Shown here: piece after piece, positions 1-64,000 of the stretch
Numbering within the stretch: the stretch's first letter is position 1
Layout of the letters: every line of letters begins with the position of its first letter
From: Phallusia mammillata
Lineage: Eukaryota
DNA: 64,000 bases
NCBI GenBank assembly: GCA_965637545.1
Contig: OZ281494.1
Location: 3,100,001-3,164,000 of the forward strand
Direction of reading: 5' to 3'
Program-made: the position numbers and the translations under genes
The notes under the pieces: model-generated
Told to the model about the DNA's origin: nothing
What the model saw: the letters and a program-made list of their open reading frames with translations, nothing else
Databases searched by the model: none

Positions 1-26
1 CTACAATGTTAATTATGACATCATAC

Positions 27-5076
<5,050 letters not shown>

Positions 5077-5861
5077 GATCGTTGATCGTTGTATCCAACC
5101 ACCAGTTTATCTATACACGGATTGCCAGCTGTTGTGATTGGCTGGCTTGCTATCACGTGTCATACAGTCCAGCGGTTGGTGCACGGAATAGAGTTTTTCT
5201 ATTTGCTGAAAGAAAACACAAACTTTTTTTGAAACTGAAATTTTAGCGTGGACCTGCCTTCAAAAAACTATCCTGGGGAACCACGGGCAAAATGTTTCAA
5301 AGCACCTGACCCGAAAACGTATACGGCCCGGTAACATACTTCTCGCGGACCAGTACCGGCGGTTGACGACCATTGCTTTATTCGACCAAAAACGCATGCG
5401 TTTAGGTATTAAAGGCTGTCGATAAGCCTACGTTTAAAAAACTTCTCTTCTTCTTTACGAAGCAAAATTTAGCATCAAGAAATGATTTCGCTATTGTATA
5501 ATCCATCCAACATCTTTCTAATGCACATTTACTACGGTTTTTCAAAAATACACAGCGCCAAATGCCCAAGCTCCCTTCTGTAATCAAACCCCATCAAGAC
5601 ACTTGGAAAGCGAAATAATATTTTTCACTTCTGCAACAGATATAACTAAGTTCATGATAAAAAATACAATTTAGAACCACCTTCTTTCAAATACTACCAC
5701 GAGCAAATTATACGAGATCTTCCAGTAAAACGTCTTGTGACAGTTTAAGCAGTTAAGTTAATGCTGTTCGTCTAGCATCCGACAGTCAGGCAAACTACTT
5801 GCAGGCTCCATATGCACGACGTGCCGGCTTTAAAACCCTCAAGGGACCGACCATTTGTCTG

Positions 5862-5872
5862 CCTATATATGG
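5862..5872 (-). promoter_or_regulatory. TATA/CArG-like box, candidate promoter of the IGSF22-like gene
   Basis: cctatatatgg in a GC-richer island ~0.8 kb upstream of the ATG; has 7 W bases rather than the canonical CArG 6. Positional inference only. Confidence 0.25.
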
Positions 5873-6537
5873 GGCGTGCGTGAAAGGCGTGTGGCGGCCA
5901 GCACGTAAACGATTGTTTTGTCACAACTTTCAATTGTTATAATTGTTAAACTAAATCCCCGTTCCACAATGCTTATGGGTACTGGAGCTCTTTGGTTAGT
6001 GCAGGTGCTGTGAAATTATCACACCGTAAAGTTGCCCTTCAGGCATCAAAATTCTATCGGGGTCCTAAGAGGTTTAGTGTCATAAATAGCGATGAAGTAA
6101 CGAATATGAGACAACGCCTTGTTATAATGTTGACGTTACGTTTTGGAAACGGTGCAATTTTGAAATTGCGAAACCACTCCCTACGGCCAAGTTTTTGAGC
6201 GAACCAGAGGAAATTTGTCAATAAACGTTGATTTTCACATGCTTTGGCGGTCAATGTAGGCGAATTTGTTAGGTGGTCGGGAATAGTGCGTAACGAAACA
6301 TGGGATCAATTATACTGTCGTAATTTGTTTGATAGCAATGCCAACGTACAACTTTTTGCTGTTATTCAGCCGAAAAACTTTGATCATATCAATTTTGCTC
6401 AGCGTTGTGAATATATCCAAAGCATGTGAAAATGCGATTGCTAAACAAATTTTATGTAATTTAAATTTCGTATTTTCCTTCCAAAAAAAATCCAAAACGT
6501 TCCAACACTCGTAGAATGTGCAACCATTTCATACAAA

Positions 6538-7281
6538 TTATTGATTGAGTTTTTGTGTACAATACAACTCAAAGTCGTAAGCGTGCCTGAAAATACAGAC
6601 CCGACCTCGAAATCCGGTTAAAACCCAAAATTTGTTGAAACAAATCACAAATAAGGCCCAACATATGATTTACATACATGAAATTACAGCACAATTGTAG
6701 CCTAGTGTAAAGTAAGGCCCAAACACGGCAAGAAAATCATGACCCAATTAGTCTGATATTCCCACACAAACTTAATGCAAAACCTCTTAGCTTACCTCTT
6801 AATTTAAAAATTAACATTTATACTAATACACAAACTATAGCAATACGTACCTCACATACTTCACATGTCTTCCAATTAATGTCCACATAAAAGTGTACAG
6901 TCAGTGACAGCATTGTATTGTTACTTCTCTTGGTTGCCGAAATCATCCTCTACCCACAAAAATCTCATTTTTCCTGACTATGCACATTTGTATACGATAG
7001 ATTAAACTTCTGCTTCTATATTACCTAAGATCCAAATTTGTTATCTGTGAGATTTCTGCATTCAGGACTCTGTGGTTCTTGTAAGCCTGTGTAAGTTTGA
7101 AAAATAAAAACACGTATTGGTTTTTATACATTTTTACGTCCAAAACTTTTCCCCTTTCATTTGTTAGCACACGAACACGCTTTTGCTGACATAAGTTCTG
7201 CAACAAACGGTCTACTTTTCTGATAATTTGCCTACGCTTTTCTGCAATTTCCAACAACCTACAAGTTTCACTCACCGCCAT
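6538..7281 (-). other. Small spliced transcript (38-aa sORF or lncRNA)
   Basis: ATGGCG|gtgagt at 7276-7281, exon 7025-7086 (acacag|...ttag|gtaata), exon 6538-6586 (ttttcag|). Gives MAAYKNHRVLNAEISQITNLDLRHAYDFELYCTQKLNQ*; no recognised homology. Confidence 0.35.
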
Positions 7282-7700
7282 TGCTGTACAATGTCACAAT
7301 AACTGATTGTTTCATAACAAAGGAAATTAAAATTTGGCGCCGAATTTTTAGGTAATTTACAAGGTAAGTAGGGGACATACAATTAAAATTTTAATTGTGC
7401 AGTATTTCTGTTAATAAATTTGAGTTTATTAAAACGGATTGCAACAAAATATTCAAACCAGTTGCAATAAAAACGTAACAGTGTTGGACAGTCATCTTTC
7501 AAAAGCACAATTATAACAATATTTTTTGATGGTATTTTCGGATGCAACCTTTCGGTACACGTTGGAATGTTAATGACTCAATTGTAAAGGCGTTAAGTTT
7601 TAAAGTAAGTCGTTTCTTTTGCATGTGAAGTGGTTGGTGCTTGTTTTGAATTGAGTTATAGTTTAGTTTTTGTTTAAGAGATAATTTTCATTTGTTCACT

Positions 7701-10700
7701 ATGTTATTTATGTGGTAAGTTTTATTTGAAGTAGGCTATTGCTGTCAGGCATAATGTGTAACCAAGTACTGCTCATCCAGCAGTTTTATTGTAAACAATC
7801 GATGTTTCGACGTCCTATACAAGACGTCTTCATCAGGATAATGACATAACTATGTAGGCTAAGTTATATATATTGCGAGTAACATATTAAAGTTTTATTT
7901 TTAGCGTTTTTCTTTGCTTCCTTTTTGGAAAACGAGTATTTGGAGGTAAGGACGACCTCTTTTTGTTTTTACAACCTGCAGCTTTGCAAAATTGATGGAA
8001 ACACACCTTGATATTAAATATTTTATGCCAGTCTGTTTTATCTGTAGTATTTAAAACATGTGAGGTTCAAACCAGCATTTTTGTTCCTGGGCTATTCTGT
8101 TCTTTACAACAGTTACAACACCAAGTTTCAAATAATCCCTTTTTTTCGGTAGAGCTACTAACACTGAGCTTCACCTTTGGCCCGACCTGAGAACTTCTGG
8201 TAGGTGGCGCAAAAGAGCATAGGCGTTTATGGTGCTGACTCAGCAATTATTCTTACCATAAACCCAAATTGCTGTAACAGCACCATAAACGCCTATGCTC
8301 TGTTGCGCCACCTACCAGAAGTTCTCAGGTCGGGCCAAAGGTGAAGCTCAGTGTTAGTAGCTCTACCCTTTTTTTCATCCGCAGCCATCTTGGTATTTTA
8401 ATTAAACCATATACGAATGCGCTTTGTCCAACTGTGTTCTCTGTAGCACATATACGATGCGAGGTTTAAACCAGCATTTTTTCTCTTTTTTGTCTCTGTA
8501 TTTTTTGCAACACCCAACCAAATTTTATATAAACGCAGTTTTAACTTTATATATCACGGTATTTTTCAGAATACAGCGGCCAGCCAATAGAATGCGATCC
8601 TCCCTGCAACGAGTCGACGACGGTCTGCACCCAATACTTGTAGGCTAATAACCTCGTGCACGTTTTTTGTAAATCTTAACAATCTGCTGAAGTATGTTTG
8701 TGCATTTCAGGGGTGATTTCACCTGCTTAATTGTCAATATTTCTCCAGACCAGAAGTGCGTCCCCAAGTGTCGCGATCCAGAGGATTGCCTCGAATTGAC
8801 GTAAGAAAATAGTGTCGACAGTTATATTTATTTTTTTCAGTGTTAATTAATGTCAGCATCATTTTTTACACGCAACTTTTACTTACTTATCCACACAATG
8901 AAAGCGGTTCGGCAACTTGTAATGATGGCCGCGTAATCCTTTGCTGTTTTGTTTAGCGAAATAAAAACTAATTTAAAAACCTTTCATTGCACAACATATC
9001 AACTGTCATCCATCTTTTTACGTTTTTTTTCTGTGATTAAAAGCCAATGAACGATAAGTAAGCTGCAGACATTGCACACTGTTTTTTCTTTATAAGGTCG
9101 CATCTGTGCAGCTGGTGACGAGACCGGAGTTTACCTACTTTATATAGGTGTAACTTTATATAGGTGTAACTTGTTTGAGGTTTGCGTACTTTATATAGGT
9201 GTAACTTTATATAGGTGTAACCAATTATAAAAAGAATGCCGCAGCCTAAAAAAGGTCGAAAAACTCTGTTCTAAGCCACTTGCTACGTGCAGAGGCATAA
9301 AGGTCTGGATCGTTTTGCTGTAATCCTGTGATTTTTATGTTTAATGTAGGAATGGTGAAACGATGTGCAACTATGGGAGAATGGTTCTGCACTTCTGTGA
9401 TTCCCAACCTTGTAGAAACGGAGCGACATGTTCGGAGAGGAAAAATCTGATCGGGATTAATGTTGGTTTCAGGTACAGTTTTTAACCATGTTGTTTTCAC
9501 TTTCGTTCACACTTTTAGCTGAGTTTATTTCGTATATTTGATCGAACAGAAAAAAATATAAATTGTTTTCTAAGTTGATCGTTGGTTTGAGCTTTACAGA
9601 ATTGTGCTTAACAAGGGCCCATGCCAGTTGTAGAGCCTAATATACCAAAACACTTAAAAACCTAAAGATCCACATGCTTTTTATTAATAAACGGTCAAAT
9701 AGGCATGTTTAACATAAACAATTACACATACATCTACTCTAAAATATAATTTTGTTGCAAGCTGTATCCTTCGTAAGCTTTCCCCTTGGTGAACGAACAA
9801 TTTAAATAACTGATCCGTCGTTTCTACGTCTCATTACCAGTTGGTGGTTTACTACCATATATAAAAGCTATGCTCAAGGTTGCCATCGACATGGACCTCG
9901 AAATAAGGACAACCGAAAAAATAGACTTTCATACCATCGCGTGTCATATTATTTGCCAGAAACAATCTCTTCCAGCAACTTCTTGTTCTTAGAAAATACT
10001 TCGTCCATCTCACGACAGCCCAGGTCTAGGTTTACTTTCACTTTTAGCAGGGACTTGACTAGTAATTGTTGAAAATAAGACAAAATAAGGACTCAAGTCA
10101 AAAACAAGGACAGTTCTTAGAAATATGTACAATAACTTTTTCTAAGACATTGCTCTCAAAATAAGGACAAATCTTAGAAATAAGGACGGTTGGCAACCCT
10201 GCCTATACTTAATCGTCGACAAGAAATGTGAAAGGCTTTACTCTTTTTCCACCAGGTGTCAGTGTACTCCACAGTGGGTTGGGGTGATTTGTGACAAACC
10301 GAAATCCGATGCTTGCACCCCTGATCCATGTCAGAACGGGTGCAAGTGCATGCCATCTTGTAGACACGAGAGAGGTTATCAATGTGTAGGGGAAGAAACC
10401 GGATACATCGGAACCAATTGCGACATCGGTAAAATACCTGTAATATTTTCTATGGAACTTAACAATTATATTTTTAGTCTATTTAAGAATATGTTACAAA
10501 GTATCTTTCAACCGTCGCCTTTAGGGTGCTTTAGTTGATTTTGAAAGTGTAAATTTTCAGCATACATTTATCGTAAAACTTTGAGTTTGTAAAAATGCAA
10601 TTAAACAGTAGTTATAAGTGTAATTGGTCGTGAAGCTCACGATGTATCTCATGTTTGATTCGTAAACACTTCTTAGCAACACAAGATAAACGGTAGTTGT

Positions 10701-13700
10701 TGTCATAGAATACAGTAGGACGCCTAAATAGTAAATAAGCAACCATACATTTAATTCCAGCTGTTCCATCTGTTGACTGTGGTGAAAATGAAATGGTGGT
10801 CGGAATTTCCAGGGCTTTTTACGAAGAGTTTGACGGTTCAATCGAAAACAGTTTTATGTTCGCCAACCCGTCAGCAAATCAACAAGTGCAGAGCGACGAC
10901 CAATGCGCAGGTTAAATATCACGTGCTTTATGGGTTAAACGTGTATTGTAAAGTAAAAACTTACATAGTAAAACTGTTTGGTTTTAAAGTCGAAAAATTT
11001 GAGTATTGTTTTTCAACAGTTTATTTTGTAAAACACCGAACATATTTTGTTCTCCATATTTCGTTTACTTAACTGCAAATGGGATAAGATAGTTGCTGAA
11101 GTATTTCAATAATAAAGCAGGTAGCCTTTGAGTGTAATGTCATAACCAGCATTTAGGAACCAGCATGAGTAACAGCGTGGTGACCGACCGATCTGTCTTC
11201 ACTGATCAAATGCACAAAAATACTCAAGGCTGCCTATATACATGTTTCGAAAATAAACGATTTCATTGTCACTAATCTTCTGCCGCACTTACGTAATTTG
11301 TAAATGTAGTTTTTAACATTTCTTTGGGCCAGTGTATTTCCTACAAAACCGGTTGTTTGTTTTTAACTTCTCATTGCAGCCGAGATTTCCACCAATGGCG
11401 ATGTCCAACTAAGAATAAGTCTCCCTTTCATCGGTCAATGCGGTACCCGAATGGGAAACGATTCAGTAGCGGGAGGAATCGTTTTCGAGAACCGGATCTG
11501 GATAAACCGAAACACAAATTTGAAAATCGATATGCCGGTTCCGGTTCTCGATTTCAGCTGCGTCTACGCGCGTCAGTACGATATTATGTCGTCTTTAGAA
11601 CCACTGTAAGTGTTTGTTTGATTGTTATGTCATAAACCTAAAAGATTATTTATACTACATTCGTTTTTCCATAATGTTGTAAGCATTTTTTTCTTGACCA
11701 ATATTTTAACAGTCCAGGTAGATTGGTGATATCATGCATTTTGCTAATAACAATTATAAGTATGTTTGGTTGGCAATCGGCCAACACAATTTTGAAATAA
11801 TTTGCTTTGTGTCATCCTTTTCTTTAAATTGAATCCAAATTTAAATGGAAGTATTCTTGCCATTGAAGGAACAGATTCAGTGCCACTTTCATTAATTTAT
11901 TTTAGGTATACATTTGCCAGTAGAACAAAACAGTTTCTTGAATGTAACCCCGTATATCAACCAGCATGTATTTTGTCACAGAACCGACCCAAACGTGGTG
12001 AAAATAGTTCGAAGTGGAAGTTTCGAAGCGAACGTTGAAATGTGCAAGATTTCATCCTGTCCACAAAAATGTCCAACTCAATACCAAGTATTGAATGAAG
12101 CTGTTTACACGATTGGTGAAATGATACATGTTCGCATAAATGTCGAAACTAATCAGGTATGAAAACAAGCGAAACCGTTTTTAAAATTGTAAATTAACCG
12201 GTTTTAAACGCTGCATATTCAGTGCTTAAAGAGCTATACTGTTTTTGCGTAATCTGTTGGAATTTAAAACAAATTTATTGATTAATAGATTTTTAAAGTG
12301 ATTCCCATCACTAATAATATTGTAGGGAAAATTTGCCTTAAGCACGAAAAAACTTGTTAGTATTATTTCCAGAAAAACATGTCCAAGTCCTAATTTTTTA
12401 TCTCCGATCTGCAATGTCAAAACATTGACTCATTAAATTTGTTGTTACAATTTTAATTGTTTTTCTTACTGCATCTTACAACAGGGTTTTCAAATCTTTT
12501 TTTTTTTGCTTCCGAAACTCTTAACTACCACATTGGCAGAAAACACCAAAACAAAATAAAAATCGTTTACACTAATAATGTTATGTATTTCACTACCTTG
12601 AAGATAAAGATACATAAGATCAATAGACCTTTTCATCCAGTGGTGGGACTCAGTCGGTACGCACTGGTTCTATAGAACCGTCTCCAAAAATTTTTATGAG
12701 ATCAGCGACTGAAAAATATGACTTTTGTGGTAAAACGGCTGACAAAAAATTTGAAGTCCACCACTGGTTCTAACATTGCCTCGCACACCCTAACACACTG
12801 TTGCTAAATTCTCACGTCCGATGGTAAAAATGGTGTTTGATAGTTTTGGCAAAAGTGAAAACTTGCGTAATTCTTCCAACAGAAGCTACTTAATCAGCCC
12901 GATCTGGTTCTCACTGTGGAGGACATCTTCCTCTCGTGTTCGTCCGACATTTTTATGCCTGAATTCGCACAAATCGTCGCTGAAACTTCTAGGTAAGCTT
13001 CACAATTAGAGGTAGCTATATTATGTTCTGTTGATCTGCAAAAGACTGTAGACTTGTATTGTATCCGACATTACTTGTTTAACCTATTCAAAAAAGGAAA
13101 AATTTTAGTTTTGTTGTATGGTAATATCGTTTAATTTAAAGGACTTTAAACTTAGTTAAGAAAATTTAAAAACATTGCTTAAATGCTTTCATACATTGCA
13201 TAACGTACAAAACAAAACGTTTCGTTATATTTATTGCAGTTGTCCAGGAAATCCCGGTTTTCCTTTCTCGGTCACTTCCGGACAAATCGCTTCCCCTCAT
13301 TCGGTTTGTCTTTCCTTCCAGGTTCCCAAAGCGGCCAATTGCGATTTATTTTTCCTCCATGCAAGACTTTCTCTCTGTGCTGCCGTTAATGTGAAGGTAA
13401 AACGTCACTGCGAGTTTTTCTTGGCACTGTTTCTAAAATATTCCATAAAATATATTCACATTACATTTTTCTATTTCGCACACTAACATGTTTAAATTAA
13501 AGGCATAGATAAGACGAACATAAATTCATAAATAAGATCGGCCCTGAAGCGTCTATGCCGACCCACAATCACGGCACACTCGTATATAAATCATATTACG
13601 CCAGGCCCATTTAAGGCACCAGGCGGTCACCAAGCATTCACCACCATATGGCAAGGATAGGCTTGAAAAATCTAACCTGCGGTCGGATTCGATCCCCCAC

Positions 13701-14546
13701 GACAAGAGTCTTTCGGGAAGATAAACAGATTCGTGTTTGACGCAAAAACATAAAAAATGAAACAAGCAAGGCGTTTTTATCAATTTATAAATTCATTAAA
13801 CCTCAACCCAAATATGTTTTCACAGTCGTGTGAACATCCGAACTTCGCATACTGCGCGTCTCGCTCCAAGCGCTCATCCGATGATCATGACGTCATGAGT
13901 AATGACGTAACTTACACGTTCATCGGCCCCATCCACATTCTGCGAGGTTCGAGAGGGCGAAAAATCGAACAACTCCTCATCGATGGTCAACCCGGGAATG
14001 TGGTTACGTTTACGGACGATAAGGATCCGGACGATTATCCTTCCACTCCTCCGACAAACAGGCATAGCGGAGGTAAGTAAGAGTTTACTTATTTCAACGA
14101 GCGAACATTTTTCCGAAACCACTTACGGATGTTTATTTAATTTAGAGGAACTAAATCGCAAAATATTTATTTGTGGATCTTTTTGTGTGCAAAATTTACG
14201 CAGGTACAGGCCGTGGTTTAGACATTTTTACGTGATAATTCGTGTGATTAAATGTTCCCGTGAAATCGTAAGAACTACATAAAGCTTGTGTTACATTTTA
14301 TTGTACACGTTTCATCAAATTCAGTTTTGTAATGACTACTTAACGCTTGTTCACGTCTTGCATCACTAAGATGGTCTGAGATTTCGTAGATAGTTGTAAA
14401 ATAATTTAAATTGTTTTTCAGATCTGATGAGAGTTTTCCTCGTCTTGGGAATATGCGCAATCGCTACGACGAGTTTCATTATTTTTGCTTTTTATTTCAT
14501 TCGTCGATGGAAATCAAATCGCCGCACGTTGGCGCTAGAGACCTAA
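7701..14546 (+). CDS. EGF-repeat + ZP-domain type I membrane protein (vitelline/egg-coat-like), 566 aa
   Basis: Exons 7701-7714, 7905-7945, 8570-8639, 8711-8800, 9350-9472, 10256-10428, 10761-10910, 11380-11605, 11982-12156, 12883-12992, 13240-13396, 13826-14072, 14422-14546 (1701 nt, all phases fit). Signal peptide MLFMCVFLCFLFGKRVFG; Cys-rich region plus two EGF repeats (CDSQPCRNGATC...CQCTPQWVGVIC; CTPDPCQNGCKC...GYIGTNC); ZP-N (VDCGENEMVVGISR...QCGT...DFSCVY); ZP-C; furin site RSKR; external hydrophobic patch TFIGPIHIL; TM VFLVLGICAIATTSFIIFAFYFI. Confidence 0.92.
7785..7850 (-). ncRNA. Minimal hammerhead-ribozyme-like motif (Penelope-type), family A
   Basis: Minus strand: CTGATGA a gacgtctt-gtat-aggacgtc GAAA c; 8-bp helix II. 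Flanks shared with the copy at 30091-30150. Cleavage triplet and helix I not convincingly intact. Confidence 0.55.
8148..8367. mobile_element. Foldback MITE with 9-bp TSD (Mutator/MULE-like)
   Basis: ~89-bp near-perfect inverted arms (ggtagagctactaacactgagc...gtgctg, 8148-8236 and 8279-8367) flanked by identical ctttttttc at 8139-8147 and 8368-8376. Confidence 0.85.
9137..9221. repeat. 16-bp unit actttatataggtgta, two dimers separated by a 19-nt spacer
   Basis: Copies at 9137, 9153, 9188 and 9204. Confidence 0.9.
9875..10201. mobile_element. hAT-type MITE
   Basis: Ends caaggttgcca / tggcaaccctg; several subterminal aaataaggac repeats; degenerate 8-bp TSD gctatgct / cctatact. Confidence 0.7.
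12638..12766. mobile_element. MITE family CAGTGGTGGGATTC, internally deleted inverted copy
   Basis: Ends cagtggtgggac / gtccaccactg; shares ggttctatagaaccg and tgagatcagcga with copies at 22661, 27038 and 48983. Confidence 0.75.
13545..13720 (-). mobile_element. tRNA-derived SINE (same family as 2329-2500)
   Basis: Reverse complement contains a B-box-like gtgggggatcgaatcc, ggttagatttttc and the tail ccttgccatatggtggtgaatgcttggtg...gggcctggcgtaatatgattt. Confidence 0.7.
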
Positions 14547-15477
14547 ACACCGTCGTTGTCAAACAGCAAAGTTCCTGTTGATGGTTTTGCTTGCAAATAA
14601 ATAACAAACTTTGTAGTTACGTGAGATGTTTTGATCTGAACGTATTTATATCAAAGCACACAGTTTAGGACAGCAAAATGAGTTTATTATTGAGTTGTGT
14701 AATATCAGTTCAGAGGGATTGCTAGTTTTGTCCTTATTTCGAAACCGGTGTTCGTGTTACGAGAGAAAAAAATTGAATTTGATGCCATTAAAATATATGT
14801 CTGTGTTGTTCTAAAACTGGCCTGTAATGACTTTTTAAGCCTCAAAAGGTACAGGATTCTAACATTTTCAGACCAAGTACACAAAAAGTCTTAAGTTTAG
14901 ATTATTTATTAGGCTTAATAGGACATGTTGGCGATAGTTCCTGAAATAAGAACTTGTAATATACGCACAGCAGTGGCGAAGTGTTAAACGTCCTAAAATG
15001 GCATTTAATTCCAAGCTTCGTCAAATTTAATAAGATTTGTACCACGCGACATGCAAATGGTGAGACGAATTTAGTACAAGCAGTGACAGGAAAAGCGAAG
15101 ACCTGATTAATCGATAGAATCACAGTGTTAAAGAAACATACACAAGATGACAGGATAGGAGGATTGGACAATTAAATACAACGACAAGATAAGTTAAATG
15201 ACAGATTGAGGCTAAGACTTTAGGATGCCTGATTAAACGAAGAATAAATTATAGCACAGTATTTTCAGGTAAACGGTAGAAAAAAGGATAAATGTGGGAA
15301 TGTGCGCAAGTTAGAAAAGTGCAAACGACAAACTAAGGTAAAAGGTACAAAACCAACAAATAAAATCGGAATGGATATCTCAACATTTTCTAGAAAGCGT
15401 TTTAACTAAATAAAAATCTGTGCAAATTACAAAATTATTTTAAACATTGTTTTTGGTTTGGGGAAACCCCGAGATGA

Positions 15478-17720
15478 TCACATGACCGGAACGGCCTGCT
15501 GCTCAAGATAGGTGTCGCTGCGGGCACCGAGCTTCGCCAGACGTTTGTTCTCCCGTAAAAGTTCGTTTTGGACGTGCTGCGTTTCGTTGGCGGCCCCGCG
15601 GAATTTCCTCAACATCCATTCAGCAGTGCTCCGCTGGTTCTGAGCGCTCACCACTTGGGCTTTCGCCTTAATAACTCTTTTCCCTATATCTTTCTCTTTG
15701 GCATCAACCTCCGAGACGCACTCCCGAATTTTGCCGGTGTTTCTCGCTTTAACCTTCACAAGTTGCTGTTCGAGCTTTTGTGCAGTTTGCTCTAAACTCT
15801 TGCGGCCATGCTCGTTCTGCCTGCACTTCTGGTACAACTGATGCTCCATCTCGTTGTCGTGCTGCACAATGCGAGTAAACGTACGCAGAAGATCCTTGTT
15901 GCGGCGTTGCACAAAATCGCGGTAATTCTGGTCAAACGCCTTCTCCCAATTGTCTTGTCGTTTCTGGTTATTCTCGCGAACCGCGCTTTGGGTCTTACGA
16001 ATCGCCACTTGCTTTTTCACAGCGTGCGCTTGGACATTCCTCTGGTACTCCTTCCTCTGTTTATCCAGCTCCGCAGCCTCCGCGGCTTCTTGAAGCTTCT
16101 TCTGCGCTGCGATGTTGCTCTCAACCAGATTCCGGTTATCAGTAACGCGGCGGTCACCTTCACGGCTTCGTTCCAGCAGATGGGATTTGTTACTTGCCAA
16201 AACAGCACTGGCTTGCCTTCTTCTGTTCTCCGAGGATCGGTTGATGCCGTCGGTTTTGCTCAACTTCTTATTTAAATCCTCATCATGCTGCCGGGACTCG
16301 CTGATGTATCTCTGAGCCTGAACGCGCTCTTGCCTTTTAAACTCAGCATCGGCTATTTTGCCCTTCAAAGACTCTAAATTCATCTGCATGGCTAAGTTGG
16401 AAAGTTCCTTTGCGAGATGGAAAGTCTCATTTTCTTTTCGTTTGAGCCGATCCTCGAACTCCTGCGTCATCTTCCGGATTTGGCTCTTCCGAAGCTCGAG
16501 CTCCGTCGTCTTGGATCTGTACTGTCGCTCTGCATCAGTTACCACCAGAGCGTTCTTCCTCATCTTATCCTTGGTCTGTTGAAGATCCGAATGTCCTTTG
16601 GTGATTCTCTGCTTTGTTCTGTCCTCTTTTGCGTGCGCAGCTTCGGAGCGAATCTTCTTCACTTTCTGGAGACTCTCGTTTAATCTCTTCTCTTCGTCTA
16701 GCATCTTTTTACTCATGGACTGCTCAAACTCTCTCATGGTCCTCTGTACTGCTCTCTTCTTCTTCGTTACATCTCCCTCCACCCTCTTTAGCTCCCTCTC
16801 CTCCTGCTTGTGCTGCCACATGTGATCCTCGATGATCTTCATCCTTTTCTCGAACTCCTTTTGGTCAGCCGCGATGCGATTGGTCAGCGCCACCACCCCC
16901 ATTGGCTCCCGGTCGGATCTTGGACCACGTGGTGAGACATTGAGAGCTTGAACTTTGTAGGAGTGCGTGTATCTAGAACAGGGTAAAGACATTGTTAATT
17001 TAAGTTTCGCTTTGTAAGAGCACGTGCGTAATTAGAAAGCCTTACGTCCACGGTTTGGAAAGTCGCCTAATCAAATACGAACCTACTAGAGCTTGCTATA
17101 AACAGAAAACGTGTCTAAAAGCTTAACTATTCTATATGTAGACACGTAAGGACAAAATGGATGATGTCATAAGTTATAGCAAAATGGGATTGACGATTAC
17201 AATATACAATAAGCTGTCTGATAGCTTTGATTTAATAAGATTAAATTTGCCTTGGGTTGAAAAAGCGATTTTGTCAATACACGATTTTATTTTATTTTTA
17301 ATAATTAAACGATTTGCTATCAATGAACAAAGAGGCGTGGATAATAGATGGATAAAATCTTAACATATATCAGTTTCATATAACTTACCTGTTGGAATCT
17401 AGGAAGCCAGCAGGGCCGAGAGTTCGGTCGTATTCCTTCAGAAACCTGGCATATGCAACTCCACTTTGTTTAAACTCATCATCACCAACCTCCGGCCCGA
17501 ATCCAGTGGAAGATGCCCGAGGACTTTTTGGCTCTTTTGGTTCCGACTTCCCAAACTGAGGAAGAGTGACGCTGCTTGGCCGGTAGGTGGTAGCATAACG
17601 GAATGTAAGTTTAGGTTTAATCTCAAAAGGAAGATTGGTGAGTGTATGATATTCCGTCGTCGCCTTGGGACCACGATCCAGATAAGGGACGTTCATTCCA
17701 TGACCAAGATGAGACGGCAT
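15478..17720 (-). CDS. Uncharacterised K/E/R/Q-rich coiled-coil protein, 608 aa
   Basis: Exon 17389-17720 (MPSHLGHG...DSNR, donor gtaagt) spliced in phase 2 to the 1495-nt exon 15478-16972 (ctag|a tac acg). Long open frame with charged helical composition; family not recognised. Confidence 0.85.
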
Positions 17721-17822
17721 GTTTATCAGTGAGAAACACAAAAACTATTTCCTATTAAAAACTTGGTAGTATGAAATTGTATCGGTTAGGTTACTTTTAC
17801 ATTGGCTTAAAAAAGAAATGCT

Positions 17823-17950
17823 ATCATATGGAAATGCTTATGGGCTTGATTCGGTATAACGCATTCAATAGGCCTAGCGTACTATGATTTCTAAATGAGT
17901 ATGCCGTGATCGCTGGTCTGTATGAACGCTTCAGGGCTTATCCCTGTACG
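17823..17950 (+). mobile_element. 3' tail fragment of the same SINE family
   Basis: catatggaaatgc...gattcggtataacgc...taggcctagcgtactatgatttct...gccgtgat...gaacgcttcagggc matches the tails at 2428-2500 and 13545-13640. Confidence 0.6.
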
Positions 17951-19802
17951 TATGTATATTAATCTTAGTCGAACAATAACACCTCACATAAAAATTGTTT
18001 TAGTAGACGAATTGAGGTTGCTTTGGAGTGTTTTTAAATAGTGGATAAAAGCGTGACAACTGACATAAACTGAAACAGTTACCAACTCAAAACAATATGA
18101 CGTTTTTTTAAGTTGCTTCATTTATTTCACAGTTATGTCAAAGTTTAATCGCTCTTTCGTCTGAAAGAAACAGTTATATCCGTGTCAAAATTACGACTGT
18201 TACCCGAAACGAGTTTAACACGCAAGCTACTTCAAACACACTGAAGTGTCCACCATTGTCCGACAATAGCGTAAAACAACTAATGTCAAACCCACATTCC
18301 TTCCGCACAGACTGTACTGGTATTGGTTAGTTCGCAAATTTTAAATGCAAAACACACTGTCCTGTTTTTAGGCCAGAAAATACACGATTTTAAGACTGAT
18401 ATCATAACGTTTTGTCCTAAATAGTTGTGTTTAATACCAGACAAATTAATTGCAAATCTCTTCGTAACATCAACAAACAAAAAGTTAATGCTTGCCTAAA
18501 ATTCCTTTATCATTCACACTGCCGAGGCCTTGTCATTAATCTGCCATTTATTGCTGATAAAGAGACGCGACTACATTGTATTTTGGAATCACAACGTCTC
18601 AATACAATCCATCAACAAAGATTATTATCAAACCCCAATACACTCATGATTGAATTTAGTCTGTACGTTCCAGGCACGCGATTCTGTCACTTTTCTGTTT
18701 TGACCTTGTCATTTTTTGTTTGCTTACCCTTTCTTATGGCCGGACGCCCACCGCGTTGACAAAAGCCTTTCAAGTATTTTGATACCTTCGAGCACGGCTT
18801 GGGTTCTTCAGTCAAGCGGAAAAGTTGCTACCGGGAAAAGCAGTCGAGCAGAAAATATCTTTTTTTTCATTATGGGATGCCCGATAATTGACAAATTAAA
18901 AAGTGCTTTCAGCAACAAGTTAGACAAATATTTTATGATGCAAACAAAAATTTGATTTTGTGACAAATGCAAAACTGTTCTAACACATTTCTATTTCCTA
19001 ATTTTAATTTTTAATGCAAACATAAGTTTTAAAAGATTTTTTGCTACGCAACAAGTCTACATTTTCAACAAACCACTTTTTATAATTTACAACAGAACAG
19101 CTTCCACTAACGTACACAACTCTTTGGTTGTCTGGAGACAATAGCACGTGTGCTGTTGAAAAGCAGAGCCGAAACAGCTGCAACCTGCAACGTTGTTTTC
19201 CGGTTCTCAGCAGCATGAACAGAAAAAGCTAAAAGTTTCTTGGAAAATGTGCATTTGCGGCAGGCAAAGTGCTAACGTTGAAAAAGACAAGCAATATAAA
19301 AGTCTCTACTAACTAGTAAGGTGATAATTGTACTGTAAATTGTTGTTAAACATTCAAACATTGTCATTAAGCAATATGCATGTAAAGGTTGACGCCGACG
19401 GAATCTTGTTCGTTTTTGCACACCAACGTTTCAGTTGCTTTGATTTAAGAGAACATTTTAGCCAAAATGGCTTGTCAAACAGTTTCTTTTGTTTGTTTCA
19501 AAATCCTGTTAAATTGTTTTTATACTCCCGTTCATGTGAAGTGAGGATTGTCAATGGTTTTGGCTCTGGTACAGTTGACTCATCATCTCAGGTTTGATGT
19601 TTAAACAATGCAATTTTATAATTGAACATGAATTTGCCATGACAAAGGCATTTCCCTTCCTGACTCCTGACAATAATTATTAATTATTTCCTTCCACAGT
19701 ATAAACTCATAATGTTCACTGTTCTCTACCATTGCTTTTACATGCAAATAGTTATTACTTATATCACTTATCATTTCAGTATTTTTCAGCAGTGGATTTC
19801 AA

Positions 19803-22634
19803 ATGGCATCGTCAAATATCTTTGATTACAAAGCATCAGACTTTTTATTTGATGTTCCAAATCATTCATTTCATGAAGGTGTGCATTCAGATTTTGACAA
19901 ATGTTTACTCTCAAAATGGAACAAGGCTCATGACAGCGGACTATGCAAGTATTTTTTACAGGTTGGTAGTTCAGCAACTGTGTGAATAAAGTAGGACTTT
20001 AATTTGAGGGCTAATAGTTCATCGCTGTCCGGGTATACCAGTTTTCATCAGTGATCCTTAGCTTGTGGGTAATTACCTCATAAGAGGTTTTGAGAATGCA
20101 GCAGGGTGTAACTACATTGTGTTATTTTGATTGTTTTTAAGAGGGTGTATATATTCTATCTGGTTGTTTTCAGATGAACCACTGCTTTACCTACATTTGT
20201 TATACTTTCAGTATTTTTGTTTAGTTTTGGTTTTAAAAGTGTTGCAGTTTTTTTTTAAAAAATTGTGTTATTAATTTTTGTTTTAGCTTGAATGTAAAAC
20301 CATTCCTGGAAATAAAGGTTATGTCGCCCAAATGAATGCTCAACGAAAAGAACGTCGTGCGCCTCAATCCTTTCACAGTGTAAACATGCCATTTGATCCT
20401 GACAAATTCAATTTTACAAAAATTAAAGTGGACGAAATTCTTTTTCAAGTATGTCAAACTTGTTGCTTATTTTTTGTTGTGTTTATTTCTATGCAAACAG
20501 ATGGTGTGTCTAATATTTGATCCATTTGCTTAACTTTTATTGTGATGGCGGTAAAAAGTGATTTTCATTATAACCAATTAACCTACTCTTAGCTTCCTCT
20601 ACTAAATGAATATTTTATATCCAGTGGCTCCATTATAAATTGTTTACACAACATGCCTGGTGATAATCATTTTTTGAAAAACATCTGAGTAAAAGAAAAA
20701 GGGCATTATGAAATTACATTAACTGACATTGTACTGTTTTAGGTCCAGAAACAGAGTGTCATAGACGATAACTGCAATAGTTTGAATGTAAATAGCAATG
20801 GGACACATGAATTTGAGGACATGTTTATCATTAATGTCAGCCCTTTTGCAGTTGGCCATTCATTGGTGGTGCCTAATCTTTCTGAATGCAGGTGTTTGCA
20901 TGAACCAACTTACCATTAATTATTCAACTTTGCATGAATAATGTATGACAAATTTGTTTGCATGAGATTATTACTTTGGTGGTGTGAAACTAACTTCAGT
21001 AATTATTACAACTGTTTGTCTTTCCTTTTCTAAATATAAATTGGGTGTGATTCATTGGTACCAAATGCATGCATATTTGGCGTATGTTATGCATAACAGA
21101 TGGTAATCACCTTGTCTTTGTCAGATAACAACCTGGCGTTCCCTATGTGCACGGTATAATATACATTTACTCACTGTTTATCTATACATATCATGTAACT
21201 AACTATGTGTACGTTCTTTGCATTCTGGTAATGTTTAAAGCTGAATGCAGTATATTCTTAGACCAGTACATTTTATGCACTTTTTTGCTGAATTGCAAAC
21301 TATAACATATTATCAGAAAATTTTACAGCAATTTACACATTTGCTTCATTCAAAATGATTTTTTTTTAAATTATCTGTATTGTTAATGTTACCACATTTC
21401 CTACTTAATCACTTGTCGCCAAATAATAAACTGGCTTTTTCTTTGTAAATTGTCATGTACATTTGCACATTGTCTGTCTATTGCTTACTAATATAAATGT
21501 TTTCAGAGCCCAGGTGCTGACACTCCATGCGTTGGAACTGGGGGTTGAGATGCAAAGTTTAAGTGCTTGTCCCAATTTCTATGTTGTTTTCAATGGAATG
21601 TGTGCCCATGCTTCGGTTAACCATCTTCATTTGCACTGTTATTATTTTAACGTTAAAAAACCCTCACAAGGTAAGTAGAGCTGCAAGAAGATAAATAACT
21701 GATTTATCTTATTTAGTTAAAGAAGTTTTAGCGTGTTTTTTTGAAAAATGTATGTTACATTTTAATATAAGACTTGAAGTTAGAAAAAAATAATGTCAAA
21801 TAAGCACCTACAAAGTCATTGAGCTTCCTAATTAATGTAAATATGTAAACATCATATTTTGCAGACCGCCAGTGCAATGGATCAACTCCAGCCCAAAAAA
21901 CCTCTTTACCCGTGCAACGAGATGATCTTAGTTTTCAACCTGTATCAAAATCATGTTTTGTTTGTCATTCTATGCCAGTTCCAGCAATTGTGTTTCAGGT
22001 AAATAGTTTTGTAACAACAAAACCTAAATCAATGCTAGCTGTATGTAATATATTTTACTTGCTACCCTTAACCGCAATTCTAAGTTGTGTTTTTGCATGC
22101 ATGACATATGGGTATGTCTTTTTTCTGTTTAGGTTTTATCTGCTGCCGAAATATCTGTTGTTTCGACTATGATACATTTGGTAACTCAATATTTTGTGAA
22201 AGAAGGTATTGCACACAACCTGTGTGTAGTGAAAGCCAGAAAAATCCAAACACAATCAGGTACAACATTTTAAAAATCAATTTGCTAGAGTTTTGTAGAA
22301 TAATATATTATAGTGGCACCTGTAATAATCAAAAATCTATTTCTTTTACATTTTAAAGATACGACTTTTATTTCCAGGAACCCAAGGACCAATTGGTGAT
22401 GATTTTAACGCCATTCGTATTTTTCTGTGGCCCAGACGTAAAATGGCAGGAGCCAAAATAGAAAACAGATTGAACGCAGCTGCGTGTGAATTGTCTGGCC
22501 ATGTTTTCCTGCAGCCGGATTTGTATGAAAACATCACTGAAGAAACATGGGAAAAACACGCTGCGAATGACGCGTTACCCCCTGATGAGTTTAATGCCAT
22601 TGTTGAACAAGTTAAGGGTATGCTTAATCATTAG
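19803..22634 (+). CDS. GDPGP1: GDP-D-glucose phosphorylase 1, 383 aa
   Basis: Exons 19803-19961, 20287-20448, 20743-20891, 21507-21670, 21865-21998, 22133-22259, 22378-22634. Motifs VAQMN..R..RR.PQ, PFDPDKFNFTKI, IINVSPFAVGHSLVVP, HIT-like ASVNHLHLH, IAHNL, LWPR, NAAACELSGH all match GDPGP1/VTC2. Confidence 0.95.
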
Positions 22635-22660
22635 TGTTTAGCAGTGATGTTCCCTATTGG

Positions 22661-22843
22661 CATTGGTGGGATTCATTTTTTTTTGTCTGTTGGTTCTATT
22701 ACAAAAGTCACATTTTTCAGCCGGTTCTGTTACAAAAAGTCCATTGACATAATAACCAGTAATGGTAACCGGTTCGCTGATCTCATAAAATTTCGTGAGA
22801 CGGTTCTATAGAACCGGTGCAAACCGGCTGAATCCCACCTCTG
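22661..22843. mobile_element. MITE family CAGTGGTGGGATTC
   Basis: cattggtgggattca...aaccggttcgctgatctcataaaatttcgtgagacggttctatagaaccgg...gaatcccacctctg; inserted 27 nt after the GDPGP1 stop codon. Confidence 0.85.
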
Positions 22844-23424
22844 CTTATAAGCGTTAAACTGAACACTGCTCAAAAATTGTCGGCACACAAGTAAATTTAA
22901 TCTGCACATTCTTATATAATGCAACATACACTATTATTATTCAGACCAACAGCCTTGCTTAAATGGTCCTTTACTGTATAGCTTCCATAGCTTATTTATA
23001 TGTCTAAACACATAAAAACGGTATGGGTGGCGTTACCTAGCCGTCCTTAATCAAAAGGACACTTCAACTGAAAAAATACTTCAAAATTTAATCGTGTAAT
23101 TAACAAACTACGTTTAGTTCACCCGAATAAACGCCCGGGTATTTGTTAGATATATCTTCTCATTTGGGAGTGTTGTGTAAAAAGTAAACATATTAATTGC
23201 AGCTTTGTATTTAGAACGATAACTTTTTGTTTTGTACACATTCAAAAGGTTGCAAAATGTCGCTGTTTAAGATATATTGTGTGTAATATATTTTACTTTT
23301 TTACATCATATCTTCAAAACTGCTGTTTCTTCAAATGCAATGTAATTTTATTTATGTTTGTAGTCAGATATTATTGTAATGCAAACTTCTTCAAAAACGT
23401 CACGTTTTATATGTACTTGTTTTA

Positions 23425-23445
23425 TGTGTGTGTGTGTGTGTGTGT
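23425..23445. repeat. (TG)n microsatellite
   Basis: About 10 TG units read directly. Confidence 0.95.
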
Positions 23446-23916
23446 TTTCGGTTCATGCTGTTTATTTTGCAATGCGTAGCCTACTGTTCAAAAATGAATA
23501 TGATGAAAGGGTATGAATTAATATAATTAGTTGACACAAGCCAACAAGCGTTTGAGGCAACAAAACAGAAAACATGTCAAAAACGGAAATTTGTCGACCT
23601 CTAGTGGTCAATAAGTGTGACTTCGGTTTTATGCAGTCTGCACAGATTATTTAATAAAGTCCACGAGTTGAAGCGAATATGAGAACTGCTTCTATTTTTG
23701 TCCTGGTTTTTGAGTATCCATGTGAAAAATACTTGTGTTAGGTGGATCTACGGCCGTTTTTTCGGGCTTAAATAAGCGAGAACTACTTTTGGTTTGATGG
23801 ACTGTTGTAATGACAAAAACGCTGTAACACTGTATGTAGAAAATTGAGTTTTATTAAACGAACGAGTAACTTTAGAACTACTACAAGGTCAGGTTTGTTA
23901 TCGATGTGCAGACTCT

Positions 23917-25334
23917 TCAATACATTTTAAATTGTCGATGAGTCAAATTCATTTCATCCACGTATCTGCAAAAAATATAAATAGTTTGTTGTAAGTTTCC
24001 GGTTTAAAGTTGTGTTTAAGTAATTTCCCACAGATAAAGTTATTGGTTTAGGTATAAAGTATGTTGGGTTGTTTGGAAAGATTTAAATACCTTTTAACTG
24101 TTTAGCAAAGGAAAAGTTAAAAGGTTCCAAACATTATTGTAATAGATTGAAGATCGTTGACACCCCAGGTTATAGACCCCAGCGTAAAAACTTTACAAAA
24201 CAAGCTAAAACCAAACTGTAAATTCTTCATGTTATTTTACCTTCAAACCCTATTATAACAAACTCTTCGTGCTCCTGAAATTCCGGTTTGGTAACCACTG
24301 TGTTACAAGTGGGTTTTCATGCTGCTAGCTACTTGCGAATTCGCAAATAGTTGCATCTAACTATTATAGTGATCTAAAATATTAAAGTTTACCTGGACAT
24401 GGCGCTAGTTACAATGGGATGTCGATTTCCAGTTTGTGGGACCATTTTTGGGGCAGGTCCAAGGCCAGTTCCCCACTTCGGGTGTTCTATTCTTATCGGA
24501 CGGCCACGGGAGGGCAGCATTTCACGCAATGTCGACCAATCTTCACAACGAGTGATGCGGAGTGACGGGTACGTTTGTTCTTCTTCACCTCTTCTGCTCA
24601 TTTCACGCAACGACCGCTGTCTTTGTGGCAGCTGCATAGAAATCATAATCGATATTTTTTTCATACATTTTATTTGTTGCTATAATATACTTCAAAATGC
24701 TAGCAAGTAATTTATAGTTTACTTGATATTGCACATGTTCTTTATTCACTACGAACAAGTTCGAGTTAAAGTTGTGTTTGCCTACACTCTTATGTTATTG
24801 CATGACCATAGTTTTGTCCCGCCTCCGCAATATCGCTACTTCGCCGTCACCACTTATCACTTCTTAGCCCGCGCATGCAAAAAGGTTGCCCACCTTTGTT
24901 CTATTGGCGGCTACAGTTAGGCTACAAAACTATTTCTGTAGCAGCACAAATGATTGTTAGTAGTAGAACAATGATACAATAGTGATTGTTAACGACAGTA
25001 AACCACCTAATTACAATTGCAAGTCTCTATTAAAGCTATGATATATTTCAATACCTTAAATAGTAAATGCAACAGAAAAACAAACCTACAGCACCCTACC
25101 TTAATAGATGCATTGATACATATATATTGGAGCACTTACCCATTCTGGTGGCAGTTCACTTGTTGATTTCGGTGTATCGATTGTCTTATGCCTAGGAACC
25201 GGGGCCGAATCCCTTGTGTCCAATGGGTCGTAGGGTCTGGACACCCAAACTGTTTCGGGAGAGGGTGGGGTCTTTTTGCCACTACTGTGCGTGTATTTGA
25301 AGTCACCAAACATTCCCAAACACGCGGAAGCCAT
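23917..25334 (-). CDS. Uncharacterised 160-aa protein
   Basis: Exons 25140-25334, 24393-24631, 23917-23965 with GT-AG sites and matching phases: MASACLGMFGDF...PPEW|LPQRQR...WSTLREMLPSRGRP...TSAMSR|YVDEMNLTHRQFKMY*. Confidence 0.75.
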
Positions 25335-26236
25335 TCTTTTTGCCCAAAATACGTTCCCTGTAATTGCATTAAGATTAAGGTGTAAAAACTGATAAAAATA
25401 GTACAAGCGTTTTTTGTAACAGTCGGGCTATCTTATTGTACTAAAAAGACATAGCCTACTTTTGTTTTATAATACGTCGCTACAAAAGTGAAAAGTATTG
25501 AATGTATCTGCATGTAATATTTCTAAGTGTAAAACAAGTTTTCTGAAACCACACTGTCAACAACTAACACTTCGCTACAATGTGAATGATAATCTTTTTC
25601 TCGTTTACGTCGCATGTAAACAGTTGTAAAATTTACGACTTTTTTGTCTCAATAAAGCTTCCATAAACGCCTGTTCAAACATTGCTGGTTCCGTAATCCA
25701 TTTAAACCCCGGCTACAGAGCTACAGAGAAAGCAAAGCATATCTAGTTTCAGGCCTAACATATTAGGACAAACCTTTGGTGTGTCAACTTAAGGACACAA
25801 AGCTTACAACACGCTTCGCGAGGGCTTTAGTTGAAAAGCTCGCAAACACAATTGAAAGAAGCCAGACAATGTGGTTTTTGGCACTCGCGCACAAATGAAA
25901 CTCCTGCTGTAGAGATATTTAAAGGTCGCCCAAACAAAAGTAGGCGGTAATATGATTACAGGCAACACGTAGCTACACATACCAATTAACTTCAAAATGT
26001 GTCTGTTTTAAAATATGTTCAACCCAAATGTCATAATTTAACCCTCACTTTATTTTTGTAATTCAAGATTAAAGTCAATTGTTCACTGTGAATGTTGCCT
26101 TTGCAAACAACTCCCCACTTTAAATCAAAAAAATTGTTAAACTTACTTTATGACGTCACATAAAGTACAGCATTATGAGCAGAAGCCAATTCCAAAATAA
26201 ACAACGGTTTTGTTTGTGACTTTTTGACGTTTAACA

Positions 26237-27960
26237 ATGTCAGCCAGCAGTATTGTCAGAGATCAAAAGGCCTCAGTTGGTTCTCCGTTTCAGTTTGTGC
26301 CTTGTACCCCGAAATTACTGAGACCAAATGCAACTAACGCGCCGATTCTTGAAAACTTGTTTTCGCAACTTGTAACACCAGGTAAGTTGACGCCATTTTG
26401 TGCAAATTTTAGTGAATTTGTGAAGTCAAATTTTTCAAAGTTTTTGTCAATTTAGTTGTAAGGCCCGTGTTTCTCAGTCTGTGTTGGTCTTAGACTATTG
26501 CCGTTTAAGCATTTGTAAGTGAATGTATAATAATGAAAACGTTTTATGAAGTTGAAAACAGCGCTGGTATGCTTTTATGACCACACAGCATGATTCCTGC
26601 ACATTTAGCAATGACCTCATATATACTACACGAAAAACAGTCATGCTTACGGACCGATTGTGCACTTTAAATGAACTGTAAAACTGTGTAACATGCAACA
26701 AAAATGACACGGCGTTTGTCTTGCAAACCAACAATCTTATTTATTATTAAAACAATGACTTTGGTTGTGTTTACGTTTAAACAACAGCTAAAGATGTTTA
26801 CGTTGAACTAAGTTGCTCTTTAGCTCCACCACTGAAGCAAAATTATTAATGCCACAGAATTTATACTGGTTCTTTACAGCCGCGTTTTAGTCCCAGTCCA
26901 TTAGTAGACGAAATTTTTATTGGCTGCTTGTTAATGGTAAAACGGGTGGTGTGGTATTGACTGGAAGCTTACGGAAATCGCATACTTATTTGTAAAGTTG
27001 TATGCAACCCTTTATCAACTTAAGCCAACATTGTGACCAGTGGAGGGATTACAATTTTTTGTCAGCCGGTTCTATCACAACAGTTATATTTTTCAGCCTG
27101 TTCTGTTACCAAAAGTCAATTGACAGTAACCAATAATGCTAACCGGTTCGCTGATCTCATAAAATTTCGTGAGACGGTTCTATAGAACCGGTGCGAACCG
27201 GCTGAATCCCACCACTGATCGCAACCCTTTATCAACTTTTATCATAGTTTCAGAACCTTCAACATCAAGTCTTCTGGAACAGAACGTACCGAGCACTCCA
27301 ATTTCTCAAATTCCTCATACAAGCTCCCAAACCAGCAACAGTTTATCGTTTCAACAACTACTAACTCCAGATTGGACACCGGTGGCATCCGTTATGGCGA
27401 TTAAAGGTTGGTTAAAAATTTTTGTCTGGCAAGAAACAAAGATAACCTTATTTACCTTAGCGGATTCTGGTTTCTATTTTGTTTTGCAGAAAAACCCCTA
27501 CCGCTCAGCAAAACGACAGCCACGTAAGCACGTAACCGTTTTTCAAATAAAATTACATCACCTTTCCTTTTAATAAAGAGCACGTGGGCTTTACCTAAAC
27601 ATAACCTAATTATTCAGCCACATTTAAGAACGCTAGACACTGGCCTATACATTTAAGTAAGGTGACGGTTTTTCGCTGAAAACTGCGATTTAATTGTTTT
27701 TGATCCAGTTATATTATTCGTATGCAATCTCTTTTTTTTAGGACACAAAGTGTGAAGAAAACATCTGGTAAGTACTTGTAACACGAATCTAAATCTGACT
27801 AATTCATTCACCATTACAATATTCATTAGATGGAAATGGCGGATTCCAGATTGTACCGGAATCGGGTTGTTCAAGTTTAACACCCGCCACTTCTAACACA
27901 AACAGTTGTAAAGAGTCGACCAATTCCGATGTGTTTGAGAATGAGCCGATTTGGGGTTGA
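26237..27960 (+). CDS. Uncharacterised S/T/P-rich protein, ~162 aa (3' end uncertain)
   Basis: Exons 26237-26381, 27254-27406, 27490-27523, 27742-27767, 27830-27960; phases fit; ends EPIWG*. A further donor (28117) and acceptor (28200) lie downstream. Confidence 0.6.
27038..27217. mobile_element. MITE family CAGTGGTGGGATTC
   Basis: cagtggagggatt...gaatcccaccactg; body nearly identical to copies at 22661 and 48983. Confidence 0.85.
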
Positions 27961-28786
27961 CCCAAAACGGATTTAGGCATCAAATCTGTTCTTAGTCAGT
28001 TCTTTAACAACAAGCCATCAACCAAGCCACAGGTCCGTGTTTGAAGACAATTACATCGTTGCTCCTACTATACAGCTTAATTCCCGAAGATGCCTGCAGT
28101 TTTTACGAATTACAGGGTATGTCTCATAAAGATTTCAGCAATTATTGATATCCTAATTTTTTATTTAATACCCAAACGTGCATTTTTTGTTCATGTGCAG
28201 ACCAATTTACATAAAACCCTCGATCCAGTCTAAAGAAATCTAGATCGAAATGCGAAATGTGTATCTTCTATCTTCAATATTATGACTATCTTCAGCCCTT
28301 GTGTATACAGATAACAACCTAAAACTAGATTGTTCAGATACTTGAAGTGCATTAAACTATTTTCTAATTGTTTACTGCAAAGAATCGTTTGAAGAATTTA
28401 TTGAACGTGTATAAAAGTATGTCGTCGTCTTGGCAAAAACAAAACGCATCATTGTAAAAAAATATTTAAATAAACAACCCAGGATATATAATACAAAACA
28501 CACAAAATAATGGAAACACGTATACACTGTTCTGAGGTAGCATAAATACAAGACGTTTTGTTACAATGTTGTCCGTCATTATTACCATAAAAAACGCATC
28601 CCAGCTCCTGTTTTACTTTGGTACAAAAATATATAATTTGGTCTTGCACCACACAGAAGGTGTTTCATTCCAAAAACAGGATTTGTATTGAGATTTCAAA
28701 CGATAAAAAACTTGGTGAATGAAGATTCTTGTTCTTAAAACCCTTTGCAATTCAGATTTGATTAAAACAAGGACCTTATACGTTTA

Positions 28787-31700
28787 TCACCTTGTTTTCC
28801 ACACCAGGTTTCTTGGTACTGGTAAACCAGTTAAAACTTGTAGTTTTCCCTGGCGCAGGGACAACAGTGGCCACACAGGCCTGTTAAAAAACGTCCTGAA
28901 AGTGTAAAGATGTCGCTTTTCGGCCGCCGTGCTTGCGTTGTAAAACGAGAGAACGCCTCTCTCGTAATCGAGAAAAATCCCAATCCGGATCACTTTGGTA
29001 GCATGGCTGGCGGCGTGCGATGGGACGAAGATGTATTCCTTGTGGTTTTTGTGAATAGCCGAGAACCTGTTGCACAATTAGTCAAATAAAAGAGTCTAAA
29101 AATACCAGCACCAGTCCCATTATTTTTTTAACATCTGTGACAAAATAATGGTATTTTTAAGCTAAAACTGCAATCTGTACACCCGTGAGCATAACTCTTG
29201 GCACATTGTTATTTCAGTTTAAAAACAGGATATACTCTTGTCACATGGATACACTACTGACAATTCTACATACTAAAGGCTTGTTAAATAACAGTGTAAA
29301 CTTTTATATCAGTTGCTCCCACGCAGTCCGTTTAAAGTTACTCACTATCGCCACATAGCGGTAAATTACAAGTTAAAGCTCTTTCACCAAAACCCATTAA
29401 ATTTACCACAATAACCAACCTGTCAGGGTAAGTGAGACATAAAGCCCATGAATTATGTTCATCAGCTAGCGTTCTGGTTCCTTGCATATGTTTGTAAGCA
29501 ACACCGAGTCGATACTCCATGCTACGATTCACCGATACTTCCCAGTATTGCTTTCCCTGAATAAAAAGTCGTTAGTGTCCCATACTTTGGAATATACAGG
29601 TAAAGACTAAGCAAAATAATTTCGCGGTTTTCTATGGAATTAACCGGACGATTTTCTTAACAAATAGTTACAGTTGGATTTTCGATAATTGTGCAAATAA
29701 GTGGATTTACGACAAACCGGATTTGTCCCTAGTGAATCTTGACCAGTACAGGATGGATTGGGCAATTAAATAAGTTATAGTCATCTCATCTTATGACATC
29801 ATTTACACTTTCTAATGACATCTAAGTTATCAACAACAAAACATCAAAAGGATTTTTGTGATGAAAACAGTCTTAATGTATCTGCGGTGATATCTAACAT
29901 ATCTTTTACGTGGCAAGTTGTCCTACCTGTGTAATGGACGAATCTCCAAGAACAGTTGCGAACTGAGCTCTCTTCAATCTTCCATTTAGCCCGTTTATGT
30001 TGTTTAGTCCATACGGCTTCGTTTGATAGGGGTTTCTGCACAAAGAAAGTTATGCTGTACTGACCACTTCTGAAGACCATGCTTCAAGATATGCCATTAT
30101 CCTGATGAAGGCGTCTCATATGAGATGCCGAAACGTTGTTTTACATTAAAAATATGCTTGAAGAACAACAATTGTTAATACAGTATGCCTAGCAACAACT
30201 GCTTACTACAAACGAATTCGTTAGTTACATACCGGTTAATTGCATTCCTTTTGGGGAGACTGGAAGTTAGCAAGCTTATAAAGATAAGAAAGGACCGGTC
30301 AATCAAATATTCCGGTTATTTGCCAAAAAATCTCGACAAATTAAATATGCGATTAATCAGATTCGGTTCAGAGCCAAAATTTGCGACACGTATAGAATCT
30401 TCAAGTTTTTTTCCGCTGAGACTGTTTGACAGTGTTTAATCTTACCCTCCAGCTAGAGATGCCATAGAGGGATGACTTTGTTTCGTTGCAACGACTCCGT
30501 TTCTCTCTGATCCGATATATTCGACAGAGGAGTAGTTCGCTGCAACTCGCAATGCATTGTGGGCCGTGTTCGCGTCAAGCTTGAACGAAAACCGTTTCTT
30601 GATTTGCCTAAAATTTATTATTTTCCCAATAAAAAAATTGTTAAACGAACTGTACGACGCAATATAGACTATGTGGTATTTTTTTGCAAAAAAACTAATA
30701 TTTGAAAAATTACACTAGAATCAGTTTCAATATAATGGGATTTTTGTAGGATTTGCCTGTGGCAAAAACAAATTAAGAAGGTTAAAAAGATGAAGTGTAT
30801 ACAAATTAAAGTATGTCAGTCAATCCGTGCTTAAACGTGATGTTTTTGTTCCATATTGATGCAACAGAGCAAAGTTGTGGAATTCCACATGTTTGTCTCT
30901 TTCTCACCTTGGGGTAATTCCATTCGAAATTACTACGTCATTTCCGTCAAACGTACTGTCGACTTCGCAGCCATTCAAGCGTATCTTCTCAATCTCGTCC
31001 TGCACCGCGTTCAAATCCAGGCTCGGTTTAGGGACTGTCCCGTGCAGAGGAAACCCATCAGCGCCATCGCGTGGTGAAGATAACGCGCTCTCGGCTGTTG
31101 TGTGATCTTTGAAATCGCTGCAATATGCCGAAATATGTTAGTCTTTGGATGTCAAAGTTACAAAGTAAATATTCTTGTCAATAAAAATGGACACATATGT
31201 TTGTGAAAGAAACTGAATAAATGCCAAGCCATAGAAAGATCTACACTTTGAAAGATTTGCAAATGTGCTCCAGTAAATACGAGTGCAACGCTTATTTTTT
31301 TGCGTGGTGACAAATGTTGCTGTGCATGACAATACTGCGACCTTACTTTCATTTTATTCCCACACCAAAGTAATCCCGTTGGCGTTGCAAATTAAATTCT
31401 TAAAAAAAAACTTTTAGTGTTTCAAATCTACAAATTGTTCTGGTGGGCGATAGGTCAGCAAAAATACAAGTTCTTAAAAAAACAACTAGAATTTTGTTTA
31501 GCATAACACGAGTTAAATGACATTTTTTAAAACCTACAATTAGTGTTGGAAAACTTAGGTAGTAGGTCCACCGTAAGCTGTTTTTGAGAACCACTGACTA
31601 TAAATCATTGGGCATTAACCTTTTCCTATCCCTACAGTTTTATCATCAACCCATCACGAGTAGTTTTAGAAACGCTGTCGCAACATTAGTCAAAAAACCT

Positions 31701-34700
31701 GGAAAACATGACGCAGCCATTGTCTTAGCCGCATGACGTCATAACCACATACTTAAAGCTGGTAAGAAACGTTGTTTATGACGTACCAAGGCTCTTTAGA
31801 ACGTCTTAATTATCCACTCCATTCTACTTGGGTGTTAAGTGCGAAAAGCTGGAATAGTTGTGTTTATCAGGACAAACCAATAAATGGTTATTTTCGTGTT
31901 AGCAAGGTAAAGTAAGCTACTATTATACAGGAATCAAAAAGTCAATTACAAACACGATTTATCGAAGTTATTAAAGGATACTTACACAATAGTGAGTCCG
32001 TTGTATTCCTGAAAAAAAAACAAGTGTTAGTGACTACTTTTTTATTGACACATCCAAGGGTTTTCATTCCAAGATTACTTAAGTACGATCCAAAAGCAAA
32101 ACTGTTGTAACATTGTTTTAAATGTATATATGTAAGGTAAATGCCTATCAAGACCATTTTGTCGGAAGATCCCACCTCTAGTGGGATTCGAACCACTGCA
32201 ACTAAATTTACCTCCAGCATCTTCACGTCGTCTGCAGTTTTCAGAACAGCATCAATTTGTCCCCACGTGGTCTCCTGTTGATTCTGTATCCCATAGATGA
32301 GGTTGATCCGTTTCTGCTTCAGTTTATTCAGCTCAGTGGCGACTTCTTCCTCTTTCTTCCGGATGCGCTGGATGACTTGCTCGAATTGTGCGTGGATTCG
32401 CTGCAGAGCCTCGTCATTGCTTGTCTGCAGGGAAATTGAAAACCAACCTAAATTACTATTTGATAAGAATCGAAGTAGCACCAGATACTATAACTTAAAC
32501 AGTGGCGTTGCTAAGGACCAAGTTGCAATTGATTTGAAATGAAAAATTTGACCCCAAAAATATTTGTTATAGCTTGAATAGTGATTTTGCAATATGGATT
32601 GTGGTCATGGTATAGGCTATCTACATTACTAGCTTGAACTGTAATTATTGCCCTGCTCTTGATTGGCTGCGGTTTTTACCAAAGCAGTTTTAGATGTTCG
32701 TTTTTCGGAAAAATCATGTGAAGCAATTTCTTTTAAACTTTGTTCTCAACAACTTTGCTTCAACACAACAATCGCAAATCCATCTCACTCTAGCGCCACA
32801 TTGCGGATACATTGTGTTTGTTCCTTGATCATCGACCAGCGAACAACACCAGCAGCTGATAAGTGGTGCTCATTCACCGAATAATAACTCAAGATGTCGA
32901 TTCAAGTACAAGTGTGGAATACTTGTGAAAACTCTATATTTGGACGAGGCCTTGTTTGCCAACACAAACACTGAAGCTATTTTGGGAAAAGCGACTTTTA
33001 GAATTTGAACATCTTGCAAGCGGTGGAAATGTGTCCAAGACTAAACTGTAGCCTTCTCAAAAATTGCGTTAAGGTTTTGGCCAAACTAAATTCAACAACG
33101 TGCAATGACGACTTGAAACAAGGCTTAATATGCCAAAAACCTTGCGTTTAACGATTATCAAAGAATACAATAAACTATCAAGAAATTTGAATGCGTGACC
33201 TCTTAATGCTAAAATACGTTTGATTTTAGTGTCAGTTTGAACCCTTAGCATTCATAAAGTGCTTTTCATAAATATAAAATTGACTAAACGGGGAATTTAA
33301 TTTTGACAACACTTAAAAGGCCACAAACTTCAAACAAATTTTTGATGTCACAAATATCTCAATATTAGTTAGGCAATTTGCAAGATTTACACAGTGTTAC
33401 AGCAAGTAAGTTAGGTCAAAATATTCGGCACCGCAATCGCCTTAAACTTATCCCGTTTAATTCCACACTCGTCCGCCACTTTAAGCGACAACAACGACAA
33501 ACAATAAACAACAACTAGGAAAGTGTGAGTCCGGCTCTTCAGCCCCTCGAGTGACCAACTGGACACACAATGACCACGCGATACAAGTTGGATTAACATA
33601 GTTTTGGAAACTACAAAGTAGAGCCAGACTTGATAGTATCCTATAACATGGGTAGTTGATGTTCTATTTAATGATCTGTTACCATAGGCACCAGTATTAA
33701 AACAACTAAGTTACGGTGTATGTACTGTTTGTATTAATCCAGTCGTTGCTATGTCTGCACTGTTATTGTTTTGATTTTCTTTAGGTTTTGGGCTTCACAA
33801 CACAAGAAAACACAATCAATAATGACCGAAATAAAAAAACATCTTTTGAACAATCTTACTCACTGGCCAAGATAGCGGATTGTTTGACGCACCCCACTTG
33901 TGTTCACACGGTTGTGGGTTCTAATCCACCCTGTGTCAATTGAGTTTTCTTAGTAAAAACTAAAGCGACATTGCTCCGTGCACCCAGCAGTAAATCCAGA
34001 ACGAAATTAGTCACCAACACCCGAATCATTGTGAGCATAACGAGGATAAAAATTAAAAAAATAAACTTACGCTAAAGACAATTTTACTCACCTCAACCGA
34101 TTTCCGTTTTGCTCTCATCTGAGAAATAGTGTTTTCAATTTTCCTCTTGCGTTCTGCTAAATTCACCTGCAAAAAATTGTTTGGTGTTCTTACTTTCTAG
34201 CAGTATAAGAAAAACTATGGGATATGATTGAAATGTGCATCAGAGATAAAATGCAAGCGCATTTTTATTCGTTTTTTTGACTTCAGTCCTGCAAAGTTTA
34301 TGTTGCAAACTGTTTACGATTCAGCACAGTTGTAAGGAGGACTTATAAATCAGGAAACATGGAAAGTTGCAGCACAAATAAATCCGAGTGTGAAGTCAGG
34401 CACCAATCCCGTTTTATTTAAACCGACCCAAAAACCAGTTCTGATCTTCAACTCAGGGGTACAACGCTTTAGGAGTGCAATGCCAGACTTAGCAAAGCAT
34501 ATGGTGAGATTCGAACCCACGAACGTAGGTTTTTCTTCCCAAAATCACTGTAAGATAAACTTAACTTACTCGTATCGATTCAGCTGCGACCGGGATTGGC
34601 GACACATTATGGTCTTTATGTTTTTCGAAAGCACACTTGTAGCATACAGACTGTACACATGCAGCGCAGTACAACACCGCCTCTAGTGTCTCGCCTCCGC

Positions 34701-37315
34701 CACGCCCGTCGTGGTTGGGACACACAGACATCATATACCGCGGACTGGATTGCTGAAACAAAAATTTTTTTTTACCAGATTACCAGATTTGATCTTAATT
34801 CCTGCCTTAAGGAAAGTATGCAATGCACTGGCGCTAACGAATATTATTTTGCTGCAAAATTTCGCTGAAAAAAGTTTGCCCCCAGTGAGATATATTGAGG
34901 ATTGCCATCGTCCTGGAGCTCAATAAACAAAGATTGGAAACAGATTGGTATTTTTCTCCGAATAAAAGTAGATTTTTCCGGGGAAAAATTCATCTGAAAT
35001 TATGTAACCTTTGTGTCAAATAGTTTACGCCAAGAAAAATACCAAACCTTCCCACCAAAATTAACTTCCCAAGTAGCCTTAATTTAGATTCTTTACTGTG
35101 CTTATGTTATTTAACAACATCTTGCTTTGTGTTTTTTTGAATAAAAGTGGGTCTTTTATGATACACGGTAAATTAGAAAAACAACATGTAACGTTTTTGT
35201 AACTCTGACAAAATAAGGCTTAACTTAGAATTATAGACAGAATGACTCCTCTCCAACTCTAACTAGCCACCGAGTGTAACTAATGGTAAGATTCACATCA
35301 ATGTATACTTTTAGAAATAAAACAAACATCTTCAAAGCTAAAGGTAACAATTGCTTAGCAAATTGATGCACAAGAGCACAACAATTGCGTTTACTTATGG
35401 CACAAAATAATAAAATTTGTTAGATGCATCCGTCTAATTGTAAGCACTGCGGTATAAATCCGCTTACTCATGTATATGACATAGACCTAGTACGTTACTG
35501 ATCATATGATCAAGAACTTGAACAACAACTTTCACCAACTTACTTGTCCACCTATTTGTGGCAGGTTACTCTGCTTTTCGTTCGACTTCCGTTGATGTCT
35601 GACGTTTCCTGGACATTTCACGTCACAAGGTAATTCCCCTAGCACGTTTGGGGGTGTGTCTTCGTCTAAAACCTCCATTTTTCCCTTGAAGAGATGCCGC
35701 TGGTTTCTCTTTAGCCCGGCTACCCCGTTAAGTTGGGTGGGAAGGGTGTAGCTTTTCTCTAAACTCCGGCTCTTGCTGTTGTTGCTTTTGGTCGAATTAG
35801 CAGCTGCTGAAAACCCGAATGTAAGAATGTGTTTAGCAGAATGTAAGATTAAGTACTTGTTATGGTTTTTTTACGTTACTAATTATTTACAAAATAACTT
35901 TTTTGACAAGATGAAATTAAATGCTTTAACGTCACAATGTTGTATCGGTAAATTTTTATCCGGTTTTCAAACAGTATTGTACAAATCACAAAATAGACAA
36001 CTGTTATTCATTCAAATCTAACTATTCCTGGAGCCCAAATCTAATAATTTCACTAGCACCAAAATAAAGGCAAGCTGCAAATTTTTAGCTTGTTACAATG
36101 CAAAATACGAAAGCCTAACAGTTACTAATTGTGCTAAAACTAGCCCTAACACCAAGCACGTCAATAACTACCTAGTCCTGGTGGGCTTTAAATTCGATCG
36201 ATATCAAATATAATTCCAAACATCAAACATTTATTGCCACGTCCATATCACAGTAAGTCGAGTGGGGCACTGTTTGTGATATCACAATGTTCATTAAATG
36301 GCTCTTGTGACGGGTTTCGAGACATAAACTGTTGAATGGCCCTTCAGTGACCTCTTCAGCGATAGCACGTCAAAATTCAGAAACGCAAATTCCGAAAAGT
36401 TCACATTTCGTCTTGGACTTGAAAAACCTATGATTTCTGCTTACATCCAAGCTTTGGTCAATATGTATTTGACTTTCAGACTCATGTCCAATGCCAATAT
36501 CTAATTTGATCCATTTATGGTTGATGACGTCACTAACATTGTTGGGTTTGATATGACGTCACGTCATGACGCATACACATCTTTAAGTATGTAACAGACA
36601 GTATTGGGCTGAGCTAGTGATCCTAAATTTCCAATACGTTTGTAATCTGTGACCTAAACAACCAAATTAGTTTGCTCCTATAACAAGAGGCAAAGAACAA
36701 CTAAGCAAATTGAAGCTAATAATATGTTTAGTACCGGTGGCTAAGGTGTTTTGTGACCCCAATCCCAAGATCTATAACACAACAACTCATCGACCTGTTG
36801 TAACCCCATATATTGACCATTTTAACCCCACTTGCGTCCTTATACCTGATTACTTCCCTGGTCAAAACCTCGCACAATAATAAAGTTCAGAGGTAATAGA
36901 AATATATAGCTAAATCTAATTCAATATATATATATATAGTAATGCTGATCAAGTAAGCGATTTCGTTACTCAATTTATTGAAAACGGTTCTAAAAAATAT
37001 AGTATGAGTGCACAAAATCTGATGGTGCTTACTTGTAATTTTATTTTCCTGAGTCGTCTTGCTGTTAGCTTCTTCAACTTTATTCGTTTTATCCTTATCA
37101 GGGTCTGCTAAACCGATTTGACTTTTCCGTCGACCGTTCTTGCAACTGCACAAACAATTCAGCTCATCCGTCCACTTTGTACCACTTTTTCCGTTGCCCT
37201 TAGCAACGTCGTCCTTCTGCTTTACGCCTCCGTTAGCTGTGTCAGTTGCATGACCGTTCGGCAGGCTGACTTGGCAATGCGGGCACGATAATTTCACGTC
37301 CGTTGCGCCGGCCAT
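28787..37315 (-). CDS. TRIM-like B-box/coiled-coil/PRY-SPRY protein (MID1/TRIM36-like SPRY), RING decayed, ~645 aa
   Basis: Exons 37033-37315, 35544-35806, 34570-34752, 34092-34166, 32212-32424, 31986-32008, 30908-31117, 30446-30607, 29927-30035, 29420-29556, 28787-29066. B-box CPNH...LYCAACVQSVCYKC..EKHKDH; coiled coil; PRY FKLDANTAHNALRV; SPRY GKQYWEV...GVAYK...SWALC...IGIFLDYERGVLSFYN...LTGLPVP. Confidence 0.88.
30091..30150 (+). ncRNA. Minimal hammerhead-ribozyme-like motif (Penelope-type), family A
   Basis: CTGATGA (30102-30108) a ggcgtctc-atat-gagatgcc GAAA (30130-30133) cgttgtt; 8-bp helix II, short helix III with GUU triplet; helix I imperfect. Confidence 0.6.
33862..34060 (+). mobile_element. 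tRNA-derived SINE, second family
   Basis: A-box-like tggccaagatagcgg, B box gtgggttctaatcc, body ...cacccagcagtaaat..., A-rich tail. Confidence 0.55.
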
Positions 37316-38869
37316 ATGTTGAATACAGTAAGCGGGCGCCCATGAAAAAACAACACAGCTACCTTAGCTCTTTGTACGCACGCCGTTAAAGGGTGCCTCT
37401 TGTAGGCTAGTAACTCCACTTAAGTCGTCCTTGAAAACCAAGTCTCCCAGTGACAATTTGCCTGCCTTGAAAACACAGCACTGGGTTGAAACAATTGGCG
37501 AGCGAAGCGGTTAATCTTAGCACTTCTGGTGTTTTCTTTCTCCGGGAAACAACCGGTATGAGTGCACCTTACTGTGGGGAATTAAAGCACTGTAAAACAA
37601 AGGCAGCAAACGGTGGAAATTACGTTACTATGAGAAAAGAAAACCAACTGTAAGATCAGTCGAAAGAATCCAGCTGTATATAACGTGAAAAAATAAGTTT
37701 TAAAAACTTGCCGTTGTAATTAAGTATCGTCAAAAACATGGTACAGCAACAACCTAGTGATTCTTACCACTGTTTTGGTTTACGTTTTTCTTGTTAAAAG
37801 TGGGTATGGGACAATTCTCTATGTACTTTCTACTGCTAATAAATGCTTTAGCATAGTTGCTTAAATTGTCATAGCCTATTGATGTGACTAGAGTCCTGCT
37901 GCACACGGAAATTAATACCCGTCCCATACAGACCGACGACTCGTTATTTAAATAATGCTGTTTCTTAAGAATGTTAACATATTATTTACTCCATAATAAA
38001 ACACAACCTTTCTTTTGAAAAAAAAAAAACGTTTCACATTCTTTTAGCAAGCAGCTTAAATTTAAAAAAGAAAATCGGATTTCAGCGATTATCCCACAAA
38101 CCGGCATATGTCTAAGACATAATCTTTTGATAACAAACGGTTTATGTGACGTCACAAACCTTTTCTCGAATGCGGCAATTGTTAATTATATTTGATGCCT
38201 GTTCGTTTTAGACATAAATAGGTGGGAACTGAAAGTGGCAAGCCATTTGTTTGTAACTTTACATAGCTTTTGATGTCTTTAGATTGTATGAAATTATGTT
38301 TTCAAGAAATAAATTATTAACAAATAATTTTAAAAAATATCGCTTGCAATGTGCTGGCTTATAAATATTTTAAAATAGTTCCATATGTCCTATTCGCAAA
38401 TACTACAAACATCATAACTTGACACCAAATAAATCCAAAAAGTTGTTTTCAAGATCGGCGATTCATGATAATAACGAGTGCTGTTTATAGCGAAATCCCA
38501 TATAGGGTAAGTTTTATTCATTTTGTGGCCAATTTGCCACCGTGCGTTCAACTGCCAATTACTTCGGTACAGTTTTAACCGTTTTTTTTTCTATTTTTAA
38601 TCGAAACCAACATCTCTTGCCCATAAAAAAACGTTTCCAGACAAGATCCATGTAAACTTTTTACCCCTTTTCTGTATGTTTTGCTGCAGTTTCTAACTAT
38701 CTTTTTTTAATGATAGCTTTTGTGTTAATTTTGATTTAACACAAACGACTGTTTTTCTGCGTTTTAAATATTTTTTCTAAACATTACCAAAAACGTACTT
38801 TCTGTATTTGAAAGCCTGATTTGCATAAGCCCTGTCAACAAAAACATATTCGGCGGCTATACTCAATGG

Positions 38870-39140
38870 TAAAAGTATACGAACACCGCCAATATGCCTT
38901 CACAGTGGATACAAACTAAGATTCTTTAACCCCCGAACTAGACAAAATTCAGAGACAACAAACGTGGGCTTCGCATACTTGGAAGAGTGATCCAGCACTT
39001 GGGAATGCCAATAACAAAAGACCTGCCAGTTGGTCACCCCAAAACGAGCCTGAGAGGCACCTGGCAAGTGCTTTGCAAGTCACTGACGCTAGAGTAGTAA
39101 CTTGGGAAGGCCTCAAGTGGATCGATACATTGCCTACTTG
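38870..39140 (+). mobile_element. Possible degenerate non-LTR (RTE-like) retrotransposon 3' relic
   Basis: GC-richer island; broken translation (GGYT..., KIQRQQTWASHTWKSD) loosely resembles the DGCYT...RRLRFAGHCWRS end of RTE-type ORF2. Weak similarity from memory. Confidence 0.25.
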
Positions 39141-40499
39141 AAGAGACTTTCTCTGAAAATCATCCCTGACCGTCCAGTCAACGCAAGGTGCAGTTAATAG
39201 ATGACGGATGGCGTCTTAAATGTCTGAGTGGTAATTAAACTTACAAGTGTTTGTTAAAAGCACAATCAGAGACAGTGACCTCATTAATTTTTGTAATTAT
39301 AAAGCTTGCAACGGCACCAAAAAAACAATTCCAAGTTTCATGATGATGTGATTGTGAAATTGGTGATCGATTCTCGGTGTGTAACAAGCTGTTGCGAGCA
39401 ACTTTTGTCCAATAAACCGAATTAAAACAGTTTGCGATGATAATACTACCATTTGTTCTGCTTTACTTTAAAACTATTCCTCAAAATATATTAGATGTGT
39501 GCAACACAGAATTCGCAAATTATTGCCAATGTCCAATCACATTTGGGTTGTTTTTTGAGATATATTATTGCAATTCGTTGCCACGCCTTTGCACAATTCA
39601 AATCGATAAACCAAAAGGAACAACACCAAACAAATAAACTCTTATTTTTATCTCCGCTAGGTGGCAACAAAGTTAAAAAAAATTCGTACTTTGTTTACTA
39701 GAGACCTCTAGCGGTAAACTCGATTTTGTGTGCGAATGTTTGTCACTGATCTCTATAAACATATAGCAGTGATGTTTTTGCAAGCTAATGTGTAATATTT
39801 TCTATTTATGTTTTGTCGGATTTTCTTAATCGGTCCTTCTCAGTAATTTATGTACGTGAAATAATGTAGTCACTTAAACGATAAACTTTATCTTTAATGC
39901 CAAACGATTAAGTGTTTTTGAAAAGGTGCAAAATGTATCTTTTTTTCTACAACTCACGCAGTGCACGGTCTGGTTCTGTTTGCACAGTTGAAAGGATATC
40001 GCTGACACCAAGCACAAATTCAGGAACCCCTGCAGTTGCGCAACAGACAAATCACAAAACAGCAGCCAACTTGTTGAAACTTGACTGAAAGGCTTCATTT
40101 TTTTTCTTTTCGCGTCTTCCCAGTGGGAAAGCGTTAGTTTCTGTAGCCTATTCTCTTTTTTCTCTTGCAAGTTTCTTTATTATTGTTTGTGTACTAACAC
40201 GCAGATGTTATAAAACCTATGTTATAACTCCATTGAATTTAGTCTTGACAAGAATGTATACCAGTAGGCCAGCAATCAATTTGAATAATTTTGAATCATT
40301 TTCTAAATATGGCGGGCACCGATTATGTAACTCAAGGCTGTTAACTGGTTGGAAGCACGGTGTATTTTCCTTATTTAGTATTAAAATTGTTTTGTAGTGA
40401 AAAAGAAATGGACTGAAAACGATTTGTGCAGGTATATAAGTGTTAAAAGTGTAGTTGGTCCAGCTTTCAAAACATGGCATATTAGATTTCAAAGCTGCT

Positions 40500-40800
40500 T
40501 AGTAAATAATGCGGCGTAAATATTGCGACATACTTGTTGATGATTGCCTTTTTTGCGAAGCAACCACTACGTATTGGCGTGTTTCGTCACCCGTATCCTT
40601 TTTCTCGTTGTAAAATTATTTCTTTGTTTCCTTTTGATGAGAAAGTTCCTCCTCCAGAAAGCCGTGACGAAACTCAAAATGGCGGACAGTCATTGTTCTG
40701 CTTTTTCGGGACTCAGGCGCGTGGTAAAGCCAATTTTAACGCGTTTTTCTCGCTATTTTTATTGGTTTTAGGAAAGTCTTTGTGATCTGTCGACGTGTTT
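40500..40800 (+). promoter_or_regulatory. CpG-rich promoter upstream of H3.3 with YY1-like motif
   Basis: Local CpG enrichment; caaaatggcggac at ~40676-40688; CpG drops sharply downstream of ~40900; 5' UTR acceptor ttgttacag at ~41203-41211. Confidence 0.55.
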
Positions 40801-41245
40801 AAGAGAAAACTCAGCCCCCTGGGCATTTTACTATTCATGACAGATGGTAAACGTGGGTGTTTTTGCTTTTGGTACTTTTGAAAAAATGTCCCTTAATTAT
40901 GGATCTAGGTTTTTTGTTGTTGGCTTGGCTGAAGCAGGTAGCGTCAGTTAAAAGCACACAGCTAACATTTCACTGATTATTATCACGGAAGCTGTTGCTA
41001 GATTGTTTAAACATATGTTTTGCTTTTTATTTGTGTTGTTAGCTTTAAGTTAACTGGTTTATTAGATAAAAAGACAGATTTCTTTATTGTGTTGGAGTTA
41101 AGCAGATGTACATGTAAAAAATAAAATAGGTTATTTGAAATTGTTTATACAACTACAATTCTTTGTGTGTAATTGTAATTTTTTCTAATCTTTTTTCTAT
41201 AAATTGTTACAGATATTTTTATTTACCAATTAAGCCTTACATTGA

Positions 41246-41674
<429 letters not shown>

Positions 41675-42286
41675 GCACAGAGGAAAATGACCGGGGAATG
41701 GACTTTTGTACATAATCTGGTTGACTTTTTTTACAGTGAATTGAAAACATAGCCCAGTAGATGAATGTACAGTGCTCACCAGAAACAATTTTTTTACATT
41801 GCTAGTCTCTGGCTATAAATTACCAACATATTGTATGTCCACCTTTGCAGTTTGCTGTGGCAATAAGTTAACTTTTACAAGGTTTCATCTGTGCTAATGT
41901 AATTCAAAATTTTGTCAGTAACTTTGGATCTTAAACATAAAAAAAATTTGTGGTAATTTTTGTAATATTATCATTTGTTTGGTTGATGTGTCTTTTAGGC
42001 CATGATGCTGTTGTGTTTTGACAAACCTGGATGATATGTATTTTACTTGTTTATTAACCTTTATTCTTTTAACACCTCAGGCTGCGTGTTAAATATGTCG
42101 CTCGAAAAATATCTGTCTAAACGAGATGCTGAATTTAAAAAGTACAAAAACAAAAATGCTGTGGTACTTCTCTGATTTTATAAACTAACAGTAGTTTTCA
42201 TTCTTAACTTTATGTGTGAACAGTTTATCTTGGCAAGTATTTTGTAAGGCATGCATGATTCCACTTTAAGTCAAGTAATTTTTTCT

Positions 42287-42432
42287 CAGTGAAAGTGTAC
42301 ATTTTGGATATTTTGTATCTTAAATTTGTTCATGCTAAACGAGTCGTGTTAATTTTTTTTCAGTAAAAGTGTAAATTTTGGATATTTCGCATCTTAAATT
42401 TGTTCATGCTAAATGAGTTGTGTTAACTTTTT
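42287..42432. repeat. 74-bp tandem duplication (2 copies)
   Basis: cagtgaaagtgtacattttggatattttgtatcttaaatttgttcatgctaaa... at 42287, repeated with few changes at 42361. Confidence 0.85.
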
Positions 42433-42763
42433 CTCTTCAAACATTAAATTCTCTTGTTGGTAGAGTTGTGTTACTTGCTGTGTAGCGCAGTTCGCTAATT
42501 CCAAAATTTGTATTCATTCTGATTTTAATGTGGGTTTCATGTTTTGTCGTTGTACATACTTAGGTTTTTCATTAGACAATTTTATTTAAAATTTAAGCTG
42601 GCACGAAATGTGCAGTGACCCAACCAAAATGGATTGAGGAACTGCTAGAAAAAAAATAACAGTTTGCATTTGTGCACTTGGGATTTACCTTGAAGCTAAT
42701 GGACTTAGGAGCAGAGGAAAAAAATAAACTTTCCCCACCAAGTCTGCTTAAATGGTTTTTGTA

Positions 42764-45700
42764 ATGGATGCTCAACCAATGCCAACGCAAGGTGAGCATG
42801 TAATTTATAAATAGTAGTGTCACTTAATTTGTACCTTTGCTCCATTAGAACATAACGTAAATGGGTAGCACCAAAAAAATACAACAGAAAAAAATATATT
42901 GGTCTTATAAAAGTTTACTGACAGTTCGATGAACAGCAAAAGTGTCAATGAAAAATGTAAATTTCATCTGCACACAAATCTTGTTCAGATGAAATGATGC
43001 GACTGCGTAGTCAGCTTGCAGATACCGAGAGGCGCTTTGCTCTTCTTCAGCAGGAAAAAGTGCAAATGGAAAGTGATTTTGAATACAAAAGGTCCAAGAT
43101 CAAAGAGCTCTATTATGCAAAAGAAAGTGAGATGGCAATTTGTAGCAAATAAATTCAACCCACATAGCAAATTAACATGATGAAATGTAGGACAAATTTT
43201 TCGGCAAATTTTTACAAACTGTTTAATAGTAAATGCTGGTTACTTTGGCAAAGTTGGACCATACCAGTGAAAGTGTTCATTATATTTAATGCACCATCAC
43301 TTCGAAACAGTTTCTTTCTTTTATAAGATATCAATTCACATTTGCATTTTTCTGGCTTAACATTTTAGTTTTACATCTGTATACCGCCACCAAAGCCCTT
43401 AACTGTTGCATCAATCACAAGGGTCCATGGTATCACAGCAAGAGGTACTTGAAAGATATAAAAAGGTTCAAGAGCACTGACATAGATGATTAACTAAAAC
43501 ATAGATAATTATTTGTTTGCTGCCTCTACAAAATGGTTTACACCTTGTCTGTAAACTAAATTGTGTGTAGTGTGTCTGATCTATTTCGAGGTGCTATAGA
43601 GAGCTGTACTTCTTGAATTCAGTTTTATCTGTCTTGGCCCAGAAAGTAATAATATAGCTTTGGCCCAAACCAATTTGGTGCGGTTACATCACTGGTAATA
43701 AACAAGGAAACTTTACTATTAGACATGATCCGTGATCAAAATTCAAAGCTCTTAGAGGCCAGCAAACAAATAAGTCAACTGGAAAGCACTGTAACTTCCC
43801 TGCGAGAGGAAATTGAAAATGTGAAGATGATTGCATCAGTATCTGAAAATACAAAACAGGTATGATGAAAAGTGTTAGATTCTAAACGGTATGCAACTAG
43901 CATTTGTATTTCACACTATTGCCTTTTTGTATCACAATGTGGCAACTGATGTGGCCTTCATACCACTGATGATGGCATGAGCATTTGGCGAAACGTTTGA
44001 AATATAAAGCATGTCTTTTTATCTCTATTTGGGCGGTTATTTTCACCATTAAACAATGTGTTGAGGAGTTACATATGACATTATTTCATGTTTTTGGAAT
44101 GAAGATGTTCATAATAAATATCAAGAATTCCTAACTTATTGATGTTATATTGTAATTGAGGCATTCAATTAAAGCACTGAGCCACAAAGGAAAAACAAAT
44201 TCAATGATGTTTGGCAACTGAATATCGCAAAAAAAATAAATTGCCATTCATGACAAAAGTTAACCTTGTTAGGAAATCTCCATCAATATATGCTAACATA
44301 TATTCAAGTTACAAAAAAACATTTTTGGGCTCTTGTACGATGTTGTGCAGGGAATCAGTTTCTATAGATACTCATAGAACACATTTTTATAATGCAACCC
44401 CATGGAATATGCTGCTTACATAAGGCAGTTGGCATCATTGATTTTTATTGTTTGTAAGAATATATTGAACAGCAAACTGTATGCTTGTGTACAAAGCTTA
44501 GGAGCTGACAATGGTTGGATTGGCTGGCATATGGCTGATTTGTTACAGCATAATGTTTTTATTTCTTGCTAATTCCAATTTCCTGTGATTGTTTTAGGAA
44601 GCTGTGGAGGACTTGAAGAAGCATCATCTCGAAGAAATTGAATCTCTGAAATGTGTTTTGCAAGGTTAGTATTGATGTTAGCAAAATAACATTGCCTTTG
44701 TTTATCAAGTTCAAATACATGACCTTCACTTAAAGTTTTATTGCATGGCTTTGTATGGGTGGTTTAGTGTTGACAAATCTAGGCCTTGAGCCTGTTTGGT
44801 TTGGTATTTTCATGCAGGGGTGGGCAACCTTTGTTACTGTGAGGCCAAATACAGTAGCCAAAATTAGATCGGGGGCTGCACCTGTGTATAACACAAAAAT
44901 TTCCCTCATGTTGTTTTGGTAATAATGATTTGTGCGGTACATTAACAACGGTCTTTATTTGATTGAAAATAGTTAACTTTGTGGCTAAACAATAAGATTT
45001 GTGACGTTATAAATATTCGAGTAAAACTGGAAACAACAATTTAGGTGCCATTGACTTATACAATTTCCCTCTGCATGTACATAATTTCCCCACTACTGGG
45101 AAATTTCTTCTGGTAAAAAACCACTGCTTTAAGCAATATTTAACTTGCCCAGATACATTTGAGGACCAACGACGCGACCTCATCGAGCAATTCGGGCAGG
45201 AACGCCAACATTGGGAACAAGAAAAAGAGAAAATTTTGCATGAGAACACAAATTTTAAAGAACTACTTTCCAAGACAGAAGGGTCACTGCAAGAAAAGGA
45301 AAAGGCGCTGAGCAAGCAAGCGGATCAGGAGCTTGAAACAAGCATGATGATGGTAGGGCAGAAGTTTAAAGTATGAAATTAGTTACTTTATTGACATGGA
45401 CATTAGGTCAGCAACTGCTACTGTTTGGGCACATGGCATGCTATGCAAAATGTGTTAATCTTATTGGCCTTTCAAGAATCTAAATCTTCTTTAAACTGTC
45501 CTTTTTGCTAGGTATTTCCCTCGATTTTTCGTGTTCCTATTTCTTTAACTGTTTTTTGTGTCTTGCTGGTAACCTACACATACTTTTCATGCTGTTAAAC
45601 TTTTTTCACAAAATATGTCCTTTCTTGATAAACAAACCAATCAGAATCTATCAATATGTTTCCCAAGGCCCAAAGCGAAGCGGAAAACCTAAAATCTGTC

Positions 45701-48700
45701 GTTTTACCTCTTGAACAAGAAATTGCCGACCTAAAAGAAAAATTACGAATAGCTGATGAAGATATCATTGAACTTCGGCGGACGCAAACAGTTAACCACA
45801 AGGTTTAAAAAGCACTTTTTTGTTTCACTTTTTGCATGGTTAATTTTGATCTTGAGTTTCTTCCTTTGTGGATGATGTAGTAGTGTGCATGATCTCATGA
45901 GTTTGTAGCATAATCTGTTGCTTGTGTGTGGGCTAGTTGTGAGCAATTTCAGTATCATGGATTTATTTTCGTGAAACAGCAAGTAGGAGTTGGAACAGAG
46001 GACTGTGAAGACGTCAGTGGATCTGATCTAAATACTGAAGTAAGTTGGTTGCTAATTGTCCACTGTACTTAAGTTGTAGTAAATATAAAAATGGGTTTAC
46101 ATGTGTAGTTGGTTCCAATTTGTTGCCTTATAATAAATTTGTCGTACAAGATATGTCATTATCCTGATAAAGGCATTTTGTATGAGATGTCAAAATGTTC
46201 ATTGTTTATAATATTACTGCTGGATGAGCAATAATCGGTTGTATAAAAAGAAGTTCTTAAAAGACAAAAATGAAATATTATAGATAGCAATAAATTGGTA
46301 TTTCTGTGTAAAGCAGCAAAGTATTGAAAAATTGGTTACATTGACTTAAATATACTTTTAAGTAAGTACAAAACTGCCATTTTTTAAATATAAAACACAG
46401 TAATCTTGTAACTCAATAACCATAATGTTTTGACTGTTTTTTTTGGAGTAATGCAAATCAAGCCAAACAGACTGTTTAAATGTGTTTGAAATATTCTTTG
46501 GCAATGACTTTTACCTTGTTCTAGTAGTGGTTTAAGAATCAGTATAGAATAGTGGTAGTAAAATGAACGTATATTGTTGTTTTGTGGTCCTAAGTTGTTT
46601 CTTTCTGCCTTTTGGCTTAGATTGTTATTGCACACATGTTGTTTGCAAATATATTTTGGGAAGTACAAAATCGCATAGCTAAACACAATTGCAACAGGAT
46701 ATTCTAACCACATTTTTAACTTCCTTTTCATGGTGTTTTTAGTTGGTGCTTTTTTTGTTTCGAATGGTATTTGTGATGTGACGTAACCCGGGTTACATAA
46801 TTTTTAGTAGAACGTAAATGTTGGCCTGTAAAAAAACATTACACATCACTACCACAAGTGCTTTTTGTGGTTGTACAGACTAATTTACTTGTAAATGATA
46901 TTATTTTATACAGTAATGATTCCCTATGTTTTGTGAACATAATACTTCATTTTTCTTTTATGAGCTGTAGAAGCCAAGTTAAATCTTAACTGTTTTGACT
47001 TAAACTTGAAAAGGTATTATTATCATGACCCACTGAAAACACCTTTAGGCCCGTCTGGTTTGAAATTACTACTGGTTAATAGGCAACTCACGACCAATCT
47101 TAAGTCTACAAACATAAAAATAATGTCAAAAATAAGAAACCAAACTCATGCTTGTTTTCTGAATTTTTAATTGAAACCATGTTGAAAATGCGACAGTTCA
47201 GTGTAGTGTATTGTTCTATGGTGAAACTCTCACTGTTTTCTTGTTTTGACGTGTGGTAATGAATTTTGAAGAGAAATGATCAAACCTGTCACCTGAGAAC
47301 GTCCTGTTATTGACAAGCTGTGTGTGACAAAATGCCATTAATTGATTGCAAGCGCTAAAAAATATTGATCACTGGTTGTGCATTAAAATCTTGGTTAAAA
47401 TTTCAAAATTTAAGCTAGGAGTCCCCTTTTGAATTTATCGAAATCGTCAAAGCACATAAAATGCTTTACTCAACATATTAATGTTTACTCCCTAAAGCCA
47501 ATTTGTAAACTTGTGTTTGCCTGAGCAAGAAACTTGAGCCGCATTTGTTCCAATCTATTGAATAAAACTAGGCAGCCCAAATGTGGTTTCATGTAAGCAT
47601 AAAGTTTGAGGCGTTGCCTGCCCACTGATGATAATAATGAAACACACCAACAAACTTAACTGTGTAAATGGCTCTGTTTAAGTCAGTGGAAATGATGGAA
47701 TTACATACAAAACTATGTTAAAATTTAAACTTCTACTTTCACATTGTTGTAACCATCCGGTTTTTGACACTGCAAAGATGTCATTTGAAAACCTGTATAA
47801 TGTTATTGTCCTTGCTTAGCTTACATTTAACTTTTTGGTACACACAGGTGAGGGAATTAAGTTATTCCCTGCAATCCGAAAAGTCGTCACGAACCGACCT
47901 TGAACTTTATGTTGAAGTGCTTAGTCGACAGAAGACAGTATTACAACAAGAAAATGATATTCTGAAACGTGAAATGCATGAAGGTAAATACAAATATGGT
48001 TTCTTATATCTCATAAGATTTCAGTTCCTACATTTTGAATGCAATGGCTAAATTAACATAATTGCCTTATATTTATGTATTTCTTTTTATTTTTCAATGT
48101 AAATTGCAGGTTTTCAAAATTTAAATTTTGTTGTTATTTCATGGTGGATTTGGTAATTGACTTTCAATAGCTTTCCAGTTTCAATGTGTTATAGTTAGTA
48201 AATAATGAGAATAATTTTAAAGTATAAGCATTTCACTTTGTTTAAACTTGACATCAAACATACCTTACTCTTGTCATTAATTTTTTGTGTAACTTAGAGC
48301 TGCAACGGAAAATTTGCATTTTTTTAAGTGGAAAGTCTATGAAAAGTTTAACAAACAAACCTTGTTTTATACGGCTCATTATTTAGCTTTTGTGCAGCTC
48401 CATAATTTGCAATTCTTTAGGAATAAATGTAGTAAAATGTTTAACATTTGACCTTGTATTACAGTTTGTAGGTCACTGGAACAAGAGCAAAGCGATCACT
48501 TGATGTTGAAACAGACTTGGAATCGGGCCAACGAACACTTCATGCTGTCACAAGATCAACTTATGAATGAACTTAACGCTGCCAAAGCTTGTCTGGCTAA
48601 AAACCAACTTAACCAAATCAAAAGCACAAAAAGGGTATTTGTACATATATAAAGCAGATTAATCATCATTCATCTGTCACAATAGTTCACAATAAGGATA

Positions 48701-51700
48701 AAAAATTACTTAGAAGCTGTTTAGAAGTTAAGTGAAATCAGCTAAGGAATCTGACATTTAAAATCGATTTAAATACTTTCAAAATTTACATTCTATCCCA
48801 GTATAAATCTTTATGCCTGTCCAAATACAACAAACTTTGGTTCGTTCTGACCCGTTTGGGCCTAAATTTCCTGATTATGCTAAGATCCAGGTTACCCAGG
48901 ATTTTCTGTATTTACTTTCAAGCATTACAAATTTGTTTCATTATTTGCTGGAGCCACCTTTACAAAAAAAATCAGTTCAATACAGTGGTGGAATTCACAT
49001 TTTTTGTCAGTCGGTTCTATCACAAAAGTCATATATTTCAGCCGGTTCTGGTACAAAAAGTCCATTGACAATAACCAGTAATGCTAACCGGTTCGCTGAT
49101 CTCATAAAATTTTGTGACACGGTTCTATAGAACCGGCGCGAAACGGCCAGATTCCACCACTGGTTCAGTAGTACAAATATTTTTTGGCATTTTTTTGCCA
49201 ACTTAACGAAATTAGGATTACTAAATTATTTATCACGCCTTAACAGGTTTAAATTTATTTCAAACAATCACATTTAACTGTTACCATTCATCACTAAAAT
49301 GGTGGTTTTGATAACAACTGGAATGATACCTAAATATAAAACTTTTTTACATGTGTTATTTCTCAACAGGTGGCTTTACTTTTTGCATAACTTTTTTATT
49401 CAAACCTACCGACTTTTAGTATTTGGTGTGCACAGTTGTTTCGTTAGGTGCCTTGATGTGCATGAGTTTGAGTTTGAATGAAAAGTAGATTTAATTGTTT
49501 GCATAACTGTGATTTATTTTTGCATGTTTGTCATTTATTTGCATGTGTTTTTCATTTTATTCGTTATGTACACTTTGTTTCTGCTTAAAATACCTATCTT
49601 AAAACCATACAAAGTTTAAGTTGTAGAGATGAATCCTGTCATAGCGATTTGCAAAGGTTTTTGTGCAATTAAGCAGACAATTTTCTTAAAAAGTGACGAA
49701 CTACGTTTTTACGATCACTATGCCATGAACAATATGCAATTAACTGGATTTGTCTGTATTACAAAGTAAAATGCTCTAAAGAAATTGCACCAAACTTATC
49801 TATCTGTTGCCTATGGGCTTCAAGGCTTCTACATTTTGTACAACTAATTTTTTTTACCATTCAAGCCTGTCTGTTAAAATGGTGACATGGTAACTAACCT
49901 AATGATACATCATATATGCAAGTTGTCTCATTTTGACCATGCTGATTCAAGCCCCATAAGCAAGAATTGAAAGAAGTTTTTTGTATTAAACTACAACTTG
50001 TTTGTAGTTACTTGACCAACTGATATGTATTTTTCGAATGTGCTCAAATTTGTTCAAGCATAATGTATAATAATATGTTTCAGGTTTTATCAGCCGACGG
50101 ATTTGAAGTTGTTTCTTCTCTTCCTAAACAAGCTAAGGACGTCGTGGGTGCAACCTCTCAAATTAACGGGTAAATTATTAAACCAAATTTTCACGAACCC
50201 CAAGTTTAATATGATGAAAGTTTCTAGCAAGTGAAGAAACTCTTAAAAGTTAGGTGGGACTAAAACTAAAAAATCAATATTTTGTAATTGGCAACTGTCG
50301 TAGATTTTACTGTTTTTGTGTAAATTCAGATAGTGCTTGTCCATTTTGCTTTTGTCCTTTTGGAACCTTAGTACAGTTAATCTACAAATCAAGATACATG
50401 TTAGTGAAATAAAATAGCTTAAATTGCCTGAAATCTGGTTTGGTTGCAAACAAGAATAAACAAGAAGGGTAGTATGATAAATACAGCCTGATTGCCTAGG
50501 AAAGTTTAAATTGAGGTATAAAATGTGTTTTGCATCCAACATTTGCCCTGGTTAACAATGTTATATCCGGAATCATTCTTTTTTTGAAAACTGCATATCA
50601 CACAAATTTATCCAATCTCATTTTCTTGTTCCTAGGTCGGCATTTCCCGACAGTAATTCCTTCGGTTCATTTCAAAACTACGAGAAAATGCAAGAACCAG
50701 TGTTAGCGGAACCAATTGCATCCCCAGCCACCGAGCTTCAAGATACTATTTCAATTTCATCTGTTTCATCTGTGCCTGAAGCGGGAAGCTTGATGCCAAA
50801 TGACGAATTAAGACCACCAAGAGGTAACTCTTTGCTCAATCAAGGTTTTTTACTTGATTGGGGTTGCGTAATTAGGCACATATTGTTTGTTTTTTTCGAC
50901 TAAAAAGCGCTTGTTTTCACATTATGGTAAACTGTTTGAAATTGACATTTACAAAATAAGCTTTGTTTACTTTGTACATTTTGACCCTAATTGACCTTAA
51001 CCAGCAAGCCTGCAAAATAAGAAACTAAAAAAAGACCATTAACAAAAAATATGACAGTGAAAGTTTATACTTAAATGGTTTTTTACATTGTAAAGCACTT
51101 GAAAGCATCATGTAATTTGCTGTTAGAGTCACTCATGTTTTTTATTTGCGGTGTTTTGTTTTGGTAAGACTACATTGAGAGTCACTTTTCATTTTGTTCT
51201 GGTTATGGTTGGATGGCATTGTATAAGAGCATGTCTCCATAGTTATTTAAGTGAACATCCCACCTTCAGCCAAACCTTAGTATTTCCCTCAGTTGGTATA
51301 AAAAAATGTGTCTTTTAATCCTGTCAGCTCAAAGCAAGAGTTTGTCAGTTTTGTCCTAAAGACAAATTTAGTTAATTGCATCTTATCTCTGGCCCTATTG
51401 TTTGTTAAGTGAAAAATGGTTATTCTTATTATAGGTCCCAATTGTTTATTGAGCAAACCTAGTTAATCACATGTTATGGTTAATTGCATGTAAGCTTTGA
51501 ATACAGGGTATGTGTAGTTAATCGAAATCGTGTGTAGATTTTTAACCCTGTTACTTCTTTACAGTGAACTCTGCTCCTTTACTGACTCTCACAAATGCTG
51601 ATTCCTCCACAACACAAAATCAATCAGATGAAATTGTAAGAGTTATTTATTATTTGAATTTTAACTGGAACATTTTTATGTAACACAAAAATTTTCAATG

Positions 51701-54700
51701 TAACTGTGTTTTGTGCAAGCTACACTTCTTTCAGTACTTTCTAAAAAAATTCAAACTTATTTGAACAACTCAATGTTGAAATTGTATTAGTATCAAGTTT
51801 GTTTCTTTGTGATACACTACCTAATTTACTACACACTAAATACTGTACACTTCTAATTAAAACCGAATAGTTTTTTCTGCCAAAAAAGCATCTATAACCA
51901 AATTTCTTCCATGCTGTAACAAACTGCAGCAATTTTCTTTGCATGACGATTGAGTTATTTTGTACAGGACAATATGGCATCTCCAACCCGTCATCTTAAA
52001 CTGCTTCGAGTCAAAGAAACAGAGATCGAAACTTTAAAACAGCAGGTCTGTAAATTTTTACCTTTATGCTGAAGTTACCTACAAAAATCCAACTCACATT
52101 CGAACTATGATAAAATGTCTGTATTCCCTACGCCAAAACTACAGATGTGGGTACTGCATAAAACTACTGCCTAAAACTGTTGTCCTTTTTTGCAGTGACA
52201 TCATTTTGTGTCAATCCGCTTAGTTCTGTAAATTCGAGAATAATTTACCAAGTTTAAAGCCTATTTCAAAAACATATGTCATCTAATTAAAGAGAACCTG
52301 TGCATATATAGATTACTTCTTGCAGACATTTCAACAATTGCTGTTGTCATCACCAGTGCAGGTTGTCAACTGTGCTTAAAAAGGAAGTTTATATTAGCAT
52401 GTCATCTAAAATCCCATTTAATCACTCCAAAATCTTCAACATATCGTACCTGCACAAAATAATCTGTTTAAACTTAAACAAAGACTTAAAGTTTAATATG
52501 ACAACATTTGCCAAGCAGGTCACCACTTTAGAGGGAACAATTTTGGATTTGGAGAAAAAATTGGCGTTTGAGCGAGAATCACGATTAGATGTGGAGGAAT
52601 CAGTGATGAGAAGTTCAGAGGATGCCCAGAAGCAAATCAGGGAGCTAACAGGAAAGATTCATAATATCGAAGTGAAGATCGGGGAGGATAAAACATATAG
52701 AAAGAACAAGGAAGCAGAAGATAATGAAAAACTGGTAATTGTGTGTTAAAGAACAACTTCTACTTGATACAAATTTACATACAACACTGGATTGCATAAA
52801 GATCATGTTGTTCCCATACGTTGCAGCACGGAAATGTAAATTCTGGGGAGTCATGTTATGATTTAGTCTGTCACATCTTGCAGGCCTAAACTAAAATAAT
52901 AAAGTGGCTTACTAACGCAAAAAAATAAATAAATCTTTTATAGGGAGTTTAATGAAAATGCCAAATTGTATAACAGACAACCTCGCATTTAATTGCCAAA
53001 AATCTCATGTAAAACTTTCGTGGGTTTATGCATTTACTCATAATGTACAAATAAATAGAATAGTTTCTTATGATGGCTACAGTTTGGGACTTAGTATGCA
53101 TTTAAGCTAAGTTTGGGATAAACCAAAAGCGTCTACAAATCCCTTCAAGTCAAAATATACAAACGTTGGTTTGAACTTGTTGTGATGTACTATTTTCAGC
53201 TGATCATTACTGCCGACCGCGAAAACCTTCGTGACAGTTACTTGAAGTTGAAAAAAGAGCAAGATGCGATGAGATCGTCTTTCATGCGAAGTAGACAATC
53301 CTTGCAGAAAGATTCTAGCACACCAACTTCTATGGAGGTAAGACAATGTCAAGCAGAAGTAAAACAAAATTGAAAAAAGTTTTATTGACTTAACTGAGAC
53401 AGGTCAAAGAGGTTTCAAAGACCTAATTTGACATACTTCGCTGACATATTTTGCAAAAAATCATTTTTTGCATTACTATCATGGAAAACCCCAAGGGGGT
53501 AAATCACAAAAAACTATTTTGTATTCTTATTTCTTTTTTTGCAGGGTTTGCGAATAAGTTTGGACAAATACAAAGAGGCATTTGCAATTGCACAAGTGGA
53601 GAAAAACAGCCTGGAATCAACGCTTCGAACTCGAATCAGTTTGCTGGAATCCACCATTGAAAGTGAAAAGGTAACGTTAACAGCTTCTGTTAGCTCAGCA
53701 ACAGGAAGGTTTGACCAGGAAGTCTTCCATCGCATTTAGCTCTGCAAGTAACCCATGGTGTACTTCTGTGATGAGAAATGTTTTGGTACACAATAATTGT
53801 TAATTTGTTGTGTTTTATTATCTGTATTGGTGTCACTTATGATGGCATGAACATTTGCTGAAATGTTTGATGATAAAGCATATTATGCCAGGCCTATTAA
53901 TCTAAGCAAGCCATTCTTACAAGCATTCCAACATGGCAAGACATAGGCTGAAAAAATACCCTGTGATGGGATTTGAACCGACAACAAAAAACTGTCTTTG
54001 ACTAGCTCATTTATTTAAATGTTTAATAATCACGTTTGCGAAAGTTGGTGGCCTAAAACATTCCTGTGTGGCAAAGCATAGGCTAGAAAAATCTGCTGTG
54101 GGGTTTCGACCCATGATTGAAGCCTTTCTTGAACCTGCGCTCTACTAACTGAGCTACACAGGTGTAGAGCTAAGACCATCAAAAGTTCAATCAGAAGCAC
54201 CGTTGCCTACCTTGTATTCTACACATGTCAGCCTTGCAGTAGGGGCTCTCAAGTTTGACTATTGATCAGCTAAGATCGGCATGCATTGCTGGGATTAATT
54301 CTGAAGCATTTAGCATGTCCCTTTTCATTATGTTTAGCAATGGACAAATCCATGGTGTGAGTTTAAAACTACTTTTGTGTTGACAGATGGAGAAGGAGCA
54401 AATGGAAGCTGCTTTACTCCAAGATGTGGAAGAAGCAAGAAACAAGGTTTCATCTTTGCAATCTTTGCAAACTCAACTTATTAAAGAAACAAACCAAAAC
54501 AAGGAGCTGCAGGTCGGAACATTTGATTTTTTTAGAACTTGTCGTATACCATTCATTGCTCTGAAAATGCCATACCATTTTGGTGGGTCAGCAAAATATA
54601 AGTTCTTGAAAAACAACTAGTATTGTGTTTAGCCTCATAGCAGTTGAATGATAAATTGGTTAAATATGCAACCTGTTGGCTAAAACGCTTGCTCATTATT

Positions 54701-57519
54701 ATCTCTGTCATGTGTCACTAGACCACTACTTCCAAACTGTGAGCCATGGGCCATAAAAACATTTTAAATTTGGCCTCAGATCGATTGGAACTTGTATTAT
54801 TATTATGTGATTAAATGAGGCCACTCGGGCCTGTTTAATTATGGCTCCCTTCCCCATTGGTTTTTGGTTGCAAAAACCAATCATGTTAATGGGTCAAATG
54901 GTGTGTATATAGTAAATCGGTAAATCGGACGTAGAATATATAAACTTATAGGGATGAGCCAAAACTACAAATGTTCTGTTTGGTCGAGCACCGAGCATCT
55001 CATGGTAATGCACAGTATTGCTTGGTGCTTCGTGACATCACAAGCATTCTCAATTCCAAGCTAGTTTAATAATTTTCCAATTAAAAAACAGTCATTTTGT
55101 TCTTGGCTACCCTTTCGAACACTAGTTTTGTATAAATGGGCATGAATATGCAAGTTTAATGCTCGGGTCAGTTCGTGCAACCGTTCGGCCGAGCACCGAG
55201 CATCAAAAACAACGATGCTCCGTACCGAGTACTCGGGTTCTGAGTCGACTTGCCCCATTCCTAATGTGTAGGGAAGCCACCTTCTAGTTGTAAGGATGAC
55301 TTTATCATTTCAGATCCAGGTTGAGAAGGACCAACTTTCGATGGAATCTATTCGAAGCAAATCTAGAGAGATCATAAAAGGTTTCAAAGAAAAACTTCGC
55401 ATTGAAACGTCTGAAAAGGTTAAAACGTTACCTTGTGTTATGTGTGACTACAAAGCATGTGTGAATAAAAATGAATAATCACTAAATGCACTGGATTCTA
55501 AAAAAGATATCATTTCTGGCAAATGATTTTTGATGATTACAGTTGTTGTTAGTTGAAGTGTGTGCGTTTGAAAATTATTTAATCAGTTGAAATTACATTT
55601 TTTGTGGATTGAGTGTTTACATTCTTGTTAGCGATGGTCAAAATAATGTTACATGTATCACCACACAAGTCACCTTTATAGCAGTTGAGTATATAAAAAC
55701 ATATGAACACATGACCAAATTCCAAATAGACACAGATCATGCATTTGTAGCAAACTATTCTTTTCAAAGAGAGCTAACAAATACTAACCTGGAAATATAT
55801 GTTTCCATTTTTGATGTATAAAGTATGACAGATGTAAGTTTGTTTCAAGAATTGCAATAATGGGAAATATTTCCAGAATTAATTTGCAAGAATTTACACA
55901 AAAACAGCTATAAATAATTACTTGTTTTTGTGTTTTGCAATGTTTTATTCAATTGCTTTGTGTAACTAATTTAATGGTTTGAGAATTGACTTGAATATTG
56001 TTTGCTAATACTTTTTTACGCATTTGTGATTAATTTGCTCATCTTGAACAAGTTTCCTATATTCACAATAATTTTGGCTCATTGTTTTCAATCTAATGGG
56101 TGTGCTTGTTATTGTGCTTTACCGGCTTTGCTTTTGGGCACTAGGAGGCGCTTGAGAGCAAACTAGCTGATGCAAAGAATCAGCTTCGATCCTTGCAGGA
56201 ATCCTTGGAAACCAGCGAGCTCGTTCAGCGAGATTTTGTTAAACTTTCGCAATCTCTTCAGGTGTGTAAAAATCACCCTCACAGCATTTACACACTGCTT
56301 TATATTTTTTGCTAATTCTTTCCTTTTTAACCTGCCATGCCAAGCCTAAACTGGTGCCTTTATGTATTTCTAGCTTAAGTAGAAAGAAGCTGCAGCTTTT
56401 CATGTATCGGCTAAATGCTTTTAGTTCTTTTGTAGAAAGAAATTTTAGAAATCCTAATAGATAAGAAAAAATACAAAAAGTTGAATTTTTCATTGTCATC
56501 TCATACTGCTATTTGTCAAGCGACCAGATAGTGGAGGGATGCACTGTAACACGACTATTAAGATTTTTTATTATTTTCTAATGTACTAAATAAGTTTAAT
56601 ACAAACAGGTCATTACTAGAAGTCTCCTTTAGTTATTGTCCTGGACCTAAATATTTGCTGTGATAAACAGGTATACTGTCTTTCTAAAAGTTGCAGAACT
56701 CATGACTACTTTTAAGAATATGAAAATTATCCTGTAATAAAACGGACTTTCCATAAATTGCATTTAAGCAGCCACATGTTATAACCTTTGCAACAGTCCA
56801 TTGTTTTGCCTGAACCTTGTAAAAAAAGATTGACTTTTTACACCATTAGTCTTTCTATTTGCTTTCAACACCTTGCTTTCCTAAATCTGTGCATGCTTCT
56901 TCTTTGCATGGTGCCTGCCGTAGTTGTTGGTAGTTTCACCTGTCTGTGGTGAAATTTAAGATTACATAAAGATTAGCCATTTTGTTTCACAGTGACAGTT
57001 TCAATGTATCTTGTCACATTTAGCAGTACTATTTAAGTAGTTTGTCTATGTCATTGAACTCCTAAACTATGTCTCTTTTAAACCTGTTGGCACTTCTAGT
57101 GAATACACTAGACTCATCCCAGCTGCTTTGTAATACAAGAAAAGCATTTAATTTAATGATGAATATAACAGCCCAAATAGATGTAAAAAGTGATACGCTT
57201 TATTATGCGAACAATTCGGCAATTGCTCATTCCAGCATCAGTGATACAACAGGCCACATCGGACGATTTTAAGCATGTCACTTTTTATGCCTATTTGGGC
57301 CATTATATTCGTAATTAAACTTATAAACAAATTCATGTATAGTATTTCAGAGATTGACTTTTTTGACACAAACTGAACAGAATTCTGTAACTTCAGGTTC
57401 AACTTGAGGAAATCCGACTAAAAGAGGAAGCGTCAAGCTCGAAACAATCGCAAACAAAAGCTGAAAATCATTCACCATCCACTGAAAAATCTTTAAAATC
57501 ACGTAACATCCCTGATTAG
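42764..57519 (+). CDS. RABEP1: Rabaptin-5 (Rab GTPase-binding effector protein 1), ~812 aa
   Basis: Exons 42764-42791 (in-frame ATG also at 42752), 42989-43126, 43723-43859, 44598-44664, 45153-45352, 45668-45802, 45980-46039, 47848-47983, 48465-48634, 50084-50169, 50636-50823, 51565-51635, 51968-52045, 52519-52734, 53200-53337, 53545-53670, 54387-54512, 55320-55418, 56145-56261, 57397-57519. Motifs KRSKIKELYYAKE, IASVSENTKQ, LKSVVLPLEQEI, EKSSRTDLELYVEVL, TWNRANEHF, SELVQRDFVKLSQSLQVQLEEIR match Rabaptin. Confidence 0.95.
43960..44010 (+). ncRNA. Degenerate hammerhead-like motif, family B
   Basis: CTGATGA tggcatgagcatttggc GAAA cgtttg; helix II disrupted; similar to 53833-53880. Confidence 0.4.
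48828..48908. mobile_element. Tc1/pogo-type MITE, degenerate
   Basis: TA-flanked; shares the gacccgttt...aagatccag core with 57707-57806. Confidence 0.55.
48983..49162. mobile_element. MITE family CAGTGGTGGGATTC with 8-bp TSD (hAT-type)
   Basis: cagtggtggaattc...gattccaccactg; TSD gttcaata / gttcagta. Confidence 0.88.
53833..53880 (+). ncRNA. Inactivated hammerhead-like motif, family B
   Basis: cacTTATGAtggcatgaacatttgcTGAAAtgtttga: the core G of CTGATGA and the base after GAAA differ from the 43960 copy. Confidence 0.35.
53940..54163 (-). mobile_element. Two tandem tRNA-derived SINE copies (family of 2329-2500)
   Basis: Minus strand tagctcagttagtagagcgc...gggtcgaaacccc...gatttttctagcct at 54070-54163; second B-box/tail fragment at ~53940-53985. 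Confidence 0.7.
54949..55263. mobile_element. Putative MITE
   Basis: Imperfect inverted ends tagggatgagcc / gccccattccta; internal repeated cgagcaccgagcatc; CpG-rich island in a CpG-poor intron; no clear TSD. Confidence 0.5.
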
Positions 57520-57706
57520 ATGCAGCCTATTTTGTTGTGTTTTGCGCAAATGCTTACTGCATGGTGACGGTAGGCATTAAAGTCAAGGAAATGGGTAAAA
57601 AGGTGCAAAAACTTTTATTGTACACTAGAGGTTTTTCAAACAAGGGGTGATTGTAACTCTCTCAAATCTACATACTTTTGGAGTAAATTAGCATACAAAT
57701 GGAATA

Positions 57707-57806
57707 CAATAAACCTTTGTTAACCTGGACCCGTTTTGACCAAAACGTTTGCCCAGATCAGGCGAAGATCCAGATTAAACCGGTCCGGTTAAACCAAGGC
57801 TTACTG
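57707..57806. mobile_element. Tc1/pogo (Tigger-like) MITE in RABEP1 3' region
   Basis: TA|caataaacctttgttaacctggacc ... ggtccggttaaaccaaggcttactg|TA. Confidence 0.75.
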
Positions 57807-59893
57807 TACTGTGAGATTAGTGGATTAGGAAAACTTTTTTTTTTAAATACTAGCCAAAAATAAATGATAGAAAAAAAGGTTTAGAATCTCTGTTGTACAC
57901 TTAGTGATAGTTAAGGTGATAGCAGATTTTAGACCTTCACTTGCCCTTTTTCTATGCTTATACACAAAGCACCATATTTTTGGAGTTTCCTATTCACAAA
58001 TTTTAGGCAAAAGTGTTTGGTGCTTTTTAAATTTATGTGTCATGATTTTTTCATGGCATCGCAGGAATGAATACTCTTAAAAGCACAGAACTCAAATTGT
58101 CATGTTTTTCATTGCACTGTAATCCCACTAGGCACAAATAAACCATGAGTAGTTAAAAACAGATCACTTTAAATTTATCCAAATTCCATCAGTGGTACTA
58201 TTCATGAACATATTAATATTCTGGTACATTTAAAACAAGCTTTTTAAGTCTTACTCAGTGGCCATCTTTTTTCTTCCTCTGTACCCCATGTATTTTTTTT
58301 ATTCACTTTCATGTGTTTAGTATGTGTGTGATTTTTGCATAGCTGAACATAAAAATCTATTGTCTATGCTTTTGTTTTCCATATATTTTGTCTTAAAAGC
58401 AACGTTGCGTCTTTGAAAGTGTTTTTATCGATCAGTGGTTTGTCCCACACAACACAAAACAAATATATGATTAAAACAACGTTTTCCCTTGGGCTCTTAT
58501 TTATTAAAATGTGTCTCTAAATTTGTTTTATTGTGCAATATTGTTCAGTAAACACCCATTACCATGCAATTAAATATCGTCTGTGGAAAGCAACCTTTCC
58601 CACGGTACATACTGCACTGATAAACCTTTTGAATGATAATGTACACCCGAAATGTCCTAATAGCATTTTTACTGTTCTGGCTTATATCAAAAAAATAACT
58701 TTTGGAGCAAAAGTATCTAAATCGATATCTAAATCAAGGTAACATAGATTTTACATAAAAAAATTTCTAATAAAATTTTCATCTCCCATATGCATTAGTT
58801 TAATACTATTGTTGTTTAGGAAAAAAAATAAGTTTTTAGTTGAGTAAATGGCAAACATTTTGCACTACAGTTGTATCAGTCCAAGCATTGTCTTGGAGAC
58901 CACCCTTTAATGAAATTAGGATTGCAAGTAAAATCGAAAATTTGTTATAAACCACTCTCCATTTTTAAGCATATTTAATGACCACTGCATTGTTTTCTTA
59001 ACGACCAGCCTTAATATTGAACCATTTGTGCATCCAGTAATATCTATTTTAAGCTCCTGTTCTAATCCTAGTTTATTGGTTTTAAACTGAAACATTTTGC
59101 AAAAAGTGTATGATGGAAATGCATGATTTTAACTTTCAAATTCTAAGTTTGTTTGTTTGACTAAAAGTTGATTGCCTGACCAAACAGTGTTTTTACCAAG
59201 TCTTATCAAAATTGTAAAAGTAAAACTTTTTGCAATGTTTGCATATCTTGTAAGAAAAAAGTATGTTGTTTATGTTTGGCGAAGTGGGAATATGGCAAGC
59301 TCTGCACACTGGGTTTATTTGGTTTTATATGTATGTTGTTTGCAATTGCTTTTGCATTAAAATGTTGTGTACCTGCATGTAAGAGTGTTTTGTGTCTGTT
59401 AGGAGCAAGTTTCTGGTACATTTTTACCAGCCACAGATAAAGTTGTACCAACACATAAAGAGAACTGCACAACATTTTGTAACAGGTAAATGCTTTGTTA
59501 CTAGTAAAGATACACAGTTTTAGTTTGTAAGACTACATGGGAGTTCTTGTAAGCTCGTGTTTTTTCGGCGCAATTTAAGAATTGTTTGCGCCCTAAGAAT
59601 ATAAACATATCAATTAAAAAAAATGTTTCAAACAGATTCAATATTATCAAACAAATACGTTTTAAATAGGTTACATCGTCAAAGCTAGTCCAAGTTCATG
59701 GCTTCATCTATTTACCTTAAAGTTACTGATTAACCTTCTGTTTCAAGTAGGCAGGATTACCAGCAACTAACATTTATTTTTTCTAAATATACAATGTGTG
59801 TGGTTTCTGGCTTTCAATTTAAAAACCACAGAAAATAATCTGTGCCTCCAAAGTAAGGATTTTGTAGCTAATGTTTTGTCTGCATGACCGGCT

Positions 59894-62729
59894 ATGGAGC
59901 AAGGTAAGCTTTATTATTTAACAAACACAAATGGCACTTAAATTGATTTATTTGTTGCTTTGGCTTATTTTTTTGGCTGGTGTTTATTTGATTTCAGAAC
60001 TTTCATAATCACGTATTAATATAAGTTTCAGAGCCAGATATTAAGTTGGAAGATTCAGACATATGCATTGCCCAATTCCAGCAAGAGAAACTGGAATTGA
60101 CCGACAAGTTACTGGAAGTTCAACAACTTTTAGATGAAAAAGAAAGTAAGGAAATTTACTTATGCTAACAAAATGTTTAATTTGTGAGCTATAATTTTAT
60201 TATCAATAGTCACTCTGGTGATTTGAAATTATTTTTTGAACATATTTTCTAAAAAACATGACTTAAACAATATTACAACAATTCAATGTCTGTCTTTATT
60301 AAACTGTTACAAATCACATGCTATTTTTAATCTGTGTGATTCATCAAACTAATATTCACCTCAGAAAAAGGAAAAACAAGTGCCTAATGTACTCTTTTTA
60401 ACTTTCAGATTTATATCGTGAGCAACACTTTAAACTTTTGGAAGCAAACAAACAAATAAGCGACCTTGAAACCACTATTGCTTCACTGAAAGATGAAATC
60501 GAAATTTTTGTAAAAATGATGTCATCAGTTGCTCTGGCTGAAAACAAGAAACAGGTAAAATAATTCTAGGTGTAATGTTTTTACCAATTCTTGACACCTA
60601 AACCTAAAATTTGAGTTTTTGCATTTCTTGCGTATTCAATTCAAATTCTACATTTTTCTATTTTACCTGTGTTGGTAACTATACATATATAGAAATACAT
60701 TTTTTGCCTAGGAAAGCACACCGTCACCACCACGACAACCAAAACTCTTAAGAATCAAGGATGCAAAGATTGAATCTCTGAAGCAACAAGTGAGTTTGGT
60801 TTTTCCATTCAAATAAAGTTTTCATACTGTGAAAGCATGTTGTACAATCTAACAATCATTTATTTTATACCTCAAGCCTACTTTGGCCATTAAAAACTTG
60901 TGCAGCCAATCACAAAACTAACTGCTTTCAGAACTGTCTGTTACAGATTTATGTTAACTGATGAGTTTTACAATTCCATTTGCACATTTATGTGCTGGAG
61001 GTTTTTTTGTATTCTGTATAAATGTTACAAAATAATAAATGTTAAAGTACATTACAATTTTTGTTATTCAAGTTGTGAGCCCTGCTATGATTATGTTTGA
61101 TAAAAAAAAATCCATCCAAATATGTTTGCAAGCCATGTGTGTTAACCATGTAATGGTTTTCTGTTCTGCAATTTTTTTCAGTATTTATTTTGCAGAATAC
61201 AAAGCTTGGAAGGGATATGGCGCAACTGCAAAAGACGCTTTTAAATGAAAAACAATTAAGACTGAGTGTAGAGAAATCTGTGATGCGAAGCTCAGAAATT
61301 TCTGAGAAACAGATTGAAGAACTTACTGCCAGGATTGATGAAATTCAAGCAAAGATAAAAGAAGATCGGATACACAGGGAAATCAAGGAAGCTGAAGACA
61401 ATGAAAACCTGGTGATAAATTGATAAAAAAAGAAATATTCTTTTTTGTACATGTTTGTTTATCAAAAACATTGTTACACAATCTCAAGGTTTTAAACATT
61501 TTAACAAGAAATAGACAAGTAAATATATATTGTGAAAAACAAGAACTGGGGAACTATTTTATCTTATAAATGATGTAAGAGTTGTTGAAATTTTCTAGTT
61601 TTCACAAATGTATTGCCTCTATAGCATGTGGCATGCCTCTTGTTTGTTATTGAAATAAGTTGCAGATCTGTTGTTGTAAACGAAATGCTTAAAAAATAAC
61701 CTGATGGTTCTATTGGGAATAAAAGCATACAAACTACAACTTAAATTATAAGAAATTGACATATTAAGTATTGTTGCAGCTCATCCTTACAACTGATCGT
61801 GACAGGTTGAGAGAAAACTTCCTAAAGTTAAAAATCAGGAAGATGCAAGTGCTTCAATGTTAAATGAAAGTGAGAATTCTTCACCAATGGAATCCGAAAC
61901 TCATACATCAGAGCAGGCAAATTATTCTCAACACTTAGTTTAACAATAGTCAAATCCACACACAAAAAATTACCTTTGTATTTACTTGATGTTAATAAAA
62001 TTGGTTGGTTTTTTAGCAATTTGTTGATATTGTTTGGTCAAATGCATGTTCCCTCAGAAGGGGGTGCAGCAGGTGCACCACACCAAGTCCATAACGGTCT
62101 AAGGGTCCATGAATATCATATTTGGAAATAATAATTGGCAAATAGAAATTGATGTATTATTGTTTCTTTGTAGCTGCAATATATTGCTGCTGATTGTTAT
62201 GAAATAGTTTATATTTTTTGTTTTAGGTTAAAAAAGATGAACAGTTAATTGAATCAATTCGAAGCAAGTCTAGGAATATTATAAGAAACCTCAAAGACAA
62301 ACTACGAAGTGATTCCACTGAAAGGGTGATGATGCTTTTTACTTTTTAATAAAGAGATTAAAGACCTAATAATCAAATACACAAAAATAGATGAACAACT
62401 AATGAAATTATAGTATAACTGTAAATATTTAAGCTTACGCTTTAAGCCACTTTTGTAAGCCTTTTAAAGTAAAATGTCCATTCAAGTTTTAACTGTTATG
62501 AGATTGATTACTGTAGGAAAAACTGCTTAACCCTTTAGCAGATTTACGAAATATATTGGTAGCAGAAGTTAAACCCAGCCAATATAAACTATATTGTAAT
62601 TGTTTTTGCAAACTATAGCCCCAGAGTGAAGACACCAAACCAGCACAAAATGAGCATGAAAAAGCGGCACAAAAAGAAATTTGCTACCGCTTTCCTCCGC
62701 ACAGTGAATCCACTTCTTGTACTGATTAA
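59894..62729 (+). CDS. Truncated tandem paralog of RABEP1 ('mini-Rabaptin'), ~303 aa if a 1-nt frameshift is repaired; possibly a pseudogene
   Basis: Exons 59894-59903, 60032-60145, 60409-60554, 60712-60789, 61196-61411, 61780-61916, 62227-62325, 62619-62729 correspond to RABEP1 exons 1, 2, 3, 13, 14, 15, 18 and probably 20. Exons 13', 14' and 18' have identical lengths to the parent (78, 216, 99 nt); 14' is 38/72 aa identical. Exon 15' is 137 instead of 138 nt (A5 run at ~61830-61834) and ends at a GC donor. Confidence 0.85.
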
Positions 62730-63598
62730 CTATTGCATTCATCACTCGTTTAAGAAATTGTATTTTTTTTTCTATTCAAAGTCACAGACCTCTCATCTAG
62801 TTAGAGTTTGTTGTTTTTAAACTATACTCTTTACTGTGTTGCTGATGCTATGCATTGTGCCATATGTGCAAAACATTTTCAAATGTTTCATTTGTTTTGG
62901 TCGTGTTTTGTAGATGCATGCGGATTTTATCTTACAAAATTCATTATACTGTACCATTGGCATCAAATAACGTGCTTACATCCGTGGTCGGTTTTTGATG
63001 ATTTGAAATTTTCTTGCCATTGTATGCAATGTTACATGTTGATTGTATTTGCTTGTTGTAGGTAAAACAATATTTGCACAAATAAACTACATTTTTCTTT
63101 GCTTTTTATTGCAAGTTAGGAATATTGTATAATATTTTGTCAATGTGGTTGTTAAAGGGTAAAACTAATACCGTACTTTAACAGCATTTATGGAAAAGGT
63201 TCATTCTGTTCTCCAACGTTATTGGTTGGAATTCTTTCGCGCTTCCACAAGGTTCGTGCGAATTTCCTGATCATTGTGGAAAATTGTTTCCTATGTGTTG
63301 GAATGTAGTGTGAAACATATGCCAGGAAAACCAAGTGTAGAAATCGGGCCCTAGTCGTTTTGTAATGTTTGTATTAGGTAATACGCCCTCTTAATAGCTT
63401 ATTTAACTCATATTAACTCATTTTTTGTTCCCAACACATTTCCTTGAAACATTCAGTAAGGAGAAAAGGTGTTCGTGCGGCATGACTGCGCATTTTCTTT
63501 GCTATGTCATTTCCAGTGCCGATCGGTACACATGGTCGTAATCGTAAACACAACACGCTACTAGCTGTACGTGCTCAGGTGGTTGATAAAAGTGAAGT

Positions 63599-64000
63599 AT
63601 GTCTTATACCATAATTGGTTTTGAAGGAAGTGCCAATAAGTTGGGCGTTGGGATAGTCAGAGACGGTCAGGTGCTTTCCAATCCCCGACACACCTATATT
63701 TCGCCTCCTGGGGAAGGATTTTTGCCGAGAGAAACCGCTCAGCACCACAGAAGTTGGCTGACAAAGATCTTGCGTAAAGCTTTGGACGAAGCTTCGGTGT
63801 CTCCAAATGAAATAGATGCTGTTGCTTACACGAAAGGCCCAGGTATGGGAGCACCTCTTGTTTCAGTTGCGGTTGCAGCTAGAACTGTGGCCCAACTTTG
63901 GAACAAACCCATAATTGGAGTAAATCATTGCATTGCCCATATTGAAATGGGACGTTTGGTCACTGGTGCAGATAATCCAACTGTGCTCTATGTTTCTGGT
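63599..64000 (+). CDS. OSGEP: tRNA N6-adenosine threonylcarbamoyltransferase (Kae1/OSGEP), 5' part
   Basis: [20 protein letters not shown]...[18 protein letters not shown]...[12 protein letters not shown]...[41 protein letters not shown]; open to the window end with no intron. Confidence 0.98.

What the first reader, a model, noticed from the sequence alone, without database searches (positions are those of the whole stretch)
59894..62729. Exon-pruned 'mini-Rabaptin' directly behind RABEP1: possible Rabex-5 decoy or modulator
Seen: a second Rabaptin-like gene built from exons 1-3, 13-15, 18 and a final exon. It keeps intron positions, phases and exon lengths while introns show no recognisable similarity; exon 14' is ~53% identical in protein. 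Exons 4-12, 16-17 and 19 are cleanly missing at phase-0 junctions. Established: Rabaptin-5 binds Rabex-5 through its central coiled coil and Rab5-GTP through the C-terminal QRDFVKLSQ region. Inference: the paralog keeps the N-terminal coil and the region aligning to the Rabex-5-binding coil, but lacks the Rab5-binding tail and linker. It could be a lineage-specific regulator that binds Rabex-5 or heterodimerises without engaging Rab5. Open exons with diverged introns suggest long purifying selection.
Basis: partly seen in the sequence, partly recalled or inferred. Interest (0 to 1): 0.75.

Follow-up and report, generated by a model that had tools for sequence, protein, structure and literature searches.

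The report
Expressed truncated Rabaptin paralog behind RABEP1
Directly behind the sea squirt Phallusia mammillata's Rabaptin (RABEP1) gene lies an old, shortened copy that is still transcribed, correctly spliced and shaped by selection on its protein; it keeps Rabaptin's central partner-binding coil and has lost the part that binds Rab5, and in this assembly one missing base truncates it.

Summary
The window is from Phallusia mammillata. The 20-exon RABEP1 gene (42752-57519, +) is followed by a partial tandem copy with counterparts of exons 2, 3, 13, 14, 15, 18 and a last exon. Spliced contigs from three RNA-type studies confirm the internal junctions between these exons, including a GC-AG intron.

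- Exon 1' (59894-59903) has no RNA support.
- The window lacks a G after 61832, which breaks exon 15' (stop at 61861). All three RNA studies carry the G and an open 302-codon frame.
- Only exons 13-15 keep their lengths.

Third codon positions are near-random (identity 0.39) against 0.69 and 0.77 at positions 1 and 2, so the copy is old and constrained at the protein level. It evolves about four times faster than its parent. It arose after the split from Ciona and Clavelina.

It keeps the CC2-1-equivalent coil and lacks the Rab5-binding exon. Rabex-5 binding is only an inference: three of five human contact residues are charged in all the phlebobranch and aplousobranch tunicate Rabaptins compared. 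Sister-species conservation could not be tested.

The parts
42752..57519 (+). Parent gene: Phallusia mammillata RABEP1 (Rabaptin), 20 coding exons, 818 aa (P0002)
   Evidence: P0002 (UniRef RABEP1, Phallusia mammillata) maps exactly onto 20 exons. Pfam PF03528 covers residues 19-361 and PF09311 covers 491-786.
59285..59485 (+). Transcribed stretch just past the RABEP1 3'UTR. It ends in a strong donor (CAG|GTAAAT) that is spliced to 60026. It is either a non-coding 5' exon of the mini gene or read-through from RABEP1.
   Evidence: The X1 contig runs continuously from 57424 to 59485 and then joins 60026 (GT..AG). The X2 RABEP1 contig stops at 59284, directly after an AG. The stretch has several upstream ATGs and none in the main frame.
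59894..59903 (+). Candidate coding exon 1' (ATGGAGCAAG|gtaagc, phase 1), the positional counterpart of the end of parent exon 1 (..ACGCAAG|gtgagc). Unverified.
   Evidence: It is the only in-frame ATG with a donor matching 8 of 9 consensus positions between 59285 and 60025. No RNA contig covers it.
60026..60145 (+).
   Evidence: Contigs X1 and X2. 29% aa identity to parent exon 2, with the same phase-1 end (GAA A|gt).
60409..60554 (+). Exon 3' (N-terminal coil). The first in-frame ATG of the observed transcript is at 60516.
   Evidence: Splices 60145|60409 and 60554|60712 in X1 and X2. 63% aa identity to parent exon 3.
60712..60789 (+). Exon 13' (Pro-rich hinge plus start of the central coil), 78 nt as in the parent
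   Evidence: 54% aa identity.
61196..61411 (+). Exon 14' (core of the CC2-1-equivalent coil), 216 nt as in the parent
   Evidence: BLASTP 38/71 identical, E = 3e-18. Aligns to human C2-1.
61780..61916 (+). Exon 15' with a GC donor. The window lacks one G after 61832 (AAAGAA becomes AAAAA), which shifts the frame and gives TAA at 61861-61863. With the G the exon is 138 nt as in the parent.
   Evidence: The G is present in RNA contigs X1, X2 and X9 (three studies) and absent in DNA contig X11. Words specific to the deletion allele were found only in X10 and X11, both from study P4. The joint 61914->62225 with 3 ambiguous bases fits 61916|62227, GC..AG.
62227..62325 (+). Exon 18' (short helix; 99 nt against 105 in the parent)
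   Evidence: Splices in X1, X2 and X9. 55% aa identity.
62619..62963 (+). Last exon: coding 62619-62729 (TAA at 62727-62729), then 3'UTR to at least 62963. Homology to parent exon 20 is not demonstrable.
   Evidence: Contigs X1, X2 and X9. Chance-level identity. Two nonsynonymous differences between the window and the RNA contigs, at 62667 and 62700.

Best explanation
This is an old partial tandem duplicate of RABEP1, specific to the Phallusia lineage, that still behaves as a protein-coding gene. A DNA-level duplication copied the gene with its introns. Three intronic deletions then removed exons 4-12, 16-17 and 19. All boundaries involved are phase 0, so the frame survived.

The copy is transcribed on the + strand and spliced at the ancestral exon borders. 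In the common allele it encodes about 300 aa:
- coil 1 (exons 2'-3');
- a Pro-rich hinge;
- coil 2, the equivalent of Rabaptin-5 CC2-1 (exons 13'-15');
- a Ser/Glu-rich linker;
- a short helix (exon 18');
- an unconstrained tail.

It has no Rab5-binding helix.

Inferred mechanism, not shown: through coil 2 it pairs with itself, with full-length Rabaptin, or with CC2-1 partners (Rabex-5, GGA-GAT, FIP200). This would uncouple those partners from Rab5-GTP binding. The result would be a Rab5-blind modulator of the Rabaptin/Rabex-5 module, not necessarily a pure decoy.

The haplotype assembled here carries a 1-nt deletion that truncates the protein just after coil 2. The 5' end and the start codon are unresolved.
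For: - Spliced contigs from RNA-type runs of three studies give all six internal junctions and an open 302-codon frame from exon 2' to the stop.
- Codon-position identity to the parent over exons 3, 13, 14, 15 and 18 is 0.69/0.77/0.39, against a chance level of 0.28 at position 3 (chi-square p = 4e-17).
- NG86 gives pS = 0.84 (saturated) against pN = 0.27.
- Introns are unalignable.
- In the ML tree the mini is sister to the Phallusia parent (support 96/94), with branch lengths 0.82 and 0.21. An earlier duplication is disfavoured (AU p = 0.028).
- The mini matches the parent more often at columns invariant in three tunicate orthologs (60%) than at columns where the parent differs from both (34%; p = 6e-4).
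- Human C2-1 maps to exon 14' plus the start of exon 15'.
- All a/d-type core positions examined in that coil are identical or conservative between mini and parent.
- The Rab5-binding region equals exon 19, which is absent.
- Heptad occupancy and proline placement fit a two-coil layout.
- Clavelina has a predicted RABEP1 isoform that skips exactly the Rab5-binding exon, so a Rab5-blind Rabaptin is plausible in tunicates.
Against: - The only 5' structure seen (59485 joined to 60026) has upstream ATGs and no in-frame AUG before 60516. Exon 1' has no RNA support.
- The assembled allele is frameshifted.
- No such protein exists in the protein collections searched.
- No ortholog could be examined. 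None was found within 10 kb downstream of RABEP1 in Clavelina, or within 3.7 kb in an unidentified tunicate contig.
- 40% of the positions invariant in three orthologs have changed. The pan-metazoan motif MIASVSENTKQEA is disrupted.
- Three of the five human Rabex-5 contact positions are charged or polar in these tunicates.
- The runs are only guessed to be RNA, and contigs give neither strand nor expression level.
Confidence: 0.6

Rival explanations
1. It is a transcribed but decaying duplicate (unitary pseudogene). It is carried along by read-through from RABEP1 and spliced because its splice sites have not yet decayed. The protein was constrained for most of its history and recently became dispensable.
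For: The X1 contig runs from the RABEP1 last exon and 3'UTR into the mini exons. The observed leader has upstream ATGs and no in-frame AUG for 110 codons. The reference haplotype has a frameshift. The protein evolves four times faster than the parent, and the conserved N-terminal motif is lost. Both window-versus-RNA coding differences are nonsynonymous.
Against: The common allele has an intact 302-codon frame despite saturated synonymous sites. All splice sites are functional. The frameshift was seen only in the study that probably supplied the assembly. Exon 3', upstream of the first AUG of the observed isoform, still shows pN = 0.19 against pS = 0.71. That implies exon 3' is translated from some other start.
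Confidence: 0.2
2. It is the downstream cistron of a Ciona-type operon (H3.3 - RABEP1 - mini). The RABEP1 mRNA ends at about 59284, directly after an AG, and the mini mRNA is made by spliced-leader trans-splicing at 59285, at about 59869, or at 60026. This concerns how it is expressed and is compatible with the best explanation.
For: The X2 RABEP1 contig ends exactly after the AG at 59283-59284, with 2 unmatched letters. The X2 mini contig begins at 60024, which is the acceptor plus the shared 'AG'. That pattern is expected at a branch between alternative upstream sequences. X2 has no contig over 59285-60023. The same H3-RABEP1 order is seen in Clavelina.
Against: No spliced-leader sequence was seen. 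Contigs cannot show RNA ends. There is no canonical AATAAA before 59284 (read). The X1 cis-splice shows that at least some transcripts are simply continuous.
Confidence: 0.3
3. One reading: a Rabex-5 decoy that binds Rabex-5 through the central coil and withholds it from Rab5-positive membranes.
For: The coil aligning to human C2-1 is kept and the Rab5-binding exon is lost. In human this coil is sufficient to bind Rabex-5 (PMC4102244).
Against: Human L613, L617 and V624, needed for Rabex-5 binding, are D, R and D in the parent and the mini, and polar or charged (D/N, R/Q, D) in Ciona and Clavelina. It is therefore unknown where, or whether, tunicate Rabaptin binds Rabex-5 in this coil. Human C2-1 alone activates the GEF about 3.3-fold, which is not decoy behaviour. 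The same coil binds GGA-GAT and FIP200.
Confidence: 0.2

Closest known systems
RABEP1 / Rabaptin-5 (parent gene in this window, P0002; human Rabaptin-5)
   Same: Shared intron positions and phases. 43-63% aa identity over exons 3, 13, 14, 15 and 18. Keeps the coil equivalent to CC2-1, which in human is the dimerisation coil and the binding site for Rabex-5, GGA-GAT and FIP200.
   Different: About 300 aa instead of 818. Lacks exons 4-12 (most of Pfam Rabaptin PF03528 and the linker), exons 16-17, and exon 19 (the Rab5-binding helix QRDFVKLSQ). Evolves about four times faster. The N-terminal motif MIASVSENTKQEA is disrupted.
RABEP2 (Rabaptin-5 beta), the vertebrate paralog
   Same: A second Rabaptin gene that arose by duplication and diverged in sequence.
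   Different: From established knowledge, RABEP2 keeps the full architecture including Rab5 binding. The Phallusia copy is an independent, lineage-specific, exon-pruned duplicate (tree).
Exon-19-skipping RABEP1 isoform X2 of Clavelina lepadiformis (P0006)
   Same: Joins the exon-18 equivalent directly to the last exon and removes exactly the 39-aa Rab5-binding exon.
   Different: It is made by alternative splicing of the single gene and keeps every other exon. It is an NCBI model whose RNA support was not checked here.
Truncated duplicate genes that retain an oligomerisation domain (dominant-negative or decoy paralogs in general)
   Same: Keeps a dimerising coiled coil and lacks an effector-binding module.
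   Different: No interaction or phenotype has been shown for this gene. The analogy is an inference.

Membership tests
Rabaptin (RABEP) gene family | Significant sequence homology to a bona fide Rabaptin | tested here: met
   Exon 14' against P0002: 54% identity, E = 3e-18. phmmer against 1.84 billion representatives gives P0002 at E = 7.9e-9 as the only family hit. Exons 3, 13, 15 and 18 are 43-63% identical.
Rabaptin (RABEP) gene family | Shared exon-intron structure (intron positions and phases) with RABEP1 | tested here: met
   Boundaries and phases match for exons 2, 3, 13, 14, 15 and 18. The junctions are confirmed in RNA contigs.
Rabaptin (RABEP) gene family | Pfam Rabaptin (PF03528) or Rab5-bind (PF09311) match above threshold | tested here: inconclusive
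   Only single exons (26-72 aa) could be submitted by reference, and none matched at E <= 1. The parent matches both families. The spliced protein could not be submitted.
Rabaptin (RABEP) gene family | C-terminal Rab5-GTP-binding helix (QRDFVKLSQ; PDB 1TU3) | tested here: not met
   The 1TU3 match covers parent residues 737-788, which are exon 19 plus the start of exon 20. The mini has no exon 19, and its last exon has no similarity to this helix.
Rabaptin (RABEP) gene family | CC2-1 coil with the hydrophobic Rabex-5 contact residues (human L599, L610, L613, L617, V624) | tested here: inconclusive
   The coil is present and aligns without gaps. L599 and L610 are hydrophobic. Positions 613, 617 and 624 are D, R and D in both the mini and the parent, and polar or charged in Ciona and Clavelina.
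Processed (retrotransposed) pseudogene | No introns, poly-A tail, dispersed location | tested here: not met
   At least six introns at ancestral positions, and a tandem location 2.4 kb behind the parent.
Non-processed (duplicated) pseudogene | Disabling mutations and neutral evolution | tested here: inconclusive
   The window allele has one frameshift. The RNA alleles of three studies are intact. The substitution pattern is strongly non-neutral.
Ciona-type operon, downstream gene | Upstream poly-A site abutting the AG acceptor of the next gene, with a spliced leader on the downstream mRNA | not testable with these tools
   Only contigs were available. The contig ends at 59284 and 60024 are suggestive, but no leader sequence was seen.

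The most novel reading that the evidence does not exclude
A separately encoded, Rab5-blind mini-Rabaptin is co-transcribed with its parent in an operon or read-through unit. It pairs with full-length Rabaptin or with Rabex-5 through the CC2-1-like coil and so tunes the Rab5 positive-feedback loop. Null alleles segregate in natural populations. This would be a natural dominant modulator of early-endosome Rab5 activation, and it could be tested directly by mRNA injection in transparent Phallusia eggs.
Probability: 0.15. Interest if true: 0.6.

Novelty: new variant of a known kind. Interest (0 to 1): 0.4.

Why it matters
Rabaptin-5 couples Rabex-5 GEF activity to Rab5-GTP. Which of its binding modules matter in vivo is still debated. 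Here evolution has kept, for a long time, a separate gene holding only the N-terminal coil and the CC2-1-like hub, without the Rab5-binding helix. If the protein is made, it is a natural separation-of-function allele in an organism well suited to live imaging of endosomes. It is also a clean example of an exon-pruned tandem duplicate that stayed under protein-level constraint, possibly expressed from its parent's transcription unit. Outside tunicate and endosome biology the interest is modest, because truncated lineage-specific paralogs are common.

Tried and rejected
- Pfam scans of single mini exons gave nothing; the exons are too short.
- A PDB sequence search with exon 14' gave only chance hits.
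- The search of 1.84 billion representatives with exon 14' found only the parent and two unrelated coiled-coil proteins.
- A profile of parent residues 477-739 plus the mini exons (A1) found only a 54-aa exon-14 fragment from a tunicate contig in a JGI metagenome. That contig (L002) holds a RABEP1 ortholog and no mini copy in the 3.7 kb available downstream. A second alignment (A2) was worse and was not used.
- Contig look-ups failed for both Ciona RABEP1 isoforms tried (P0007 and P0005), for Styela RABEP1 and for the Phallusia parent. Only Clavelina could be inspected, and it has no convincing mini exons in 10 kb downstream; the best hit had E = 0.77.
- Pairwise dS could not be computed because synonymous sites are saturated.
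- Rfam found nothing in 57000-64000.
- The processed-pseudogene reading was rejected because introns are retained.
- Recent gene conversion was rejected because third positions are near-random.
- Assembly chimera as the cause of the 59485|60026 joint was rejected because the joint has canonical GT..AG ends with a strong donor.
- The spliced mini protein could not be given to the protein-search, Pfam or structure tools, which accept references only. No fold prediction or whole-protein family scan was therefore done.
Full report
**What is in the sequence**

The window has no N. Its + strand carries, in order:
- a histone H3.3 gene (41264-41671; Pfam Histone);
- a 20-exon Rabaptin gene (42752-57519);
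- the feature under study;
- the start of a TsaD/Kae1/OSGEP-type gene (ATG at 63599; PF00814).

The Rabaptin gene encodes exactly P0002, which UniRef names Rab GTPase-binding effector protein 1 of Phallusia mammillata. It matches Pfam Rabaptin (residues 19-361) and Rab5-bind (491-786).

Downstream of its stop codon, open frames with splice-site flanks reproduce parent exons 2, 3, 13, 14, 15 and 18, plus a last coding exon.

| Mini exon | Amino-acid identity to parent exon |
|---|---|
| 2' | 29% |
| 3' | 63% |
| 13' | 54% |
| 14' | 53% |
| 15' | 43% |
| 18' | 55% |
| last | 27% |

For exon 14' BLASTP gives E = 3e-18. Sensitive blastn finds DNA similarity only over exons 3, 14 and 18 (65-67%); the introns are unalignable. 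That the junctions are all phase 0 is not remarkable: the end of exon 3 and every boundary from exon 13 to exon 20 of the parent are phase 0.

**Transcription and splicing**

Logan contigs of three runs that the tool guesses to be RNA (X1, X2, X9; three studies) were laid on 57300-63250 together with one DNA run (X11). X1 and X2 each hold one contig that joins 60026-60145, 60409-60554, 60712-60789, 61196-61411, 61780-61916, 62227-62325 and 62619 onward. X9 confirms two of the joints.

Every joint has GT..AG ends except 61916|62227. The tool prints that joint at its leftmost position, with three ambiguous bases. Shifted by two, it is a GC..AG intron, which is the only recognised splice type among the four possible cuts. 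Intron removal at oriented splice sites shows that the material is cDNA from the + strand.

First, no RNA contig covers the proposed exon 1 (59894-59903).

In X1 the sequence upstream of 60026 is 57424-59485. This is the last RABEP1 exon, its 3'UTR and 200 further bases, ending in a strong donor (CAG|GTAAAT). With that leader the frame is open from 59383. It has no in-frame AUG until 60516 (codon 110), and it carries several upstream ATGs.

In X2 the RABEP1 contig stops at 59284, immediately after an AG. The mini contig starts at 60024, which is the acceptor plus the shared 'AG'. Nothing is laid between them. This pattern is expected if several upstream sequences join at 60026. No leader was seen, and contigs cannot show RNA ends.

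It mirrors the end of parent exon 1 (..ACGCAAG|gtgagc, phase 1). It is plausible but unverified.

Second, the window's exon 15' is 137 nt. Relative to all three RNA data sets it lacks a G after 61832 (AAAGAA becomes AAAAA). This shifts the frame and gives TAA at 61861-61863. With the G the exon is 138 nt, as in the parent, and the frame runs 302 codons from exon 2' to TAA at 62727-62729.

The DNA contig X11 agrees with the window. A 60-base query made only of words specific to the deletion allele is held only by X10 and X11, both from study P4, which is probably the source of the assembly. It is held by none of the other DNA-type or RNA-type runs listed for the species. This rests on two sampled words, so it is weak evidence.

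The insertion allele occurs on two backgrounds. X1 and X2 differ from the window at 62667 and 62700; X9 does not. The deletion is therefore best read as a rare or private truncating allele. The truncated product would still contain both main coils.

**Age and selection**

Over exons 3, 13, 14, 15 and 18 (223 codons), identity between the copies is 0.69, 0.77 and 0.39 at codon positions 1, 2 and 3. The chance level at position 3 is 0.28 (chi-square p = 4e-17). NG86 gives pS = 0.84, beyond the saturation limit, and pN = 0.27.

A copy drifting neutrally for that long would not keep half of its residues, an open frame and seven working splice sites. A rough partition suggests the mini lineage accumulated non-synonymous change at about a third of the neutral rate (my arithmetic; an inference).

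An ML tree on the shared columns puts the mini copy as sister to the Phallusia parent (96/94), inside a clade with Ciona and Clavelina. Terminal branches are 0.82 for the mini and 0.21 for the parent. Forcing an older duplication costs 9.7 log-likelihood units (AU p = 0.028). Seven residues derived in the parent are shared by the mini, and seven are still ancestral in it.

The mini matches the parent at 60% of columns invariant in three tunicate orthologs, against 34% where the parent differs from both others (p = 6e-4). Part of that contrast is expected from post-duplication change in the parent.

Constraint is relaxed, not absent. 34 of 85 deeply conserved positions have changed. The motif MIASVSENTKQEA, conserved from tunicates to vertebrates, is disrupted by an insertion. 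The last exon looks unconstrained.

**What the protein keeps and lacks**

PDB matches of a vertebrate ortholog (P0013) locate three regions:
- human C2-1 (4N3Y_B, residues 552-642);
- the GGA-GAT-binding fragment (1X79_B);
- the Rab5-binding fragment (1TU3_F).

Through the family alignment, C2-1 corresponds without gaps to parent residues 501-588. That is exon 14 plus the first 14 residues of exon 15, and the mini keeps exactly this stretch. The Rab5-binding match covers parent residues 737-788, which are exon 19 plus the start of exon 20. The mini lacks exon 19.

Heptad occupancy and proline placement suggest this layout:

| Residues (approx.) | Element |
|---|---|
| 5-88 | coil 1 |
| 90-99 | Pro-rich hinge |
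| 100-205 | coil 2 |
| 206-233 | Ser/Glu-rich linker |
| 234-262 | short helix |
| 267-302 | Pro-containing tail |

**How far the Rabex-5 inference goes**

In human, mutating L599, L610, L613 or L617 of Rabaptin-5 to Asp abolishes Rabex-5 binding, and V624D impairs it. C2-1 alone raises Rabex-5 GEF activity about 3.3-fold (PMC4102244).

In the alignment, positions 599 and 610 are hydrophobic in all tunicates. Positions 613, 617 and 624 are D, R and D in both Phallusia copies, and polar or charged in Ciona and Clavelina. The alignment there is anchored on both sides by conserved motifs and has no gaps.

The mini copies its parent at every core position examined. Whether this coil binds Rabex-5 in these tunicates at all is open. 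The same human coil also binds GGA-GAT and FIP200 and is needed for endosomal recruitment (PMC8728625). Self-pairing or heterodimerisation with the parent is the most conservative inference. 'Decoy' is one possible outcome among several.

It is suggestive that NCBI predicts a Clavelina RABEP1 isoform that skips exactly the 39-residue Rab5-binding exon. A Rab5-blind Rabaptin may be a recurrent theme in tunicates.

**What could not be done**

No genome of a close relative (Phallusia fumigata, Ascidia, Ascidiella) was reachable. Only Clavelina and one unidentified tunicate contig from a metagenome could be inspected, and neither shows a mini copy downstream of RABEP1. This agrees with a Phallusia-lineage origin and says nothing about conservation within the family.

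The mini protein is in neither protein collection searched. Since even the Logan contigs that contain it did not yield an entry, that absence carries little weight.

The spliced protein has no reference, so it could not be sent to the Pfam, homology or structure tools.

**Verdict**

The feature is a real, expressed, correctly spliced and selectively constrained exon-pruned paralog of RABEP1. It has an unresolved 5' end and a truncating allele in this assembly. Its function as a Rab5-blind modulator acting through the CC2-1-like coil is plausible but unproven.

Noticed in passing
window 41264-41671 and 42715-42795; L001 8029-8439: A histone H3.3 gene sits directly upstream of RABEP1 on the same strand. 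An AATAAA at about 42724 lies about 25 nt before the RABEP1 start region. The same H3-then-RABEP1 order is found in Clavelina lepadiformis (L001).
   Followed up: partly
window 59251-59285: In run X2 the RABEP1 3'UTR contig ends at 59284, right after an AG and with no canonical AATAAA nearby (only AAGAAA-like hexamers). This may be a poly-A site abutting a trans-splice acceptor.
   Followed up: partly
window 60020-60032: Tandem acceptors six bases apart (tataAG|TTTCAG|AGCC). The RNA contigs use the upstream one. Both keep the frame, adding Val-Ser.
   Followed up: yes
window 61917-62226: A GC-AG intron in the mini gene. The homologous parent intron has a GT donor (GGAG|gtaaga).
   Followed up: yes
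window 57795-57874: One DNA contig of X11 (depth about 150 against about 320 elsewhere) skips 80 bases in the RABEP1 3'UTR. This is probably a heterozygous indel in the sequenced animal. Several SNPs and 1-2 nt indels between runs occur across the 3'UTR.
   Followed up: no
P0006 vs P0004 (Clavelina lepadiformis RABEP1), residues 758-796: Predicted isoform X2 skips exactly the 39-aa Rab5-binding exon. Ciona X4 and Clavelina X3 isoforms skip a block of about 118-132 aa in the middle of the protein.
   Followed up: partly
L002 (JGI metagenome 3300001913, 31-kb contig): A 'metagenome' contig with 47% GC carries a tunicate RABEP1 ortholog; exon 14 had been called as a 54-aa bacterial-style ORF. It is host DNA in a metagenome.
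   Followed up: partly
window 63599-64000: Start of a TsaD/Kae1/OSGEP-family gene on the + strand, about 640 bases past the last base (62963) covered by a mini-gene RNA contig.
   Followed up: partly
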